Source: Escherichia coli
GTDB lineage: Bacteria; Pseudomonadota; Gammaproteobacteria; Enterobacterales; Enterobacteriaceae
NCBI RefSeq assembly: GCF_003334405.1
Contig: NZ_QOWM01000001.1
Strand: one strand, 5' to 3'
Length of the DNA: 64,000 bases
Shown: positions 1 through 64,000 of the stretch, one piece after another
Layout: each line of letters starts with the position of its first letter
How positions within the stretch are numbered: position 1 is the first letter of the stretch
Program-made: the position numbers and the translations under genes
The notes under the pieces: model-generated
The model's database searches: none
What the model saw: the letters and a program-made list of their open reading frames with translations, nothing else
What the model was told of the DNA's origin: nothing

Positions 1-727
1 AGAACTGATTGTCGAAGTGATTGACGGAACGCTCTCACCGCTCGCGCAGGCATTGATGCAAACCGGTTTGCTGCCCGCAGGTGTTACGCCCGAAATCATT
101 ACGCTTTCTGGCGGCGTGGGCGAATGTTATCGCCACCAGCCCGCCGACCCGTTCTGTTTTGCCGATATTGGCCCGCTGCTGGCAACTGCGCTGCATGACC
201 ATCCGCGCCTGCGTGAGATGAACGTACAGTTTCCGGCGCAAACCGTGCGCGCCACGGTGATTGGCGCGGGCGCGCATACCCTTTCGCTCTCTGGCAGCAC
301 AATCTGGCTTGAGGGCGTACAACTGCCGCTGCGCAATTTGCCGGTGGCGATCCCGATTGATGAAACGGATCTGGTGGGGGCCTGGCAACAGGCGCTGATT
401 CAGCTGGATCTTGATCCCAAAACTGACGCGTACGTGCTGGCGCTTCCCGCCTCGCTGCCTGTGCGTTACGCCGCGGTACTGACGGTCATCAACGCGTTGG
501 TCGATTTCGTCGCGCGTTTTCCGAATCCGCATCCCCTGCTGGTGGTGGCCGGGCAGGACTTTGGTAAAGCTCTGGGCATGTTGTTGCGCCCACAGCTACA
601 ACAACTCCCGTTGGCAGTCATTGACGAAGTGATTGTCCGCGCGGGGGACTATATCGACATTGGTACGCCTCTTTTTGGCGGATCGGTTGTGCCGGTGACG
701 GTGAAATCACTCGCATTTCCTTCCTGA
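1..727 (+). CDS. eutA: ethanolamine utilization protein EutA (ammonia-lyase reactivase), 5'-truncated at window edge
   Basis: Open frame runs from the window start to a stop at 725-727, 12 bp upstream of eutB; position and order match the eut operon (eutA-eutB-eutC-eutL-eutK-eutR). Identity by synteny and recollection, not by search. Confidence 0.85.
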   Translation, partial: ELIVEVIDGTLSPLAQALMQTGLLPAGVTPEIITLSGGVGECYRHQPADPFCFADIGPLLATALHDHPRLREMNVQFPAQTVRATVIGAGAHTLSLSGSTIWLEGVQLPLRNLPVAIPIDETDLVGAWQQALIQLDLDPKTDAYVLALPASLPVRYAAVLTVINALVDFVARFPNPHPLLVVAGQDFGKALGMLLRPQLQQLPLAVIDEVIVRAGDYIDIGTPLFGGSVVPVTVKSLAFPS

Positions 728-738
728 GGGAACGACTT

Positions 739-2100
739 ATGAAACTAAAGACCACATTGTTCGGCAATGTATATCAGTTTAAGGATGTAAAAGAGGTGCT
801 GGCTAAAGCCAACGAACTGCGTTCGGGGGATGTGCTGGCGGGCGTCGCAGCGGCAAGCTCACAGGAGCGCGTGGCGGCAAAGCAGGTGTTGTCGGAAATG
901 ACCGTAGCGGACATCCGCAATAATCCGGTGATTGCCTATGAAGATGACTGCGTGACGCGGCTGATTCAGGACGATGTTAACGAAACGGCCTACAACCAGA
1001 TTAAAAACTGGAGCATCAGCGAACTGCGTGAGTATGTGCTGAGCGATGAAACCAGCGTGGACGACATTGCCTTTACCCGCAAAGGGCTGACCTCGGAAGT
1101 GGTCGCGGCGGTAGCGAAGATTTGCTCCAACGCGGACCTGATCTACGGCGCGAAGAAAATGCCGGTAATCAAAAAGGCCAATACCACCATCGGTATTCCG
1201 GGCACCTTTAGCGCCCGTTTGCAGCCAAATGACACCCGTGACGACGTGCAAAGTATCGCCGCGCAAATCTACGAAGGGCTTTCCTTCGGGGTGGGCGATG
1301 CGGTGATCGGCGTTAACCCGGTGACTGACGACGTGGAAAACTTAAGCCGCGTGTTGGATACCATCTATGGCGTGATCGACAAATTCAACATCCCAACTCA
1401 GGGCTGTGTACTGGCGCACGTCACCACCCAGATCGAAGCGATCCGTCGTGGCGCACCGGGCGGGCTGATTTTCCAGAGTATCTGTGGCAGCGAAAAAGGG
1501 CTGAAAGAGTTTGGCGTGGAGCTGGCGATGCTCGACGAAGCGCGCGCAGTGGGCGCGGAGTTCAACCGTATCGCCGGGGAAAACTGCCTCTACTTCGAAA
1601 CCGGACAAGGCTCTGCGCTATCCGCTGGCGCTAACTTCGGCGCAGACCAGGTAACGATGGAAGCACGTAACTACGGGCTGGCGCGTCATTACGATCCGTT
1701 TATCGTCAACACCGTGGTCGGCTTTATTGGGCCGGAGTATCTCTACAACGACCGCCAGATTATCCGTGCTGGCTTAGAAGATCACTTTATGGGCAAGCTG
1801 AGCGGCATCTCTATGGGCTGTGACTGCTGTTATACCAACCACGCTGACGCTGACCAGAACCTCAACGAAAACCTGATGATCCTGCTCGCCACCGCAGGCT
1901 GCAACTACATCATGGGGATGCCGCTGGGTGATGACATCATGCTCAACTACCAGACCACCGCATTCCACGATACCGCCACTGTGCGTCAGTTACTCAACCT
2001 GCGCCCGTCACCGGAGTTTGAACGCTGGCTGGAAAGCATGGGCATTATGGCAAACGGTCGCCTGACCAAACGGGCGGGCGATCCGTCACTGTTCTTCTGA
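739..2100 (+). CDS. eutB: ethanolamine ammonia-lyase heavy chain (453 aa)
   Basis: 453-aa ORF with an RBS; followed 20 bp later by the 295-aa light chain; length and sequence consistent with E. coli EutB. Confidence 0.95.
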   Translation: MKLKTTLFGNVYQFKDVKEVLAKANELRSGDVLAGVAAASSQERVAAKQVLSEMTVADIRNNPVIAYEDDCVTRLIQDDVNETAYNQIKNWSISELREYVLSDETSVDDIAFTRKGLTSEVVAAVAKICSNADLIYGAKKMPVIKKANTTIGIPGTFSARLQPNDTRDDVQSIAAQIYEGLSFGVGDAVIGVNPVTDDVENLSRVLDTIYGVIDKFNIPTQGCVLAHVTTQIEAIRRGAPGGLIFQSICGSEKGLKEFGVELAMLDEARAVGAEFNRIAGENCLYFETGQGSALSAGANFGADQVTMEARNYGLARHYDPFIVNTVVGFIGPEYLYNDRQIIRAGLEDHFMGKLSGISMGCDCCYTNHADADQNLNENLMILLATAGCNYIMGMPLGDDIMLNYQTTAFHDTATVRQLLNLRPSPEFERWLESMGIMANGRLTKRAGDPSLFF

Positions 2101-2120
2101 TGACGCGGAGATAACATATC

Positions 2121-3008
2121 ATGGATCAAAAACAGATTGAAGAAATTGTACGCAGCGTGATGGCGTCAATGGGACAAGCGGCCCCCGCGCCGTCAGAAGC
2201 AAAGTGCGCCACCACCAACTGTGCGGCACCGGTGACCTCGGAAAGCTGTGCGCTGGATTTAGGTTCCGCTGAAGCAAAAGCGTGGATTGGTGTTGAAAAT
2301 CCGCATCGCGCAGACGTATTAACAAAACTGCGCCGCAGCACCGTGGCCCGCGTTTGTACCGGTCGTGCCGGTCCGCGTCCACGTACGCAGGCGCTGCTGC
2401 GTTTCCTGGCCGATCACTCTCGTTCGAAAGATACCGTACTGAAAGAAGTGCCGGAAGAGTGGGTGAAAGCGCAGGGCTTGCTGGAAGTACGCTCTGAAAT
2501 TAGCGACAAAAATCTCTACCTGACTCGCCCGGATATGGGCCGCCGCCTGTGTGCAGAAGCTGTTGAAGCGCTGAAAGCGCAGTGTGTTGCCAATCCGGAC
2601 GTACAGGTCGTTATTTCTGATGGCCTGTCAACTGATGCGATCACCGTGAACTACGAAGAGATCCTGCCACCGCTGATGGCGGGCCTGAAACAGGCCGGGC
2701 TGAAAGTCGGTACACCATTCTTTGTTCGTTATGGTCGCGTGAAGATTGAAGATCAGATCGGTGAGATCCTCGGCGCGAAAGTAGTGATCCTGCTGGTGGG
2801 CGAACGTCCGGGGTTGGGTCAGTCAGAAAGCCTCTCCTGCTACGCCGTTTACTCGCCGCGTATGGCGACCACCGTTGAGGCCGATCGCACCTGTATCTCT
2901 AACATTCACCAGGGCGGCACGCCGCCGGTTGAAGCCGCAGCCGTCATTGTGGATTTGGCGAAACGTATGCTGGAGCAGAAAGCATCCGGCATCAACATGA
3001 CCCGATAA
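2121..3008 (+). CDS. eutC: ethanolamine ammonia-lyase light chain (295 aa)
   Basis: 295-aa ORF immediately downstream of eutB; conserved operon context. Confidence 0.95.
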
Positions 3009-3017
3009 GGAGGCATC

Positions 3018-3677
3018 ATGCCAGCTTTAGATTTGATTCGACCGTCTGTCACCGCTATGCGGGTGATTGCCTCCGTTAACGCCGATTTTGCGCGTGAACT
3101 GAAATTGCCGCCGCATATTCGTAGCCTCGGTCTGATTTCTGCCGACTCCGATGACGTCACCTACATTGCCGCTGATGAAGCGACCAAGCAGGCGATGGTG
3201 GAAGTGGTGTATGGCCGCTCGCTATATGCGGGCGCTGCACACGGCCCGTCACCGACTGCCGGTGAAGTGCTGATTATGCTTGGTGGGCCAAACCCGGCGG
3301 AAGTGCGTGCAGGTCTGGATGCGATGATTGCGCATATTGAAAATGGCGCAGCTTTCCAGTGGGCTAATGACGCGCAAGATACGGCATTCCTGGCACATGT
3401 AGTTTCGCGTACCGGTTCTTATCTCTCATCAACCGCCGGGATCACGCTTGGCGATCCGATGGCGTATCTGGTGGCACCGCCGCTGGAAGCGACCTATGGC
3501 ATTGATGCAGCCCTGAAGTCTGCCGACGTACAGCTGGCGACCTATGTCCCGCCACCGTCTGAAACCAACTACTCGGCAGCATTTTTAACCGGTAGCCAGG
3601 CAGCGTGTAAAGCAGCCTGTAACGCCTTTACCGATGCAGTGCTGGAAATCGCGCGTAATCCAATCCAGCGTGCGTAA
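3018..3677 (+). CDS. eutL: bacterial microcompartment shell protein EutL (219 aa)
   Basis: 219-aa ORF tightly coupled to eutC (9-bp gap); expected position in the eut operon. Confidence 0.92.
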
Positions 3678-3689
3678 CGGAGGTTGCCG

Positions 3690-4190
3690 ATGATCAATGC
3701 ACTGGGATTGCTGGAAGTGGACGGCATGGTCGCCGCGATAGATGCAGCGGATGCCATGCTCAAAGCAGCTAACGTTCGTCTGCTCAGTCACGAAGTGCTT
3801 GACCCTGGTCGCTTAACGCTGGTGGTGGAAGGCGATCTGGCGGCGTGTCGTGCGGCGCTGGACGCAGGTTGTGCTGCCGCGATGCGTACCGGGCGTGTCA
3901 TCAGCCGCAAGGAGATCGGTCGGCCAGACGATGACACCCAGTGGCTGGTTACTGGCTTTAACCGCCAGCCGAAGCAACCCGTAAGGGAACCCGACGCGCC
4001 AGTTATCGTCGCGGAATCTGCTGACGAGTTGTTGGCGCTGTTAACATCAGTACGTCAGGGAATGACGGCAGGAGAAGTGGCTGCCCACTTTGGCTGGCCG
4101 CTGGAAAAAGCCAGAAATGCGCTCGAACAGCTCTTTTCTGCCGGGACGTTACGTAAACGCAGTAGTCGTTATCGTCTCAAGCCCCATTAA
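3690..4190 (+). CDS. eutK: microcompartment shell protein EutK (166 aa)
   Basis: ORF track starts at TTG 3684; the ATG at 3690 with GGAGG 6 nt upstream gives the expected 166 aa (MINALGLLEVDGM...). Confidence 0.88.
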   Translation: MINALGLLEVDGMVAAIDAADAMLKAANVRLLSHEVLDPGRLTLVVEGDLAACRAALDAGCAAAMRTGRVISRKEIGRPDDDTQWLVTGFNRQPKQPVREPDAPVIVAESADELLALLTSVRQGMTAGEVAAHFGWPLEKARNALEQLFSAGTLRKRSSRYRLKPH

Positions 4191-4235
4191 CCTGTCGGAG
4201 GTGCCGGGTGTCCTACAACACCCGGCATTAACATC

Positions 4236-5288
4236 ATGAAAAAGACCCGTACAGCCAATTTGCACCATCTTTATCATGAACCCTTACCCGAAAACCTGAA
4301 GCTCACGCCGAAGGTCGAAGTGGATAATGTTCATCAACGACAGACAACGGATGTCTATGAACATGCTTTAACGATTACCGCCTGGCAGCAGATTTACGAT
4401 CAGCTGCATCCGGGCAAGTTTCATGGTGAATTTACGGAAATTCTACTCGATGATATTCAGGTTTTTCGTGAATACACCGGTCTGGCGCTGCGTCAGTCGT
4501 GCCTGGTCTGGCCGAACTCGTTCTGGTTTGGCATTCCGGCGACGCGCGGTGAGCAGGGATTTATCGGTTCGCAATGTCTGGGAAGCGCGGAAATCGCCAC
4601 CCGCCCTGGTGGCACTGAATTTGAACTGAGCACGCCGGATGATTACACGATCCTGGGCGTGGTGCTTTCTGAAGATGTCATCACCCGGCAGGCTAACTTT
4701 TTGCATAACCCGGATCGGGTATTACATATGTTGCGTAACCAGTCGGCGCTGGAAGTGAAAGAGCAGCATAAAGCCGCGCTGTGGGGCTTTGTCCAACAGG
4801 CGCTGGCGACGTTTTGCGAGAATCCGGAAAATCTCCATCAGCCTGCAGTGCGAAAAGTGCTGGGGGATAATTTGCTAATGGCGATGGGGGCCATGCTGGA
4901 AGAAGCGCAACCAATGGTGACGGCGGAAAGCATCAGTCATCAGAGTTACCGTCGATTGCTTTCCCGCGCCCGTGAATATGTGCTGGAAAACATGTCCGAA
5001 CCGGTGACGGTGCTGGATTTGTGTAATCAACTGCATGTCAGCCGCCGCACGCTACAAAACGCGTTTCACGCTATTTTAGGCATTGGCCCGAACGCGTGGC
5101 TGAAACGCATTCGCCTGAACGCCGTACGCCGCGAACTGATAAGTCCGTGGTCGCAAAGTATGACGGTAAAAGACGCCGCCATGCAGTGGGGATTCTGGCA
5201 TCTGGGGCAATTTGCCACGGATTACCAGCAGCTGTTTTCCGAGAAGCCGTCACTGACGCTGCATCAGCGGATGCGGGAGTGGGGGTGA
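4236..5288 (+). CDS. eutR: AraC-family transcriptional activator of the eut operon (350 aa)
   Basis: 350-aa ORF with a C-terminal AraC-type HTH region; last gene of the eut cluster. Confidence 0.93.
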
Positions 5289-5293
5289 GGGAG

Positions 5294-6196
<903 letters not shown>

Positions 6197-7066
6197 TTAT
6201 CGCTTTTTCGAATGTGCTTTCTGGTTGTCGAACCAGTGGAAATAACTGATCACGCCTTCAGCAATCGCTGTGGCGATTTTCTGACGAAACGCCGCCGTGC
6301 CTAACAGCCGTTCTTCTTCCGGGTTGGTGATAAACGAGGTTTCCACCAGCACCGAAGGAACCGACGGTGATTTCAACACCACAAATGCCGCTTGTTCGGT
6401 GTTGCGGCTGTGCAGTTTATGCACCGGCTTAATCTTCTTCAGAATATGCGAGCCGAGCGTCAGACTATTTTTAATGGTATCTGTTTGCACCAGATCAAAC
6501 AGCACTTGTTGCAATAGGTGATCCTTGTCAGTCGCCTTTTTACCGGCAACTTCATCGGCGCGGTTTTCGCGTTCAGACAGGTATTTCGCCATTGCGCTAC
6601 TTGCCCCACGGTTAGAGAGGGCAAATACCGAAGCACCGGCAGCTTTCGGGTTGGTAAAGCCATCGGCATGAATTGACATAAACAGATCTGCGCCATGTTT
6701 ATGGGCGATTTCAACGCGATCGTAAAGTGGGATAAACGTATCGCCAGAACGCGTTAAACGCGCATCAATCCCATGATTACGCAAAATGGAACGGACGTTT
6801 TTAGCAATCGCCAGCACCACATGTTTTTCTTTCGAACCGTTGCGTCCGATCGCTCCGGTATCAATTCCGCCGTGACCTGGATCGAGAACAACGACACGTT
6901 TGCCGCCAGATTTTTTGGCTTTCGGCTTGCTGTGTCCGTTGCTGGTTTTTAAAAGTTCGTCTTTGGCGATGGCTTGCGACATTCCTGACAACGTCAGGGC
7001 AGCCAAACCGGCTTTCAGCACCTGGCGGCGCGAAGTGAGTGTTTTTAGTGGTTTAAAAGTGCTCAT
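6197..7066 (-). CDS. amiA: N-acetylmuramoyl-L-alanine amidase AmiA (289 aa)
   Basis: 289-aa ORF with an N-terminal twin-arginine signal (SRRQVLKAG) and an amidase_3-type catalytic region. Confidence 0.94.
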   Translation of the reverse strand: MSTFKPLKTLTSRRQVLKAGLAALTLSGMSQAIAKDELLKTSNGHSKPKAKKSGGKRVVVLDPGHGGIDTGAIGRNGSKEKHVVLAIAKNVRSILRNHGIDARLTRSGDTFIPLYDRVEIAHKHGADLFMSIHADGFTNPKAAGASVFALSNRGASSAMAKYLSERENRADEVAGKKATDKDHLLQQVLFDLVQTDTIKNSLTLGSHILKKIKPVHKLHSRNTEQAAFVVLKSPSVPSVLVETSFITNPEEERLLGTAAFRQKIATAIAEGVISYFHWFDNQKAHSKKR

Positions 7067-7279
7067 ACGGCCTGAGTTGTAATAATAAAGTTCCAGATGT
7101 TATATCGTATCGCGTAATCCGTTACGACGGTTTGCTGTTGAGAATTGTTTTACTTTTCATTTCAATAGTTGACAACTCCCCATTATGCCACTTTTTCAAC
7201 CGATTTTCGTCAGATATTGGCTAATTCGACCGTTCACGCCATAATCAGCCTTTTAACCCGCAAAAAGGTAACGAATACC

Positions 7280-7705
7280 ATGGAGATACGCGTATTTCGC
7301 CAGGAAGATTTCGAAGAGGTCATCACCCTTTGGGAGCGTTGCGACTTGCTGCGTCCGTGGAACGATCCGGAAATGGACATCGAGCGTAAGATGAACCATG
7401 ACGTCAGTTTGTTTTTGGTCGCTGAGGTAAACGGTGACGTGGTCGGAACGGTGATGGGCGGTTATGACGGGCATCGCGGGTCTGCTTATTATCTTGGCGT
7501 GCATCCAGAGTTTCGTGGGCGTGGGATTGCCAATGCGTTGCTTAATCGGCTGGAGAAAAAGCTGATTGCTCGTGGCTGCCCGAAAATTCAGATCAATGTG
7601 CCGGAAGATAACGACATGGTGCTCGGAATGTATGAACGCCTGGGATATGAACACGCCGACGTGCTGAGTCTGGGTAAGCGTTTGATTGAAGATGAAGAGT
7701 ACTGA
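7280..7705 (+). CDS. ypeA: GNAT-family N-acetyltransferase (141 aa)
   Basis: ORF track extends to 7169; the ATG at 7280 ([14 protein letters not shown]...) gives the expected 141 aa with a GNAT fold signature. Confidence 0.85.
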
Positions 7706-8141
7706 GTTTCATCCTGTCCATTATGATGCGCACGGTCGCCTGCGTTTACCCTTGCTCTTCTGGCTTGTGCTATTGCTTCAGGCGCGAACCTGGGTGCTGT
7801 TTGTCATTGCCGGTGCGTCGCGCGAGCAGGGTACTGCGCTGCTAAATCTGTTTTATCCCGATCACGATAATTTCTGGCTGGGGCTGATTCCTGGCATTCC
7901 GGCGGTGCTGGCGTTTTTGTTGAGCGGTCGGCGGGCTACGTTTCCTCGCACCTGGCGTGTACTCTATTTTCTGTTGCTGTTGGCGCAGGTGGTTTTACTT
8001 TGCTGGCAACCGTGGCTGTGGCTGAACGGTGAATCCGTTAGCGGTATCGGTCTGGCGCTGGTAGTGGCGGATATTGTGGCGTTAATCTGGCTGCTGACCA
8101 ATCGACGTTTACGCGCTTGTTTTAATGAAGTAAAAGAATAA
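7692..8141 (+). CDS. yfeZ: inner membrane protein YfeZ (149 aa)
   Basis: Hydrophobic multi-TM ORF; ATG at 7692 overlaps the ypeA 3' end; the track start at 7686 is a TTG. Confidence 0.8.
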
Positions 8142-8201
8142 CGGCACTTTTTGGTGAATTTGCACTCCAAGCAACGTTATTGAATAACCAAAGGAAGTGA
8201 C

Positions 8202-8777
8202 ATGAAATCGCTGCGTTTAATGTTATGCGCTATGCCATTGATGCTGACCGGCTGTTCCACGATGTCGTCAGTTAACTGGTCTGCCGCTAACCCGTGGAAC
8301 TGGTTTGGGTCGTCCACCAAAGTGAGCGAGCAGGGCGTGGGTGAATTAACGGCGTCCACACCACTGCAAGAACAAGCCATTGCCGATGCGCTTGATGGCG
8401 ATTATCGCCTGCGCAGCGGAATGAAAACCGCGAACGGCAACGTGGTGCGCTTTTTTGAAGTGATGAAGGGCGACAACGTGGCGATGGTGATTAACGGCGA
8501 TCAAGGCACGATCAGTCGCATTGACGTGCTGGATAGCGATATTCCTGCTGACACCGGTGTTAAAATCGGTACACCGTTTAGCGACCTTTACAGCAAAGCA
8601 TTTGGCAATTGCCAAAAAGCTGATGGTGATGATAATCGTGCCGTCGAATGTAAAGCCGAAGGCAGTCAACATATTAGCTACCAGTTCAGCGGGGAATGGC
8701 GTGGTCCTGAAGGGTTAATGCCTTCGGACGATACCCTGAAAAACTGGAAAGTCAGTAAAATTATCTGGCGGCGTTAA
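8202..8777 (+). CDS. yfeY: lipoprotein YfeY (191 aa)
   Basis: Signal peptide ending in lipobox LTGCS; 191 aa. Confidence 0.85.
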   Translation: MKSLRLMLCAMPLMLTGCSTMSSVNWSAANPWNWFGSSTKVSEQGVGELTASTPLQEQAIADALDGDYRLRSGMKTANGNVVRFFEVMKGDNVAMVINGDQGTISRIDVLDSDIPADTGVKIGTPFSDLYSKAFGNCQKADGDDNRAVECKAEGSQHISYQFSGEWRGPEGLMPSDDTLKNWKVSKIIWRR

Positions 8778-8788
8778 TTTGCGTCTGA

Positions 8789-9772
<984 letters not shown>

Positions 9773-9794
9773 GCGTTTCTGATTCATTGATTAA

Positions 9795-9824
9795 AGGCCA
9801 GGCAGTAACATTACTGACTGGCCT
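9795..9824. repeat. stem-loop copy 1 (ggccag-g-cagtaa-ca-ttactg-a-ctggcc) directly after the yfeX stop
   Basis: Hairpin seen in sequence; an imperfect copy (2 mismatches over about 28 bp) recurs at 9977-10006, on the far side of the BIME. Confidence 0.7.
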
Positions 9825-9849
9825 CAGATTGTTGACCAAGTGCGCGTTG

Positions 9850-9955
9850 TACACGCCGGATGCGGCGTGAACGCCTTATCCGGCCTACGAAATCGTGCTA
9901 ATTCAATATATTGTGGGCTCCACGTAGGCCTGATAAGCGTAGCGCATCAGGCAGT
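9850..9955. repeat. BIME: two inverted REP (repetitive extragenic palindrome) units
   Basis: REP-type palindromes gccggatgcggcgtgaacgccttatccggcctac and gtaggcctgataagcgtagcgcatcaggc; the six-frame ORFs here are spurious. Confidence 0.85.
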
Positions 9956-9976
9956 TTTGCGTTTGTCAGCACTCTC

Positions 9977-10011
9977 AGACCAGCCAGTAACATTACTGAC
10001 TGGCCTTTTTA
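9977..10011 (+). terminator. intrinsic terminator (hairpin copy 2 plus T-run) for yfeX-direction transcripts
   Basis: Hairpin gaccagccagtaacattactgactggcc followed by TTTTT; sits just before the yfeW stop on the opposite strand. Confidence 0.6.
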
Positions 10012-11316
10012 TTACTTCTGCTTTAACGCCGCATACACCTGATCAACTACCCAACCATAAGTTGCAATCGGCAACTGACCGCTTTCGAACATATTGGGAT
10101 TCTTTTGCGGATCGGCAACCGGCGAATGTGGCTTGTTGCTTAACATCACAATCGTCATATGATTCACCGGATCGATAACGGTCACCGTTCCGGTCCAGCC
10201 AGTGTGACCGTAGGTTTGCGGGCTTGCCAGCGTGCCAAACGTCGGCGTCATGGTGGCATTACCATTCACGCGCCAGCCGAGGCCAAAAGTGGCATCTTCC
10301 TTAGAGCTGGTGGTGAACATCTTCACCGTTTCCGCATTGAACAGCTGCACATCACCATAGCCCCCGCCGTTCAGCATCGTTTGCATTAACACCGCAATAT
10401 CGCCGGTATTGGAAAACAAACCTGCGTGCCCGGAAACGCCGCCCATCGAATAAAAGGCTTTTTCATCGTGCACCTGACCCCAGAGAGTGGAGGTGCGGAT
10501 ATTCGGGAAATGGATCACGCCATCGCGGGTATTGCCGTTCAATTCCGTGGCGGCAATTTGTTGCGGTTTAAAGCCTTTCAGCAGCGGGTTAAATACCGTA
10601 TGTGTCAGGCCGAGCGGGCGATAAATCGACTCTTCAACATAGCGGTCAAGCGGCTGACCGGTAACCGACTCGACGATAAATCCAAGCAGCATATAATCGA
10701 CATCGCTGTAGATATGTTTGCTGCCGGGCTGATATTCCAGCGGCGTGCGCTTGATCATCTCCAGCGTCTGGCCTTTATCCTGGGAATATAACGCGCCCGC
10801 GACCGCTTTATTCGGGTATTGCGGATCTGCCGGGAAACCGCCGCTGTGATGCAGCAGGTCAGAAATCCGCAGGGTGTTTTTGCCTTTAATGGTGTCATTT
10901 GGACTATCGGCAAACCCCGGAATATATTTCGCAATCCGATCGTCAGGATGCAGTTTGCCTTCGCTCATCAGCTTTTGCAGGGCGAAGTTCGTGGCGTACA
11001 TTTTGGTGTTTGAGGCCAGGTCATACAGCGTCCCGGTGGTGGCTTTGACAGGCTGTTCCATCAACACGCTGCCATCGTACTTTTTCGCCGCTCCCCAGGC
11101 TTTGCGATACACAATCTGATTATCTTTAATGATCAGCAGGTTTACGCTGGGATAACCGACATCAACTTGCTGGCTAATCCAGCGATCCATCTGGTTAAGC
11201 CGTTCGACGTTAAACCCTGCTTTCTCTGGCGAGCTTTCTGTCAGAACAGGGTATTTTGCGGCGCTGACGCTACAACTAACAGCCAGCAGAGAAAGATAGA
11301 GCATTGTCCGTTTCAT
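10012..11316 (-). CDS. yfeW: penicillin-binding protein 4B, beta-lactamase-family DD-peptidase (434 aa)
   Basis: SxxK active-site motif (ASNTK) in the translation; start at 11316 lies 4 bp downstream of the murP stop; the track ORF is extended to 11403. Confidence 0.9.
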   Translation of the reverse strand: MKRTMLYLSLLAVSCSVSAAKYPVLTESSPEKAGFNVERLNQMDRWISQQVDVGYPSVNLLIIKDNQIVYRKAWGAAKKYDGSVLMEQPVKATTGTLYDLASNTKMYATNFALQKLMSEGKLHPDDRIAKYIPGFADSPNDTIKGKNTLRISDLLHHSGGFPADPQYPNKAVAGALYSQDKGQTLEMIKRTPLEYQPGSKHIYSDVDYMLLGFIVESVTGQPLDRYVEESIYRPLGLTHTVFNPLLKGFKPQQIAATELNGNTRDGVIHFPNIRTSTLWGQVHDEKAFYSMGGVSGHAGLFSNTGDIAVLMQTMLNGGGYGDVQLFNAETVKMFTTSSKEDATFGLGWRVNGNATMTPTFGTLASPQTYGHTGWTGTVTVIDPVNHMTIVMLSNKPHSPVADPQKNPNMFESGQLPIATYGWVVDQVYAALKQK

Positions 11317-11320
11317 GATA

Positions 11321-12745
<1,425 letters not shown>

Positions 12746-12748
12746 GGG

Positions 12749-13645
12749 TTATTCCTTGTCTAAAACCTGACGAATAAAGCCGCCGTGTTGATCCAGGCGT
12801 TTTTTAGCTTCTGCGGCATCGAGATTTTTCAGCACCATCACAATGGCCGTTTTACAGTTGCGCTCGCAAGCAATTAACGCCGCTTCCGCTTGCTCTGCGC
12901 TACATCCGGTGGCGTTTTTAACAATATTGACCTGTCGCACATGCAGTTTTTCGTTGGTGGCGACCACATCGACCATCAGGTTGCCGAACACTTTGCCGGA
13001 TTTAATCATCAGCCCGGTGGAAAGCATATTGAGCACCAGTTTCTGCGCTGTACCTGCTTTCATCCGCGAAGAACCGGTAACAACTTCGGCACCTACAATC
13101 GGTGTAATGGCAAACTCAGCGGTGGTTGAAACGGCGCTCCCCGGATTACAGGAAATTCCCACTGTGCGGCAGCCGAGCTGGCGTGCGTATTCCAGTCCGG
13201 CAATCACATACGGCGTGCGACCGCTGGCAGCAATGCCAACCACCACATCCTGTGCCGTTAAATTAATATTTTTCAGATCATTAACACCGCCTTCCCGGCT
13301 ATCTTCCGCGCCTTCCACCGCGTGCTGAATGGCATATTCGCCGCCAGCAATCAAACCAACCACCAGACCCGGTTTCACGCCGTAGGTGGGCGGACATTCG
13401 CTGGCATCCAGAATCCCCAGACGACCGGATGTTCCCGCACCGAGGTAAATCAGACGCCCGCCGCCGCTTACCTGGGCGTGGATAACATCGATCGCCGCGG
13501 CGATATCCGGCAGTACGCGCTCAACGGCAAGCGGTACGGTTTTATCTTCATCGTTGATAATCCGGCACATTTCCAGCGTCGATACGCGGTCAATTTCAGC
13601 CGAGGCGGTGTTCGAGCCTTCAGTAATCATCTTTTCAAATTGCAT
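12749..13645 (-). CDS. murQ: N-acetylmuramic acid 6-phosphate etherase (298 aa)
   Basis: SIS-domain protein of 298 aa; first gene of the murQP-yfeW unit, divergent from murR. Confidence 0.95.
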
Positions 13646-13808
13646 CGGTGGTGACCTTACTATTTACGATCAAATAATTGCAGATGTATGGAATCATATA
13701 TCCCGAATTGACAGGCTTAAAGGAATCATTGAGTCTACACTCGCAGAGTGTGAAGAGCGTCATAAGAACTTAAGCGGAATTTATGCTGCCAGCCCAGGAG
13801 AGTGGAAG

Positions 13809-14666
13809 ATGTTGTACCTGACGAAAATAAGCAATGCGGGGAGTGAATTCACCGAAAACGAGCAAAAAATCGCTGACTTTCTGCAGGCCAACGTGAGTGA
13901 GCTGCAATCCGTTTCTTCACGGCAGATGGCGAAACAGCTCGGCATTAGCCAGTCGAGCATAGTGAAATTTGCCCAAAAACTCGGCGCGCAAGGATTTACT
14001 GAATTGCGTATGGCGTTAATAGGCGAATACAGTGCCAGCCGGGAGAAAACGAATGCCACGGCACTGCACCTGCACAGTTCGATTACCAGTGATGATTCGC
14101 TGGAAGTGATCGCGCGCAAACTGAATCGCGAAAAAGAGCTGGCGCTGGAGCAAACCTGCGCGTTGCTCGATTACGCGCGGCTGCAAAAAATCATTGAGGT
14201 CATCAGTAAAGCACCGTTTATCCAGATAACGGGCCTGGGCGGATCGGCGCTGGTGGGGCGCGATCTGTCGTTCAAACTGATGAAAATTGGCTATCGCGTG
14301 GCCTGCGAAGCCGACACGCACGTACAAGCCACCGTTTCCCAGGCGTTGAAAAAAGGCGATGTACAAATCGCTATCTCTTACAGCGGCAGTAAAAAAGAGA
14401 TTGTCTTGTGCGCAGAAGCGGCACGAAAGCAGGGGGCAACGGTGATTGCCATTACTTCTCTGACTGACTCTCCGCTGCGGCGGCTGGCGCATTTCACCCT
14501 CGATACCGTTTCCGGAGAAACCGAATGGCGTAGCTCGTCGATGTCTACCCGCACGGCGCAAAATTCTGTTACCGATTTACTGTTTGTTGGCCTTGTGCAA
14601 CTCAATGATGTGGAGTCATTGAAAATGATTCAGCGCAGCAGTGAGCTAACACAACGCCTGAAATGA
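13809..14666 (+). CDS. murR: RpiR/SIS-family repressor MurR (285 aa)
   Basis: Start at the ATG for [14 protein letters not shown]..., in frame with the longer track ORF from 13554; N-terminal HTH plus SIS domain. Confidence 0.9.
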
Positions 14667-14794
14667 TGCATAAAGCAGCGACTGGATTGAGATTTTCCTG
14701 AATTAGTGAGCTGATCCGCAGCAATATTTTGTTTATCCTGTATTTTCAGAGGGAATGGAGTGTAACGCTCTGTATTAACAAGGAGAGCATTAAA

Positions 14795-15586
14795 ATGGGT
14801 AAACTCACGGGCAAGACAGCACTGATTACGGGCGCATTGCAGGGAATTGGCGAAGGAATTGCCAGAACTTTTGCACGTCATGGCGCGAACCTAATCTTGC
14901 TGGATATCTCCCCTGAGATCGAAAAGCTGGCGGACGAACTGTGTGGTCGTGGTCATCGCTGTACGGCGGTTGTCGCCGATGTGCGTGACCCGGCGTCGGT
15001 AGCCGCAGCTATCAAACGCGCGAAGGAAAAAGAAGGGCGCATTGATATCCTGGTGAATAACGCAGGCGTTTGTCGTCTGGGCAGTTTCCTCGATATGAGC
15101 GATGACGATCGCGATTTCCATATTGACATCAATATTAAAGGCGTATGGAACGTCACGAAGGCGGTGCTGCCGGAGATGATTGCCCGCAAAGATGGTCGCA
15201 TTGTGATGATGTCTTCAGTCACTGGTGATATGGTGGCCGATCCTGGCGAAACGGCGTACGCCTTAACGAAAGCGGCGATTGTTGGCCTGACAAAATCGCT
15301 GGCGGTGGAGTACGCGCAGTCTGGTATTCGCGTTAACGCCATTTGCCCGGGATACGTGCGCACACCAATGGCGGAAAGCATTGCCCGCCAGTCGAACCCG
15401 GAAGATCCAGAGTCGGTGCTGACTGAAATGGCGAAAGCAATCCCGATGCGTCGCCTCGCCGATCCGCTGGAAGTCGGCGAACTGGCGGCCTTCCTCGCAT
15501 CGGATGAATCCAGCTATTTAACCGGTACACAGAATGTGATTGATGGCGGCAGCACACTGCCGGAGACGGTTAGCGTCGGTATCTGA
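14795..15586 (+). CDS. ucpA: short-chain dehydrogenase/reductase UcpA (263 aa)
   Basis: ATG at 14795 with AGGAG upstream; Rossmann motif TGALQGIGEG and catalytic YxxxK (YALTK) present. Confidence 0.9.
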   Translation: MGKLTGKTALITGALQGIGEGIARTFARHGANLILLDISPEIEKLADELCGRGHRCTAVVADVRDPASVAAAIKRAKEKEGRIDILVNNAGVCRLGSFLDMSDDDRDFHIDINIKGVWNVTKAVLPEMIARKDGRIVMMSSVTGDMVADPGETAYALTKAAIVGLTKSLAVEYAQSGIRVNAICPGYVRTPMAESIARQSNPEDPESVLTEMAKAIPMRRLADPLEVGELAAFLASDESSYLTGTQNVIDGGSTLPETVSVGI

Positions 15587-15889
15587 TTCACCTCTGTTTC
15601 CTCCCTGCATTTGTGGGGAGGATTTCGTCTTGAACTAAGTTCACCAGGCTATTTTATTTGTCATTTTGGCCCCGGGCAGTGCTCGAAATCCTCACGTACT
15701 ATGTGTACGCTCCGGTTTCTCCGCGCTGTTCGTGTCCAAACTGACTGCAACAATTACGCCTGTTGAACCAAGTTCTTATTCCCTTTTCAACTTCCAAATC
15801 ACCAAACGGTATATAAAACCGTTACTCCTTTCACGTCCGTTATAAATATGATGGCTATTAGAAAGTCATTAAATTTATAAGGGTGCGCA

Positions 15890-16906
15890 ATGGCCGTTAA
15901 CTTACTGAAAAAGAACTCACTCGCGCTGGTCGCTTCTCTGCTGCTGGCGGGCCATGTACAGGCAACGGAACTGCTGAACAGTTCTTATGACGTCTCCCGC
16001 GAGCTGTTTGCCGCCCTGAATCCGCCGTTTGAGCAACAATGGGCAAAAGATAACGGCGGCGACAAACTGACGATAAAACAATCTCATGCCGGGTCATCAA
16101 AACAGGCGCTGGCGATTTTACAGGGCTTAAAAGCCGACGTTGTCACTTATAACCAGGTGACCGACGTACAAATCCTGCACGATAAAGGCAAGCTGATCCC
16201 GGCCGACTGGCAGTCGCGCCTGCCGAATAATAGCTCGCCGTTCTACTCCACCATGGGCTTCCTGGTGCGTAAGGGTAACCCGAAGAATATCCACGATTGG
16301 AACGACCTGGTGCGCTCCGACGTGAAGCTGATTTTCCCGAACCCGAAAACGTCGGGTAACGCGCGTTATACCTATCTGGCGGCATGGGGCGCAGCGGATA
16401 AAGCTGACGGTGGTGACAAAGGCAAAACCGAACAGTTTATGACCCAGTTCCTGAAAAACGTTGAAGTGTTCGATACTGGCGGTCGTGGCGCGACCACCAC
16501 TTTTGCCGAGCGCGGCCTGGGCGATGTGCTGATTAGCTTCGAATCGGAAGTGAACAACATCCGTAAACAGTATGAAGCGCAGGGCTTTGAAGTGGTGATT
16601 CCGAAAACCAACATTCTGGCGGAATTCCCGGTGGCGTGGGTTGATAAAAACGTGCAGGCCAACGGTACGGAAAAAGCCGCCAAAGCCTATCTGAACTGGC
16701 TCTATAGCCCGCAGGCGCAAACCATCATCACCGACTATTACTACCGCGTGAATAACCCGGAGGTGATGGACAAACTGAAAGACAAATTCCCGCAGACCGA
16801 GCTGTTCCGCGTGGAAGACAAATTTGGCTCCTGGCCGGAAGTGATGAAAACCCACTTCACCAGCGGCGGCGAGTTAGACAAGCTGTTAGCGGCGGGGCGT
16901 AACTGA
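15890..16906 (+). CDS. cysP: thiosulfate/sulfate-binding periplasmic protein CysP (338 aa)
   Basis: Signal peptide plus periplasmic binding fold; first gene of cysPUWA. Confidence 0.95.
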
Positions 16907-17739
16907 TGTTTGCTGTCTCCTCCAGACGCGTGCTGCCGGGCTTTACCTTAAGCCTCGGCACCAGTCTGCTGTTTGTGTGCCTGATTTTGCTGCTGCCGCT
17001 CTCCGCGCTGGTGATGCAACTGGCCCAGATGAGCTGGGCGCAGTACTGGGAGGTGATCACCAACCCGCAGGTGGTCGCGGCCTACAAAGTAACGCTGCTG
17101 TCGGCGTTTGTGGCATCGATTTTTAACGGCGTTTTCGGTCTGCTGATGGCGTGGATCCTAACCCGCTATCGCTTCCCAGGCCGCACGCTGCTTGATGCGC
17201 TGATGGATTTACCCTTTGCGCTGCCAACGGCTGTCGCCGGTTTAACGCTGGCCTCGCTCTTTTCCGTAAACGGTTTTTACGGTGAATGGCTGGCGAAGTT
17301 TGATATCAAAGTCACCTATACATGGCTGGGGATTGCGGTGGCTATGGCCTTTACCAGCATTCCGTTTGTGGTGCGTACCGTGCAGCCGGTGCTGGAAGAG
17401 TTAGGCCCGGAATATGAAGAAGCGGCGGAAACGCTTGGTGCAACGCGCTGGCAGAGTTTCTGCAAAGTGGTGCTGCCGGAGCTTTCTCCGGCGCTGGTGG
17501 CGGGCGTGGCGCTGTCGTTTACCCGTAGTCTTGGTGAATTTGGCGCGGTGATTTTTATCGCCGGAAATATCGCGTGGAAGACGGAAGTGACGTCGCTGAT
17601 GATTTTTGTGCGCTTACAGGAGTTTGATTACCCGGCAGCGAGCGCGATTGCTTCGGTGATCCTCGCGGCATCTCTGCTGCTGCTGTTCTCAATTAACACT
17701 CTGCAAAGTCGCTTTGGTCGGCGTGTGGTAGGTCATTAA
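16906..17739 (+). CDS. cysU: sulfate/thiosulfate ABC transporter permease CysU (CysT) (277 aa)
   Basis: Start overlaps the cysP stop; multi-TM ABC permease. Confidence 0.95.
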   Translation: MFAVSSRRVLPGFTLSLGTSLLFVCLILLLPLSALVMQLAQMSWAQYWEVITNPQVVAAYKVTLLSAFVASIFNGVFGLLMAWILTRYRFPGRTLLDALMDLPFALPTAVAGLTLASLFSVNGFYGEWLAKFDIKVTYTWLGIAVAMAFTSIPFVVRTVQPVLEELGPEYEEAAETLGATRWQSFCKVVLPELSPALVAGVALSFTRSLGEFGAVIFIAGNIAWKTEVTSLMIFVRLQEFDYPAASAIASVILAASLLLLFSINTLQSRFGRRVVGH

Positions 17740-18614
17740 TGGCGGAAGTTACCCAATTGAAGCGTTATGACGCGCGCCCGATTAACTGGGGCAAATGGTT
17801 TCTGATTGGCATCGGGATGCTGGTTTCGGCGTTCATCCTGCTGGTGCCGATGATTTACATCTTCGTGCAGGCATTCAGCAAGGGGCTGATGCCGGTTTTA
17901 CAGAATCTGGCCGATCCGGACATGCTGCACGCCATCTGGCTGACGGTGATGATCGCGCTGATTGCCGTACCGGTAAACCTGGTGTTCGGCATTCTGCTGG
18001 CCTGGCTGGTGACGCGCTTTAACTTCCCTGGACGCCAGTTACTGCTGACGCTACTGGACATTCCGTTTGCCGTATCGCCGGTGGTTGCCGGTCTGGTGTA
18101 TTTGCTGTTCTACGGCTCTAACGGCCCGCTCGGCGGTTGGCTCGACGAGCATAACCTGCAAATTATGTTCTCCTGGCCGGGAATGGTGCTGGTCACCATC
18201 TTCGTGACGTGTCCGTTTGTGGTGCGCGAACTGGTGCCGGTGATGTTAAGCCAGGGCAGCCAGGAAGACGAAGCGGCGATTTTGCTTGGCGCGTCCGGCT
18301 GGCAGATGTTCCGTCGCGTCACATTACCGAACATCCGCTGGGCGCTGCTTTATGGCGTGGTGTTGACCAACGCCCGCGCAATTGGCGAGTTTGGCGCGGT
18401 GTCGGTGGTTTCCGGCTCGATTCGCGGCGAAACCCTGTCGCTGCCGTTACAGATTGAATTGCTGGAGCAGGACTACAACACCGTCGGCTCCTTTACCGCT
18501 GCGGCGCTGTTAACGCTGATGGCGATTATCACCCTGTTTTTAAAAAGTATGTTGCAGTGGCGCCTGGAGAATCAGGAAAAACGCGCACAGCAGGAGGAAC
18601 ATCATGAGCATTGA
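17739..18614 (+). CDS. cysW: sulfate/thiosulfate ABC transporter permease CysW (291 aa)
   Basis: Start overlaps the cysU stop (translational coupling); ABC permease. Confidence 0.95.
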
Positions 18615-19701
18615 GATTGCCAATATTAAGAAGTCGTTTGGTCGCACCCAGGTGCTGAACGATATCTCACTGGATATTCCTTCAGGTCAGATGGTCGCGT
18701 TGCTGGGGCCGTCCGGTTCCGGGAAAACCACGCTGCTGCGCATTATCGCCGGGCTGGAGCATCAAACCAGCGGGCATATTCGCTTCCACGGCACCGACGT
18801 GAGCCGCCTGCACGCACGTGATCGTAAAGTCGGTTTCGTGTTCCAGCATTACGCGCTGTTCCGCCATATGACGGTGTTCGACAATATCGCTTTTGGCCTG
18901 ACGGTGCTGCCGCGTCGCGAGCGCCCGAATGCCGCAGCCATCAAAGCGAAAGTGACAAAATTGCTGGAAATGGTCCAGCTTGCCCATCTGGCGGATCGTT
19001 ATCCGGCGCAGCTTTCCGGCGGCCAGAAACAGCGCGTGGCGCTGGCGCGCGCGCTGGCTGTGGAACCGCAAATTCTGCTGCTTGATGAACCGTTTGGCGC
19101 GCTGGATGCGCAGGTGCGTAAAGAGCTGCGTCGCTGGCTGCGTCAACTCCATGAAGAACTAAAATTCACCAGCGTTTTTGTGACCCACGATCAGGAAGAA
19201 GCGACCGAAGTAGCTGATCGTGTAGTTGTGATGAGCCAGGGCAATATTGAACAGGCTGACGCGCCGGATCAGGTATGGCGCGAACCGGCGACCCGTTTTG
19301 TGCTCGAATTTATGGGCGAAGTGAACCGCCTGCAGGGAACCATTCGCGGCGGGCAGTTCCATGTTGGCGCGCATCGCTGGCCGCTGGGCTACACACCTGC
19401 GTATCAGGGGCCGGTGGATCTCTTCCTGCGCCCTTGGGAAGTGGATATCAGCCGCCGTACCAGCCTCGATTCGCCGCTGCCGGTACAGGTACTGGAAGTC
19501 AGCCCGAAAGGTCACTACACCCAATTAGTGGTGCAGCCGCTGGGGTGGTACAACGAACCGCTGACGGTCGTGATGCATGGCGACGATGCCCCGCAGCGTG
19601 GCGAGCGTTTATTCGTTGGTCTGCAACATGCGCGGCTGTATAACGGCGACGAGCGTATCGAAACCCGCGATGAGGAACTTGCTCTCGCACAAAGCGCCTG
19701 A
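18604..19701 (+). CDS. cysA: sulfate/thiosulfate ABC transporter ATPase CysA (365 aa)
   Basis: Walker [10 protein letters not shown] and ABC signature LSGGQKQR present; overlaps the cysW end by 11 bp. Confidence 0.96.
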
Positions 19702-19721
19702 TAGGTTGAGTGAATGTTAAA

Positions 19722-19755
19722 CGCCCGGAGGCGCTTCCCGCGATCCGGGCTTTTT
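19722..19755 (+). terminator. putative intrinsic terminator after cysA
   Basis: GC-rich stem (gcccgga...tccgggc) followed by TTTTT. Confidence 0.5.
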
Positions 19756-19769
19756 AATGGCAAGGTTTG

Positions 19770-19815
19770 TAACCTGTAGACCTGATAAGACGCGCAAGCG
19801 TCGCATCAGGCAACA
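19770..19815. repeat. REP element between cysA and cysM
   Basis: Palindromic gtagacctgataagacgcgcaagcgtcgcatcaggc, REP-like. Confidence 0.75.
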
Positions 19816-19834
19816 CCACGTATGGATAGAGATC

Positions 19835-20746
19835 GTGAGTACATTAGAACAAACAATAGGCAATACGCCTCTGGTGAAGTTGCAGCGAATGGGGCCGGAT
19901 AACGGCAGTGAAGTGTGGTTAAAACTGGAAGGCAATAACCCGGCAGGTTCGGTGAAAGATCGTGCGGCACTTTCGATGATCGTCGAGGCGGAAAAGCGCG
20001 GGGAAATTAAACCGGGTGATGTCTTAATCGAAGCCACCAGTGGTAACACCGGCATTGCGCTGGCAATGATTGCCGCGCTGAAAGGCTATCGCATGAAATT
20101 GCTGATGCCCGACAACATGAGCCAGGAACGCCGTGCGGCGATGCGTGCTTATGGTGCGGAACTGATTCTTGTCACCAAAGAGCAGGGCATGGAAGGTGCG
20201 CGCGATCTGGCGCTGGAGATGGCGAATCGTGGCGAAGGAAAGCTGCTCGATCAGTTCAATAATCCCGATAACCCTTATGCGCATTACACCACCACTGGGC
20301 CGGAAATCTGGCAGCAAACCGGCGGGCGCATCACTCATTTTGTCTCCAGCATGGGGACGACCGGCACTATCACCGGCGTCTCACGCTTTATGCGCGAACA
20401 ATCCAAACCGGTGACCATTGTCGGCCTGCAACCGGAAGAGGGCAGCAGCATTCCCGGCATTCGCCGCTGGCCTACGGAATATCTGCCGGGGATTTTCAAC
20501 GCTTCTCTGGTGGATGAGGTGCTGGATATTCATCAGCGCGATGCGGAAAACACCATGCGCGAACTGGCGGTGCGGGAAGGAATATTCTGTGGCGTCAGCT
20601 CCGGCGGCGCGGTTGCCGGAGCACTGCGGGTGGCAAAAGCTAACCCTGACGCGGTGGTGGTGGCGATCATCTGCGATCGTGGCGATCGCTACCTTTCTAC
20701 CGGGGTGTTTGGGGAAGAGCATTTTAGCCAGGGGGCGGGGATTTAA
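19835..20746 (+). CDS. cysM: cysteine synthase B / O-acetylserine sulfhydrylase B (303 aa)
   Basis: GTG start giving MSTLEQTIGNTPLV...; PLP-lysine motif SVKDR present; the track ORF is extended upstream into the REP. Confidence 0.9.
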   Translation: MSTLEQTIGNTPLVKLQRMGPDNGSEVWLKLEGNNPAGSVKDRAALSMIVEAEKRGEIKPGDVLIEATSGNTGIALAMIAALKGYRMKLLMPDNMSQERRAAMRAYGAELILVTKEQGMEGARDLALEMANRGEGKLLDQFNNPDNPYAHYTTTGPEIWQQTGGRITHFVSSMGTTGTITGVSRFMREQSKPVTIVGLQPEEGSSIPGIRRWPTEYLPGIFNASLVDEVLDIHQRDAENTMRELAVREGIFCGVSSGGAVAGALRVAKANPDAVVVAIICDRGDRYLSTGVFGEEHFSQGAGI

Positions 20747-20779
20747 GGATTAATAGCATCGGAGACTGATGACAAACGC

Positions 20780-20885
<106 letters not shown>

Positions 20886-20934
20886 AAACAAAGCGCACTT
20901 TTTTAACAGTTGTTGCTGCCGACAAATGCAGTAT

Positions 20935-21669
20935 TTAATTTTCGTGAGGAAACGCCGTAAGGTCATCAATCATTTTTTGAAGTATTGGTGAGTCCTGACC
21001 GTCACCCCATTGAAGAATTTTTGCGGTAAGCTGATGACGCGCTAGTGCATTGAGTCCCATCTTTTTAAGTTTATGGGAGATTTTACCCATGACTTTAATC
21101 TGACCGAATGCAGTTGCGTAGGTAATCATATTGCTCTGGATAGTGCTCATTTCATCGACTAGTAATTGCGCACGAACATCCTCTTCAAGAATACTGTCCA
21201 TAGCGATGTATTTCATACCCCACATAGTTTCAATTAACATTTGAGGGAAATCAGCACAGTCCAGATCCGGCTCTTTACGGAGGCTATTTTCAAGAACGTT
21301 TAGAGCATCAGCACCTTCATCGCTGCCAAAAGGAGATTCTTCATCCCAGCAACACATATAAAGTGGATCAGTAAAATGGCACTGGAAGTTTGGGTGTGAC
21401 GTTTTAACATGTAACCCAATTTCTTCATCATCAAAATAGTAGCGATCCATGAAGTTAAACTTTGGATCTTCTTGATAGCCTTTCTTCATTTTTGCGGCAA
21501 TCAATTTACTGGCTTCTTTCAGACACTGTTCTTCATTATCGAACTCTTTTGTCTGGAATTTACCAATACTACCTACCTTGCCATAGTTGACAGCTAAACT
21601 ATCCCCTTCGTAATCTATCCACCAAAATTTATTCGATTTTTCATCGTGATAAATAAAGCGTTTTTTCAT
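20935..21669 (-). CDS. yfeS: WGR-domain protein YfeS (244 aa), function unknown
   Basis: N-terminal WGR-like segment (WWIDYEGDSLAVNYGKVGSIGK); locally AT-rich gene. Confidence 0.8.
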   Translation of the reverse strand: MKKRFIYHDEKSNKFWWIDYEGDSLAVNYGKVGSIGKFQTKEFDNEEQCLKEASKLIAAKMKKGYQEDPKFNFMDRYYFDDEEIGLHVKTSHPNFQCHFTDPLYMCCWDEESPFGSDEGADALNVLENSLRKEPDLDCADFPQMLIETMWGMKYIAMDSILEEDVRAQLLVDEMSTIQSNMITYATAFGQIKVMGKISHKLKKMGLNALARHQLTAKILQWGDGQDSPILQKMIDDLTAFPHEN

Positions 21670-21701
21670 GTTACCTCCTGTAAATGCCTTCCCAAAGCGG
21701 A

Positions 21702-22076
21702 TTAATTTCCTTCCGCAGGCACCGTTTTATCCGTCTGCGCAATTAACGCATGTAAAAAAGGCTGTGCGTTCTCATCGCTCTTACCGGGGATCTTCACAAT
21801 ATACGGCTTCCCAGTAATCGATGACGACGAAGCAACCTTATCAATAAACTGCTCGGCAGTGTCAATGCGGTTACGGGTATTGCCGAGCTTCAGACGCAGA
21901 TGAGAAACCGCTTCATAGCAGGTATGTTCATCACCGTTGCGCACAAATATCAAATCCTTTTTCTGTGCTAATCCCTCCAGCATGGCGTTGATGCGGGCTT
22001 CTTCATGGGCAGTTAACTTCGCGTAAACGGGGAGTGTCATTAGTAGTGTAATGACCAGACAAATGATTTTCTTCAT
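21702..22076 (-). CDS. yfeK: secreted protein YfeK (124 aa), function unknown
   Basis: Cleavable signal peptide ([19 protein letters not shown]); AT-rich; immediately upstream of yfeS on the same strand. Confidence 0.8.
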
Positions 22077-22101
22077 TGAATTACCTTATCCTTGTTTTGT
22101 G

Positions 22102-22144
<43 letters not shown>

Positions 22145-22180
22145 TTACGATGAGGATCATCGGCAAGGAGAAAAAATTAA

Positions 22181-23032
22181 ATGAGTAGTTTGTTGTTGTT
22201 TAACGATAAGAGTAGGGCACTGCAGGCGGATATCGTCGCCGTGCAGTCGCAGGTGGTTTACGGCAGCGTGGGCAACAGCATTGCCGTGCCTGCTATCAAA
22301 CAGAACGGCCTGAATGTCTTTGCCGTGCCGACGGTATTGCTGAGCAATACGCCGCATTATGACACTTTCTACGGTGGTGCGATTCCGGACGAATGGTTTA
22401 GCGGCTATTTGCGTGCGCTTCAGGAGCGTGATGCGCTGCGCCAACTTCGTGCTGTAACCACGGGCTATATGGGAACGGCATCGCAAATCAAAATCCTTGC
22501 CGAGTGGCTGACTGCGCTACGCAAAGACCATCCTGACCTATTGATCATGGTCGATCCGGTGATTGGCGATATTGATAGCGGAATTTATGTCAAACCTGAC
22601 CTTCCCGAAGCGTATCGACAATATTTACTGCCGCTGGCGCAGGGAATTACCCCCAATATCTTTGAGTTGGAAATCCTGACCGGTAAAAATTGCCGCGATC
22701 TCGACAGTGCCATTGCTGCCGCAAAAAGTCTGCTTTCAGACACATTAAAATGGGTGGTGGTTACCAGCGCCTCCGGTAATGAAGAAAATCAGGAGATGCA
22801 GGTTGTGGTGGTCACTGCCGACAGCGTGAATGTCATTTCCCATTCACGGGTAAAAACCGACCTGAAAGGGACTGGCGACCTGTTTTGTGCTCAGCTCATC
22901 AGTGGCTTGCTGAAAGGGAAGGCGTTAACCGATGCAGTGCACCGAGCGGGGTTGCGCGTACTGGAAGTGATGCGCTACACCCAGCAGCATGAGAGCGATG
23001 AATTGATTTTGCCGCCGCTGGCGGAAGCATAA
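22181..23032 (+). CDS. pdxK: pyridoxal/pyridoxine/pyridoxamine kinase PdxK (283 aa)
   Basis: Ribokinase-like PfkB fold; 283 aa. Confidence 0.93.
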
Positions 23033-23060
23033 AAAAATGGCGCCGATGGGCGCCATTTTT
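23031..23060. terminator. bidirectional intrinsic terminator shared by pdxK (+) and crr operon (-)
   Basis: Perfect hairpin atggcgcc-gatg-ggcgccat flanked by an A-run on one side and a T-run on the other. Confidence 0.75.
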
Positions 23061-23074
23061 CACTGCGGCAAGAA

Positions 23075-23584
23075 TTACTTCTTGATGCGGATAACCGGGG
23101 TTTCACCCACGGTTACGCTACCGGACAGTTTGATCAGTTCTTTGATTTCGTCCATGTTGGAGATAACAACCGGAGTCAGGGTAGACTTGGCTTTCTCTTC
23201 CAGCAGCGGCAGATCAAATTCAATGACAGTATCGCCAACTTTCACGCGCTGACCTTCTTCAGCAATACGCTTGAAGCCTTCGCCTTTCAGTTCAACGGTG
23301 TCGATACCGAAGTGGACGAACAGTTCAACGCCGCTATCAGATTCGATAGAGAATGCGTGGTTGGTTTCAAAGATTTTACCAATGGTGCCGTCTACTGGCG
23401 CGACCATTTTGTTACCCGTTGGTTTGATAGCAATACCATCACCAACGATTTTTTCCGCAAAAACGACATCCGGCACGTCTTCGATATTGACGATCTCGCC
23501 AGAGAGCGGAGCAATGATCTCAATAGTTCCGGTATCCTTCTTGTCGTCGGAAACCAGAGATTTCAGTTTATCGAACAAACCCAT
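23075..23584 (-). CDS. crr: PTS glucose-specific EIIA component (169 aa)
   Basis: 169-aa ORF, last gene of ptsH-ptsI-crr. Confidence 0.97.
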
Positions 23585-23624
23585 GATCTTCTCCTAAGCA
23601 GTAAATTGGGCCGCATCTCGTGGA

Positions 23625-25352
23625 TTAGCAGATTGTTTTTTCTTCAATGAACTTGTTAACCAGCGTCATTAACTCGTCCGTTGTCGGTTGAGCAAGAGCC
23701 TGCTCTGCTAACACCTTCGCATCTTCGAAGTTCGTGTTACGGATAATCTTCTTAATGCGCGGGATAGAAATGGCGCTCATAGAGAATTCGTCCAGACCCA
23801 TCCCCAGCAACAGAAGTGTAGCACGTTCATCGCCAGCAAGCTCACCACACATGCCAGTCCATTTGCCTTCAGCATGAGAAGCATCAATAACTTGCTTGAT
23901 CAAGTTCAGCACGGACGGTGACATTGGCTGGTAAAGGTGTGAAATCATATCATTACCACGGTCAACTGCCAGAGTGTACTGCGTTAAATCATTGGTGCCG
24001 ATACTAAAGAAATCAACTTCTTTGGCTAAATGACGTGCAATTGTTGCGGCAGCCGGTGTTTCCACCATTACGCCGATTTCAATTGACTCGTCAAACGCTT
24101 TACCTTCGTCGCGCAGTTCCTGTTTGTAGATTTCGATCTCTTTGCGCAGTGCACGCACTTCTTCAACAGAGATGATCATCGGGAACATAATGCGCAATTT
24201 ACCGAAAGCCGAGGCACGCAGGATAGCGCGGAGCTGATCGCGCAGGATCTCTCTACGATCCATCGCGATACGGATAGCGCGCCAGCCGAGGAACGGGTTC
24301 TCTTCTTTCGGGAAGTTCATGTATGGCAGCTCTTTGTCGCCGCCGATGTCCATGGTACGAACGATAACCGCTTGCGAGCCACACGCTTCAGCCACTGCTT
24401 TGTAAGCAGCAAACTGTTCTTCTTCAGTGGGCAGTGCGTCGCGGTCCATGAACAGGAACTCAGTACGATACAGACCAACGCCTTCAGCGCCGTTACGCTC
24501 TGCACCTTCAACGTCACGAACCGTACCAATGTTAGCGCATACTTCTACCTGGTGACCGTCCAGCGTAATAGCTGGCAGATCTTTCAGTTTAGCAAGCTCT
24601 GCTTTTTCAGAAGCCACTTGCTCCTGAACAGCGCGCATTTTATCAATAACTTCGTTGGTTGGATTGACGTAAACCTGATTATTTACGGCATCCAGAATCA
24701 GATAGTCGTCATTTTTCACCTGAGAGGTGACGCTACCGGTACCCACGATAGCAGGTAGTTCCAGAGAACGCGCCATGATAGAGGTGTGGGAAGTACGGCC
24801 ACCCGCGTCGGTGATGAAACCCAGCACCTTCTTCAGGTTCAGCTGTGCGGTTTCGGACGGCGTCAGGTCAGCGGCAACCAGAATGACTTCATCCTGAATG
24901 GCGCTCAGGTCGATAATCTTCAGGCCCAGGATGTTGCGCAGCAGGCGCTTACCGATATCACGTACGTCAGCCGCACGTTCTTTCAGGTATTCATCATCCA
25001 GCTCTTCCAGGGCAGAAGCCTGACCTTCGATAACTTCATGAGCAGCTGCGTCAGCTGTCATGTGCTTATCTTTAATCAGGGCTATGATTTCCTGCTCCAG
25101 CTCCTCATCTTCGAGCAGCATAATATGCCCTTCAAAGATGGCTTCTTTTTCTTCACCGAACGTTTCACCAGCTTTCGTTTTGATCGTTTCCAGCTGGGCT
25201 GATGCCTTGGCACGACCGCTCAGAAAACGTTCAACTTCCTGATCAACCTGGTCGGCAGAAATTTTTTTCCGGTCAATGACAATTTCGTCTTCTTTCAGAA
25301 GCAGAGCTTTACCGAAAGCGATACCCGGGGATGCTAAAATGCCTGAAATCAT
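23625..25352 (-). CDS. ptsI: PTS Enzyme I (575 aa)
   Basis: 575-aa PEP-utilising enzyme; conserved operon context. Confidence 0.97.
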
Positions 25353-25396
25353 AACCCTACCTTACTTGTGACTGATTTTTAAAAGAACCCGGGAAA

Positions 25397-25654
25397 TTAC
25401 TCGAGTTCCGCCATCAGTTTAACCAGATGTTCAACCGCTTTCTGCTCGTCTTCGCCTTCTGCGGAGATAGTCACAACGGTACCTTGAGTCAGGCCCAGAG
25501 TCTGCAGTTTAAACAGGCTTTTCGCGCTGGCGCTTTTGCCGTTGGAAGTCACAGTAATTTCAGAAGTGAAGCCCTTAGCTTCTTTTACAAACTGGGCAGC
25601 AGGGCGGGTGTGCAGACCGTTCGGAGCGGTAATGGTAACTTCTTGCTGGAACAT
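25397..25654 (-). CDS. ptsH: phosphocarrier protein HPr (85 aa)
   Basis: 85 aa with the active-site His15 context ([10 protein letters not shown]). Confidence 0.97.
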
Positions 25655-25986
25655 TGTATTTCCCCAACTTATAGGTTTAGTGTTGTGGAACTAAAGTCTA
25701 GCCTGGCGGTTCGACTTTAGCCTGTATTGTTAGCGCCAGTTTTTAACAGACGCGACGCACGAAGAGCGCAATACAGTCCATTGCTGGCGGGTGTTGACCG
25801 CTGACGTTTCGTACGTCATTAAACATTATGCCGCTAAAGGAAGAATTGAACCAAATCATAAAATCGATTCAGCTTTGGCTTTTCCTGTAACGATTAATTT
25901 CGCGCATCAAAATAATTAGTCTGGTTAAATACCAGTTCCGACAGGCTGAATCAATGCCAGGAGGGGCGAAAGTTTGAAGCAGGCCA

Positions 25987-26015
25987 CAAAAAAGCACCTA
26001 AAAAGGTGCTTTTTT
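25987..26015. terminator. bidirectional intrinsic terminator downstream of cysK
   Basis: Hairpin agcacc-taaaaa-ggtgct flanked by A6 and T5 runs. Confidence 0.7.
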
Positions 26016-26037
26016 ACGCATTTTTAACAAGCTGGCA

Positions 26038-38502: not shown

Positions 38503-39918
38503 ATGAAAATCAAAACTCGCTTCGCGCCAAGCCCAACAGGCTATCTGCACGTTGGCGGCGCGCGTACTGCTCTTTACTCCTGGCTTTTTGCACGTAACCA
38601 CGGCGGTGAGTTCGTGCTGCGTATTGAAGACACCGATCTTGAGCGTTCCACGCCGGAAGCTATCGAAGCCATTATGGATGGCATGAACTGGCTGAGCCTG
38701 GAGTGGGATGAAGGTCCGTACTACCAGACCAAACGTTTTGATCGCTACAACGCGGTGATCGATCAGATGCTGGAAGAGGGCACTGCTTATAAATGCTATT
38801 GCTCTAAAGAGCGCCTGGAAGCGCTGCGCGAAGAGCAAATGGCGAAAGGTGAGAAGCCGCGTTATGACGGTCGCTGCCGCCACAGCCATGAGCATCATGC
38901 TGATGATGAACCGTGTGTTGTACGTTTTGCTAACCCGCAGGAAGGTTCTGTTGTTTTTGACGATCAGATCCGTGGTCCGATCGAGTTCAGCAACCAGGAA
39001 CTGGACGATCTTATTATCCGCCGTACCGATGGTTCCCCAACCTATAACTTCTGTGTGGTTGTCGATGACTGGGATATGGAAATCACCCACGTTATCCGTG
39101 GCGAAGACCATATCAACAACACGCCACGCCAGATCAACATTCTTAAGGCCCTGAAAGCGCCGGTGCCGGTTTACGCGCACGTTTCTATGATCAATGGCGA
39201 TGACGGTAAAAAACTGTCCAAACGTCACGGGGCAGTCAGCGTAATGCAGTATCGTGATGACGGTTATTTGCCAGAAGCACTGCTGAACTATCTGGTGCGT
39301 CTGGGCTGGTCCCACGGCGATCAGGAAATCTTCACTCGTGAAGAGATGATCAAATACTTCACTTTGAATGCCGTCAGCAAATCTGCCAGTGCGTTCAACA
39401 CCGACAAGCTGCTGTGGCTGAACCATCACTACATTAACGCGCTGCCGCCGGAGTATGTTGCTACTCACTTACAGTGGCACATTGAGCAGGAAAATATCGA
39501 TACCCGTAACGGCCCGCAGCTGGCTGATCTGGTGAAACTGCTGGGCGAACGCTGCAAGACGCTGAAAGAGATGGCACAGAGCTGCCGTTATTTCTACGAA
39601 GATTTTGCTGAGTTCGATGCCGACGCCGCGAAAAAACATCTGCGTCCGGTAGCGCGTCAGCCGCTGGAAGTGGTTCGTGACAAACTGGCCGCGATTACTG
39701 ACTGGACCGCTGAAAACGTTCATCACGCTATTCAGGCGACGGCGGATGAGCTGGAAGTGGGTATGGGTAAAGTTGGTATGCCGCTGCGTGTCGCCGTAAC
39801 CGGTGCGGGGCAGTCTCCAGCACTGGATGTTACCGTTCACGCAATTGGTAAGACCCGCAGTATCGAGCGTATCAACAAAGCGCTGGATTTTATTGCTGAA
39901 CGCGAAAATCAGCAGTAA
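38503..39918 (+). CDS. gltX: glutamyl-tRNA synthetase (471 aa)
   Basis: Class I motifs: HIGH-type ([13 protein letters not shown]) and KMSKS-type (KLSKR); 471 aa. Confidence 0.97.
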
Positions 39919-39935
39919 TTAGCGTGTAAAAAGAT

Positions 39936-39967
39936 AAACGGCAGGAGATAATATCCTGCCGTTTTTT
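39936..39967. terminator. bidirectional intrinsic terminator between gltX and yfeD
   Basis: Hairpin cggcagg-agataatat-cctgccg followed by T6; A/T-rich on the other side. Confidence 0.7.
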
Positions 39968-39969
39968 AT

Positions 39970-40362
39970 TTATGCTGATTCGTCAATATCGAGACGGGCG
40001 AGGAAATTGCGAATTCCTTCACGTGACAAAAATTGCGCGACTTTTTCCTGCTCAATGTCTGTCATATTATCTATCGCGTTGATGATTTGTCGATACGCCG
40101 GGGCGCGTGCTCCAGGAGCGTATTCAGCAATTCTCTCTTCAGCTTCCATCAACATTGGTGTGTTATGGAAGGCTGGCGTGTTCTGAATAAACTCGCAAAC
40201 TTGCGTATCGACCAGAATAAGTCTGGCACGACCGCCTTTCACGCCGGGAAATTTTTCCGTTTTCCAGCCTTTTTCTCTGATCCAACGGTTAACAGTTTGT
40301 TTAGCCACACCGAGGCATTCAGCCAGTTCTTCGGTGGTCATTTTATTGCGTAATCTTTTCAT
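39970..40362 (-). CDS. yfeD: putative HTH DNA-binding protein YfeD (130 aa)
   Basis: N-terminal HTH-like segment (TTEELAECLGVAKQTVNRWIREKGW); paralogous to the adjacent yfeC. Confidence 0.85.
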   Translation of the reverse strand: MKRLRNKMTTEELAECLGVAKQTVNRWIREKGWKTEKFPGVKGGRARLILVDTQVCEFIQNTPAFHNTPMLMEAEERIAEYAPGARAPAYRQIINAIDNMTDIEQEKVAQFLSREGIRNFLARLDIDESA

Positions 40363-40363
40363 A

Positions 40364-40708
40364 TTATTTGCTATCGCGAATCCCTAAGCGTTGTAACAAT
40401 CCGATAATCCCTTCCCGCAGAAGCAAGGATGTAAACTGTTTTTGTTCAACTGGCGTCATCTCTTTCGCCAGTGTCACCAGCAATACTTCAAGCGGCGCAT
40501 CACCAGAAAGGGCAGGCGCTTCTCCCTGACCTTCTGGACGTTCAGCATTGCGAATATATTCACGAACCTGTTCATTGACGTGAACCAGTCGGGCTTTGCC
40601 ACCCTGGACGCCAGGTTTTGGTGACGTTGTCCAGCCTTCCTTGCGTACCCATTTATTAATGGTCTGGCGGCTATAGCCGGTCAGTCTGGCAAGTTCATCT
40701 GGTGTCAT
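40364..40708 (-). CDS. yfeC: putative HTH DNA-binding protein YfeC (114 aa)
   Basis: Stop 1 bp upstream of the yfeD start; same motif architecture as YfeD (TPDELARLTGYSRQTINKWVRKEGW ... PGVQGGKARL); the track ORF begins 5 codons upstream at 40723. Confidence 0.82.
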   Translation of the reverse strand: MTPDELARLTGYSRQTINKWVRKEGWTTSPKPGVQGGKARLVHVNEQVREYIRNAERPEGQGEAPALSGDAPLEVLLVTLAKEMTPVEQKQFTSLLLREGIIGLLQRLGIRDSK

Positions 40709-40883
40709 CCTCTCCTTGAACATAACAATTCCCTGAATGTATGTGGGTCTATTAGTAGTTCATTTTATAACACCACTTTACAGGAAACCGTGACATGAAT
40801 AACTACTGAATGCGAGCGGTTTTCCAAAATTGTTCATTTGCCTGATTTTTCAGCGATTGAAACTACACGTTGCAATTTGCCGT

Positions 40884-40912
40884 TGACACATTCGGGCGGA
40901 ATTCATATGATG
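40884..40912 (+). promoter_or_regulatory. sigma70 promoter of the tRNA-Ala gene with GC-rich discriminator
   Basis: TTGACA, 17-bp spacer, TATGAT, followed by gccgcccg (stringent-type discriminator) about 30 nt before the tRNA. Confidence 0.6.
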
Positions 40913-40943
40913 CCGCCCGTCAACTCGACAAGCTTTACGTGAC

Positions 40944-41019
<76 letters not shown>

Positions 41020-41027
41020 AATTTCCA

Positions 41028-41056
41028 ACCCTCGCTGCAAAGCGGGGGTTTTTTGT
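41028..41056 (+). terminator. intrinsic terminator after tRNA-Ala
   Basis: Hairpin ccctcgc-tgcaaa-gcggggg followed by T6. Confidence 0.65.
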
Positions 41057-41227
41057 CTCTGCTTTTTGCCGCTTTTGTAATACAGTCTACGTCCGGGTTA
41101 GTGCCGCCTGGTGAAAGCATCATTGGATGAAAAATCGGCAACAGGCTGGCCCCCTGTTTGCTTCGCGATGCGAATAAACTTATTATTTTTGTGCCTGAAA
41201 ACCCCGATCAGTGAGAGTAGTGTACTC

Positions 41228-43417
41228 ATGTTTGTGGAGCATAACCTGATAAAAAATATCAAGATATTCACACTAGCGTTTACGCTCACCGTGGTACTTA
41301 TTCAGCTATCCCGTTTTATTTCGCCACTTGCCATTATCCATTCCAGTTATATCTTTCTGGCGTGGATGCCACTGTGCGTAATGCTGTCAATCTTGTTTAT
41401 CTTTGGCTGGCGCGGTGTCGTTCCCGTTTTATGCGGGATGTTTTGCACCAATCTGTGGAACTTTCATCTCTCTTTTTTACAGACTGCGGTCATGCTCGGT
41501 AGCCAGACGTTTGTCGTGTTGTGTGCCTGCGCAATATTACGCTGGCAGCTGGGGACGCGTTGGCGTTATGGATTGACCAGCCGATATGTCTGGCAACGTC
41601 TGTTCTGGCTTGGTTTGGTGACGCCGATCGGCATCAAATGCAGCATGTATCTTGTGGGGAGCTTCTTTGATTTCCCGCTAAAGATATCCACCTTTTTCGG
41701 CGATGCGGATGCCATTTTCACGGTCGTTGATTTGCTAAGCCTTTTCACCGCTGTGCTGATTTACAACATGCTTTTCTACTATCTCACTCGCATGATTGTA
41801 AGTCCCCACTTTGCGCAGATATTGTGGCGCAGGGATATCGCTCCGTCGTTGGGCAAAGAGAAACGCGCATTTACCTTAAGCTGGCTGGCAGCGTTAAGCG
41901 TGCTGCTACTTCTGTTGTGCACACCTTATGAAAACGACTTTATTGCCGGTTACCTGGTACCCGTTTTCTTCATCATCTTTACCCTCGGGGTCGGTAAGCT
42001 TCGCTATCCGTTTTTAAATCTCACCTGGGCTGTTTCAACGCTTTGCCTTCTGAATTACAACCAGAACTTTTTGCAAGGGGTGGAAACCGAATATTCGCTG
42101 GCATTTATTCTTGCGGTGCTGATTTCCTTTAGCGTTTGCCTGCTCTATATGGTGCGCATTTATCATCGCAGTGAATGGCTTAATCGCCGCTGGCATTTGC
42201 AGGCGCTGACAGATCCGTTAACGCTCCTACCCAACTTTCGTGCGTTGGAACAAGCGCCGGAGCAAGAGGCGGGCAAGAGTTTTTGCTGCCTGCGCATTGA
42301 TAATCTTGAGTTTATGAGTCGTCATTACGGCTTAATGATGCGCGTTCACTGTATCCGCTCAATTTGCCGTACGCTGCTGCCGTTGATGCAGGAAAACGAA
42401 AAGTTGTATCAATTGCCGGGTAGTGAACTGCTGTTAGTGCTGAGCGGGCCGGAAACGGAAGGGCGACTCCAGCATATGGTTAACATCCTGAATAGTCGGC
42501 AAATTCACTGGAACAATACCGGGCTGGATATGGGCTATGGTGCTGCCTGGGGGCGTTTTGATGGAAATCAGGAAACCCTGCAACCCTTGTTGGGGCAGTT
42601 AAGCTGGCTGGCGGAGCAATCCTGCGCACATCATCATGTGCTGGCGCTGGATAGCAGAGAGGAGATGGTTTCCGGGCAGACCACTAAACAGGTGCTATTG
42701 CTGAATACCATTCGCACGGCGTTAGATCAGGGTGATTTGCTGCTCTACGCCCAGCCAATTCGCAACAAAGAGGGTGAAGGTTATGATGAGATCCTCGCGC
42801 GACTGAAATATGACGGCGGCATTATGACCCCGGATAAGTTTCTGCCCCTTATTGCTCAGTTTAACCTTAGCGCGCGTTTTGATTTGCAAGTGCTGGAATC
42901 CTTGTTGAAGTGGCTGGCAACACACCCTTGCGACAAAAAAGGACCGCGCTTTTCAGTCAATTTAATGCCGCTCACGCTGCTGCAAAAGAATATTGCCGGG
43001 CGGATTATTCGTCTGTTTAAGCGTTATCACATCTCCCCGCAGGCGGTCATTCTTGAGATCACCGAGGAGCAGGCGTTTTCTAACGCAGAAAGCAGCATGT
43101 ACAACATCGAGCAGCTGCATAAGTTTGGTTTCCGGATTGCGATTGATGACTTTGGCACCGGATATGCCAACTACGAACGGTTAAAGCGTTTGCAGGCTGA
43201 TATCATCAAAATTGATGGCGTCTTTGTGAAAGATATTGTCACGAACACGCTGGATGCGATGATTGTGAGATCAATTACCGATCTGGCGAAAGCGAAGTCA
43301 TTGAGTGTGGTCGCGGAGTTTGTCGAGACGCAACAGCAGCAGGCGCTATTGCATAAGCTCGGGGTGCAATATCTGCAAGGGTATTTGATTGGTCGCCCGC
43401 AGCCATTAGCTGATTAA
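41228..43417 (+). CDS. pdeA: c-di-GMP phosphodiesterase PdeA (YfeA): membrane sensor domain, degenerate GGDEF, EAL (729 aa)
   Basis: ATG at 41228 (MFVEHNLIKN...), N-terminal multi-TM region, C-terminal EAL domain; the track ORF is extended upstream to 41111. Confidence 0.9.
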   Translation: MFVEHNLIKNIKIFTLAFTLTVVLIQLSRFISPLAIIHSSYIFLAWMPLCVMLSILFIFGWRGVVPVLCGMFCTNLWNFHLSFLQTAVMLGSQTFVVLCACAILRWQLGTRWRYGLTSRYVWQRLFWLGLVTPIGIKCSMYLVGSFFDFPLKISTFFGDADAIFTVVDLLSLFTAVLIYNMLFYYLTRMIVSPHFAQILWRRDIAPSLGKEKRAFTLSWLAALSVLLLLLCTPYENDFIAGYLVPVFFIIFTLGVGKLRYPFLNLTWAVSTLCLLNYNQNFLQGVETEYSLAFILAVLISFSVCLLYMVRIYHRSEWLNRRWHLQALTDPLTLLPNFRALEQAPEQEAGKSFCCLRIDNLEFMSRHYGLMMRVHCIRSICRTLLPLMQENEKLYQLPGSELLLVLSGPETEGRLQHMVNILNSRQIHWNNTGLDMGYGAAWGRFDGNQETLQPLLGQLSWLAEQSCAHHHVLALDSREEMVSGQTTKQVLLLNTIRTALDQGDLLLYAQPIRNKEGEGYDEILARLKYDGGIMTPDKFLPLIAQFNLSARFDLQVLESLLKWLATHPCDKKGPRFSVNLMPLTLLQKNIAGRIIRLFKRYHISPQAVILEITEEQAFSNAESSMYNIEQLHKFGFRIAIDDFGTGYANYERLKRLQADIIKIDGVFVKDIVTNTLDAMIVRSITDLAKAKSLSVVAEFVETQQQQALLHKLGVQYLQGYLIGRPQPLAD

Positions 43418-43424
43418 CAGGCGT

Positions 43425-43457
43425 AAAAAAACCGGGGAATTATCCCCGGCTTTTTTA
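43425..43457. terminator. bidirectional intrinsic terminator between pdeA and nupC
   Basis: Hairpin ccgggga-attat-tccccgg flanked by A7 and T6. Confidence 0.7.
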
Positions 43458-43466
43458 TGTATGGTC

Positions 43467-44669
43467 TTACAGCACCAGTGCTGCGATTGACGCAGACAGC
43501 ACACTCACCAGGGTAGAGCCGTAAACCAGCTTCAGACCGAAGCGAGAAACCACGTTACCTTGCTCTTCATTCAGGCCTTTAACTGCACCTGCGATAATCC
43601 CGATTGAAGAGAAGTTAGCGAAGGAAACCAGGAACACAGAGATGATGCCTTCAGCACGCGGAGAGAGCGTGGAAGCAATTTTCTGCAGATCCATCATCGC
43701 AACGAACTCGTTGGAAACCAGTTTGGTCGCCATGATACTGCCCACTTGCAGTGCTTCACTGGAAGGAACACCCATCACCCATGCAATCGGATAGAAGATG
43801 TAGCCCAGGATGCCCTGGAAGGAGATGCTGTAGCCAAACCAGCCAGTAACGGTGGCAAACAGTGCGTTCAGCGCGGCGATCAGGGCGATAAAGCCAATCA
43901 GCATCGCGGCAACGATAATGGCAACTTTGAAACCTGCCAGAATGTATTCACCCAGCATTTCGAAGAAGCTCTGACCTTCGTGCAGGTTGGACATCTGGAT
44001 GTTTTCTTCACTGGCATCAACACGGTAAGGATTGATCAGCGACAGCACGATAAAGGTGCTGAACATGTTCAGTACCAGCGCAGCAACGACGTATTTCGGT
44101 TCCAGCATGGTCATGTATGCACCAACGATGGACATCGACACGGTGGACATTGCCGTGGCAGCCATGGTGTACATACGATTACGGGAGATTTTGCCGAGGA
44201 TATCTTTATAGGCAATAAAGTTTTCAGACTGACCCAGAATCAGGGAGCTGACGGCGTTAAAGGATTCCAGTTTGCCCATGCCGTTGACTTTGGAGAGCAG
44301 GAAACCAATTGCGCGGATGATCACCGGCAACACGCGAATGTGCTGGAGAATACCGATCAGTGCAGAGATAAAGACGATTGGGCACAGCACTTTCAGGAAG
44401 AAGAATGCCAGGCCTTGATCATTCATGCTACCAAAGACGAAGTTAGTCCCTTCGTTGGCAAATCCGAGCAGTTTTTCGAACATTTCGGAGAAGCCTTTCA
44501 CGAAGCCTAAACCAACGTCGGAGTTCAGGAAGAACCACGCCAGTAACACTTCGATAACAAGCAGTTGAATAACATAACGGATACGAATTTTTTTGCGGTC
44601 GCTGCTTACCAGCAGTGCGAGAATCGCAACAACGGCAAGTGCCAGTACAAAATGAAGGACGCGGTCCAT
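43467..44669 (-). CDS. nupC: nucleoside:H+ symporter NupC (400 aa)
   Basis: Start at [14 protein letters not shown]...; concentrative nucleoside transporter family; the track ORF is extended 13 codons. Confidence 0.93.
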
Positions 44670-44934
44670 ATTTGCTCCAAATATGAGGCAGGTTAAATTT
44701 CCGTGCACATTCTATGTAACATGGTTAAGGAAAACGAGATCTGACACACACTATAATGACGTCCTGTGACAGGCTTCAAAAATAGTGATCTGTCATACAT
44801 TTCTGCTATGTTGTGTATGGAAGCTGAAAGTTATGTAAATGTGCTAACATTAAACATAACCATAACATTCAAGTCATCAATCTTTTCGTAGTCATAATCC
44901 TGGTCTATCAGAGAAATCACCACAATCCATTTAA

Positions 44935-44956
44935 ATGAATTTGATAATCATTCTCG
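44935..44956 (+). promoter_or_regulatory. putative Fur box in the mntH promoter
   Basis: gataatcattctc matches the 3' part of the Fur consensus GATAATGATAATCATTATC with one mismatch; about 50 bp upstream of the mntH start. Confidence 0.4.
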
Positions 44957-44970
44957 TTTGGTATAGCATG

Positions 44971-44992
44971 AAACATAGCAAAGGCTATGTTT
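44971..44992 (+). promoter_or_regulatory. MntR operator palindrome upstream of mntH
   Basis: Perfect inverted repeat AAACATAGC-aaag-GCTATGTTT about 15 bp upstream of the mntH start codon. Confidence 0.7.
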
Positions 44993-44995
44993 TAG

Positions 44996-46243
<1,248 letters not shown>

Positions 46244-46264
46244 TTGAATGAGCGTCGCATCTGG

Positions 46265-46365
<101 letters not shown>

Positions 46366-46383
46366 CTCCATTGGCGGACGCGT

Positions 46384-46710
46384 TTAATGGCGGTGCCCAT
46401 GACCCCGGCCTTTTCCGCGATGATCGTCACGATCGCGCCAGCCTTCACGATAGCCACGCTCATACGCTTTACGCTTATCCCAGCCACGGTGGTAGCCATT
46501 ATCATGACGCCACCAACGGTTTTTGCGCCACTCATAATTGCGATGCCAGTAGTCACGGTCGCGCCAGTGACCACCGTCCCAGTAATTACCGTAATGATCG
46601 CGATCGCCAATTTGTAATTTGATTGATGGCAGTAGGGTGATTTCACCTGCGTTTGCTGCAAGCGGGGTAAATGCCATCAGGGCGGCCGCCAGAAACAGTG
46701 ACCTGAACAT
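46384..46710 (-). CDS. ypeC: secreted low-complexity His/Arg/Trp/Asp-rich protein YpeC (108 aa)
   Basis: Signal peptide ([21 protein letters not shown]) followed by a repetitive region ([32 protein letters not shown]...GHGHRH); the repeats generate several overlapping spurious ORFs. Confidence 0.8.
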
Positions 46711-46824
46711 TGTTATTCTCCTTCACGCTCGAAGCCGTCAGCGGCCTGTTAACGCAATATTACGGGGAGGTAAAGCCCCGTATCATCGCCATAACTCTTA
46801 AATCATAAAGGAGAGCATTTTTTG

Positions 46825-48081
46825 CTAAACGTTATCGTGGGGTGGCTGTTGCTTCGGACGATTGACCATCATCATCGGCTTACCTGCTAATAACAGCCAT
46901 GCCGGAAGCATGACGATACAGAGCAGCGGTAGCAATGTGGTATTGGGTACAACGACTGCCGCCATAAAAAGACTTAACCAGCCATCGCGTGTTACCACCA
47001 GCACGATGCCGAGAATAGCGCAAGAAACGGTTATTGCCGCTGGTACGGCGGGAACGTGCTCATGCAGCATCAACCCTAATGCCACGCCGACAAACACTGC
47101 CGGGAAGATTCGCCCACCGCGAAAGCCACTGGCGGCAGCAACGACCAGGGCGGCAAGTTTAATTACCGCCAGCAAAAAGTAATCGCTGGTGCTGAAAGCC
47201 TGATTTGCCACCATCTGCTGCATCTCATCCAGCCCTTTAAACAGCGAAACTGGTCCACCAATAACCCCCAGAATACCGAGAATAAATCCGCCAATACCCA
47301 GCACGAGCACCGGATTTTTCATTTGATGCATCATCGCGTGCAACCGTGGTAAGCACCATACGGCGACCATCCCTGCTGCGATGGCAATCGCCGCGACAAT
47401 TGCACCGCTGAGAATATCGGTCATTTCCATCTGTCCGTAATGAGCAATGGGCAGTGAAAAATGAGGATGGAAAAATAATCCGGTAGTAAGTGCACCAGCT
47501 GCTGCCGCCATTAACGGCGCAAAGAGACGATCCCATAGCGGAACTTCACTACTGCCATTTAAGGTTTGCGAAAATATCAACGCCGCCGCAACAGGAGTGC
47601 CAAACAGTGCGCCGATGGTTCCGGCAGAGGCTAAAATAGTCCACTCCATTCGGTTGACGCGCGGTAACAGACGAGCGCCAATGGCAACCGCAAGGGCGAT
47701 ATTGACGGTCATGATCGGATGTTCCGGCCCCAGGCTGACGCCGCCAGCAAGACCGAGAATTAATGCTACGATAAGTCCAGGTAGCGCAGAGGGCGGAACC
47801 GGTGCGCCGATCAGCGGTTCACAGGCGGGGTCTGGTCCGGCATGACCCTGGCTGAAACGGATAACCAACCCCACCGCAATACCCGTTAGCGTTAATACAC
47901 CGATGATCCAGAGGGGTGAATCCTGGGCTATCCCCAGAGTTCCCGGCAGTCGTTGCCAGAGCAAATTCTGTAATACCGAGGCGATTTTCATCACCACAAT
48001 CAGAATAAGACTGGACGCAATCCCAATTGCCACGGCGGGGAGCGATAATAACAACATGGTTCTGGCTCGCGGATGGAGCAT
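46825..48081 (-). CDS. yfeO: ClC-family anion channel-like membrane protein YfeO (418 aa)
   Basis: Polytopic membrane protein with a glycine-rich helix pattern typical of ClC channels. Confidence 0.88.
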
Positions 48082-48284
48082 GTTCTATTCCTTATGCGGG
48101 GTCAGATACTTAGTTTGCCCAGCTTGCAAAAAGGCATCGCTGCAATTGGTGCTGAAACGATAAAGTAATTGTGTGACCCAGATCGATATTTACAGGGAGC
48201 CTGCCTTTCCGGCGTTGTTGTTATGCCCCCAGGTATTTACAGTGTGAGAAAGAATTATTTTGACTTTAGCGGAGCAGTTGAAGA

Positions 48285-49250
48285 ATGACAAAGTATGCAT
48301 TAGTCGGTGATGTGGGCGGCACCAACGCACGTCTTGCTCTGTGTGATATTGCCAGTGGTGAAATCTCGCAGGCTAAGACCTATTCAGGGCTTGATTACCC
48401 CAGCCTCGAAGCGGTCATTCGCGTTTATCTTGAAGAACATAAGGTCGAGGTGAAAGACGGCTGTATTGCCATCGCTTGCCCAATTACCGGTGACTGGGTG
48501 GCGATGACCAACCATACCTGGGCGTTCTCAATTGCCGAAATGAAAAAGAATCTCGGTTTTAGCCATCTGGAAATTATTAACGATTTTACCGCTGTATCGA
48601 TGGCGATCCCGATGCTGAAAAAAGAGCATCTGATTCAGTTTGGTGGCGCAGAACCGGTCGAAGGTAAGCCTATTGCGGTTTACGGTGCCGGAACGGGGCT
48701 TGGGGTTGCGCATCTGGTCCATGTCGATAAGCGTTGGGTAAGCTTGCCAGGCGAAGGCGGTCACGTTGATTTTGCGCCGAATAGTGAAGAAGAGGCCATT
48801 ATCCTCGAAATATTGCGTGCGGAAATTGGTCATGTTTCGGCGGAGCGCGTGCTTTCTGGCCCTGGGCTGGTGAATTTGTATCGCGCAATTGTGAAAGCTG
48901 ACAACCGCCTGCCAGAAAATCTCAAGCCAAAAGATATTACCGAACGCGCGCTGGCTGACAGCTGCACCGATTGCCGCCGCGCATTGTCGCTGTTTTGCGT
49001 CATTATGGGCCGTTTTGGCGGCAATCTGGCGCTCAATCTCGGGACATTTGGCGGCGTGTTTATTGCGGGCGGTATCGTGCCGCGCTTCCTTGAGTTCTTC
49101 AAAGCCTCCGGTTTCCGTGCCGCATTTGAAGATAAAGGGCGCTTTAAAGAATATGTCCATGATATTCCGGTGTATCTCATCGTCCATGACAATCCGGGCC
49201 TTCTCGGTTCCGGTGCACATTTACGCCAGACCTTAGGTCACATTCTGTAA
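48285..49250 (+). CDS. glk: glucokinase (321 aa)
   Basis: N-terminal ATP-binding motif ([12 protein letters not shown]); 321 aa. Confidence 0.97.
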
Positions 49251-49264
49251 ATCCTTCCTTTTAT

Positions 49265-49295
49265 ATCGGGAGGTAACTCTCCCGATAATCTTTTA
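49265..49295 (+). terminator. putative intrinsic terminator after glk
   Basis: Hairpin atcgggag-gtaact-ctcccgat followed by a T-rich tract. Confidence 0.55.
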
Positions 49296-49468
49296 AATCA
49301 TACAGTTTATTCAATTTTTCTTTGTGTCCCCTCACAAGGTCGACCTGCGTCACACTTCCGTACAGCGGGATTAATTCTCCAGTAAATGCATTATTTGTCT
49401 GGTAACGGCGATTTGTTTTGCACGTTCATAATTTCACTCGTCAACTATCACTGAACGAGGAATTAACG

Positions 49469-49795
49469 ATGAGTAAGAAACTGATTGCCTTATGTGCCTG
49501 CCCGATGGGCCTGGCTCACACCTTTATGGCCGCTCAGGCGCTGGAAGAAGCGGCGGTAGAAGCCGGTTATGAAGTGAAAATTGAAACCCAGGGCGCGGAC
49601 GGTATCCAGAATCGCCTGACGGCGCAGGATATCGCCGAAGCGACCATCATCATCCACTCCGTGGCAGTTACCCCGGAAGATAACGAACGTTTCGAATCAC
49701 GCGACGTTTATGAAATCACTTTGCAGGACGCAATTAAAAACGCTGCGGGCATCATCAAAGAAATCGAAGAGATGATTGCCTCTGAACAACAGTAA
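49469..49795 (+). CDS. fryB: PTS fructose-like EIIB component (108 aa)
   Basis: ATG at 49469 (MSKKLIALCACPMG) with the EIIB phospho-cysteine motif; the track ORF is extended upstream to 49418. Confidence 0.9.
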   Translation: MSKKLIALCACPMGLAHTFMAAQALEEAAVEAGYEVKIETQGADGIQNRLTAQDIAEATIIIHSVAVTPEDNERFESRDVYEITLQDAIKNAAGIIKEIEEMIASEQQ

Positions 49796-49816
49796 TATTC
49801 GACAGGGATAATTGTT

Positions 49817-51064
49817 ATGGCCATTAAAAAACGCAGTGCAACCGTTGTGCCTGGCGCATCCGGTGCGGCAGCGGCAGTTAAGAATCCGCAGGCCTCTAAA
49901 ACCAGCTTCTGGGGTGAACTCCCGCAGCATGTGATGTCAGGGATTTCACGCATGGTGCCGACCTTAATTATGGGCGGTGTGATCCTCGCTTTCAGCCAGC
50001 TGATTGCTTATAGCTGGCTTAAAATTCCTGCTGAGATCGGCATCATGGATGCTCTTAATAGCGGGAAATTCTCCGGTTTCGACCTCTCCTTACTTAAATT
50101 TGCCTGGCTGTCGCAGTCCTTCGGCGGCGTGTTGTTTGGTTTTGCCATTCCGATGTTTGCTGCTTTTGTGGCGAACTCTATCGGTGGCAAACTGGCGTTC
50201 CCGGCTGGTTTTATCGGCGGGTTGATGTCTACCCAGCCGACGCAACTGCTGAACTTCGATCCCAGCACTATGCAATGGGCGACCTCTTCGCCGGTGCCGT
50301 CCACCTTCATTGGTGCGCTGATTATTTCTATCGTTGCCGGTTACCTTGTGAAGTGGATGAACCAGAAAATCCAGTTACCGGATTTCCTGTTAGCGTTCAA
50401 AACCACATTTTTGCTCCCGATTCTTTCCGCCATTTTTGTCATGCTGGCGATGTACTACGTCATCACCCCCTTTGGTGGCTGGATCAACGGCGGTATCCGT
50501 ACTGTGCTGACTGCCGCAGGTGAGAAGGGCGCGCTGATGTACGCAATGGGGATCGCCGCGGCGACAGCAATCGACCTTGGTGGCCCGATCAACAAAGCCG
50601 CAGGTTTTGTTGCCTTCAGCTTTACCACTGACCACGTATTACCGGTCACCGCTCGTTCTATCGCTATCGTTATTCCGCCGATTGGTCTGGGGCTGGCGAC
50701 CATTATCGACCGTCGTTTAACCGGCAAACGCCTGTTCAACGCTCAACTTTATCCGCAGGGTAAGACCGCCATGTTCCTGGCGTTTATGGGGATCAGTGAG
50801 GGTGCGATTCCGTTTGCGCTGGAAAGCCCCATCACCGCCATTCCGTCGTATATGGTCGGCGCTATTGTCGGCTCAACCGCCGCTGTCTGGCTGGGCGCAG
50901 TGCAATGGTTCCCGGAGTCCGCTATCTGGGCATGGCCGCTGGTCACTAACCTGGGCGTCTATATGGCGGGGATCGCGCTGGGGGCAGTCATAACTGCGCT
51001 GATGGTGGTGTTCCTGCGTCTGATGATGTTCCGTAAAGGCAAATTGTTAATCGATAGCCTGTAA
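49817..51064 (+). CDS. fryC: PTS fructose-like EIIC component (415 aa)
   Basis: Polytopic EIIC-type permease. Confidence 0.92.
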
Positions 51065-51078
51065 GAAGGAAAATCCAG

Positions 51079-52164
51079 ATGACATTACTCGCTTCGCTGC
51101 GCGACTGGCTTAAGGCGCAACAACTGGATGCAGTGCTTCTCTCCTCACGGCAGAACAAACAGCCGCATCTGGGGATCTCCACCGGATCAGGTTATGTGGT
51201 GATTAGCCGTGAAAGTGCGCACATTCTGGTGGATTCGCGCTATTACGTTGAGGTGGAAGCCCGTGCGCAAGGCTACCAGCTGCATTTGCTTGACGCGACG
51301 AACACGCTTACCACTATCGTCAATCAAATCATTGCCGATGAACAGTTGCAAACGCTCGGTTTTGAGGGCCAGCAGGTGAGTTGGGAAACCGCGCACCGCT
51401 GGCAGTCTGAACTCAATGCGAAACTGGTTAGCGCCACGCCGGATGTGCTGCGGCAAATCAAAACGCCAGAGGAGGTGGAGAAAATCCGCCTCGCCTGTGG
51501 GATTGCTGATCGCGGTGCAGAGCATATTCGCCGCTTTATTCAGGCGGGGATGAGCGAGCGCGAGATAGCCGCTGAACTGGAGTGGTTTATGCGCCAGCAG
51601 GGCGCAGAAAAAGCCTCTTTTGACACCATTGTCGCCAGTGGCTGGCGTGGGGCGCTGCCGCACGGCAAAGCCAGCGACAAGATTGTTGCAGCGGGCGAGT
51701 TTGTCACTCTCGATTTCGGTGCGCTGTATCAGGGCTACTGCTCTGATATGACGCGCACCTTGCTGGTGAATGGCGAAGGGGTGAGCGCCGAATCTCACCC
51801 GCTGTTTAACGTCTATCAAATTGTCCTGCAGGCACAGCTCGCAGCAATCTCCGCGATTCGCCCCGGCGTGCGCTGCCAGCAGGTTGACGATGCCGCGCGC
51901 CGGGTCATTACAGAAGCAGGTTATGGCGACTATTTCGGTCATAACACCGGTCACGCTATCGGCATTGAAGTTCATGAAGATCCGCGTTTTTCACCGCGGG
52001 ACACCACGACGCTACAGCCAGGCATGTTACTGACCGTGGAGCCGGGGATTTATTTGCCAGGGCAAGGGGGCGTGCGCATCGAAGATGTTGTGCTGGTTAC
52101 CCCGCAAGGCGCAGAAGTGCTCTACGCCATGCCGAAAACAGTGTTGCTCACGGGAGAGGCATAA
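51079..52164 (+). CDS. ypdF: M24-family Xaa-Pro aminopeptidase (361 aa)
   Basis: Creatinase/prolidase fold with the metal-ligand histidine context ([13 protein letters not shown]). Confidence 0.9.
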
Positions 52165-53201
52165 TGGATTTATCGCTATTAAAAGCGTTGAGCGAGGCAG
52201 ATGCGATCGCCTCCTCGGAACAGGAAGTGCGGCAGATCCTGCTGGAAGAAGCGGATCGCCTGCAAAAAGAAGTGCGATTTGATGGTCTGGGATCGGTGCT
52301 GATCCGCCTGAATGAATCGACAGGTCCGAAGGTGATGATCTGTGCGCATATGGACGAAGTGGGATTTATGGTGCGCAGCATCTCCCGCGAAGGGGCGATT
52401 GATGTGCTGCCGGTTGGCAACGTACGCATGGCTGCCCGCCAGCTGCAGCCGGTGCGCATCACCACCCGTGAAGAGTGCAAAATTCCAGGCCTGCTTGACG
52501 GCGACCGGCAGGGGAATGACGTCAGCGCCATGCGCGTGGACATTGGTGCGCGCTCCTATGACGAAGTGATGCAGGCGGGAATTCGTCCCGGCGATCGCGT
52601 CACGTTTGATACCACTTTTCAGGTTCTCCCTCACCAGCGAGTGATGGGGAAAGCCTTTGATGACCGCCTCGGTTGCTATCTGCTGGTGACGTTACTGCGC
52701 GAACTGCACGACGCCGAACTACCTGCGGAAGTGTGGCTGGTGGCAAGTTCCAGCGAAGAGGTGGGATTACGCGGCGGGCAAACTGCCACCCGCGCGGTGT
52801 CGCCGGACGTCGCCATTGTGCTTGATACCGCCTGCTGGGCGAAAAACTTTGATTATGGCGCGGCTAACCATCGCCAGATTGGTAACGGGCCGATGCTGGT
52901 GTTAAGCGACAAGTCGCTGATTGCGCCGCCAAAACTTACCGCCTGGGTCGAAACCGTGGCGGCAGAAATTGGCGTGCCGTTGCAGGCAGATATGTTCAGC
53001 AACGGCGGCACGGACGGCGGGGCGGTGCACTTAACCGGCACCGGCGTGCCCACAGTGGTGATGGGGCCAGCAACCCGCCATGGACATTGCGCCGCATCGA
53101 TTGCCGATTGCCGCGACATTTTGCAGATGCAGCAACTTTTATCTGCCCTTATTCAACGTCTTACGCGTGAGACGGTTGTTCAACTGACGGATTTCAGATG
53201 A
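52164..53201 (+). CDS. ypdE: M42-family aminopeptidase (345 aa)
   Basis: FrvX/M42 peptidase-like sequence; start overlaps the ypdF stop. Confidence 0.9.
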
Positions 53202-53225
53202 TCTCCTGATTAACCCGGAGCGGTT

Positions 53226-55721
53226 ATGTTAACGATTCAATTTCTCTGTCCTTTGCCTAACGGTCTACATGCTCGTCCGGCGTGGGAACTTAAAGAACAG
53301 TGCAGCCAGTGGCAAAGCGAAATCACTTTTATTAACCATCGCCAGAACGCAAAGGCAGATGCGAAAAGCTCGCTGGCGCTGATTGGCACCGGCACCCTAT
53401 TTAATGACAGTTGCAGCCTGAACATTAGCGGCAGCGATGAAGAGCAGGCGCGGCGCGTGCTGGAAGAGTACATCCAGGTGCGCTTTATCGACAGCGACAG
53501 CGTTCAGCCTACGCAGGCAGAACTGACGGCGCATCCGCTGCCGCGTTCATTAAGCCGCCTTAACCCGGATTTACTGTACGGCAATGTGCTGGCAAGCGGC
53601 GTCGGCGTGGGTACGCTGACCCTGTTACAAAGCGACAGCCTCGACAGTTATCGGGCAATCCCCGCCAGTGCGCAAGATTCCACCCGGCTGGAGCACAGCC
53701 TGGCAACGCTTGCCGAGCAACTGAACCAGCAATTGCGTGAGCGTGACGGCGAAAGCAAAACTATCCTCAGCGCCCATTTGTCGCTGATTCAGGATGATGA
53801 ATTTGCAGGCAATATCCGTCGCCTGATGACAGAACAGCATCAGGGGCTGGGGGCGGCGATCATCAGCAATATGGAGCAGGTTTGCGCCAAACTTTCTGCC
53901 TCTGCCAGCGATTATCTGCGCGAACGTGTTAGCGACATTCGCGATATCAGCGAACAGTTGCTGCATATCACCTGGCCGGAACTGAAGCCGCGCAACAAGC
54001 TGGTGCTTGAAAAACCGACCATTCTGGTGGCTGAAGATTTAACCCCAAGCCAGTTTTTGAGCCTTGATTTGAAAAATCTTGCGGGCATGATTCTGGAGAA
54101 AACCGGGCGCACCTCGCATACACTGATTCTGGCCCGTGCCTCGGCGATCCCGGTACTGAGTGGCTTGCCGCTGGATGCGATTGCCCGTTATGCCGGGCAA
54201 CCTGCAGTGCTTGACGCCCAGTGCGGCGTGCTGGCGATTAACCCGAATGACGCGGTGAGCGGTTATTATCAGGTCGCGCAGACGCTGGCGGATAAACGCC
54301 AAAAACAACAGGCGCAGGCTGCCGCGCAGCTGGCCTATTCCCGTGATAACAAGCGTATTGATATTGCGGCGAATATCGGCACCGCTCTGGAAGCGCCAGG
54401 CGCGTTTGCCAACGGCGCGGAAGGTGTCGGGCTGTTCCGTACCGAAATGCTCTATATGGATCGCGACAGCGCGCCGGACGAGCAGGAGCAATTTGAAGCC
54501 TACCAGCAGGTGCTACTGGCGGCGGGCGACAAGCCGATTATCTTCCGCACGATGGACATCGGCGGCGATAAAAGCATTCCTTATCTGAATATTCCCCAGG
54601 AAGAGAACCCGTTCCTCGGCTATCGCGCGGTACGTATTTACCCGGAATTTGCTGGCCTGTTCCGCACTCAACTGCGGGCCATTTTGCGCGCCGCCAGTTT
54701 CGGCAACGCCCAGTTGATGATCCCGATGGTTCACAGCCTCGATCAGATCTTATGGGTGAAAGGCGAGATCCAAAAAGCGATCGTTGAGCTTAAGCGCGAT
54801 GGCCTGCGTCATGCAGAGACGATTACGCTTGGGATCATGGTGGAAGTTCCGTCGGTGTGCTACATCATCGACCACTTCTGCGATGAGGTCGATTTCTTCA
54901 GTATCGGCTCCAACGATATGACCCAGTATCTGTATGCGGTCGATCGTAATAACCCGCGCGTATCGCCGCTATATAACCCGATTACGCCATCGTTCCTGCG
55001 CATGTTGCAGCAAATAGTTACCACTGCGCATCAGCGGGGCAAATGGGTAGGCATTTGCGGTGAACTGGGCGGTGAAAGCCGTTATCTGCCGCTACTGCTT
55101 GGGCTGGGCCTGGATGAGCTGAGTATGAGTAGCCCGCGTATTCCGGCGGTGAAAAGCCAGCTTCGTCAACTGGATAGCGAGGCGTGTCGGGAACTGGCGC
55201 GTCAGGCATGTGAATGCCGCAGTGCGCAGGAAATTGAAGCGTTACTCACCGCCTTTACGCCGGAAGAAGACGTTCGCCCACTGCTGGCGCTGGAGAATAT
55301 CTTTGTTGATCAGGATTTTAGCAATAAAGAGCAGGCGATCCAGTTCCTGTGCGGCAACCTCGGCGTTAACGGGCGCACTGAACATCCGTTTGAGCTGGAA
55401 GAAGATGTCTGGCAGCGGGAAGAGATTGTTACCACCGGCGTTGGTTTTGGCGTAGCGATCCCGCACACCAAATCTCAGTGGATCCGTCATTCCAGTATCA
55501 GCATTGCCCGGCTGGCGAAACCGATTGGCTGGCAGTCAGAAATGGGCGAAGTCGAACTGGTGATCATGCTGACGCTGGGTGCTAACGAAGGGATGAATCA
55601 TGTGAAAGTCTTCTCGCAGCTGGCGCGTAAACTGGTGAATAAAAACTTCCGCCAGTCGTTGTTTGCCGCGCAAGATGCACAAAGTATCCTGACGCTGCTG
55701 GAAACAGAATTAACCTTCTGA
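53226..55721 (+). CDS. fryA: multidomain PTS protein FryA (HPr-like, Enzyme I-like and EIIA-like domains; 831 aa)
   Basis: N-terminal HPr-like His motif (GLHARPA), central PEP-utilising enzyme domain, C-terminal EIIA-Fru-like domain. Confidence 0.92.
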   Translation: MLTIQFLCPLPNGLHARPAWELKEQCSQWQSEITFINHRQNAKADAKSSLALIGTGTLFNDSCSLNISGSDEEQARRVLEEYIQVRFIDSDSVQPTQAELTAHPLPRSLSRLNPDLLYGNVLASGVGVGTLTLLQSDSLDSYRAIPASAQDSTRLEHSLATLAEQLNQQLRERDGESKTILSAHLSLIQDDEFAGNIRRLMTEQHQGLGAAIISNMEQVCAKLSASASDYLRERVSDIRDISEQLLHITWPELKPRNKLVLEKPTILVAEDLTPSQFLSLDLKNLAGMILEKTGRTSHTLILARASAIPVLSGLPLDAIARYAGQPAVLDAQCGVLAINPNDAVSGYYQVAQTLADKRQKQQAQAAAQLAYSRDNKRIDIAANIGTALEAPGAFANGAEGVGLFRTEMLYMDRDSAPDEQEQFEAYQQVLLAAGDKPIIFRTMDIGGDKSIPYLNIPQEENPFLGYRAVRIYPEFAGLFRTQLRAILRAASFGNAQLMIPMVHSLDQILWVKGEIQKAIVELKRDGLRHAETITLGIMVEVPSVCYIIDHFCDEVDFFSIGSNDMTQYLYAVDRNNPRVSPLYNPITPSFLRMLQQIVTTAHQRGKWVGICGELGGESRYLPLLLGLGLDELSMSSPRIPAVKSQLRQLDSEACRELARQACECRSAQEIEALLTAFTPEEDVRPLLALENIFVDQDFSNKEQAIQFLCGNLGVNGRTEHPFELEEDVWQREEIVTTGVGFGVAIPHTKSQWIRHSSISIARLAKPIGWQSEMGEVELVIMLTLGANEGMNHVKVFSQLARKLVNKNFRQSLFAAQDAQSILTLLETELTF

Positions 55722-55723
55722 CG

Positions 55724-56581
55724 TTAGCCCTGAAAACGGGCGCTGTACTCTCCCGGCGTCAGACCAAACTGACGCCGGAAAACGCGACAAAAATAGTCGC
55801 TATCCGGAAAACCGCAACGCTGTGCCACTTCATGAATTGACAGATGATATTTCTGCAAAATCATCCTCGCCTTCGCCATTCGCACCCAACGCACATACTC
55901 GATAAAACGCATCGTTCCATGCTGAGCAAACAGTTTTGACAGATGATTGGGCGTGATATTAAAAAACTGCGCCACGCTCTCGCGGGTGAGCGGCTGGGCA
56001 TAATTATCCTGAACCCAGTTACAAATGCTGTGATAGAGAAAATCGCCGCGCGGCTGCGAATTGCCCGGCGGCATATTCACCACGCTACGGCAAAGATGCA
56101 GCAAACTTAACACCAGCGGCTGAATGATATTTTGCTCCAGCGGCGAACGGCTAAGATGGGTGAGGGCGGTAAGCATCGCTTCACCTTCACCGCGTTGCAG
56201 GCTGGGAAGCTGGATCTGGCGAGCAGGATGCAACAACGACGTGGTGCGGCTATCGTAAAACGATAACCCAAGCCAGGTCGGAGCGAACACCAGGCTTAAC
56301 AGCATCACCGGTTTGTTGTTGACCGGTAAATTAGCCGCGCGCGCCGGAATAAACAGCATTTCTCCTTCCACCAAACGTTGCTGCTTTGCTTCCAGCAGAT
56401 TGCCGTATTCGCCGCGCAGCACGATATCCAGACGGGGAAAATCAATACATAAACTGCCCACCGGCAACGAGGCAGGCTGGCTGGCAAACCAGACGCGCCC
56501 CAGTAGTTGCGGGTTAAGCACCAGGCCGCTGAACAGATCGGCGAAAAATTGTTGATCGGCGGGCAAGCCTGGTGCTTTCAT
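55724..56581 (-). CDS. ypdC: AraC-family transcriptional regulator YpdC (285 aa)
   Basis: C-terminal AraC-type HTH; downstream of ypdAB on the same strand. Confidence 0.88.
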   Translation of the reverse strand: MKAPGLPADQQFFADLFSGLVLNPQLLGRVWFASQPASLPVGSLCIDFPRLDIVLRGEYGNLLEAKQQRLVEGEMLFIPARAANLPVNNKPVMLLSLVFAPTWLGLSFYDSRTTSLLHPARQIQLPSLQRGEGEAMLTALTHLSRSPLEQNIIQPLVLSLLHLCRSVVNMPPGNSQPRGDFLYHSICNWVQDNYAQPLTRESVAQFFNITPNHLSKLFAQHGTMRFIEYVRWVRMAKARMILQKYHLSIHEVAQRCGFPDSDYFCRVFRRQFGLTPGEYSARFQG

Positions 56582-56593
56582 GAAAGTTCCCGA

Positions 56594-57328
56594 TTAAAGA
56601 TGCATTAACTGGCGAAATTCTTTCACTTTGCTGCGGCTGACCGGCACTTCAAAATCCAGATCTTTCAGTCGCAGAATGTAGGTGTTATTAAACCACGGTT
56701 CGATTTCGCGTATTTTGTTCAGATTGACACAAAATGAGCGATGGCAGCGGAAAAAATGCGACGGCGGCAGTTTGCTGCAAAATTCGGTAATGTTCATCGG
56801 CATTACGTAGGATTCACGCCGCGTATAGACAAAGGTCATTTTCTCGTGCGCTTCGGCGTAATAGATATCGTTAATTGGCGTGACGATTATTCGCTCATCT
56901 TTCACCAGATTAATGGTGTCATTCTCACGCGTTACCGTCGCGGCAGGCGTACTGCTGGTCTGCTGTTGTTGCCAGGCCGCTTCCAGTTTTTGCAGCATCC
57001 CGGTAATACGTGACTCCTGATACGGTTTGAGAATGTAGTCAAACGCCTCCAGTTCAAACGCTTCTACCGCATGTTCTTTCCACGCGGTGATGAACACAAT
57101 AAACGGTTTATGGGCGAACTGGCTGATGTTTTGCGCCAGCAATACGCCATCCAGCGACGGAATATTGATATCCAGAAAAATGGCGTCGACGCGGTTATGC
57201 TGCAAAAACTTCAACACGTCCAGACCGTCGTCAAAGGTGCCGACAATCTCCATCTGGCTGTGCTCTTTAATTAGCCAGCTCAGTTCCTGTTGTGCCAGGA
57301 ATTCGTCTTCAACAATGATGACTTTCAC
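56594..57328 (-). CDS. ypdB: LytTR-family response regulator YpdB (244 aa)
   Basis: REC domain plus LytTR DNA-binding domain; GTG start at 57328 with GGAG 7 nt upstream; the track uses TTG at 57346. Confidence 0.88.
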   Translation of the reverse strand: MKVIIVEDEFLAQQELSWLIKEHSQMEIVGTFDDGLDVLKFLQHNRVDAIFLDINIPSLDGVLLAQNISQFAHKPFIVFITAWKEHAVEAFELEAFDYILKPYQESRITGMLQKLEAAWQQQQTSSTPAATVTRENDTINLVKDERIIVTPINDIYYAEAHEKMTFVYTRRESYVMPMNITEFCSKLPPSHFFRCHRSFCVNLNKIREIEPWFNNTYILRLKDLDFEVPVSRSKVKEFRQLMHL

Positions 57329-57342
57329 AATATCACTCCGGC

Positions 57343-59040
57343 TCAAAGCAATAACGTAGCCTGTGAGGCGACTGGGGTGCGTTGGTTAGGAATGTAAAAC
57401 GCAATTTCCGTCCCCGGCTCCAGGCGGCGGATATGCAGCCCCTCGCCATACAATAACTTCACGCGATGATGGACATTCAGCAGGCCAATTTTATTGCCCG
57501 GCATTTCATTCGCTTCGACCCGCTCAATCACCTTTGGATCGATGCCGTGCCCGGTATCTCGCACCGCAATGCGTACCCGATTTCCGCACTCTGCAACGCT
57601 GATGGTGACAACGCCTTTACCTTTGCAAGGCTGAATACCGTGGACAATGGCGTTCTCCACCAACGGCTGGATCAGCAGGCTGGGAATGCAGCAATTCACC
57701 TCTTCATCAATATCATAGATAACCGTCAGCTTGTCACCAAAGCGGGCCTGCTCAATGGCAATATAGTCTTTAATTTGATACAGCTCTTTTTTGATATCGA
57801 TTTGCTCATCGTCTTTTAATTCAATGTTATAGCGCAGATAACGCGACAGATTAAAGATCAACTGGCGAGCGGTATCCGGATTCAGACGGATTGACGATGA
57901 AATAGCGTTCAGAGCGTTAAACAGAAAATGGGGATTAATTTTGCTTTGCAGGGCGCGAAGCTCTGCCTTATTTGCCATTTCACGTAGCTGCTCGGCGCGT
58001 GAAACCTCCAGTTGCGTGGAGATGATTTGCGACAGACCGACCGCCATTTCCTGTAATGACGAGGTGATCTGATGCGCGTGGCAGTAGTAAATTTTCAGCG
58101 TTCCGGTCACGACCCCTTTCTCCCACAATGGGATCACCAGCATGGAATGAATCTCTGGTGTGCGGTGGGCTTCATCATTGTTTTTAATGATGATTTTTCC
58201 GTAATTCATCGCCTGACGGGTAGTCGGGCTAATGAAGTCATCGCCATTCTGATAGTTATGTTCACCCACGCCAACATAGGCCAGCACATGATCGGTATTA
58301 GTAATCGCCACCGCATCGGCGTGAATGTCATCGCGGATAATTTCGCAGACCTTGCGTAATGACTCGCTATTGACATGGCGAAACAGCGGTAGCGTTTTGT
58401 TGGCGATATCCAGCGCCAGCTTGGCCTGCCGCGCGGCGCTGGCCTCTTTTTCGCCCTCAACGCTTTGCACCAGAAGCACAATAAAGCCGATACAGACGCT
58501 ACCGAGGATCATTGGAATGCCGATTTTAGAGACGATATCGATCCCCAACGCGGTAGTTGGTGCCCAGACAATTACCAGAATCATGGTCAACGTCTCACAC
58601 AACATGCCGCCGAGAATACCGACGCGCCAGCGCTGTGCTTTGGGGATTTTCAGGTTGATCCAGCCCGATATACAACCCGCCAGAATGCTGGTGATAAAGC
58701 AGGGGATCGCCGTCACGCCGCCGATATCAATTAAATACCGGTGAATACCCGCAATCACGCCGGTAATGATGCCTACCCACGGGCCAAACAGAATCCCGCC
58801 GGACATCACCGCGATAATACGTACGTTCACCAGCGAGCCTTCTACGGGAACGCCGGACCAGGTGCTGAACAGGGCGAACAGCGAGAAAATGGCGGTAACG
58901 GCGAGCAATTCTTTTGGGGAGTGCGCCGACTTGTGCAACAGTTCGCGAAACAGGCGGATACGGATGAGAAAGAACAGGCAGATAAGCATTAACGCTGCCC
59001 GATCGAAGACCGCCAGCAGCATGTTGAATATTTCGTGCAC
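57343..59040 (-). CDS. ypdA: LytS-type sensor histidine kinase YpdA (565 aa)
   Basis: N-terminal multi-TM 5TM-Lyt domain, GAF-like segment, His-kinase H-box region ([13 protein letters not shown]) and ATPase domain. Confidence 0.92.
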
Positions 59041-59415
59041 GGGTGACTCTGAATAAGGATTAAACCTCTATGATAGGTAACCTGAAGGCTGATGACCAGC
59101 AGGCCGTTTTTGAGGAAAAACCACAATTTTAAAATGGGATTGATAGATAAATGGTGTATTAGCAATGCATCTCTTGATAATGCACTTCTGGTTAGTAAAT
59201 TTATTGAAATTATTATGTTAATAAAATGAGTGGTAATTTTCTTGTTAGCGCAGATAAATTTCCTGTTTTTAAAGCAGAGTTCCTCATTTAACGTCATTAA
59301 TAAAATGTTCTAAAACGCTGGACAGACAGAAATTAATCAGGCTATTTTCAAAACAGCCACCATCGTGGCAGCGTCGCTCGGACGGTCCGGGCGCTAACGT
59401 TAATCTGAGGAAATT

Positions 59416-60654
59416 ATGGCTGACACTCGCCCTGAACGTCGCTTTACGCGCATTGATCGTCTCCCGCCCTACGTTTTTAACATCACCGCTGAACTGAAAA
59501 TGGCTGCGCGTCGGCGCGGCGAAGATATTATCGATTTCAGCATGGGTAACCCGGACGGTGCGACTCCGCCGCATATCGTCGAAAAATTATGTACTGTGGC
59601 CCAGCGCCCGGACACGCATGGTTACTCCACTTCACGCGGCATTCCGCGGTTACGTCGCGCCATTTCCCGCTGGTATCAGGATCGCTACGACGTTGAAATC
59701 GACCCGGAATCAGAAGCCATCGTCACTATTGGTTCGAAAGAGGGCCTGGCGCATCTGATGCTGGCGACGCTGGATCATGGTGACACGGTGCTGGTGCCGA
59801 ATCCAAGTTACCCGATCCATATTTATGGCGCGGTGATTGCCGGGGCGCAGGTACGCTCAGTGCCGCTGGTGGAAGGTGTCGATTTCTTCAACGAACTGGA
59901 GCGAGCCATTCGTGAAAGTTATCCGAAACCGAAGATGATGATCCTCGGCTTCCCGTCAAACCCAACCGCGCAATGCGTGGAACTGGAGTTCTTCGAAAAA
60001 GTAGTGGCGCTGGCGAAACGCTACGATGTGCTGGTGGTCCATGACCTGGCCTATGCCGATATCGTCTACGATGGCTGGAAAGCGCCGTCAATTATGCAGG
60101 TACCGGGTGCACGCGATGTGGCAGTCGAGTTCTTTACGCTGTCGAAAAGCTACAACATGGCGGGCTGGCGTATCGGCTTTATGGTTGGCAACAAAACGCT
60201 GGTCAGCGCCCTGGCTCGTATTAAAAGCTATCACGATTACGGCACCTTTACGCCGTTGCAGGTGGCGGCGATTGCGGCGCTGGAGGGCGATCAACAGTGC
60301 GTGCGCGACATTGCCGAACAGTACAAACGCCGCCGTGATGTATTGGTTAAAGGGCTGCATGAAGCGGGCTGGATGGTTGAAATGCCGAAGGCTTCGATGT
60401 ATGTCTGGGCGAAAATCCCGGAACCATATGCGGCCATGGGATCGCTGGAATTTGCCAAGAAGCTCCTTAACGAAGCGAAGGTTTGTGTCTCGCCGGGGAT
60501 TGGCTTTGGCGACTATGGTGATACGCATGTTCGCTTTGCACTGATTGAAAACCGCGACCGTATTCGTCAGGCCATCAGAGGGATTAAAGCGATGTTCCGT
60601 GCCGACGGTTTACTACCCGCCAGCAGCAAACATATTCACGAAAACGCGGAATAA
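59416..60654 (+). CDS. alaC: class I PLP aminotransferase, glutamate-pyruvate aminotransferase AlaC (412 aa)
   Basis: Aminotransferase fold with the PLP-lysine motif ([12 protein letters not shown]). Confidence 0.93.
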
Positions 60655-60673
60655 ACACCGTCGTCAGAAATGC

Positions 60674-60701
60674 AAACAGGAGCCTGATGGCTCCTGTTTT
60701 T
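60674..60701. terminator. bidirectional intrinsic terminator between alaC and ypdK
   Basis: Hairpin acaggagcc-tgat-ggctcctgt followed by T5. Confidence 0.7.
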
Positions 60702-60718
60702 CATTGCACAGTTTGCTT

Positions 60719-60790
60719 TTAGATCATCAGGGCAAAAGTACCGGCCCAAACGATGACCATAAAAGAAATGCCCATAAAGAAATATTTCAC
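60719..60790 (-). CDS. ypdK: small membrane protein YpdK (23 aa), GTG start
   Basis: Minus-strand frame GTG-AAA-TAT-TTC-TTT-ATG-GGC... encodes MKYFFMGISFMVIVWAGTFALMI; a single TM helix; below the ORF-track threshold. Confidence 0.65.
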   Translation of the reverse strand: MKYFFMGISFMVIVWAGTFALMI

Positions 60791-61145
60791 TTTACATCTC
60801 TCCGCGTAATTACTGTTACGCCTGAATGACTTCATTACACCTGATACAGTGAGTTGACACCGGGCAAAGCGACCTTAAAAGCCCTGTATTTTACCGTGGG
60901 CATCACCCCAGAATTCTGAGCTAAACTGCTCGAGACGGCGCTAATGTACGCCTAAAACTGAAACGAGACAAGAGGCATTTTCTTATTTACTTTTAGTAAC
61001 TTACAAGTGTCTCATATCGGCGACAGTTTAATTTCTGACGGTAATAATTAGATATTCAGCGAAGGAAAAAACCTTAAGAAAAAAGCCATAAAAACCATGA
61101 GGTTATTATGGCCGATTTGAGGAGGGAAAGAGTAAGAGCAGTTTG

Positions 61146-62066
61146 TTAAATGTACAACGACGATTCTCCCACCGGGCGCGTTTTAAAGCGACGGTGGATC
61201 CAGAGGTACTGCTCCGGTGCGCGCATGATCTCTTTCTCGATAATCTTGTTCATATAGGCAGCGGCTTGATTTTCATCTGTCGGGTAGCCTTCCATCTCTG
61301 GGGTGATGAACAAACGATATCCGCTGTAATCCGCTTTTCTTACCATCGTTACGGTCAACATGGCTGCGCCAGAGAGACGGGAGAGAACATAGGTGCCATT
61401 GGTTGTGGCGACATTTTCCACCGCAAAGAACGGCGCGAAGGAGCTGCCTTTACGACCATAATCCTGATCGGGAGCAAACCATACCGCTTCACCTTTCTTC
61501 AGTGCACCGACAATGCCGCGCAGATTATTTCTGCCGATCATCGCTTTGTTAGAGCGCATGCGCCCACGGGTCTGCACCCATTCCATCAGCTGATTATTAT
61601 GTGGACGATAGGTAGCCATCATTGGTTGGCACAGTCCCATCACGCGGCCGCCCAGTTCCAGCGACATAAAATGGACGCCGACAACCATTACGCCGCGATT
61701 TTGCATTTGTGCGCGTTTAAGGTTATCCAACCCTTCAACATCAAACCATTTACGTACGCGACTGTCGGGCCAGAACCATGCCATGCCGGTTTCTACCAGC
61801 GCCATGCCGAGTGAACGAAAGTTTTCGGCAATCATCTTCTCGCGTTCTTCCGCAGAATGCTGCGGGAAACAAAGTTCCAGGTTTTTACGGGCGATAGATT
61901 CACGACGTTTCAGGAATGGTCGCGCCATTGCGCCAATACGCGTGCCGAGAAAGCAGAGAACAGGATAAGGAAGCTGTACCCAAAGCCAGAGTACACCAAG
62001 CCCAAACCATGTGAGCCAGTAGCGAGGATGTAGAAACTCGCGGGAAAATTTGCATTGTGGAAACAT
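61146..62066 (-). CDS. lpxP: lipid A palmitoleoyl-ACP acyltransferase LpxP (306 aa)
   Basis: HtrB/LpxL-family acyltransferase; start at MFPQCKFSREF...; the track ORF is extended 22 codons upstream. Confidence 0.9.
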   Translation of the reverse strand: MFPQCKFSREFLHPRYWLTWFGLGVLWLWVQLPYPVLCFLGTRIGAMARPFLKRRESIARKNLELCFPQHSAEEREKMIAENFRSLGMALVETGMAWFWPDSRVRKWFDVEGLDNLKRAQMQNRGVMVVGVHFMSLELGGRVMGLCQPMMATYRPHNNQLMEWVQTRGRMRSNKAMIGRNNLRGIVGALKKGEAVWFAPDQDYGRKGSSFAPFFAVENVATTNGTYVLSRLSGAAMLTVTMVRKADYSGYRLFITPEMEGYPTDENQAAAYMNKIIEKEIMRAPEQYLWIHRRFKTRPVGESSLYI

Positions 62067-62418
62067 AGTTACCTTCTGTAGATACGAATTGTTGTATCGC
62101 AGAAGATTCCATGTCGACAGCGGTACACTCAATTGGTTGGGCCATCATGTACGACAATGGTTCCTGTAAAGAGTGTAAAGACTAGTCAGGACATAACCAC
62201 GAGGAGCATGAAGGCGGTATCTGTACTTTATCACTCGCTGACTGCTTTCAGCTACTGATTATTAATCGTGCAAAGTAAATATTTTTCCGTACACAACAGT
62301 CTTGCATTTAACATGCTGTTTTCATTGATGCTTAGCAAAAATTGCCAGAGGTTAAGGATTGTCTTACTATTAAAGTGACTGAAGTTACAGGTTTTTTAGC
62401 GCGGCAGGAGGTTGAGCT

Positions 62419-62661
62419 ATGATTAATTTATGGATGTTTCTCGCCCTGTGTATTGTCTGCGTAAGCGGCTACATCGGTCAGGTACTGAACGTGGTATCGG
62501 CGGTCTCTTCTTTCTTCGGCATGGTGATCCTCGCTGCACTCATTTATTACTTCACCATGTGGTTAACTGGCGGTAATGAACTAGTGACGGGGATATTTAT
62601 GTTTCTTGCCCCGGCTTGTGGCTTGATGATTCGCTTTATGGTGGGGTATGGCAGGCGGTAG
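62419..62661 (+). CDS. yfdY: small membrane protein YfdY (80 aa)
   Basis: 80-aa ORF with two hydrophobic helices. Confidence 0.75.
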   Translation: MINLWMFLALCIVCVSGYIGQVLNVVSAVSSFFGMVILAALIYYFTMWLTGGNELVTGIFMFLAPACGLMIRFMVGYGRR

Positions 62662-62737
62662 TGGGTCAGGATGGCTCATTTGGGCAGGTGTTCACATCAG
62701 CATCAGACATGATTGTTCACCTGCCATGTGAAAGACG

Positions 62738-63013
62738 CTATCGCACAGGATGAATAAGATAATTCGCCTTTGTCGGAAAAGGGGGCGGCATTTCTTCTGT
62801 GAGGTTTAATGGTGGCGCATCTTCTCTCATCTTAAACAAAATCGCCTGTGATGGCTGAAGTTTTGTAGAGTGTGTGGTCGTCATCGCTGATGTTTTTTCA
62901 GTCTCTTTATAGCTCCTCTCACTTCCACCACCCGAAATGGAAAATGCAAAAACATTGCATGCCATAATAGAGACCAATAAAAATAAGCTGAAAAGTATTA
63001 AGTTTACTTTCAT
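62738..63013 (-). CDS. ypdI: small lipoprotein YpdI (91 aa)
   Basis: Signal peptide with lipobox-like MAC (LLVSIMACNVF); AT-rich. Confidence 0.75.
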   Translation of the reverse strand: MKVNLILFSLFLLVSIMACNVFAFSISGGGSERSYKETEKTSAMTTTHSTKLQPSQAILFKMREDAPPLNLTEEMPPPFPTKANYLIHPVR

Positions 63014-63155
63014 AGAAAGTTATCCTGAAAATGGTTCACTGAGAACCTACGATGTTATGGCTGTATTTACATTTAATTAATCAGTATTTACATCGATATA
63101 ATAAATGACATCTCTTTGTGGTATATAAGAATAGTTCTCTGCGACAGGAAGCATA

Positions 63156-63213
63156 TTCCTACAATTGTAAGACTAAAATACTTCTTGCGATAATAACTAC
63201 AACTGTAAGATAA
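63156..63213 (+). promoter_or_regulatory. two tandem EvgA-box-like inverted repeats upstream of yfdX
   Basis: ttcctacaattgtaagac (63156-63173) and aactacaactgtaagata (63195-63212) each resemble the EvgA half-site pair TACA-N2-TGTAAGA. Confidence 0.45.
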
Positions 63214-63308
63214 CCCTTTCAAAATGACCGTTGCTCTCTGATTTCTCATTTCATGCTCACCCAATATGATGGCGGCGTTTTCTAAAACTGTTAAAGAATG
63301 AGGTAAGT

Positions 63309-63944
63309 ATGAAACGTTTAATTATGGCCACGATGGTCACAGCAATTCTGGCATCTTCAACTGTATGGGCTGCTGATAATGCTCCGGTAGCGGCACAACA
63401 GCAAACTCAGCAAGTTCAGCAAACCCAGAAAACGGCAGCGGCAGCAGAGCGTATCTCTGAACAAGGTTTATATGCGATGCGTGACGTGCAGGTAGCGCGC
63501 CTGGCTCTGTTTCATGGCGATCCAGAAAAGGCAAAAGAACTGACCAATGAAGCTTCCGCTTTGCTGTCAGATGACAGTACCGAATGGGCAAAGTTCGCTA
63601 AGCCAGGTAAAAAGACCAATCTCAATGATGACCAATATATTGTCATTAATGCATCTGTCGGAATTTCTGAGAGTTATGTAGCAACTCCCGAAAAAGAAGC
63701 CGCGATAAAAATTGCCAATGAAAAAATGGCGAAAGGGGATAAAAAGGGCGCAATGGAAGAGCTTCGCCTGGCCGGTGTTGGCGTAATGGAAAACCAATAT
63801 CTGATGCCACTTAAACAGACTCGTAATGCACTTGCTGATGCGCAGAAACTGCTTGATAAAAAGCAATACTACGAGGCAAACCTGGCGCTTAAAGGTGCGG
63901 AAGATGGAATCATCGTCGATAGCGAAGCACTGTTTGTGAACTAA
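63309..63944 (+). CDS. yfdX: periplasmic protein YfdX (211 aa)
   Basis: Signal peptide ([21 protein letters not shown]) plus a helical Q/A-rich mature region. Confidence 0.88.
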
Positions 63945-64000
63945 TGCTGACAGGCAGTATATTGAGGTAAAGGATTTAACTCCCTCCAGCCGACAATTTT

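Follow-up and report, generated by a model that had tools for sequence, protein, structure and literature searches.

A predicted promoter with a conserved upstream block and a structured leader for the small gene ypdK between alaC and lpxP of Escherichia coli

The 491-bp interval separating alaC from lpxP in Escherichia coli (positions 60655-61145 of the window, the whole 64,000-nucleotide stretch of contig NZ_QOWM01000001.1, assembly GCF_003334405.1, that was analyzed) is probably a composite of ordinary gene parts: the alaC/ypdK and lpxP terminators, the small gene ypdK, its promoter and its folded leader. The original prediction had seen no other assigned feature in this stretch; it is nevertheless not featureless, about 160 bp of it (roughly 61063-60905) being nearly invariant across seven genera. 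That the window belongs to E. coli is borne out by matches in 5423 of 5426 complete genomes. The ypdK promoter, the block upstream of it and the structured leader appear to be undescribed so far in the literature searched. The general view of bacterial gene organization is unchanged by these findings; for ypdK they now offer a precise and testable predicted promoter.

The interval is bordered by alaC (59416-60654, plus strand; sequence and RefSeq annotation) and by lpxP (minus strand, ending at 61146; open reading frame list and RefSeq annotation). ypdK and lpxP are both minus-strand genes, so that alaC and lpxP face each other with their 3' ends. The announced length of about 490 bp and the AT-richness were accurate, the G+C content being 41.3% in 60655-61145 against 51.6% in the whole window. 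The absence of any other assigned feature holds for RefSeq, where the 355 bp leading from the lpxP stop codon to the start of ypdK are left unannotated, but not for EcoCyc, where the sRNA candidate tpke70 extends 64 nt into the interval. A literature search returned nothing joining lpxP with sRNA and RIL-seq, or lpxP with alaC. Regulatory DNA had been expected here on the grounds that lpxP is cold-induced; the suspicion was reasonable and the reason wrong, the conserved DNA being that of ypdK. Because lpxP is on the minus strand and alaC converges with it, the interval lies 3' of lpxP and leaves no room for its cold-shock promoter. The lpxP promoter is located on the opposite side of the gene, from 62070 onward, so that the cold induction of lpxP is uninformative on positions 60655-61145, and the assumed tie between the two is corrected here. 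A sigma-S ChIP-seq paper deals with that promoter beyond lpxP.

Both genes transcribed on the minus strand end at intrinsic terminators, each composed of a G+C-rich hairpin and a U tract into which, in the available part of the Term-seq tables, a published RNA 3' end falls. The alaC terminator that had been proposed was recovered, from sequence and fold, as a bidirectional hairpin at 60674-60701 serving alaC on the plus strand and ypdK on the minus strand. Its stem (AAACAGGAGCC/GGCTCCTGTTT, loop TGAT) is followed by a T-run on the plus strand and by TTTGCATTT on the minus strand, and in four species the stem underwent the compensatory change GGAGCC/GGCTCC to GGCGCC/GGCGCC. Symmetric, G+C-rich and flanked by an A-run and a T-run, it is typical of the bidirectional terminators of convergent genes and displays no difference from them. 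The 'primary' 3' end assigned to ypdK in the accessible Term-seq entries, MG1655 2497040(+), corresponds to window position 60671. The lpxP terminator folds at 61079-61112 on the minus strand (GCCAUAAUAACC...GGUUUUUAUGGC followed by U6), and the 3' end given for lpxP in the same entries, MG1655 2496632(+), falls on window position 61079, the final U of the tract. Other genera carry a different hairpin at this position. The lpxP and ypdK 3' ends are the only ones found here in the available Term-seq tables, with none between them and none on the other strand.

The 23-codon, GTG-initiated ypdK gene announced earlier (60719-60790, minus strand, 23 codons and a stop) is present in the open reading frame list and in the RefSeq annotation. 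Its Shine-Dalgarno sequence GGAG (60800-60803, minus strand), 9 nt before the GTG, is invariant in 27 of 27 aligned sequences. The peptide, (V/M)KYFFMGISFMVIVWAGTFALMI, is identical or nearly so across 26 species: no residue differs between Escherichia, Citrobacter and Salmonella, and the other genera of the clade retain 65-83% identity. Its orthologues carry the Pfam domain PF28022 (YpdK), measure about 23-24 residues and share the KYFxMG...WxGTF pattern, and nucleotide changes concentrate at third codon positions, with 4/2/15 variable columns per codon position. The corresponding figures for the nearly invariant stretch of about 160 bp are 33/26/21, without shared open reading frame or codon periodicity. 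The membrane-protein status of YpdK is taken from the RefSeq and EcoCyc annotations. E. coli genes for small membrane proteins that possess a promoter and leader of their own form a class reportedly described by Hemm, Storz and colleagues; YpdK, a single helix of 23-24 residues with the K-Y-F-x-M-G...W-x-G-T-F signature in a separate intergenic transcription unit, is as a gene no different from this class.

A sigma-70 promoter is predicted for ypdK at 60937-60971 on the minus strand (MG1655 2496740-2496768) on the basis of positional conservation. It consists of a -35 hexamer TTGTCT (60971-60966), a 17-bp spacer, a -10 hexamer TACATT (60948-60943) and a G+C-rich discriminator AGCGCC (60942-60937). 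Among promoter-like sites it ranked first for positional conservation, being found in 27 of 27 sequences with a mean score of 11.2 bits and a minimum of 8.9, and all 27 conform to TTGTCw-17-TACATT. Beyond this set, TAnATTAGC and a TTGTnn-like hexamer 17-18 bp upstream are kept in Buttiauxella, Cedecea and Serratia, and TAnATTAGC alone in Pantoea-like and Erwinia loci; this -10 core thus precedes ypdK from Escherichia to Serratia/Erwinia, including genera where lpxP is not a neighbor. A consensus promoter scan missed the site because its -10 fits the consensus at only 4 of 6 positions. The output of the same scan, a plus-strand promoter-like site (GCGACA-17-AATAAT) and a single weak hairpin, did not exceed that of shuffled sequences; the former was dropped in favor of the positionally conserved sites since by eye it reads AATAAA in Enterobacter and is not kept. 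From the position of the ypdK promoter we infer a transcription start at 60935-60937 (MG1655 2496774-2496776). The portions of the Romero 2014, Cappable-seq and SMRT-Cappable-seq supplements that were available contain no start site matching it.

Promoters of the rrnB P1 type are under stringent control, and the rrnB P1 discriminator is GCGCCACC. The ypdK promoter resembles this type by its near-consensus -35, its A/T-rich upstream stretch and the GCGCC right after the -10, the AGCGCC discriminator and the upstream tract being both present and conserved; it differs by its -10, TACATT rather than TATAAT, and by a spacer of 17-18 bp rather than 16. The resemblance may serve as a lead.

Immediately upstream of the promoter lies a conserved non-coding block of about 90 bp (60972-61063, minus strand), recognized by cross-genus conservation. 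It comprises an A/T-rich UP-like stretch (60972-60999), the sequence GACACTTGTAAGTT (61011-60998), an inverted repeat TGTC-N10-GACA (61025-61008) and the conserved motifs ATTATTAC (61048-61041) and TTCGCT (61063-61058). The block is near-invariant in Escherichia, Salmonella, Citrobacter, Enterobacter, Lelliottia, Leclercia and Pseudenterobacter; the repeat and CTTGT abut the -35 in Cedecea and Buttiauxella. In E. coli it is single copy and unannotated (5423 genomes). Little RNA structure was detected in it on either strand, and since the arms of the inverted repeat never vary, an RNA hairpin and a DNA site are here indistinguishable. An invariant 19-mer of the conserved DNA is found 128-165 nt before the ypdK start in 26 species, the distance being 161-165 nt in 22 of the 26 loci and shorter where the leader has a deletion. 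In Citrobacter, about 640 bp and an extra gene separate this DNA from lpxP, yet the distance to ypdK is kept at 162-165 nt. The conserved regulatory DNA can therefore be assigned to ypdK, both because of this constant distance despite the Citrobacter insertion and because the -10 core precedes ypdK in genera without lpxP nearby. The conservation 5' of the -35 exceeds the needs of a plain promoter.

Several candidate sites in this region were rejected. A sigma-54 promoter is suggested by the Enterobacter sequence TGGCAACAGGAAAGCA, with correct GG/GC spacing, but by eye the GG is replaced by CG in E. coli, and one base is missing in most Citrobacter sequences and in S. arizonae. In a comparison with consensus sequences, no conserved match was observed for sigma-E, sigma-32, the LexA box, CRP, Ter, the DnaA box or IHF, nor for CpxR, PmrA, the RcsB box or the YpdB/PyrR repeat GGCATTTCAT. 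The closest candidates were the RcsAB-like TAAGAAAATGCCTC, which agrees at 11 of 14 positions and is not conserved, and the CRP-like TGTGATCAAAAACACA, which occurs only in Serratia; both may serve as leads.

The predicted ypdK leader, delimited by the position of the promoter, extends over about 146 nt (60791-60936, minus strand) and contains two conserved helices. The larger domain, P1 (60851-60909), is closed by a 10-pair helix (60909-60899 with 60861-60851) enclosing a variable apical part (60898-60862), and deletions of the latter in five species leave the helix intact. In P1, the paired cells amount to 95%; at pair 40/84, 13 sequences have CG and 13 have UA, and at pair 38/86, 11 have AU, nine UA, three UG and one CG. 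The smaller hairpin, P3 (60804-60821, GCGUAA-CAGUAA-UUACGC), directly abuts the Shine-Dalgarno sequence; 90% of its cells are paired, with G-C, G-U and A-U exchanges (RNAalifold and pair counts), and Buttiauxella, Cedecea and 'Klebsiella sp. BIGb0407' possess a hairpin with another stem sequence at the same place. Together, P1 and P3 show pairing in 93.3% of cells and a covariation score of 0.345, which 0 of 500 shuffles reach; with slid partners the pairing drops to 30-47% and the score to 0.097 at most. Eight pairs are changed on both sides, as expected of a structured leader. The covarying changes of P1 largely track two clades and thus represent few independent events. This selection at the RNA level downstream of the promoter implies that the region is transcribed on the minus strand. 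Folded as a single sequence, the E. coli leader is not unusually stable (z = -0.86). A 'thermometer' hairpin sequestering the Shine-Dalgarno sequence (GGAGAGAUGU with AUAUUUCUUU) is predicted in E. coli and Citrobacter and is not claimed here because it is not predicted in Enterobacter or Pseudenterobacter. An 18-bp palindrome, AGCTCAGAATTCTGGGGT (consensus AGCNCAGAATTCTGAGCT; 60905-60922, minus strand), occupies about +15 to +32 relative to the predicted start and overlaps the 5' strand of P1 by its 3' end. Its CAGAATTC and flanking bases are invariant in the 27 sequences of the Escherichia-Enterobacter clade, and it is missing from Cedecea, Buttiauxella and Serratia. It could be either an operator or an alternative hairpin, and our guess is that the leader helices control translation initiation or mRNA stability.

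These elements suggest the following arrangement. On the minus strand, lpxP transcription stops at its intrinsic terminator, with a 3' end at 61079, and about 140 bp beyond it ypdK would be transcribed from its own sigma-70 promoter (TTGTCT-17-TACATT-AGCGCC), preceded by the A/T-rich UP-like stretch and, farther 5', by TGTC-N10-GACA, which probably binds a transcription factor. The transcript would start with a leader of about 146 nt, containing the 10-pair helix that closes the variable domain and the small hairpin against the Shine-Dalgarno sequence, continue with the GTG-initiated 23-codon YpdK frame, and end, with a 3' end at 60671, at the hairpin that is also the alaC terminator. With a precisely placed predicted promoter, a predicted start, two leader helices and a candidate operator, the regulation of ypdK becomes directly approachable.

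Other readings of the same DNA would place an additional RNA or peptide in the interval. It is highly improbable that the conserved promoter gives rise to a separate minus-strand sRNA ending short of ypdK, or that extra micro-ORFs are translated, readings that take up the small RNA or further micro-ORFs not excluded in the original prediction. The variable leader segment of Enterobacter, Citrobacter and Salmonella does hold a hairpin with U-rich sequence after it (AACGGGAAA-AUUCUCA-UUUCCGUUUU), but E. coli has only a degenerate version and five species have lost it by deletion, whereas the helix around it and the hairpin farther 3' persist up to the Shine-Dalgarno sequence. No 3' end within the leader figures in the available Term-seq data. 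Similarly, E. coli contains an open reading frame of 22-23 codons at 60835-60906 (minus strand) with GAGG before its start, but it has five codons in several Citrobacter and 20 in S. arizonae, is absent in Enterobacter and ranges from 0 to 32 codons between species, at odds with a conserved small protein. An upstream frame after GAGGUG (60903) is not conserved, and the current MG1655 annotation, recently found small proteins included, lists nothing here. A permissive Rfam search of 59000-63000 yielded chance matches only, the best being a plastid family with 23.5 bits (E = 0.25), for which the gathering score is 65.6. With no Rfam match, no conserved open reading frame or periodicity and two RNA 3' ends only in the accessible Term-seq entries, a further sRNA or micro-ORF finds no support. 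The same entries come close to a situation in which only the ypdK mRNA and the lpxP 3' end are transcribed, with low-level antisense RNA possible. The tpke70 annotation (EcoCyc G0-8906, the name also used in the Term-seq tables consulted) covers 436 nt on the plus strand (61082-61517), the first 64 of them (61082-61145) in the interval. Tpke70 is reportedly an sRNA candidate out of a comparative-genomics screen of 2001. It lies antisense to lpxP, over the terminator and the 3' part of the coding sequence, and RefSeq does not carry it. The 436-nt Tpke70 sequence in a published supplement begins with AAAGCCATAAAAACCATGAGG, window position 61082 (+), confirming its identity (PMC6172242). It overlaps the interval only at 61082-61145 (+); most of it runs opposite the lpxP coding sequence, and the conserved block lies outside it. 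The EcoCyc entry appears poorly supported. One could nevertheless consider that 61000-61063 represents the promoter and 5' part of a plus-strand RNA that was the basis of 'Tpke70' and modulates lpxP mRNA; this is quite unlikely. A weak candidate divergent promoter, GAGACA-17-TACTTT (60965-60993, plus strand; predicted start near 61000), oriented toward tpke70 and the lpxP 3' end, belongs to the second-best positionally conserved promoter-like site (GAGACA/GTGACA-17-TAnTTT), the plus strand folds better than shuffles at 60998-61125 (z = -2.7), later studies treat the EcoCyc entry as an sRNA, and in the C. freundii complex this side of the block and the plus-strand site face an inserted divergent LprI-like gene. 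However, the site scores 5.5 bits in E. coli against 10.2 in Enterobacter, the stretch from the block to lpxP is not conserved, Enterobacter lacks a plus-strand terminator, no plus-strand 3' end is found in the available Term-seq tables, the tpke70 entry, of computational origin, begins 80 nt downstream of the predicted start, and the invariant arms of the inverted repeat do not tell an RNA hairpin from a DNA site. The RNA so proposed would cross the terminator of lpxP and the 3' part of its coding sequence in antisense orientation.

A different proposal supplements, rather than replaces, the assignment of the conserved DNA to a ypdK promoter and leader. FabR is a TetR-family repressor of unsaturated fatty-acid synthesis, and lpxP encodes a palmitoleoyl transferase; binding of FabR to the block and repression of ypdK, which would connect YpdK with lipid homeostasis, can be entertained as a tentative possibility. 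In S. Typhimurium, ChIP-chip and ChIP-qPCR located FabR at the ddg(lpxP)/yfdZ(alaC) intergenic region under three conditions, a signal that the authors dismissed, without mention of ypdK, only because the flanking genes converge (PMC4804515). The qPCR amplicon covers the 3' half of ypdK together with the terminator, which puts it about 190-260 bp away from the predicted -10. The core motif of that study, ACAnnTGTnnnnT, fits GACACTTGTAAGTT at 61011-60998; GGCGTACA, overlapping the ypdK -10, has exactly the sequence of the left half-site in the fabB operator; and the 18-bp palindrome AGCNCAGAATTCTGAGCT has the length and outer AGC/GCT of FabR operators. Compared with the operators of fabA, fabB and yqfA/trhA, the ypdK region thus offers a perfect half-site (GGCGTACA), a good opposite one (TGTAAGTT), a palindrome of 18 bp with the same outer bases and an orthologous Salmonella region occupied by FabR in vivo (PMC4804515). 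Unlike these operators, it has no full palindrome, its half-sites are 58 bp apart, and its half-site overlaps the -10 whereas theirs fill the promoter spacer. With a matrix built on the fabA, fabB and yqfA sites, operators score 21.4-24.9 bits and the best site of the interval 6.5, a level around which 54 positions of the 64-kb window are found (6 bits or more); neither a canonical operator nor the 18-bp palindrome AGCGTACA-NN-TGTWMGCT is present in the interval. Moreover, Enterobacter and E. albertii have CGT where the proposed core has TGT, and in more distant genera GCGTACA becomes GAGTACA, GCGTAAA or AGGTAGA when TAnATTAGC stays unchanged, so that the conserved unit looks like a -10 and not like a FabR half-site. 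The FabR ChIP list also consists mostly of tRNA and ribosomal-protein promoters (PMC4804515), and the signal observed here could reflect just a very active promoter. A more complete module, in which FabR or a factor recognizing TGTC-N10-GACA controls the ypdK promoter and the leader helices gate translation, linking the peptide to membrane-lipid status, is rather unlikely as a whole; the gating would possibly depend on temperature or growth rate. If true, it would account for the Salmonella FabR ChIP signal that its authors thought functionless: with a promoter present between lpxP and alaC, a FabR site there need not be so.

The interval between alaC and lpxP (60655-61145) is real, and almost its whole length can now be explained by ordinary parts: two terminators, the gene of a small protein, the promoter of this gene with regulatory DNA upstream, and a structured leader. 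A 601-bp query around the interval matches 5423 of 5426 complete genomes of Escherichia coli, the species of the window, with 95-100% identity; in E. coli NCTC9040, an IS1 element lies within this stretch (NZ_LR134247.1 1419106-1420482, hit H1). The G+C content of the interval (491 bp) is 41.3%, against 51.6% for the window. Since alaC (59416-60654) is encoded on the plus strand and lpxP (61146-62069) on the minus strand, the two genes are convergent and the interval is situated 3' of lpxP; ypdK (60719-60790, minus strand) lies downstream of lpxP on the same strand. Regulatory DNA had been expected here from the cold induction of lpxP, which has the geometry wrong: the promoter of lpxP is found beyond 62070, and its sigma-E/sigma-S promoter is placed between yfdY and lpxP in a sigma-S ChIP-seq paper. 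The original prediction that the interval, ypdK and the alaC terminator apart, carries no assigned feature holds for RefSeq, where the 355 bp from the lpxP stop to the ypdK start are devoid of annotation, but not for EcoCyc, which lists the small RNA candidate tpke70 here. The conserved core is unannotated in 10 of 10 sampled E. coli genomes.

The lpxP terminator, a minus-strand hairpin (61112-61085) with a U6 tract following the lpxP stop, is recognized from its fold and from the published 3' end of lpxP, MG1655 2496632, which corresponds to window 61079, the last U of the tract (Term-seq, Adams et al. 2021). A symmetric hairpin between an A-run and a T-run (60674-60699) is the terminator of both plus-strand alaC and minus-strand ypdK. 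For ypdK, the 3' end rated 'primary' (MG1655 2497040; Term-seq, Adams et al. 2021) falls at 60671, and in the alignment the stem shows the compensatory change of GGAGCC/GGCTCC to GGCGCC/GGCGCC in four species. Among the Term-seq 3' ends listed, none occurs between 61079 and 60671 and none on the opposite strand. Around the locus, a 3' end at about 62151 (minus; MG1655 2495560 +), in the 5' UTR of lpxP and 85 nt before its start codon, suggests that transcription ends prematurely, or that the RNA is processed, in the leader of this cold-induced gene. The top-scoring end among those listed around the locus (about 65,000) maps near 59404 (plus; MG1655 2498307 -), in the alaC 5' UTR, 12 nt before the start codon.

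Loci were gathered by an LpxP scan, with one genome per species, and lpxP-ypdK-alaC synteny was found in 26 of them, belonging to Escherichia, Salmonella, Citrobacter, Enterobacter, Lelliottia, Leclercia and Pseudenterobacter. The DNA adjoining the lpxP terminator is unalignable between genera, and beyond it a stretch of about 160 bp (61063-60905) is almost invariant across them; within this block, which is single copy in E. coli, all but two positions of the 23-nt stretch TTAGGCGTACATTAGCGCCGTCT are invariant. The block is non-coding, because its variable columns are distributed by phase as 33/26/21, with no bias like that of ypdK (4/2/15), and because it holds no ORF common to the genera. 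The further micro-ORFs that had been left open for the interval find no support. A conserved 19-mer precedes the ypdK start by 128-165 nt in the 26 loci and by 161-165 nt in 22 of them, the shorter distances being those of the four species with part of the leader deleted. In seven Citrobacter species, the gene of an LprI-like lipoprotein of 204 residues separates lpxP from the block and the spacing to ypdK is kept. Since this spacing holds even with a gene inserted on the lpxP side, the block belongs, by comparison of loci, to ypdK. The insert of the C. freundii complex encodes a putative lipoprotein (LprI domain PF07007, E = 3.7e-5; L005 4963-5577, also L006-L009, L011 and L012) and separates the lpxP terminator from the block, in divergent orientation to ypdK.

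Sigma-70-type sites were scored at the same alignment position across all 27 sequences. A clear top site emerged on the ypdK strand, TTGTCT-17 bp-TACATT (mean 11.2 bits, minimum 8.9), with the -35 at 60971-60966 (TTGTCA in Enterobacter) and the -10 at 60948-60943 (minus strand). From this site, the ypdK transcript is predicted to start near 60936 (MG1655 2496775) with a leader of about 146 nt. Outside the clade, the promoter was tested on fetched loci of AlaC relatives from Buttiauxella, Cedecea, 'Klebsiella sp. BIGb0407', Serratia, Pantoea-like genomes and Erwinia. There, ypdK (Pfam PF28022) is found shortly after the end of alaC, on the other strand, and in most of these loci the two genes are directly convergent; lpxP is absent and the upstream neighbours vary. 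In every one of them, TAnATTAGC precedes the ypdK start codon by 66-190 nt, and in Buttiauxella, Cedecea, 'Klebsiella sp. BIGb0407' and Serratia it is preceded by TTGTnn 17-18 bp upstream and followed by GCC. The -10 hexamer varies solely at its third base, where a -10 is least constrained, and the predicted ypdK promoter is well supported by this comparison. AGCGCC directly follows the -10 and a conserved A/T-rich tract lies upstream of the -35, a layout which presumably resembles that of rrn P1-type promoters under stringent control. Further upstream, the inverted repeat TGTC-N10-GACA (61025-61008), with invariant arms, a variable spacer and CTTGT behind it, looks like a candidate transcription-factor site; repeat and CTTGT adjoin the -35 in Cedecea and Buttiauxella, and the Escherichia-Enterobacter clade apparently has about 37 bp extra between repeat and promoter. 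Inspection of the promoter and upstream DNA by eye found no conserved fit to the consensus of sigma-54, LexA, CRP, RcsB, CpxR, PmrA, IHF, DnaA, Ter or YpdB.

RNAalifold, run on 14 and then on 27 sequences, predicted two minus-strand helices in the leader: P1 (60909-60899 with 60861-60851), enclosing a variable apical part, and P3 (60821-60816 with 60809-60804), abutting the Shine-Dalgarno GGAG. Five genomes have lost the apical part of P1 (L003 5135-5262; L017, L021, L022, L026) by independently sized deletions and kept its closing helix. On the full alignment, 93.3% of the pairs are standard against 30-47% with slid partners, eight pairs have changed on both sides, and the covariation score reaches 0.345, slid partners giving 0.097 at most; none of 500 shuffles reached the observed values. 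These covarying changes mostly split two clades and hence represent few independent events. Buttiauxella, Cedecea and 'Klebsiella sp. BIGb0407' carry a hairpin of other stem sequence at the position of P3. The helices show that transcription on the ypdK strand enters this DNA from a point upstream of 60909, in agreement with the predicted promoter. The E. coli and Citrobacter leaders are predicted to form a hairpin sequestering the Shine-Dalgarno sequence; this hairpin is missing from the Enterobacter prediction, for which reason no thermosensor is claimed. The 18-bp palindrome AGCNCAGAATTCTGAGCT (60922-60905, about +15 to +32 of the predicted transcript), invariant inside the clade and missing outside, may serve as an operator or fold into a hairpin that competes with P1.

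The small RNA allowed for in the original prediction is unlikely as an independent minus-strand transcript ending before ypdK: the sole terminator-like hairpin there belongs to the apical part of P1, which is dispensable, and no 3' end is mapped to it among those listed. On the plus strand, the Term-seq tables label the lpxP terminator 'antisense to tpke70' (Adams et al. 2021). The candidate originates from a 2001 computational screen, and its 436-nt sequence (supplement, PMC6172242) corresponds to window 61082-61517, plus strand, mostly antisense to the lpxP coding sequence, with 64 nt inside the interval. A second, weaker promoter-like site, positionally conserved on this strand (GAGACA-17-TACTTT, start near 61000), might give rise to an antisense RNA over the 3' end of lpxP, perhaps the basis of tpke70. 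In the C. freundii complex, the inserted gene lies on the side to which this site points. The site scores only 5.5 bits in E. coli, and no plus-strand 3' end figures among those listed.

For the ypdK promoter itself, control by FabR, the TetR-family repressor of unsaturated fatty-acid synthesis, is a possibility that we consider rather improbable. In Salmonella Typhimurium, FabR was detected under three conditions by ChIP-chip and ChIP-qPCR in the intergenic region of ddg and yfdZ, and a regulatory role was thought unlikely since the two genes converge, ypdK going unmentioned (PMC4804515). The positions of the qPCR primers, in the 3' half of ypdK and its terminator, correspond to window 60687-60755, and the ypdK promoter is a plausible target for this binding. 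One perfect FabR half-site, GGCGTACA, overlies the -10, but it decays in distant genera where the -10 is kept. The best site of the interval reaches 6.5 bits, a level attained 54 times in the window, against 21-25 for the E. coli fabA, fabB and yqfA operators from which the matrix was built. The signal may instead reflect a very active promoter, tRNA and ribosomal-protein promoters dominating the same ChIP list (PMC4804515), and the sequence argues only weakly for FabR control. The FabR target yqfA (MG1655 b2899; L085 4490-5149), whose site reads AGCTAACAGGTGTTCACT, is now annotated trhA, 'transmembrane homeostasis protein A'. The conserved ypdK promoter and leader are a fresh example of a familiar kind of element; they appear undescribed in the literature searched and merit a small follow-up, above all given the FabR observation.

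The ypdK start codon (60788-60790) is GTG in all loci examined bar one, Serratia having ATG, and synonymous sites of codons 2-5 are invariant in 26 of 27 sequences. The GUG is preceded in E. coli and E. albertii, at a distance of 7 nt, by a start-stop pair, AUG-UAA (60791-60797, minus); in other genera, the ORF opened by this AUG is out of frame, or in frame in C. amalonaticus and Leclercia. Adjacency of lpxP to ypdK is limited to one clade. The order pyrS/pyrR (LytS-type kinase, LytTR regulator)-alaC-ypdK is kept from Escherichia to Erwinia (L086-L094; window 57343-60790), and YpdK, a small membrane peptide kept beside a sensor-kinase locus, may be a modulator.

Follow-up and report, generated by a model that had tools for sequence, protein, structure and literature searches.

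Paired EvgA-type inverted repeats between ypdI and yfdX of Escherichia coli, probable operators of two back-to-back promoters

The divergent ypdI/yfdX locus and its two palindromes

The window, by which we mean the whole 64-kb stretch of DNA that was analysed, ends in a region of the E. coli K-12 type, ypdA-alaC-lpxP-yfdY-ypdI / yfdX. The intergenic region between ypdI and yfdX spans 295 bp and has a G+C content of 33.6%, against 51.6% for the window, in keeping with the AT-rich setting described in the initial annotation, which had also named the downstream gene correctly as yfdX; the divergent gene on the upstream side is ypdI. A scan of positions 62600-63500 against Rfam for structured RNA returned nothing credible. 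The features of the locus, together with the segments of other genomes with which it was compared, are collected in Table 1.

Table 1. Features of the ypdI/yfdX locus and of compared segments (numbers without a prefix are window positions; L numbers are compared segments; bits are scores of the leave-out weight matrix)
Feature	Position	Strand	Description
ypdI CDS	62738..63013	-	91-aa lipoprotein, divergent from yfdX
ypdI -10, TATTAT	63098..63103	-	Predicted; invariant in eight E. coli haplotypes; puts box 1 centre near -73.5
ypdI-side heptamer, TCTTATA	63124..63130	-	Exactly 25 bp from box 1
Box 1	63156..63173		18-bp EvgA-type inverted repeat TTCCTACAATTGTAAGAC; 1 mismatch to TTCYTACANNTGTARGAA; 19.1 bits
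Inter-box spacer	63174..63193		First 11 bases polymorphic in E. coli; TTGCGATAA invariant
TTGCGATAAT	63185-63194		Directly upstream of box 2; identical in Yersinia and in every E. coli haplotype examined
Box 2 (18-bp consensus register)	63194..63211		Inverted repeat TAACTACAACTGTAAGAT; 3 mismatches to TTCYTACANNTGTARGAA; 14.9 bits
yfdX-side heptamer, TCTGATT	63237..63243	+	Exactly 25 bp 3' of box 2
PyfdX -35-like hexamer, TTCTCA	63243..63248	+	Predicted from consensus scan only; weak
PyfdX -10, TATGAT	63265..63270	+	Predicted; puts box 2 centre near -74.5
yfdX CDS	63309..63944	+	211 aa, Pfam YfdX family; ATG at 63309
38-bp duplication	Window equivalent 63159-63196; strain 503829, L014 246-335; strain IBS28, L020 251-378		Tandem duplication between boxes
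IS element of strain YJ6	L025 about 499-1556; insertion at window about 63186-63194		IS5 family
Heptamers of MG1655 EvgA promoters	frc L001 15475-15481; emrK L001 5482-5488; safA L002 6040-6046; ydeP L002 8699-8705; yegR L004 8382-8388		25 bp after the box
Yersinia vastinensis block	L006 3820-8150		yfdX-frc-oxc with both boxes and the frc box

Both palindromes of the initial annotation do occur in the window: ttcctacaattgtaagac occupies 63156-63173 and aactacaactgtaagata occupies 63195-63212. Their distance needs correcting from the 22 bp given originally: 21 bp separate the two 18-mers as quoted, or 20 bp when they are taken in the consensus register, and they lie 38 bp apart from centre to centre. 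Counted back from the yfdX ATG, the start of box 1 is at 153 bp and the end of box 2 at 98 bp, where about 100-150 bp had been given. The exact core TACANNTGTAAGA occurs in just two places on both strands of the window, namely in the two boxes; with one mismatch permitted, the sole additional match is the reverse reading of box 1 (mean of 0.5 matches in shuffled sequence).

The consensus of the EvgA box, which we take to be TTCYTACANNTGTARGAA, was used at the outset as a lead, tested on MG1655 DNA and afterwards re-derived from five other regulon promoters of that strain; no sequence of an EvgA box or consensus string was found in the literature searched. At up to two mismatches, TTCYTACANNTGTARGAA is found in MG1655 upstream of emrK/evgA, frc, safA, ydeP and yegR and at yfdX box 1, and the frc box is both a perfect palindrome and a perfect match to the consensus. 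A weight matrix trained on the boxes of the five other EvgA-regulon promoters, with the yfdX boxes left out, ranked box 1 first and box 2 second among all sites in the window. Across about 100 kb of unique sequence scored in this way, the sites exceeding box 2 were limited to the known boxes and a single one within mdtE. By their base sequence, both palindromes are of the EvgA-box type, and the likeness to the EvgA recognition repeat that the initial annotation had pointed out is borne out by the two top matrix scores, by conservation among haplotypes (see below) and by the literature on inverted repeats at yfdX. Their layout is that of the 7-2-7 sites of NarL, in which inverted heptamers 2 bp apart are bound by a dimer of a regulator with a GerE/LuxR-type helix-turn-helix and lone heptamers are also used; the sequence of the heptamers and the regulator are different.

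Several lines of published evidence tie yfdX to EvgA. PMC3720670 (citing Masuda and Church, 2003) describes, in general terms that do not single out a box, inverted repeats bound by EvgA that induce yfdX and yfdWUVE, and in PMC5706723 PyfdX-yfp serves as the EvgA reporter, with direct activation of PyfdX by phosphorylated EvgA stated there after Itou (2009). Target genes of the EvgA regulon are induced by mild acid or by constitutive evgS; yfdX rose by log2 6.97 in an evgS-constitutive mutant (supplement of PMC4283999) and is among the most strongly acid-induced genes in published data. In three published data sets, the mRNA of ypdI goes up together with that of the EvgA regulon. It increased by log2 2.75 in the array of the evgS-constitutive mutant (supplement of PMC4283999) and 5.5-fold upon exposure to glutathione, alongside yfdX, yegR, ydeO and emrK, with frc and oxc likewise reported as induced (PMC5811628). 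In the third set, ypdI mRNA reached an RPKM of about 1.1 at pH 7.6, about 11 at pH 5.8 and about 2.9 at pH 4.4, and ribosome footprints on ypdI did not rise at pH 5.8 (PMC10746267, Table S3). A ChIP-seq paper on acid resistance contains no EvgA data for the ypdI/yfdX locus. The expression of ypdI fits a weak EvgA-dependent promoter without proving direct control, and the co-induction is possibly indirect.

The palindromes could instead serve mainly another regulator of the NarL/FixJ family, e.g., RcsB with or without RcsA, ypdI being linked to colanic acid. The RcsAB box, presumably TAAGAATATTCCTA, is approximated by two 14-mers at 63126-63139 and 63148-63161 (3 and 2 mismatches, respectively), which make up two of the five such matches in the window, and RcsB is described in the literature as a regulator of yfdX in K. 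pneumoniae. However, the 18-bp repeat is common specifically to promoters of the EvgA regulon, and yfdX induction tracks EvgS/EvgA activity. The best match to the published Klebsiella RcsB pattern, moreover, has 2 mismatches, and matches with up to 3 mismatches occur about 7 times per kb across the window, which is a background level. We consider this the most improbable of the explanations weighed here. As a separate observation, the two RcsAB-like 14-mers sit upstream of the colanic-acid-related ypdI, and one of them overlaps the left half of box 1.

A fixed distance from box to promoter

When the six EvgA promoters of MG1655 were aligned on their boxes, a heptamer appeared exactly 25 bp after the box, reading TCCTATT at safA and yegR, TCTTATT at ydeP, TCCTCTG at emrK and TCTGATT at frc, with a -10-like hexamer about 20 bp beyond it. 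The pattern TC[CT][TG][AC]T[TGA] lies at exactly +25 in all six gene-ward orientations, box 2 being used for yfdX, and in none of the five orientations that lead away from the gene at single boxes; its frequency is 0.0012 per position. Within the 295-bp intergenic region it occurs only twice, once per strand, and each occurrence is 25 bp from a box. This rule is a product of the present analysis and no published criterion; some of the promoters behind it are paralogues of one another (safA of ydeP, frc of yfdX), and its last position was widened after TCTTATA had been seen on the ypdI side, so that TCTTATA matches the strict E. coli pattern at 6 of 7 positions.

Taken as a whole, the succession of box, 25 bp, TCYKATT and -10 element is found from box 2 on the plus strand and from box 1 on the minus strand, and from neither box in the opposite orientation. 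Read on the plus strand, box 1 has no heptamer at +25, which leaves box 2 alone in the register of yfdX; read on the minus strand, box 1 stands in the same register as the boxes of safA and ydeP. The position of the predicted PyfdX -10 element is kept in other genera as TATGAT, TATTCT, TATGCT or TAAGCT. The Cappable-seq supplements have no entry near yfdX or ypdI. The site within the mdtE coding sequence (MG1655 3659886-3659903; segment L003 5887-5904), a strong EvgA-box-like match with the sequence TTCTTACGCATGAAAGAA and a score of 17.8 bits, has no heptamer at +25 in either direction.

The boxes of ydeP, safA-ydeO, yegR, frc and emrKY/evgAS share the 18-bp TTCYTACANNTGTARGAA, a 25-bp distance to TCYKATT and a -10 element. 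The ypdI/yfdX locus differs from them in having two boxes 38 bp apart, each facing its own promoter, in that the box proximal to yfdX is the weaker match, and in that the number of boxes varies by strain. A parallel in layout is emrK/evgA, where an EvgA palindrome likewise lies between divergent EvgA-regulated operons; there, however, one box is shared and a heptamer is found at +25 on the emrK side only, whereas ypdI/yfdX has a separate box for each direction. An extra half-site-like sequence, TAGTAAGAAG (L001 5532-5543), abuts the box in the emrK/evgA intergenic region, which would thereby have three consecutive half-sites.

The heptamer has TCYKA in common with the EvgA half-site, and its T/G alternative is the same as that which distinguishes the E. 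coli half-site TCYTACA from the half-site TCTGACA of Buttiauxella and Klebsiella. From these two likenesses we infer that the heptamer may be a third, promoter-proximal EvgA half-site adjoining the -35 region. BvgA of Bordetella, a homologue of EvgA, binds TTTCCTA-like heptad half-sites far upstream of a weak -35 element, with possible secondary binding beside the -35 element, where the heptamer lies at ypdI/yfdX. BvgA dimers are described as abutting at steps of about 22 bp down to -35; in contrast, the second E. coli box lies 38 bp upstream and points the other way.

Conservation and variation of the two boxes

Eight E. coli haplotypes with 87-100% identity were compared. Among the 32 specified box positions a single one is polymorphic, whereas in the rest of the intergenic region 56 of 263 are (one-sided Fisher p = 0.0066), and 3 of the 4 central N positions are variable, as expected if they are unspecified. 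The specified positions of the boxes are under purifying selection, and the central NN is free to vary. These data bear on the proposal that box 1 is the sole working EvgA site, activating yfdX from about -112, with box 2 as a decaying relic or a chance likeness. The 3 mismatches of box 2 to the consensus and its poor left half, TAACTACA against TTCYTACA, would agree with decay; yet box 2 is the second-best site in the window, its specified positions are nearly invariant next to a variable central dinucleotide, and it is the only box in the canonical yfdX register, at a position kept in Yersinia, Buttiauxella, Dryocola and Klebsiella. We consider this proposal very unlikely. The idea that the two boxes arose by recent tandem duplication was rejected because the 20 bp following each box are unrelated, the boxes alone being alike.

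The sequence just upstream of box 2, TTGCGATAAT, can be read as an extended -10 element (TGnGATAAT). An alternative promoter running through the boxes, TTGTAA-18-GATAAT with TG, spanning 63165-63194, would place its start on box 2; it was not adopted, as its -35 element is not kept in Yersinia and the promoter is absent from Buttiauxella, although TTGCGATAA is invariant.

The distance between the boxes differs among E. coli strains. A 38-bp tandem duplication between the boxes is present in 414 of 5426 complete E. coli genomes and gives rise to three boxes, the third being a hybrid, TAACTACAATTGTAAGAC; strain IBS28 has four, and operator number at the ypdI/yfdX locus is accordingly variable. 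In strain YJ6, an element of the IS5 family separates box 1 from box 2, its insertion having duplicated 9 bp of target sequence, GATAATAAC; an allele similar to this insertion was flagged in strain ETEC6. Through these alleles the distance from box to box, which is 38 bp in the window, grows to 76 bp, 114 bp or about 1.1 kb, and in the three-box, four-box and IS alleles the 25 bp are preserved both from box 1 to the heptamer on the ypdI side and from box 2 to that on the yfdX side.

Related loci in other genera were collected by a scan of a genome collection with exact peptide patterns, which gave nine loci, and by protein search and contig look-up for further genera. The yfdX promoter modules of Klebsiella (kvhAS-yfdX-hdeDB), Buttiauxella and Dryocola are orthologous to that of E. 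coli, and the 25-bp rule holds on both sides. In Klebsiella pneumoniae, a single perfect palindrome, GTCTGACAGCTGTCAGAC, is followed by TCTGATT 25 bp to the right and TCTTATT 25 bp to the left. Dryocola has two abutting boxes, each 25 bp from its own heptamer. In Buttiauxella, yfdX diverges from hdeD-hdeB-gadB, and genes resembling evgS and evgA lie downstream. The proximal palindrome, a strong one, occupies the register of box 2, and a second, weaker box lies 20-21 bp farther upstream; the 25-bp distance leads from the former to TCTGATT on the yfdX side and from the latter to TCTTATT on the hdeD side. Genes resembling evgAS adjoin yfdX in all three of these genera; the yfdX loci of Hafnia and Edwardsiella have another context without evgAS-like neighbours, and no box was found there. 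The Klebsiella-type loci differ from E. coli in that the half-site is TCTGACA and not TCYTACA, the divergent gene is hdeD and not ypdI, and the boxes are fused (Klebsiella) or abutting.

The divergent promoter of these loci has a counterpart in E. coli. The ypdI-side heptamer TCTTATA is homologous to the hdeD-side TCTTATT of Klebsiella, Dryocola and Buttiauxella, and the module around it, TCTTATTTAC in Klebsiella-type loci and TCTTATATACC in E. coli, is homologous as well, the E. coli element being recognisably the same as the TCTTATTTACY found on the hdeD side elsewhere. Judging from this likeness, the ancestral divergent promoter seems to have been retained in E. coli while the gene beside yfdX changed.

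The yfdX-frc-oxc module of Yersinia vastinensis resembles that of E. coli, its YfdX being 83% identical in amino acid sequence, but ypdI is absent. Box 2 and the yfdX module are kept, the minus-side heptamer is lost, and box 1 is altered in both core halves (TACC..TATA) and still recognisable. Similarity to E. coli begins about 30 bp upstream of box 1, which suggests a horizontal transfer of the whole regulated module. A 241-bp scaffold of Limosilactobacillus vaginalis (L013) encodes a fragment 100% identical to the C-terminus of E. coli YfdX and is probably an assembly contamination.

These comparisons also bear on the possibility that the two boxes are cooperative tandem operators for yfdX only, the strong box 1 helping a second dimer of phosphorylated EvgA onto the weak box 2 and the response of ypdI being indirect or incidental. 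Conservation of both boxes across the eight haplotypes would be accounted for, as would the strength of PyfdX, which is among the most strongly induced EvgA promoters. A better-matching box 1 combined with a weaker box 2 also resembles the primary and secondary arrangement known for BvgA, and box 1 is recognisable in Yersinia in the absence of ypdI. However, the inter-box distance is 0, 18, 20-21 or 38 bp across genera (38 bp in E. coli and Yersinia, 18-21 bp in Dryocola and Buttiauxella, with Klebsiella having one box) and extends in E. coli alleles to the longer values given above, so that the conserved, helically phased spacing of cooperative tandem sites in a BvgA-like array is not seen. 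The 38 bp of E. coli correspond to 3.6 helical turns, which would put the two dimers on different sides of the helix. Furthermore, five other EvgA promoters function with one box only, placed in the register of box 2, and box 1 has a minus-strand heptamer and -10 element of its own. Cooperation for yfdX only thus appears unlikely. Taken as a pair that acts jointly on yfdX, the tandem boxes of the initial annotation are not supported: box 2 alone is in register for yfdX, box 1 is in register towards ypdI, and the distance between them is free to vary. The yfdX-side heptamer at 25 bp from its box recurs in Yersinia, Buttiauxella, Dryocola and Klebsiella.

Two probable back-to-back promoters and their significance

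The arrangement is probably best explained as a pair of EvgA operators on two back-to-back promoters, with box 2 serving yfdX and box 1 serving ypdI. This explanation draws on the sequences, rarity, conservation and register of the boxes, all computed here, and on the literature for the EvgA dependence of yfdX and the co-induction of ypdI; the binding of EvgA to each individual box, the part played by the heptamer and the positions of the two starts are its inferred components. EvgA, a regulator of the NarL/FixJ type, would bind as a dimer to the 7-2-7 inverted repeat TCYTACA-NN-TGTARGA. Mild acid sensed by EvgS would lead to occupation of both boxes by phosphorylated EvgA. From box 2, whose centre precedes the predicted yfdX start by about 74 bp, EvgA would activate the yfdX promoter with its poor -35 element, and from box 1, with its centre about 73 bp upstream of the predicted minus-strand start, it would activate the divergent ypdI promoter. 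Each box would be tied to its own core promoter by the fixed module of box, 25 bp, TCYKATT, about 20 bp and -10 element. Box 1 may in addition raise EvgA occupancy at the weaker box 2, although the data do not require it. Two points stand against the assignment of one promoter to each box: the induction of ypdI is modest with flat ribosome occupancy at pH 5.8, and box 1 is recognisable in Yersinia without ypdI, which could mean that box 1 helps yfdX.

A more far-reaching version of the two-promoter explanation can be put forward only tentatively. It would hold that ypdI is a direct and hitherto unassigned EvgA target driven by box 1 via an ancestral hdeD-type promoter retained after gene replacement, that all EvgA/KvhA-dependent promoters share the module of box, 25 bp and third heptamer next to the -35 element, and that the number of boxes (2 to 4) is a natural variable repeat that may tune the acid response between strains. 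Were such a third heptamer to be confirmed, phosphorylated EvgA would make a second, promoter-proximal contact with the DNA.

yfdX is a textbook EvgA target and PyfdX a standard EvgA reporter, and the core finding is in this respect already known. Modest refinements of it are the register rule, the assignment of box 1 to ypdI and the variation in box number, which may already be contained in the primary EvgA literature. They matter since EvgS/EvgA, whose activity is read out with PyfdX, controls several efflux pumps and exponential-phase acid resistance in E. coli; which box drives yfdX is of consequence for the design and interpretation of PyfdX reporters, and strains with three or four boxes, or with an IS between the boxes, become relevant when natural isolates are compared. 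If the upstream box serves the divergent promoter, the small gene ypdI would join the direct EvgA regulon. The fixed 25-bp module, which does not amount to a new kind of system, provides a simple, testable rule for recognising real EvgA promoters.
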